This document shows, piece after piece, positions 1 to 16,496 of a DNA stretch of 16,496 nucleotides. Location of the stretch: NCBI GenBank assembly GCA_964342815.1, contig CAYFHS010000033.1:1-16496 (forward strand), read 5' to 3'. The translations under genes and the position numbers were made by a program. Origin of the DNA: an uncultured archaeon. Lineage in GTDB: Archaea > Thermoplasmatota > Penumbrarchaeia > JASLWR01. The notes beneath the pieces are model-generated. The model did not search any database. It was given only the letters and a program-made list of their open reading frames with translations, and was not told the DNA's origin. Within the stretch, counting starts at the first letter, position 1. Every line of letters begins with the position of its first letter.

Positions 1-156
1 TCAAAAAAAGTAAAAAATGTTATTCTAATTCGAGTTTAGCGTCAAGGCCTATTAAAACTAGTGTTCTCCTATCGAATATCATACATCTACTTCCATCACT
101 AACCAGTATGTTGGACAACACACAAATTAGTTTCAGTTATAAAATAAGACTCTCTC

Positions 157-173
157 TTTATAAATTCCTTTCG
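157..173 (-). promoter_or_regulatory. Candidate archaeal BRE-TATA promoter firing leftwards
   Basis: Minus strand reads CGAAAGGAA (173-165, purine-rich) directly followed by TTTATAAA (164-157). This is the archaeal BRE+TATA layout. No transcript evidence. Confidence 0.4.
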
Positions 174-279
174 TTACCACAAAGCGATTTTTAAAATGAA
201 AAATTTTTGGAAAAAGGCATAGGATCAAGTGTCTCATTCCACATACATTTCTGGTTTTGGAAGTATACTGAGGACATTT

Positions 280-486
280 GGGTCGGCTGAGCCGACCCTC
301 ATTAGTCATTCCGACATTATTTTTTGGGTCGGGCCTGCGTTTCTTACACTCGCCCGCAGGAAACAGAATGTTTCCGAGGGTGCAGGGGTATCTCTGATGC
401 ATCCGTAGGGTTGCACCCCGAGGATGCAGATGCATTTCTAATGCATCGTAGCGAAGCGTGCACCGGAGTGAAACGGGCACAGACCC
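280..486. ncRNA. Candidate structured RNA or palindrome cluster of unknown class
   Basis: Complementary segments read directly: 280-287/291-298, 326-330/482-486, 334-339/355-360, 359-365/369-375, 378-384/412-418, 398-404/422-428, 429-435/441-447 and 458-465/474-480. The segment is GC-richer than its AT-rich flanks. I recognise no known RNA family. Confidence 0.35.
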
Positions 487-544
487 TCTTTATTAAGAAA
501 TTCTGTCAAACTGCCCGAACACAAAAACCCAGTATATTATTTAT

Positions 545-2395
545 ATGGGACATCTGTTCAAGAAAACTGGTGATATTATAGTCCCCAAAGACCACGGTGG
601 CAGTCCGGAGGCTTTATGGAATGATGAACCCGAAAAAGGGGATGATGGCGATCACTCCATCGGGATAGGGTCTCAAAATATTAAACTCAAGGACCTTTCA
701 ATAAAAGAACTCTACGATAGAATCGATCTTAACAAAAAGACGATCCGGAAGATAATCAAGAGATACCGTAAAAGATATACGAGGTATCGTTACAGACCCG
801 TGGTATTTGCCGTATTGGGATTATTTCTCATCTCCTTCAGCTTCGTGTGGAATCTGCTCATCCTTCCCAGCATGATGGTAATACCCGACGGAATGGAAAT
901 GGAGATCGAGCTCGAGGGAAAAGCCAGAATAATAAACGAAACCGACGGTAGTTTTTCCACCGATAACATTACTGCTACCCTTTCCACAGCATTTGGGGAA
1001 AGCCGAGGGAACAACATAGATGTTACCCAGACGCTGAGCCTAATCAACATGGATACCGGGGAAGACCTGATAAAGAAGTACGAGGGGTTGATGGAGAGTA
1101 CGCGTGATCTTACGGTGGACCGCCGCACCGGTGAAATAGTTGGTGGCGGTTCGGGCCAGATGCTGCTGCCCATGGGAAATATCGAAAAGACGGATTACAA
1201 ATTCTTCAATATCGATACAAACTCCACCGGGATAATTCGATATACAGGGGAGGATGAGAGGAACGGCCTCGATACCCTTGCATTCGAGATGTCCCTTGAA
1301 GGGCAGTACCTGGGACAGTACAAGGCGTCCGGGCCGGTTCCGGCAACCGATATATTCGTCAACGGTAACACAAAATACTGGTTCGAGCACAGAACAGGCA
1401 TCCCGGCAGACGCGGAAAGGGAGATGGAACTTTACATCGATCTCCCCAACCTGAAAAAGATACCGGACGATCTCGTGCAGCAGCGGATACTGCTTGGAAA
1501 CGCCACCCTGGTGGATATGAACGACACCACCCAGACAAAATATATCAGAATGATGGTGCTTATGAACATGAGCACTATACGACAGTGGGGGAAGAACGGC
1601 GAGATACTGGTGGTCTGGGAGAATATGACCGGCTATGACGCCGATACGGGAGAAAAACTCCCTGAAGTTTATCAGTTACCGATCTACGAGAGACTTTTGA
1701 GCGTGAACCAGCTGACGGCCAAACACATAAACGAGCCTAAATTGAAGAGTACGGAAAAGTATCATGAGCGTGAGGGGCAGTGGATGTTTCCCTTCGGAAA
1801 GATCGATCCCAACATCACAAGCTACAAGTGGTTCAACCAGATAACGAATACCACCATGGACTGCGTTCTCAAGGGAAGGGAATCCCATGAGGGAGCCGAC
1901 TGCTACCGCTATCGTATCGAGGGGGAGAATTACCAGATGAAACCTCAGGATTCCAAGCTTGAGAACATGATAATGATATTCGATGGATTTCTGGATTACT
2001 GGGCGGATGCCGAGACCGGGCTGATACATGACACGCACATCAATTTCACCTTCAGCGTTCTCAGCGTGAACAAACCGGATGACTTCGCGAACAAGACCAG
2101 GCTGGCCTCCGCAGACATCTCAATGAGTTCCGAAAGTATCGCCGAATCACTTTCAAACCTTACCCAGGCAAGAGGTTTCTTCCCGTATTCAGGGAAAAGA
2201 TTGATCGTGTTCAAGGCCCAAATGAGTCTGTCTGAAGCCTCCAGCAAAGAACTATCCGATACTGCCGGATCGTTTTCAACTCAGTTATTGTTCGGAGAAA
2301 CCATTGTCCCCTATTCGTGTGCCGCCGTGGGCACGGCTTTTTTACTGGTCGGAGGGTACTGGAAGAGAAAAAGGGATATTTTCTATCTAGAATGA
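545..2395 (+). CDS. Two-TM membrane protein with tandem DUF3068 (PorA-family)-like ectodomains
   Basis: 616 aa ORF. N-proximal TM (VVFAVLGLFLISFSFVWNLLILP) and C-terminal TM followed by KRKR. Two internal repeats carry DUF3068-like motifs: LTVDRRTG / LSVNQLTA, LPMGNIEKTDYKFFN / FPFGKIDPNITSYKWFN, GEDERNGLDTLAF / GRESHEGADCYRY, YWFEHRTG / YWADAETG. Many N-x-S/T sequons lie between the TMs. Confidence 0.7.
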   Translation: MGHLFKKTGDIIVPKDHGGSPEALWNDEPEKGDDGDHSIGIGSQNIKLKDLSIKELYDRIDLNKKTIRKIIKRYRKRYTRYRYRPVVFAVLGLFLISFSFVWNLLILPSMMVIPDGMEMEIELEGKARIINETDGSFSTDNITATLSTAFGESRGNNIDVTQTLSLINMDTGEDLIKKYEGLMESTRDLTVDRRTGEIVGGGSGQMLLPMGNIEKTDYKFFNIDTNSTGIIRYTGEDERNGLDTLAFEMSLEGQYLGQYKASGPVPATDIFVNGNTKYWFEHRTGIPADAEREMELYIDLPNLKKIPDDLVQQRILLGNATLVDMNDTTQTKYIRMMVLMNMSTIRQWGKNGEILVVWENMTGYDADTGEKLPEVYQLPIYERLLSVNQLTAKHINEPKLKSTEKYHEREGQWMFPFGKIDPNITSYKWFNQITNTTMDCVLKGRESHEGADCYRYRIEGENYQMKPQDSKLENMIMIFDGFLDYWADAETGLIHDTHINFTFSVLSVNKPDDFANKTRLASADISMSSESIAESLSNLTQARGFFPYSGKRLIVFKAQMSLSEASSKELSDTAGSFSTQLLFGETIVPYSCAAVGTAFLLVGGYWKRKRDIFYLE

Positions 2396-2790
2396 TCCAG
2401 TACGAACTTGTAACCGTAATGTATGGTACCGCTGACACCGTCCTCCGATACACGCCTGAAAACGGAACGAACCCTGCTCCCTATTGCCAGATCACCGTTC
2501 GTGCAGTCGGTTATTTGCCCCAGGACGCTGGGCCCTTCGTCCAGCTCTATTATGGCCAGATGATAAGGCACCTGACTCTCGAAGTCCGTGGGAGCCTCAT
2601 GGACCGTGGTGTGGGTAAGTATGGTCCCCCTGCCCGATAATTTTTCCGGGATCATCTGATCGATGGATACACGCCGGCATATCTTGCATATCTCCTTTGG
2701 CGGGAAAAAAACCGTTCCGCACAGCGGGCATTTCGAGCCCACGAGGTTGTAGCGTATCGGTATCTCTCTCCAGAATCTTGGAATGGTCAT
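2383..2790 (-). CDS. DUF35 Zn-ribbon/OB-fold protein, scaffold subunit of the thiolase/HMG-CoA synthase complex
   Basis: PRFWRE N-terminus, CPLC...CKIC Zn ribbon, OB-fold segment (GTILTHT...PYHLAIIELDEG..VLGQI) and C-terminal GTIHYGYKF. Directly downstream of the thiolase and HMGCS genes. Confidence 0.93.
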   Translation of the reverse strand: MTIPRFWREIPIRYNLVGSKCPLCGTVFFPPKEICKICRRVSIDQMIPEKLSGRGTILTHTTVHEAPTDFESQVPYHLAIIELDEGPSVLGQITDCTNGDLAIGSRVRSVFRRVSEDGVSGTIHYGYKFVLDHSR

Positions 2791-3957
2791 CTATACCGCC
2801 TCCATCACGTGAATGACTGCAGTCCCGCCGGAGCCACCCATGTTATGTGTCAAACCGAATCTGGCATCGTCCACCTGTCTCTTTCCGGCCTTTGCCTTCA
2901 ATTGGTGATATATCTCCACCGCCTGTGCGATACCCGTGGCGCCAAGCGGATTTCCCCTGGCCTTCAGACCACCGGAGGTGTTTATGGGAATATCCCCGCC
3001 CAGTTGGGTCCTGCCGTCGTCCACGGCTTCGCCACCCTTCCCCTTCTCCACAAAGCCCAGATCCTCCATGGCCATCAGCTCGGAAATGGTGAAAGAATCA
3101 TGTACTTCCGAGACATGGATGTCACTTATGGCGACTCCGGCCATATTCAAGGCCCGCTGCGCAGCGACGTTTGTGGCATTGCAGGTGGTAAGCGACATCC
3201 TGTCATGCAGGGCCAGTGAATCCGTTGCCATTCCCACCCCCTTGATTATCACGGGCTCGGAAGTATATTCTCTTGCCTTCTCGAGCGAGCATAGCACCAC
3301 CGCTGCGGCTCCGTCCGAAATGGGTGCGGCTTCCAACGTAGTCAGGGGTTCGCATACCATGGGAGAAGCTAGAACTGACTCCAGAGTCACCTTGAAGGGA
3401 AATTGGGCTTTGGGATTCAGTGAGCCGTTGTAATGGTTCTTCACTGCAACTTTGGCGATCTGCTCCCTTTTGGTCCCATATTCGTGCATGTGCCTGCGCG
3501 CCATCATGGCCCAGAGCGACGGTTGGGTCGCACCGAAAAAGCACTCCCACTCCTGGTCCACACTGGAAGCTATGGTATCCACGATACTCGCACCGGGCAG
3601 GTCGCTCATCTTCTCGGCCCCGCCCACAACCACCACGTCATAGATACCCGAAGCCACGGCGGAGAAACCCTGTGCAAGGGCCAGACCGCCTGCCGCATCA
3701 CCTCCCTCCACCCGGATCGCCGGGGTGTTGTTTAGCGTCAATCCAACCTCCTCCGCCACCAGAGAAGCGATATGTTCCTGGCGAATGAACAGACCCGAGG
3801 CCATGTTTCCGATGAACAGCGCGTCTATGTTCTTGCCCTGAATGCCCGAATCCTGTATAGCTTCGAGCCCTGCCTCGATCCCGAGCCTCTTGAACGATTT
3901 ATCCCAGATTTCCTGAAAGCGGGTAATGCCGGTGCCGAGTATCGCCACTTCTCTCAT
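2791..3957 (-). CDS. Archaeal/SCP2-type thiolase-fold protein (acetoacetyl-CoA thiolase homologue) with substituted catalytic residues
   Basis: 388 aa. Thiolase motifs VVVVGGAEKM, KVAVKNHYNGSLNPKAQF, APISDGAAAVVL, EVHDxFT, INTSGGLKARGxPLGATG and GLTHNMGGSG are present. The catalytic positions read D87, S288 and N336 instead of C, C and H. Confidence 0.93.
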   Translation of the reverse strand: MREVAILGTGITRFQEIWDKSFKRLGIEAGLEAIQDSGIQGKNIDALFIGNMASGLFIRQEHIASLVAEEVGLTLNNTPAIRVEGGDAAGGLALAQGFSAVASGIYDVVVVGGAEKMSDLPGASIVDTIASSVDQEWECFFGATQPSLWAMMARRHMHEYGTKREQIAKVAVKNHYNGSLNPKAQFPFKVTLESVLASPMVCEPLTTLEAAPISDGAAAVVLCSLEKAREYTSEPVIIKGVGMATDSLALHDRMSLTTCNATNVAAQRALNMAGVAISDIHVSEVHDSFTISELMAMEDLGFVEKGKGGEAVDDGRTQLGGDIPINTSGGLKARGNPLGATGIAQAVEIYHQLKAKAGKRQVDDARFGLTHNMGGSGGTAVIHVMEAV

Positions 3958-5010
3958 CTACTCACCCTCCATCTTGTACTTCTTGAGATTCTTGGCGTAG
4001 GTTCCGTAGTCCACCAACCGATAGTTCGAGATCCAATGACTGATAGTCTTGTTTATCCTCTTCCTGAAAGTTTCTATCCCGGAGGTGACCGTGATGTCGA
4101 ATCCATCGGCCCCCGCCCCCGAGCCGTATGATACGACGAATATCCGGTCCCCCGGATTTGCATCGTCCAGTATTGAAGCGAGACCGATAAGGGTGGCTGC
4201 AGAATAGGTATTCCCTATCTCCTTGACTATAAGACCCTTTGCGAGCTGCGACGGTGTGAAACCGAGCATCTTTCCGGCCTTCGAAGGGAATTTGCTGTTC
4301 GGCTGATGGAAAACGGCATAATGGTAGTCATCGGGAGTGGTTCCGACGGCGGATAACAGCTCTTTCCCACAGGAGACAACATGTCTGAAATAGGCCGGCT
4401 GGCCGGTGAACCTCCCTCCATGGCTGGGATACTTCATCCCTCCACGTCGCCAGAAATCGGGGGTGTCAGTGGTGAAAGACACGGTATGGTTTATGGTGGC
4501 GATGGTGTTCTCGATGCCGATGATAAAGGCCGCGGCACCGGCTGCGGCAGTGTATTCGAGAGCGTTCCCGGGGGCGCCCTGAGCGGTATCGGTCCCTATG
4601 GCCAGGGCATATTTCACCATTTTCGACATTACCAATCCCATAGAATTCTGCATTCCTGCGGTACCGGCCTTGCAAGCGAATTCCATATCCGCCGCCATCA
4701 ATCCGGGGGTGGCTTCGAGAGCTTCTCCCACTATGGTGGCTGTTGGTTTTACGGCATAGGGGTGCGATTCGGAGCCTACGAATATGGCACCTATGTCCTG
4801 TGGATCGATCCCCGCTCTTCTCAGCGCGGAGCGCGATGCCTCAACTGCCATGGTGGCCGCATCCTCGTCCTGGGCCGGGACTGATTTCATTTTCACACCA
4901 AGCGCTCGTCCGATCTCCAAACCGTTCCGGCCCCACTGACTGCCAATACTTTCGGGAACTATCCTGTAAAACGGAATATATGCGCCGTAGCCAACTATAC
5001 CTGCATTCAT
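3958..5010 (-). CDS. mvaS: Hydroxymethylglutaryl-CoA synthase, archaeal type
   Basis: Catalytic motifs are intact: VGSESHPYAVKP (Glu), DMEFACKAGT (Cys), FHQPN (His). Also TDTPDFWRR, HGGRFTG, GNTYS and SYGSGAG. AAGGAG RBS upstream. Confidence 0.96.
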   Translation of the reverse strand: MNAGIVGYGAYIPFYRIVPESIGSQWGRNGLEIGRALGVKMKSVPAQDEDAATMAVEASRSALRRAGIDPQDIGAIFVGSESHPYAVKPTATIVGEALEATPGLMAADMEFACKAGTAGMQNSMGLVMSKMVKYALAIGTDTAQGAPGNALEYTAAAGAAAFIIGIENTIATINHTVSFTTDTPDFWRRGGMKYPSHGGRFTGQPAYFRHVVSCGKELLSAVGTTPDDYHYAVFHQPNSKFPSKAGKMLGFTPSQLAKGLIVKEIGNTYSAATLIGLASILDDANPGDRIFVVSYGSGAGADGFDITVTSGIETFRKRINKTISHWISNYRLVDYGTYAKNLKKYKMEGE

Positions 5011-5019
5011 ATTATTTAT

Positions 5020-5025
5020 CTCCTT
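5020..5025 (-). promoter_or_regulatory. Ribosome-binding site of HMG-CoA synthase
   Basis: Minus strand AAGGAG, 9 nt upstream of the ATG at 5010. Confidence 0.7.
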
Positions 5026-5061
5026 TAACCAATAACCGTGAGGAATAAAATGGTGAATCGA

Positions 5062-5763
5062 TCATATTTTCTTCAGCCGCGCCAGCAGTTCACTTAATTC
5101 GAGAGGGGTCTGTCCGAGATAGACGTTCTCGATACTTGCTATCTTCTTAGCCAGTCGGTCAATACTTTCCGGACGCTGATAGATGACCGCGGCGGGGGTC
5201 ATTGGATGCGCCCTTATGGCCACCATGGGTGAACGTCCCATCACCACATCGGAAAAAATCAAACATCTCTCGCTGGACCATCCGTATATCTGGTGGTAGT
5301 CGGAAGAAGAAAAGTTAATAATGGCCTTCAATGAATCGATCACGGTGTAGCCCATTATGTCCTTGTTTATTCGGGGTTGGACAAGTATCTTCCCGTCGAT
5401 AATTTTAATGAAATCCCCCATTTTCATGGGGCAGGCAAATTCCTTGATATCGAGAATTGCATCGGGCTTCTTTTCGAAAATGAAGTTCTTTGCCACCGGT
5501 CCCCCTCTTTCCTTGTCAATGGCAACGAAGGCTTCCACGAACATCTTTATGGTGTTTATCCCGGGCGAAGGCCTTCGACCGCTCTCATAGTCAGAGATAT
5601 ATGAGGGGGTCCTGTCGGTAAACCTGGCAAGCTCCGATGGGGTGATGTGAAATATCTCCCGCCATTTCTTGAGAGTTTCGTTGGGTTTACGGGACATGAC
5701 CAGCTCGCCAGCAATTCTTTGTTTCAAACCGCTACTCATCAGAGAGATGAATGTCTCATCCAT
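5062..5763 (-). CDS. XRE/Cro-type HTH transcriptional regulator, COG1709-like archaeal family
   Basis: N-terminal RIAGELVMS..P.ETLKKWREIF...ELA......PSYISDYESGRRPSPG HTH. C-terminal GYTVIDSLKAI...YGWSSERCLIFS.V.MGRSPMVAIR is characteristic of this family. Confidence 0.88.
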   Translation of the reverse strand: MDETFISLMSSGLKQRIAGELVMSRKPNETLKKWREIFHITPSELARFTDRTPSYISDYESGRRPSPGINTIKMFVEAFVAIDKERGGPVAKNFIFEKKPDAILDIKEFACPMKMGDFIKIIDGKILVQPRINKDIMGYTVIDSLKAIINFSSSDYHQIYGWSSERCLIFSDVVMGRSPMVAIRAHPMTPAAVIYQRPESIDRLAKKIASIENVYLGQTPLELSELLARLKKI

Positions 5764-6209
5764 ATATAATATTGTCGAACTAAATTACTACGATTGACGA
5801 AATAATGTTTCAACTATACTATACATTTGACCCATAAACCATGGATGGGGATAATTAAATCAGCATAACAAATAAACCCTTTTCAAGGTCCAAGTCCATG
5901 TTTTTCATAATTTCGTCATGCACTTGAATCGGTGGTCTCGTTAATAATTTAAAAAAATCCTTAAAGGTATCGAAAAAAATGATAAAAGAATAATTCAATG
6001 GAATAACGCCCCGGGGTGAAGTCCGTGTTTTTTATATAAATGGAGACTTGCCTTACCGGGGCGCCCCCACGGATCAATCCATGAAGGAATCTAGATTATG
6101 GTAAAGGGAGACTTAATAATTTTTGTCATTATTTTCAATTAAGCATTATATATCCAAAGATATTCCAAATCGTTGAATATGATAGACTCATAAGGGCCTC
6201 TCCATAAAC

Positions 6210-6217
6210 TTTATAAT
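6210..6217 (+). promoter_or_regulatory. Candidate TATA box for the 6283 gene
   Basis: TTTATAAT preceded by CATAAAC, about 65 nt upstream of the ATG. Motif only. Confidence 0.35.
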
Positions 6218-6282
6218 CCTTTTAGGCAATCGGCCTTCCATATAACATTTCCTCCAGTAATTACGAAAAGGTATGAATTACC

Positions 6283-7698
6283 ATGAATAGAAAATGGATT
6301 GCCGGAATGATCATTGTCCTTATGTTGATCTTGTTCTCGATCTCATTTTCCAAGGTCTGGTTAATTATAGTTGAGGAAGAATCATTTCTCGATAAAGCCT
6401 CAGTGGTGACAGAACGGGAGGGCCAACCCGATCAAAGGCTTTCGAAAAATGTATCCAGGGCATCAATCGAAATTGAAGATATGAGGCCGGAAAACAACAG
6501 TATCATCAACACTACAACCGTTACCCTTACATGGAAAATCTCGGAAGATAAAAACGTCACCATTTTTACGATATACGTGGGAGAATCCAAGGATAACATG
6601 GCCAAACGTTCTACCTCGAAAAATTCCTCTTACAAAGTGGAAAACCTGATTTACAGCAAGACCTACTTCTGGAAAATAGTGACTGAAATTGATTCTAATA
6701 TTTCGGAAAGCGCCGTTTATAATTTCAAAATAATTAAAGGGGGATCCAACTCTACAACCCCATCCGGGGAAGAGAAAGATTATCTCCCCATCATTCTCGG
6801 CGTGGCGCTTCTTCTATTCGTCATAATTGCATTCGTGTTTATGAGACGACAGAGACGTAAAGACGAAATGGAGATACGGAAACTCGGTACCTTCGAGAAT
6901 GACACAATAGATGCGGAGATCGAACACGTACCCAAACCCGGGAAAGCAATGAACGCATACGAGACCCGGCCGACCTTCAAGCCGGAGATACACAGAACTG
7001 ATGAAGGTCCACTGTATCAACAGGAAGAAAGAATACCTGCAATGGAAAATGAAATCCCGACAGCTTCGGTTGTTTCTCTCATAAAAGCAATGGAAATGCT
7101 GAGAGCGCGGACTGCGGCAGCCAAGCGAAGAGATGATTTCGATATTTCGAATATTCATCTTCCCACGGAAAGAGAGGTCGGGAGCTTGGCAGAACAGGCA
7201 TCGGATGAAGTTCTTGCCCTCCCGGCGCCAAAGATAATAGAAGTCAAAAAGGAGCTGCAGAAGGTACCTATCGACGAGCTTTTTCTCATAACGCCCAGCG
7301 GATTGCTCGTGCAGCACTATTCGCTGGAGAGGGAGAGCGGCCTCAACGAAGATGTTCTTGCAGGTATGCTGACCGCGGTCAAATCCTTTATTAGCGATTC
7401 CTTATCTCTCCTCGATAAATCCGCCGACGGGAAAAGTGAGATAAACCGGATCGATTTTGGTAAATATTCTGTTCTGATGTATTCCGGAAATACCTTGTCG
7501 CTGGTGGGTATCACCTCCCATGAAGAAAAAGAAAAAGTAATGGATCAGTTGAAAAAATGTCTTGCTATACTCGAGGAGAGATTCGGTCATATTATCAAGG
7601 ATTGGGACGGAGATACGAGCAAAGTAGAGGATATCAAACCGTGGATAGAACAGATGGTGAAGGGAGAGTTGGTCACAGGGGATAATGCGGAGAATTAG
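6283..7698 (+). CDS. Membrane protein: N-terminal anchor, FN3-like ectodomain, TM helix, cytoplasmic longin/roadblock-like C-terminal domain
   Basis: 471 aa. Hydrophobic N-terminus. FN3-like pattern at about aa 66-149 (RPENNS..TTVTLTW...IYVG...YKVENL.YSKTYFWKI...S.VYNF) with sequons. TM at aa 167-187 followed by RRQRRK. C-terminal IDELFLITPSGLLVQH...DVLAGMLTAVKSFISDS...INRIDFG...WDGD domain. Confidence 0.8.
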   Translation: MNRKWIAGMIIVLMLILFSISFSKVWLIIVEEESFLDKASVVTEREGQPDQRLSKNVSRASIEIEDMRPENNSIINTTTVTLTWKISEDKNVTIFTIYVGESKDNMAKRSTSKNSSYKVENLIYSKTYFWKIVTEIDSNISESAVYNFKIIKGGSNSTTPSGEEKDYLPIILGVALLLFVIIAFVFMRRQRRKDEMEIRKLGTFENDTIDAEIEHVPKPGKAMNAYETRPTFKPEIHRTDEGPLYQQEERIPAMENEIPTASVVSLIKAMEMLRARTAAAKRRDDFDISNIHLPTEREVGSLAEQASDEVLALPAPKIIEVKKELQKVPIDELFLITPSGLLVQHYSLERESGLNEDVLAGMLTAVKSFISDSLSLLDKSADGKSEINRIDFGKYSVLMYSGNTLSLVGITSHEEKEKVMDQLKKCLAILEERFGHIIKDWDGDTSKVEDIKPWIEQMVKGELVTGDNAEN

Positions 7699-7811
7699 CC
7701 AGTTAAATGCACCCTCGACCCACCTGTAATCATTTTCGGTTCGGGTATGAGAAAATTATGTGATAAGAGTTAATAATAAAGGAAGCAATGAAACTGTCAG
7801 ATATCCTAAAA

Positions 7812-7816
7812 GAGGT
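7812..7816 (+). promoter_or_regulatory. Ribosome-binding site supporting a start at 7823
   Basis: GAGGT lies 6 nt before ATG 7823. The ORF-track start at 7760 is a GTG without a comparable motif. Confidence 0.55.
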
Positions 7817-7822
7817 CAACGG

Positions 7823-9520
7823 ATGAAACCGGATTTTAACTGGAAGTTCATTGTGATAATCGAAATCATCGGGATAATTGTAATAGGCGTAGGTATCTTT
7901 CGGAGTGGAATCACAGGTGGCGTCATTGCAGGAATCGGAGCACTTTTTTTGCTGGTTTCAACCATCAGGCATTTTTCGGAGATCGCTCTTGCCGGCTTGG
8001 TAATCGGTGCGGTCTTTGGTGGAATAGTGACCTATCTCCTGGGTAATACCGCCGATCTATTCACAGGGATGTTCTCGGGCGGCATGCTGGGTTACATTAT
8101 TTGCGGCAACATTTTTTGGAGCTTAAATATCCGTAACCGTGATGAAATAGTAGCGTCTTTCAGCGAGATCAGGTCAACAGTGAATAGTAGGATGAAGGAA
8201 ACCGAACGGATGATCGATGAAGTTGGAAAGTACGGAATAAGCCCCACCATCTACCAAAAAACACTTTCCCATCAAAAGGGACTCGTAAAGAATATCCACT
8301 GCAATGAGAAAATGGTAAAATCCTTAAAAAAAGCGATCCTCCTCTATAATGATGTCAATGAGAGTCTGGATGAGCTTACAAGTCAAATAACTCAGCGCAG
8401 GGACCTAGCGCAGAGAGCATACAGGCCATCGGACTCGGACAAAAAGAAAAAGGGTGAATCACCTTACGTTAAGGGTTCCAAATGGACCGTGGAAAAACCG
8501 GGTTACGAAATACGTGATAGCGTCACTGGAGCCACCATCGAGAAATCGGAAGACGCCCCATCTCCTACGAAGAAAGAAGAGATGCAAAAAAAGGAAAACA
8601 GCACCGAACTCGCACCTTACAGGTCTGCAAGAGAGGCCAGCATCGCACCATCAAGATCATATATTGAATATATTCCCCCGCCTCAATATAAACCCGCTCC
8701 ATCATTTATCCGAAATGCGCTGCCAAATTATAATATAACGGACCAGGTTCATTCCGGGACAAATGCGGACATTTACCAGGCTACCGATTCCACTGGAAGA
8801 AGAGTCTCCATAAACGTGCCGCAATTCAAGAAAGGTGTCTCATTCAACCAGGCGACCCGGGAAAAATTTGTCGCCAGAACAAATGGGTGGAAGGAACTAA
8901 AGCACGATAATATCGTTGAGGTCTATGAAAGCGAGGCTCGAATACTTCCACACGTTGTAACCGAACCCTTGGACGGGGGAAACTTGAGCAATTTGATGGA
9001 TAAACACAAGTTGACCATGGAAGAATCTATCCATATCATGAACAAGGTGCTTCACGGAATATCCTATGCGCACGAAAAAGGAGTGGTCCACCGGAATCTT
9101 AATCCCGAAAATATCTTCCTCACGAAAGCAGGAGCCCCGAAGATAGGGGATTGGGGGATCGGAAAGGTCATGGCCTCGGGTATGAGTGGAATGGGTTCCA
9201 ATAACATGTATGCATATTCGGCACCCGAGGAGTTCGACAAAAAGGAGTTCGGAAAGATCGAAAGAAGGACCGACATATTTCAACTTGGAATCCTGTTCTA
9301 CGAGATGTTAACAGGAACGAATCCCTTTCAGGATGCAATCGCTGTTGGCAGTATCGGAAGCATACTCAAGAAAAACCCTAAACCGCCCAGCAGCATTAAT
9401 CCAGACATTCCTCCCGAGATAGACGAAATGATACTCAGGGCACTTGAAAAGAGCAAGAACCAGCGTTGGGAAAGCACGGATGACATGTACAAGATCATCA
9501 GCAGTATTATCGGACAATAA
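7823..9520 (+). CDS. Membrane-anchored Hanks-type (Pkn2-like) Ser/Thr kinase-fold protein, probable pseudokinase
   Basis: Gly-rich multi-TM N-terminus, a helical/coiled region, then a kinase domain from about 8729 (HDNIVEVY, EPLDGGNL, HxxLxPENI, KIGDWG, YSAPEE, DIFQLG..FYEMLTG..PF, R in KNQRW). Catalytic motifs read VSINVP and HRNLNPEN. The ORF can be extended to GTG 7760. Confidence 0.9.
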   Translation: MKPDFNWKFIVIIEIIGIIVIGVGIFRSGITGGVIAGIGALFLLVSTIRHFSEIALAGLVIGAVFGGIVTYLLGNTADLFTGMFSGGMLGYIICGNIFWSLNIRNRDEIVASFSEIRSTVNSRMKETERMIDEVGKYGISPTIYQKTLSHQKGLVKNIHCNEKMVKSLKKAILLYNDVNESLDELTSQITQRRDLAQRAYRPSDSDKKKKGESPYVKGSKWTVEKPGYEIRDSVTGATIEKSEDAPSPTKKEEMQKKENSTELAPYRSAREASIAPSRSYIEYIPPPQYKPAPSFIRNALPNYNITDQVHSGTNADIYQATDSTGRRVSINVPQFKKGVSFNQATREKFVARTNGWKELKHDNIVEVYESEARILPHVVTEPLDGGNLSNLMDKHKLTMEESIHIMNKVLHGISYAHEKGVVHRNLNPENIFLTKAGAPKIGDWGIGKVMASGMSGMGSNNMYAYSAPEEFDKKEFGKIERRTDIFQLGILFYEMLTGTNPFQDAIAVGSIGSILKKNPKPPSSINPDIPPEIDEMILRALEKSKNQRWESTDDMYKIISSIIGQ

Positions 9521-9699
9521 ATAATTGATAATAATTGATCTTAAATAAATTAAAACGAATCAAATTATTATTAATTCTAGTTCAAAACGATATAAAATTA
9601 ATGAAAAATGTGCTGTTTTACCAAGGGGAAACAATAAATATAAAAAAGATATTATCAACGATAATCTTTTAGTTTTAGCTTTAACAAGCGGGATGCACG

Positions 9700-10506
9700 A
9701 TGCCCTCCGACATGAAGAATTTCATCGATCCAGTAAAGGATTTGCGGGAAGATGAAAATATAAAATCGATTCACAAATTGAATGAGGAAATTCAGGTTAA
9801 AGGAAAAAAAATTGTTTACAACCCGGCTAATAAATACAATATACGAATCATTACAGAGAAAGATGAACCCGAGTCCATCATTGCCGATGCTTTGAAAAAT
9901 GGGGCCACGGATGACGGGCAGATAGTAAAATGGGCATATGATCGCGGGGGGGAATCCATCCTGATTTCATCCATAAAAAGATTACTTCGATCCATGGAAT
10001 GCAGCTCCAAGATCGGCTGTCCTCACAAACACGACAGGATGAATTTCATAAACGTCATGACCTCTTGTATGGGTAGGATCGGTGGCTGTTCATTCCTGAA
10101 TTACGACCTATCGCCTTACTACGACAGATGGAAGAAAAACCGCGATAGGCAGTACGGTGATTCCATAGGAAACAGGGTGGTGGTGGAGGGGAAGATATCC
10201 AAGATCAAGGAGGTTTCAAGGTTCCGGAACGATAAATTCATCCACATACATCTCTTTGATACAAAACTTAGAACAAAAGATGCTGCGGCCGCTGGAAAAG
10301 GAAGATATACAAGGGACCTGTGGGTGGAAATTCCCAAGAACACAATGGTGAAATTCGACATGTCCTGCCATTTCTGCCTTGAAGATACTATCTCGGTCAC
10401 TGGAATAATAGAATTCCATAAATACTTCGGGGATTACTGGTTGGGCGATGTGGCATATATGGAAGCGGTTCGTAGGAGAGGGGGGGCGCCGGCGATGAAG
10501 TACTGA
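9700..10506 (+). CDS. Hypothetical protein with a Cys-rich motif and a probable C-terminal OB fold
   Basis: 268 aa ORF filling the space between AT-rich intergenic tracts. C101-x5-C107-x15-C123-x6-C130 and C223HFC226. The C-terminal pattern RVVVEGKISKI...IHLFD...LWVEI...DTISVTGII resembles OB folds. Confidence 0.72.
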   Translation: MPSDMKNFIDPVKDLREDENIKSIHKLNEEIQVKGKKIVYNPANKYNIRIITEKDEPESIIADALKNGATDDGQIVKWAYDRGGESILISSIKRLLRSMECSSKIGCPHKHDRMNFINVMTSCMGRIGGCSFLNYDLSPYYDRWKKNRDRQYGDSIGNRVVVEGKISKIKEVSRFRNDKFIHIHLFDTKLRTKDAAAAGKGRYTRDLWVEIPKNTMVKFDMSCHFCLEDTISVTGIIEFHKYFGDYWLGDVAYMEAVRRRGGAPAMKY

Positions 10507-10655
10507 AACTGCAGGGGGATCATAACGCTGACGAGCGTCCTCGGAATCGTAAAATACTTTATCGAGCGGCCCATTAACCTTTCTCCAGGATTCCTGTTAT
10601 GTAATAATTACTTTTCAACAAAAGGATTGAATCAAAGCTTCATAAAGGGGATGGA

Positions 10656-12188
10656 ATGAAAGATTTCATCGAATTGGACGGGTCATCGCTGACCATTGAG
10701 GATTTTATTGATATAGCCAGGCGCGGTAAAAGGGTAAAGTTAAGTGAAGAGAGCTTGCAGAAGGTGGAAAAGAGCCGGGAAGTGGTGGAAAGGGTAATCA
10801 GTGAGAATAAACCAGTTTACGGTATCAATACCGGTTTCGGTGACCTGGCGAAAGTAGGGGTCGAAGCCGGTTCACTGGAACAATTGCAGGACAATCTCAT
10901 TCTCTCCCACTGTGCCGGTGTGGGCGAGCCCATCAACGAGGAAGAGAGCAGGGGGATGATGGCGCTGCGGATCAATACCCTTGCCAAAGGTTATTCGGGT
11001 ATCAGGGCGAATACCCTTTCAACCCTGGTGGAGATGCTGAACCGCGGCATAATACCGATCATCCCCTCGAAAGGTTCACTGGGTGCCAGTGGTGACCTGA
11101 TTCCATTGGCCCATATGGCAAACGCTCTGTTTGGAAGAGGGGAGTGCCGTTACAAGGGTGAATTCGCCACCGTGAAATATGCGTTTGAAAATGAGAAATT
11201 GAGTCCCGTGGTCCTTGCGGCAAAGGAAGGGCTCGCTCTTATAAATGGAACCCAATTCATGTGTTCCCTGGGTGCGATCTCCTGCTTTGATGTGGACAAT
11301 CTTCTCAAGAACGCGCAGATCGTAGGAGCAATGGCCGTGGAAGCACTAATGGCGACCGATAAATTCGTGTCTGAAAAGGTTCACCTCCTGAGACCTCATA
11401 CTGGTCAGATGGCTGTTGCCGAAAACCTGCGAAAACTCGTGGCGGGCAGTGAGATAATTGCATCGCATATGGATTGTGACACTGTACAGGATGCATACAC
11501 TTTGAGATGCGTTCCGCAAATATTAGGCGCCTCCGCTGACGTGCTGGCACATGTACGGGAAAAAATAACTATCGAGATGAATTCCACTACGGACAATCCA
11601 ATAGTATTTCCCGATTCGGGGGATGTCGTATCCCAGGGTAATTTTCATGGACAGCCCATAGCAATGCCTCTCGATTATCTTGGGATCGGCACGGCGGAAA
11701 TGGGAGATTGGTGTGAGCGTTTGACGTTCAGGATGCTTTCTTCCAGCCTTTCGGGACTGCCTCCTTTCCTCGTGAGGGAAAGCGGGTTGAACTGCGGACT
11801 TATGCTCTCCCAGTATACGGGAGCCGCTCTTGTTGCTGAGAACCGTATATTGTGCCACCCGGCATCTGTGGACTCAATATCCTCCTCTGCCGGCCAGGAG
11901 GACCACGTGTCAATGGGTGCAACGGCAGCACTAAAATTAAGACAGATAATCGAGAATACGGGATATATACTCGCCATTGGAATGCTGTGTGCTAGCCAGG
12001 CCCTGGATTTCAGGAACGGTACCAAGGCCGGAAGGGGAACCCGGGCCGCCTACGAGGCAGTAAGGGAAAGAATATCCCCACTGGAACAGGACCGCTACAT
12101 AAAGGACGACATAGACATCCTTTTTAACATGGTGCGCTCAGGAGAGATAGTGGACAGGGTGGAAACCGCGGTGGGAGAATTGATGTGA
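10656..12188 (+). CDS. hutH: Histidine ammonia-lyase
   Basis: VYGINTGFG, LILSHC (Ser-His specificity pair typical of HAL), GSLGASGDL (MIO-forming ASG), KEGLALINGTQ, QDAYTLRC.PQ, NSTTDNP, GNFHGQP and SAGQEDHVSMG. Confidence 0.96.
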   Translation: MKDFIELDGSSLTIEDFIDIARRGKRVKLSEESLQKVEKSREVVERVISENKPVYGINTGFGDLAKVGVEAGSLEQLQDNLILSHCAGVGEPINEEESRGMMALRINTLAKGYSGIRANTLSTLVEMLNRGIIPIIPSKGSLGASGDLIPLAHMANALFGRGECRYKGEFATVKYAFENEKLSPVVLAAKEGLALINGTQFMCSLGAISCFDVDNLLKNAQIVGAMAVEALMATDKFVSEKVHLLRPHTGQMAVAENLRKLVAGSEIIASHMDCDTVQDAYTLRCVPQILGASADVLAHVREKITIEMNSTTDNPIVFPDSGDVVSQGNFHGQPIAMPLDYLGIGTAEMGDWCERLTFRMLSSSLSGLPPFLVRESGLNCGLMLSQYTGAALVAENRILCHPASVDSISSSAGQEDHVSMGATAALKLRQIIENTGYILAIGMLCASQALDFRNGTKAGRGTRAAYEAVRERISPLEQDRYIKDDIDILFNMVRSGEIVDRVETAVGELM

Positions 12189-12251
12189 ACGAGAAGAAGT
12201 TTACAATTAAAATATGACAAAAATGGGTGGGGTTTTTAGACAGGTGTAAAA

Positions 12252-14066
12252 ATGGCAGAAACAGCGATGACGACAGCGGATATCAACAAGGCGATATCCC
12301 AAAGGAGCACGGAAAGCAGGGTAATAAGGATCGGAGGTTTAACGGGACAGGATGCAGTGGCCGTTGGTATCGATGAAGATCTGGAATTGCAGGTGATCGG
12401 CGCAGCGGGTGATTTTTTCTGTGCGCTCAATGCGAAAGCTGTCATAACTCTCGAAGGCAACGCGGGCAATTACGCAGGGGACAATATAACTGGCGGCGGG
12501 TTGATAATAAACGGTAATGCCGGAAAGGGAGCCGGAGCAAACCTTGGACACGGTATCGTGGTTATCAAGGGAAATGCGGGGAATTCTCTCGGTATAGGAA
12601 ATCGAAGCGGAACCATTATCGTGAAAAAAAATGCTGGTAACGATACGGGACTCCTTCAAAGTGACGGTTACATCATAATTTGCGGGAATGTCAAAAAAAG
12701 ACTAGGCCATCTTATGAGTGGGGGGGCTATCTTCCTTGGCGGCAAGGCCGAATCCCTTGGTGACAATGTAAAAGTTCTGAGCCTCAACGATGTCGATAAA
12801 AAGCGGTTGAAAATATATTTCGAGCACTACGGTATTGAGCGTGATCCTGACACTTTTAAAAAGATCATGGCGAGAGACGAGAACGCCATTCCCCTTCTTA
12901 CTCCAAGAATGGTCAAGGCAGACAATGAGGGGGCTCTGAGTAACATAGTAAATCCTCCTGCCGTCCTGTATTCACCGGCTTCCATGGACTTCGATTACGC
13001 GTCCGGGCAGGATGCCACTGTGGTAAATATCGGTAAGGGACGGGTGAAAGAGCCATTATCGCTACCGGTTCCCATAATCATGGATACTCCCCTTGAAGGG
13101 ATCGTCCGTGTCGGGATAAAGGAGCAATTTTCTCGCCTTTCCACAAAGCTGGGAATTCCGTACATTCACGGTGCGGGTAATTACAGTACCGCTGAAATCG
13201 AGGAGACCGGCAAGGGTGCCAAGATGATCTCGTGCTGGACACCGGGGCGGGAAGCCATGTCCGCAAAAATGCTCAAGGCTTCCTCGGCAGTTATTGTGGA
13301 TATCAGCTCGGGAATGGACACCATGATCGGTGCGGGATATTATTCTCCTGAGAGCGAAGAAACAAACACAACCGACGGATCGAGTTCCAGATGGCTCGTC
13401 CCCCAAAGGCACCTTGACATGGAATCCGTAAATGACTTGAAAAAACACCTTCTTTTAATAAGGGAAATCACCGGGTACAGGATACCTGTGATCATCAGAA
13501 TGGAAGCGGGTCATATTTACCAAGACCTGAAACTGGCCTTGAAGGCTGGGGCGGATTCAGTGATTCTACGCGAGGCAGGCGTTTTCAGGAAAATTGATCA
13601 ACTTATGCGAAATAGCTATCCCGTAATGGGTATTTTTCCAGTAATACGGAAGGTCAAGAGAGAATTGAGCTTAAAAGATGACATAACTATAGGGATAGAA
13701 ATGAAATATCGTGGTCCGGATCTGGCAAAGACCATTGCTTTGGGAGCGGATTATACCGTCCTTCCAACCGCAGATATCATTGGATGTCACGAATGCATAA
13801 ACTGCAATTCCGGCAAAATCTGCCAGGGCCTTTCCCACATCATACCGGGCTCCAAAACTGGATATGGTGAAATAACCCTCAAGGCTCTTGAAAACGAAAT
13901 AAGAAAATTGGAATCTGAACTAAGAAAAGAGCTGATTTCACAGTCATTGTCTTCTGTGAGCGGATTATCACACCGCCTGCTCTATACTTCGGATTATAAT
14001 ACGGCTGCGTTGACGGGGATTAAGCTTGCCGGTTACGGAAGAAAGCTGCCGATGTGGTCCCATTAA
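12252..14066 (+). CDS. Fusion of a GXGXG (GltB-C/FwdC/GlxC-like) beta-helix and a degenerate glutamate-synthase FMN-binding barrel (GltB2/GlxD-like)
   Basis: N-terminal repeats GAAGDFFCALN, GNAGNYAGDN, GNAGKGAG, GNAGNSLG and GNDTGLL, then GGAIFLGG. C-terminal remnants of the GltS barrel: PQRHLD..SVNDL, PVIIR, AGAD, DLAKTIALGAD, GCHECINCNSGKIC. AGGTG RBS upstream. Confidence 0.85.
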   Translation: MAETAMTTADINKAISQRSTESRVIRIGGLTGQDAVAVGIDEDLELQVIGAAGDFFCALNAKAVITLEGNAGNYAGDNITGGGLIINGNAGKGAGANLGHGIVVIKGNAGNSLGIGNRSGTIIVKKNAGNDTGLLQSDGYIIICGNVKKRLGHLMSGGAIFLGGKAESLGDNVKVLSLNDVDKKRLKIYFEHYGIERDPDTFKKIMARDENAIPLLTPRMVKADNEGALSNIVNPPAVLYSPASMDFDYASGQDATVVNIGKGRVKEPLSLPVPIIMDTPLEGIVRVGIKEQFSRLSTKLGIPYIHGAGNYSTAEIEETGKGAKMISCWTPGREAMSAKMLKASSAVIVDISSGMDTMIGAGYYSPESEETNTTDGSSSRWLVPQRHLDMESVNDLKKHLLLIREITGYRIPVIIRMEAGHIYQDLKLALKAGADSVILREAGVFRKIDQLMRNSYPVMGIFPVIRKVKRELSLKDDITIGIEMKYRGPDLAKTIALGADYTVLPTADIIGCHECINCNSGKICQGLSHIIPGSKTGYGEITLKALENEIRKLESELRKELISQSLSSVSGLSHRLLYTSDYNTAALTGIKLAGYGRKLPMWSH

Positions 14067-14075
14067 CGATGCGTG

Positions 14076-14099
14076 TCGTCTTTCATTTTTTTAAGACGA
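14076..14099 (+). terminator. Candidate terminator after the hutH-GltS-like pair
   Basis: TCGTCTT (14076-14082) pairs with AAGACGA (14093-14099) around a loop containing a T7 run, starting 10 nt after the stop codon. Confidence 0.45.
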
Positions 14100-14197
14100 G
14101 TTGTTTTGTATTCTAATCAGGTTTTCGAGTTGATGACAGTACCACTATAACTTTTAAATAAATTAAGATGCTTACAACTACATTATTACTTGTCGGA

Positions 14198-14259
14198 TTT
14201 ATATATCCAATGGACAATGTGAAAACTTTAGTAACCTTTGAATGGACAATAAAAAGGAG
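14198..14259 (+). promoter_or_regulatory. Promoter and RBS of the surface-protein gene
   Basis: TTTATATA at 14198-14205, AATGGACAAT direct repeats at 14209-14218 and 14241-14250, and AAGGAG at 14254-14259, 7 nt before ATG 14267. Confidence 0.65.
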
Positions 14260-14266
14260 AATTAAC

Positions 14267-16496
14267 ATGAAAGACTATATCAAAAGAACAATAGTACTGT
14301 CATTATCGGCATTCATGCTCTTTTCAGGCGTGGTGCTGTTCAACAACTGGCTTTCGGACATTTCTTCCGGTGCAAACGTCTATCACACCGGCGGCACCTC
14401 TGGTGATGAGAATTGGGCAGCGGCGAATATCCACTACGTGGATGACGAATATAATATAACATCCGGAGACACCCTGACCATCCAGGCCGGGGCTAGTGTG
14501 TATATGGACGGCCATAATGGTTTGCGGGGAAATATAACCGTTCAAAGCGGCGGGAAACTCGTGATCGAGGGAAGTTCGGGAAATTTTGTTTATATTACCT
14601 CAAATGCCACAACACCTGCTGCCGGGGATTACGGCGGTATCGTGGTGGAGAACGGCGGTGTCGCTTTTATCAACTATACTTGTATCGGAAATGCCACCAT
14701 CGGAATTGACATAACAGGGGGAAATACGGAGGTCAATTATTGTACTATCAACGAAACCTCAGATCTGGGAATCAATTTCACAGGCTCCGGATCACCAGTT
14801 ATAAAGGACTCTGTTATTAACAATACGGGCAGCGGTATCATATCCAGCGGAGGTATAAGTATCGAATCCAACGGCCTTGTATCCGGTTGTACGATCTTCA
14901 ACTCCAGCAATTCCGGTATTCATGTTAACAGCGGCACACCATTAATAGAATACACTTATATTCATAATACCACCGGTAACGGTATCAGGATAAACGGAAC
15001 GGCCGTGCCCGGTATAGAAGATTGTAACATCTCTGACACTAATAATCATAACATTCACATTCTAGGCAGCAGCCGAAATATAGTCGTATACAACAGTACC
15101 ATAGGATATCGAAATGGCGGTGGAGATACAATAAAAATAGATGCAGCGGCGGAATTCGTCAATCTGACTCTCCTGAATTCTACCTTCGTTAACAACACCT
15201 TCGACGTGGATTCCAAGGGCAACCTTTCAATCGATTATCACGTTGAGGTTTATGTGAACAACTCTGCGGATGCCCCCATACCCGGTGCAACGGTGGATAT
15301 GATTCATAACGGCTCGACCCACTTTACCGGGACCACAGATGGAAATGGTATTGTCTGGATCCAGGGAATTCATTTCATGCACAATGCTACCGGGGTCTGG
15401 ATAATCGGCAATTATTCAGTGAACGTAAGTCATGGCGAATATGCAGCCTCAGAGCAAAATACTTATGCAGACATGTTCATCAAGTTGGACTTCCAGTTAG
15501 TCGATACAACCAGTCCAGTGGCAGATGCGGGAGCCAACCAGACCGTTAACCAGAGCGATCTGGTCACCTTCGACGGTAGCGGCAGCACCGATAACGTTGG
15601 GGTTGAAAATTACACATGGACATTCACTGACGGGAGTGCACAAACACTGTACGGAGTTGGGCCGAACTACACATTCAATAATGCAGGGTCATTCGTAGTA
15701 ACCTTAACGGCTAAGGATGCTGCAGCAAATACAAACACCGATACGGTGACAATTACCGTCAACGATACAACGAACCCCGCAGCCGACGCAGGACCGGCTC
15801 AGACGGTGAATCAAAGCGACCTGGTAACTTTTAACGGAAGTGCCAGTTCTGACAACATTGGGGTAACGAACTATACCTGGAACTTCACCGACGGGGGAGC
15901 ACAAATTTTGTATGGAGCTGGGCCGAACTACACTTTCAACGATGCTGGCTCATTCGTGGTTACCTTGACGGTCAAGGATGCGGCGGGCAATTCGCATTTG
16001 GATACGGTGACAATTACAGTGAACGACACCACGAACCCGGTAGCAGATGCAGGCGCAAACCAAACCGTTAACCAGGGTGATCTGGTCACCTTCAACGGAA
16101 GCGGCAGTACCGATAACGTGGCTGTGGACAACTATACCTGGACATTTGCCGACGGCGGAGCGCAGACCATTTACGGTGTAGATGCAAACTACACTTTCAA
16201 CGATGCTGGCTCATTCGTCGTCACATTAACTGCAAAGGATGCCGCAGGTAATACAAACACGGATACCGTCACCATTACAGTGAACGACACTGCAAACCCC
16301 GTAGCAGACGCAGGACCGGCTCAGACGGTGAATCAAAGCGACCTGGTAACTTTTAACGGAAGTGCCAGTTCTGACAACATTGGGGTAACGAACTATACCT
16401 GGAACTTCACCGACGGGGGAGCACAAATTTTGTATGGAGCTGGGCCGAACTACACTTTCAACGATGCTGGCTCATTCGTGGTTACCTTGACGGTCA
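14267..16496 (+). CDS. Large secreted/surface glycoprotein: signal peptide, right-handed beta-helix, Ig/carboxypeptidase-regulatory-like domain, tandem PKD repeats (3' truncated by the window end)
   Basis: Manual translation from ATG 14267 is open to the end of the window. It gives MKDYIKRTIVLSLSAFMLFSGVVLF (signal), parallel beta-helix-type repeats (e.g. CTINETSDLGINFTG, CTIFNSSNSGIHVNS), VEVYVNNSADAPIPGATV..TTDGNG, then DTTxPxADAG..QTV..DLVTFxGSxSxDN.GV.NYTW.F PKD units. It is missing from the ORF track, presumably because no stop falls in the window. Confidence 0.92.
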   Translation, partial: MKDYIKRTIVLSLSAFMLFSGVVLFNNWLSDISSGANVYHTGGTSGDENWAAANIHYVDDEYNITSGDTLTIQAGASVYMDGHNGLRGNITVQSGGKLVIEGSSGNFVYITSNATTPAAGDYGGIVVENGGVAFINYTCIGNATIGIDITGGNTEVNYCTINETSDLGINFTGSGSPVIKDSVINNTGSGIISSGGISIESNGLVSGCTIFNSSNSGIHVNSGTPLIEYTYIHNTTGNGIRINGTAVPGIEDCNISDTNNHNIHILGSSRNIVVYNSTIGYRNGGGDTIKIDAAAEFVNLTLLNSTFVNNTFDVDSKGNLSIDYHVEVYVNNSADAPIPGATVDMIHNGSTHFTGTTDGNGIVWIQGIHFMHNATGVWIIGNYSVNVSHGEYAASEQNTYADMFIKLDFQLVDTTSPVADAGANQTVNQSDLVTFDGSGSTDNVGVENYTWTFTDGSAQTLYGVGPNYTFNNAGSFVVTLTAKDAAANTNTDTVTITVNDTTNPAADAGPAQTVNQSDLVTFNGSASSDNIGVTNYTWNFTDGGAQILYGAGPNYTFNDAGSFVVTLTVKDAAGNSHLDTVTITVNDTTNPVADAGANQTVNQGDLVTFNGSGSTDNVAVDNYTWTFADGGAQTIYGVDANYTFNDAGSFVVTLTAKDAAGNTNTDTVTITVNDTANPVADAGPAQTVNQSDLVTFNGSASSDNIGVTNYTWNFTDGGAQILYGAGPNYTFNDAGSFVVTLTV
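15503..16496 (+). repeat. Intragenic 261-bp (87-aa) PKD tandem repeat, 3 full units plus 1 partial
   Basis: Unit starts at 15503, 15764, 16025 and 16286. Segment 15785-15974 is identical to 16307-16496 (190 bp, offset 522). Confidence 0.95.

Follow-up and report, generated by a model that had tools for sequence, protein, structure and literature searches.

A Cys-less, probably non-catalytic thiolase-fold subunit in the HMG-CoA synthase operon of a Thermoplasmatota clade

Introduction

In archaea, the unfavourable first step of isoprenoid-lipid synthesis is described as being overcome, as a general rule, by channelling in a complex of thiolase, HMG-CoA synthase (HMGCS) and DUF35 protein. In type II polyketide synthases, the chain-length factor (CLF, or KS-beta) is a catalytically disabled paralogue that is nonetheless obligatory for its active condensing partner. 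Ltp2, Sal and TbSLP reportedly combine conserved replacement catalytic residues with defined activities. These last three proteins (Ltp2-ChsH2, 6OK1; Sal-Shy, 9MYR; TbSLP, 5AB4) have an SCP2-thiolase-type fold without the nucleophilic Cys, as does the protein described here, and two of them, Ltp2 and Sal, have DUF35 partners as well. The bacterial systems PhlACB (5M3K), MucABC (9VBO) and PfACAT/HMGS-DUF35 (PMC12960953) share the tripartite architecture; each retains, as a structural partner, a thiolase-superfamily subunit whose catalytic residues are gone.

The closest described system is the complex of Methanothermococcus thermolithotrophicus (6ESQ/6ET9; Vogeli et al. 2018, as reported in PMC12960953). 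The locus analysed here encodes the same gene trio, with highly similar and intact HMGCS and DUF35 partners and a thiolase of orthologous fold (47-48% identity in structural alignment). In contrast to its M. thermolithotrophicus counterpart, however, this thiolase has replacements at the nucleophilic Cys, the Cys of HDCF and the His of GHP, and falls under the equivalog cut-off for the family. The arrangement also inverts that of PhlACB and MucABC, where catalysis has been lost from the HMGS-like subunit and kept in the ACAT-like one, and where the complex no longer serves the mevalonate pathway; here the ACAT-like subunit appears to be dead, HMGS appears to be live and the pathway role is apparently kept.

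Results

The operon thiolase has lost three catalytic residues

The window, by which we mean the whole 16,496-nt stretch analysed, is contig CAYFHS010000033.1 of assembly GCA_964342815.1 (Thermoplasmatota; Penumbrarchaeia; JASLWR01). The features that bear on the argument are as follows.

2383 to 2790, minus strand: DUF35 scaffold protein with Zn ribbon and OB fold, 135 aa, stand-alone (6ESQ_E, E 9e-34)
2791 to 3957, minus strand: Cys-less SCP2/archaeal-type thiolase-fold subunit, 388 aa, probably non-catalytic (ORF, HMMER, AF2, NCBIfam)
2950 to 2952, minus strand: AAT, Asn336, at the His position of GHP (HMMER alignment to 6ESQ_A)
3094 to 3096, minus strand: TCT, Ser288, at the Cys position of HDCF (HMMER alignment to 6ESQ_A)
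3697 to 3699, minus strand: GAT, Asp87, at the nucleophilic-Cys position (HMMER alignment to 6ESQ_A, VEAACAS)
3958 to 5010, minus strand: archaeal HMGCS with E81, C113, H235 and N267 intact (6ESQ_I, E 1e-125)
5062 to 5763, minus strand: XRE-type HTH protein with an uncharacterised C-terminal domain, a candidate regulator (HTH_3)

The thiolase ORF contains no internal stops, and its product matches 6ESQ_A across residues 1-385 (HMMER, E 2.3e-111). A first-pass annotation had claimed that D87, S288 and N336 replace the canonical C/C/H and that the His of HDxF survives; the codons and the alignment to the M. thermolithotrophicus thiolase agree on the replacements, and H286 is encoded by CAT (3102-3100, minus strand). 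In 61 canonical orthologues, columns 87, 288 and 336 hold C, C and H at 100%, 98% and 100%, respectively, and because this triplet is near-invariant, its replacement at all three positions at once cannot be put down to chance variation. By the known mechanism, a subunit with D/S/N would be unable to perform the first, channelled half-reaction. Its fold is nevertheless predicted to be intact, as the AF2 model (pLDDT 91) superimposes on 6ESQ_A with a TM score of 0.97 and an rmsd of 1.2 Å. The protein scores 531.6 bits against the NCBIfam equivalog NF053570 (AcCoTHIOL_METTL), under the 600-bit cut-off, and the only NCBIfam model that it passes is the subfamily model NF004720 ('thiolase domain-containing protein'). 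It thus shares fold and gene position with archaeal complex-type acetoacetyl-CoA thiolases, but not the two Cys residues, the His or the equivalog score. Relocated nucleophiles were also considered. None of the Cys residues suggested earlier (C139, C202, C259) is conserved among Cys-less relatives; C223 is common among them, yet it occurs in 18 of the 61 canonical proteins too and was rejected.

The operon partners are intact

Here too the first-pass annotation stands: the HMGCS catalytic residues and the DUF35 Zn ribbon (CxxC...CxxC) are intact, as residues and E-values indicate, and the genes abut, both junctions of HMGCS-thiolase-DUF35 reading TAGATG with GGAGG a few bases upstream. HMGCS exceeds the cut-offs of two equivalog models (NF003274, 530 bits; TIGR00748, 513 bits), and its E/C/H/N tetrad is kept in 95 of 95 operon partners examined. 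The operon copy is single, no second HMGCS being found in this 89% complete assembly, and HMGR is present in the genome. By tblastn, the HTH protein gene lies directly upstream of HMGCS at about 75 loci across archaea, Cys-less and canonical alike.

Loss of the cysteines characterises a large clade

A second assembly from the same genus (G001) encodes a thiolase that is 93% identical and has the same D/S/N triplet. All 25 class-level relatives are also Cys-less, each with one orthologue per genome and always in the order HMGCS-thiolase-DUF35, so that C/C/H, which would have pointed to an artefact or recent decay, was not seen among close relatives. The Methanomassiliicoccales/Thermoplasmata MAGs that we checked are Cys-less too, as are all 120 Methanomassiliicoccales proteins checked, including that of the cultured M. 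luminyensis (G/N/D). In the phylogeny, the 43 Cys-less sequences group together as a single clade (SH-aLRT 97), by which measure the loss is an old trait of this whole large Thermoplasmatota clade and not peculiar to the JASLWR01 genome.

The replacements themselves vary. Triplets differ inside a single family (D/S/N, G/T/H, S/A/N), and G/N/D, G/N/Q, G/D/Y and E/N/H occur elsewhere in the clade. Among the 43 sequences, the nucleophile column holds G in 20, D in 16 and S in 7, and in the GHP-His column Cys-less sequences have H, Q, N, D, Y, F or R. Asp is the commonest state at the nucleophile position within the class Penumbrarchaeia, which could reflect a specific role for this residue. The expectation that orthologues in such operons share a conserved D/S/N signature under purifying selection was therefore borne out in part: selection is purifying and the same-genus relative has D/S/N, but the signature is not conserved clade-wide.

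Purifying selection persists as catalytic positions relax

The dN/dS of Cys-less thiolases is 0.04-0.09 (0.039 for this protein against G001), compared with 0.03-0.13 for the HMGCS partners and 0.02-0.07 for canonical methanogen thiolases. Purifying selection on the Cys-less subunit is as strong as on the intact HMGCS, and the number of conserved columns is similar in the Cys-less and canonical groups (115 versus 113). Relaxation in the Cys-less clade is confined to particular sites, namely positions 87, 288, 289 and 336, positions 132, 136, 145, 146, 149, 198 and 211, and five others. The second set, which presumably lines the pocket, shows conservation of 95% or more among canonical thiolases. 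H286, D287, E84, N372 and the SGGLK/GxP loops remain invariant or nearly so. In the partner enzyme, HMGCS E41 is invariant beside an active thiolase and variable in the Cys-less operons.

Genomes with the Cys-less operon encode another thiolase

A search of the genome for a second, Cys-intact thiolase found a classical AtoB/PhaA-type enzyme (C88/H349/C379; match to the C. acetobutylicum thiolase, E 3e-130) on contig C5, in a thl-hbd-crt-bcd cluster where it adjoins hbd, crt and bcd. An SCP2-type thiolase/DUF35/SDR cluster lies on contig C2. The former is the main candidate for a possible source of acetoacetyl-CoA and the latter the second.

Every Cys-less genome checked has another Cys-intact thiolase, usually of the classical type, which we found in 28 of 31 relatives and in 4 of 5 Methanomassiliicoccales MAGs. 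Of the relatives without it, G012 is the only one in which incompleteness does not readily account for the absence, and this genome has three SCP2-type paralogues with C/C/H. The pattern is sharpest in the Methanomethylophilaceae, where all 30 small genomes with a completeness of 90% or more encode a classical thiolase, the sole other thiolase-family gene found. In seven of these genomes, the classical copy has C/H/C and the operon copy G/D/Y, G/T/H or E/N/H. The flanking layout of the classical copy is identical in the five genomes inspected, and in the two of them that are annotated its neighbours are housekeeping genes, without beta-oxidation genes. By contrast, of 10 archaea whose operon thiolase is canonical, 9 have no classical enzyme, although this association between Cys loss and classical thiolase is a plain count that rests on a single loss event. 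Both enzymes are intact in three Thermoplasmatota and in Methanoperedens. Given the single loss event and these genomes with both, the classical thiolase was at most permissive.

Discussion

We consider it probable that the operon protein is a non-catalytic pseudo-thiolase that the HMGCS/DUF35 complex cannot do without structurally, and that acetoacetyl-CoA reaches this complex from a source in trans. The data show residues lost in one clade, a gene still under purifying selection, relaxation at specific sites and the presence of a classical thiolase alongside; from these we infer thiolase inactivity, complex formation and the identity of the acetoacetyl-CoA supplier. The ancestor of the operon protein would have served the archaeal thiolase/HMGCS/DUF35 complex as its acetoacetyl-CoA thiolase, and a single early event, in a large clade of Thermoplasmatota where the classical thiolase was already present, would have ended its catalysis. 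A separate Cys-intact thiolase would then make acetoacetyl-CoA in trans. HMGCS would presumably still depend on the thiolase-fold subunit, along with DUF35, for assembly of an active complex, resulting in strong selection on the fold, and the three catalytic positions could have drifted among small or polar residues after the loss. In the account of Vogeli et al. (2018) given in PMC12960953, archaeal HMGS expressed alone is inactive and ACAT alone is insoluble, which would be a reason to keep even a dead partner. The subunit has the marks of a pseudoenzyme, in that its catalytic residues are lost and variable, it is under purifying selection like that on its active partner, and the lost activity is encoded elsewhere. 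In its working it may resemble CLF, also a disabled subunit with an active condensing partner, although CLF belongs to another branch of the thiolase superfamily and keeps a decarboxylation or chain-length role. Of the two readings offered by the first-pass annotation, selection, site-specific relaxation and the Cys-intact classical thiolase support a pseudo-thiolase serving as scaffold or CoA-site partner, with acetoacetyl-CoA from another route. On the other side of the ledger, it looks costly to give up channelling when the step concerned is endergonic, and four invariant or nearly invariant residues (H286 and D287 of HDxF, E84, N372) leave some room for ligand binding or residual chemistry.

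That residual conservation raises the prospect of a subunit that is non-catalytic yet not inert. Its pocket could bind acetoacetyl-CoA or CoA for HMGCS through the shared CoA site, or the subunit could dock the classical thiolase or act as a regulatory sensor. Such roles, which refine rather than oppose the pseudo-thiolase reading, seem unlikely but deserve consideration. The nearly invariant residues and loops and a conserved-column number matching that of active enzymes fit them, as does the shift of HMGCS E41 to variability beside the Cys-less subunit, which suggests functional coupling; the relaxation of the seven presumed pocket positions, however, fits poorly with a specific acyl-CoA pocket. 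An enzyme with new thiolase-fold chemistry (an Asp or Ser nucleophile, decarboxylative condensation of malonyl-CoA, or an aldolase of the Ltp2/Sal kind) is very unlikely in our judgement. Active Cys-less folds do exist among the structural neighbours, the HDxF His is kept, and Asp and Ser are potential nucleophiles. Yet the residues at the candidate catalytic positions change from sequence to sequence, and Gly, the commonest residue at the nucleophile position, is no nucleophile. Variability of catalytic positions within one family argues for loss of catalysis rather than new chemistry, and disfavours the new Asp/His chemistry proposed as the other first-pass reading. Moreover, similarity to Ltp2, Sal and TbSLP is far lower (E 1e-38 or weaker), and the operon differs from the Ltp2/Sal type in its variable replaced positions, its stand-alone DUF35 (a 6ESQ_E orthologue) and its partner, which is the sole intact HMGCS and not a hydratase-DUF35 fusion.

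More speculatively, the complex could make HMG-CoA from acetyl-CoA, with or without malonyl-CoA, and without a thiolase Cys, for example if the HMGCS Cys acted in both condensations and the second substrate sat in the remodelled thiolase pocket; alternatively, the subunit could be a receptor that docks the classical thiolase and so rebuilds the channel. We rate this idea as a long shot, but either version would be a new way into archaeal isoprenoid-lipid synthesis. Repurposing of the operon outside the mevalonate pathway, in the manner of the PhlACB/MucABC acyltransferases, strikes us as highly improbable. Bacterial HMGS/ACAT/DUF35 complexes have changed function (PMC12960953), and PhlA, PhlB and PhlC are detectable homologues of all three operon proteins, but the bacterial cases are reversed, with a dead HMGS subunit and the ACAT Cys kept. 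In addition, the HMGCS here passes its equivalog cut-offs, keeps E/C/H/N and is the only copy in a genome that also encodes HMGR. Sequencing or assembly error, or recent inactivation on the way to gene loss, is scarcely credible. The assembly is fragmented and MAG-like (116 contigs, 89% complete), but the same D/S/N in the independent G001 assembly, the unbroken ORF and the low dN/dS rule out assembly error and a pseudogene, and the trait is deep in the clade.

If the thiolase subunit is dead throughout a large Thermoplasmatota clade, to which cultured M. luminyensis and the Methanomethylophilaceae of the gut belong, then channelling is not universal in archaea. If the pseudo-thiolase reading is correct, the first committed step in these organisms rests on a bacterial-type thiolase, a functional displacement that has left a pseudoenzyme scaffold behind, and the automatic annotation of such operon thiolases as 'acetyl-CoA C-acetyltransferase', the name given by JGI, is probably wrong, with consequences for metabolic reconstructions. 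The Cys-less operons are also a natural experiment on the non-catalytic contribution of the thiolase subunit to HMGCS.

A full-text literature search turned up no account of an archaeal complex thiolase that lacks its Cys residues, in keeping with the earlier claim of an unrecognised variant entry into archaeal lipid synthesis, although the supplement of Vogeli 2018 might name exceptions. The same search found no functional paper on Sulfolobus tokodaii ST0096 (4YZO), a thiolase-like protein and close archaeal relative (E 3e-73), which in the HMMER alignment also lacks both Cys residues, with Ser at the nucleophile position and HDMA for HDCF. This protein differs in coming from another phylum and in keeping the GHP His; through it, a solved Cys-less structure already exists.

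A thiolase subunit without its catalytic residues

Mevalonate-entry operon and upstream gene
2791-3957, minus strand: Cys-less thiolase, 388 aa, uninterrupted ORF with Thiolase_N and Thiolase_C_1 domains
3958-5010, minus strand: archaeal HMG-CoA synthase (HMGCS), upstream of the thiolase; matches 6ESQ_I (E 1e-125)
2383-2790, minus strand: DUF35 protein with a four-Cys ribbon, downstream of the thiolase; matches 6ESQ_E (E 9e-34)
5062-5763, minus strand: XRE-type HTH protein, 233 aa, directly upstream of HMGCS, with an uncharacterized C-terminal domain

The best solved relative of the window thiolase is the thiolase chain of the Methanothermococcus thermolithotrophicus thiolase/HMGCS/DUF35 complex (6ESQ_A, E 2.3e-111, full-length match). 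Alignment to this chain places Asp87 at the nucleophilic Cys of VEAACAS, Ser288 at the Cys of HDCF and Asn336 at the His of GH(P/A), confirming the loss of three catalytic residues from a full-length protein reported in the first-pass annotation, with codons exactly as given there. An AlphaFold2 model built from 52 homologues (pLDDT 91) superposes on 6ESQ_A with a TM score of 0.97 and an rmsd of 1.2 Å, and the thiolase fold is thus predicted to be intact. Descent, fold and context identify the protein as the archaeal complex's thiolase subunit. It should not be named an acetyl-CoA acetyltransferase, however, because it has none of the three catalytic features of the archaeal complex thiolase family and scores 531.6 bits against an NCBIfam equivalog cut-off of 600.

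The partners are as intact as had been claimed: HMGCS scores above both NCBIfam archaeal HMGCS equivalog cut-offs and retains E81/C113/H235/N267, and all four Cys of the DUF35 ribbon are present. Both the HMGCS–thiolase and thiolase–DUF35 junctions read TAGATG, each preceded by GGAGG. The genome, 89% complete at 4.35 Mb in 116 contigs, is placed with Thermoplasmatota MAGs by the closest hits of its proteins. It encodes HMG-CoA reductase, and a search of it found no second HMGCS, making this operon the entry to the mevalonate pathway. The HTH gene occupies the same place in ~75 loci (tblastn), spread over Thermoplasmatota, methanogens, Hadarchaeota and Micrarchaeota, and therefore belongs to the module as a broadly conserved fourth member; its product is a candidate regulator of mevalonate entry.

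Selection and site-specific relaxation

From pairs with usable dS only, dN/dS of the Cys-less thiolase is 0.04–0.09, indistinguishable from that of its HMGCS partner (0.03–0.13) and close to that of canonical methanogen thiolases (0.02–0.07). Columns with at least 95% conservation are likewise equally numerous (115 in the canonical set, 113 in the Cys-less set). Nevertheless, sixteen of the canonical columns are relaxed in the Cys-less set, including 87, 288, 289 and 336, the loop 145–149, and 132, 136, 198 and 211; homology with SCP2-type thiolases suggests that the relaxed columns are catalytic or pocket positions. Takeover of the active site by another Cys, as first proposed, finds no support, as none of the candidates C139, C202 and C259 is conserved in the Cys-less clade.

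HMGCS and DUF35 show no relaxation in operons with a Cys-less thiolase. Among 54 operons with an active-type thiolase, at least 95% have Glu at position 41 of HMGCS; in 40 operons with a Cys-less one, this position is Ala, Ser, Met, Arg, Cys or Gln (Met in the window; codon 4888-4890, minus strand). This pattern hints that the role of residue 41 may have been linked to the thiolase part of the shared CoA site.

Catalytic-residue loss is a trait of a clade

An orthologue was retrieved in 25 of 30 same-class relatives, never more than one per genome, with the order HMGCS–thiolase–DUF35 wherever flanks were present. Triplets below give the residues at the nucleophile, HDCF Cys and GHP His positions. 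Cys is missing from both cysteine positions throughout the 25 orthologues, L031 being truncated before the nucleophile; Asp, Ser or Gly occupies the nucleophile position and Ser, Thr or Ala that of the HDCF Cys, and the GHP His is mostly retained. The C/C/H state, which in close relatives would have pointed to an assembly error or recent decay, is thus absent from them, and an independently assembled genome of the same genus encodes a 93% identical protein that is also D/S/N. D/S/N is not constant within the family, whose two other genomes read G/T/H and S/A/N.

A one-genome-per-species scan added 80 thiolase loci. C/C/H occurs in methanogens, Hadarchaeota, Micrarchaeota, Iainarchaeota, bacterial copies and three Thermoplasmatota MAGs; Thermoplasmata and Methanomassiliicoccales MAGs have G/N/Q, G/N/F, G/D/N, G/A/R, S/C/Y and similar triplets. 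In a maximum-likelihood tree, the 43 Cys-less proteins group in a single clade (SH-aLRT 97), beside which a long-branch sequence labeled as proteobacterial has an unresolved position. Gly stands at the nucleophile position in all of the 120 proteins closest to a Methanomassiliicoccaceae copy, among them those named for Ca. M. intestinalis and for the cultured Methanomassiliicoccus luminyensis, both G/N/D. Loss of the catalytic residues is therefore a trait of a clade and not of this genome alone.

Across public data, 136 representatives of 50%-identity clusters retain the nucleophilic Cys in 91 cases and lack it in 45, requiring 10–14 Cys/non-Cys changes on a FastTree phylogeny and indicating repeated loss across the wider family. 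The three positions are not always lost together: a Methanophagales MAG (L064) has C/S/H, retaining only the first Cys, and two Thermoplasmata MAGs (L049, L077) have S/C/Y and S/C/Q, retaining only the second.

Other sources of acetoacetyl-CoA

Cys-intact thiolases are present elsewhere in the genome.

Cys-intact thiolases outside the operon
Contig C5, ~51.1-52.2 kb: classical AtoB/PhaA-type thiolase, 392 aa, C88/H349/C379
Contig C5, ~125 kb: second classical-type thiolase, C/H/C
Contig C2: SCP2-type thiolase, C/C/H, adjoining its own DUF35 and SDR genes

The 392-aa protein matches the Clostridium acetobutylicum thiolase (E 3e-130), and its gene is followed by genes for 3-hydroxyacyl-CoA dehydrogenase, crotonase and acyl-CoA dehydrogenase. 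Among named sequences, most close homologues of the classical thiolase come from Thermoplasmatota, and a few bacterial ones have similar identity.

Genomes with an AtoB-type thiolase
This genome and 30 same-class relatives: 28/31
Methanomassiliicoccales MAGs: 4/5
Other Cys-less MAGs (L036, L043): 2/2
Methanomethylophilaceae genomes at least 90% complete: 30/30
Canonical Thermoplasmatota MAGs: 3/3
Canonical-operon archaea (methanogens, Hadarchaeota, Micrarchaeota, Iainarchaeota; picked from loci at hand, not a random sample): 1/10 (Methanoperedens); 9/10 have no thiolase besides that of the operon

Of the three same-class genomes lacking the AtoB type, two are incomplete and have genus-mates that carry it, and the remaining one, G012, encodes three SCP2-type paralogues with C/C/H. 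In this single-contig 3.58-Mb Thermoplasmata genome, an otherwise well-conserved C/C/H SCP2-type thiolase adjoining DUF35 (G012:C1:680945-682084; L133:1046-2188) carries one in-frame TAG at codon 52 (L133:1199-1201), aligned with a Val of the paralogue in our genome, which may reflect a sequencing error, recent pseudogenization or recoding.

In the small Methanomethylophilaceae genomes (1.2–1.7 Mb), the AtoB-type and operon copies are the only thiolase-family genes found. In seven of these, with hits on 0.7–1.7-Mb contigs, the operon copy is G/D/Y, G/T/H or E/N/H and the classical copy is C/H/C, the latter with an identical flanking gene layout in five. TiaS and an M20 peptidase lie near the classical copy in both annotated genomes, neither of which has beta-oxidation genes around it, and FtsY, prefoldin and Cdc6 are also nearby in the one genome scanned fully. 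These housekeeping neighbors fit a biosynthetic role for the classical thiolase.

History and role of the subunit

A probable pseudo-thiolase beside a live HMGCS adds a new variation on a known complex; our literature search found no description of a Cys-less archaeal complex thiolase. A classical thiolase could already have been present before the complex thiolase decayed, making the latter redundant for catalysis and allowing its active site to degenerate. The distribution of thiolases fits this scenario, although the co-occurrence of Cys loss with a classical thiolase is a matter of consistency rather than a statistical test, with essentially one loss event.

The first-pass annotation offered two readings, a pseudo-thiolase retained as a partner and a thiolase fold with new Asp/His chemistry. 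Purifying selection, relaxed catalytic sites and a Cys-intact thiolase in the same genome support the former. An Asp at the nucleophile position might suggest the latter, but the lack of conservation at the replaced positions makes new chemistry unlikely: Gly is found more often than any other residue in place of the nucleophile, and all three sites vary between closely related genomes. A remodeled pocket with a ligand-binding or hand-off role is possible. The non-catalytic fold may reasonably be supposed to be retained as an obligatory HMGCS partner. A 2026 paper (PMC12960953) states, citing Vogeli 2018, that the archaeal HMGS by itself is inactive and that the ACAT, produced without its partners, is insoluble. 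It also describes bacterial derivatives of the thiolase/HMGS/DUF35 complex that present the mirror image, a dead HMGS-like subunit with an active ACAT-like subunit. The window thiolase would work most like PhlA/MucA, pseudoenzyme partners in those bacterial complexes, and may be likened to the chain-length factor of type II PKS.

Another solved relative, the ‘thiolase-like protein’ ST0096 of Sulfolobus tokodaii (4YZO), likewise lacks both cysteines in the alignment, with Ser at the nucleophile position, HDMA for HDCF and GHP retained; our literature search found no functional study of it. Immediately downstream of the thl-hbd-crt-bcd cluster, two further thiolase-fold paralogues without catalytic residues (G/P/N and D/R/N) lie on C5 at ~55.2-58.2 kb (L003:245-3211). 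A DUF35 gene and another candidate DUF35-like ORF come next, and the arrangement resembles Ltp3/Ltp4-type aldol-lyase modules. Finally, a 616-aa protein in the window (545-2395, plus strand) matches Pfam PorA (PF11271, E 2e-37, two stretches), which is unexpected for an archaeal genome.
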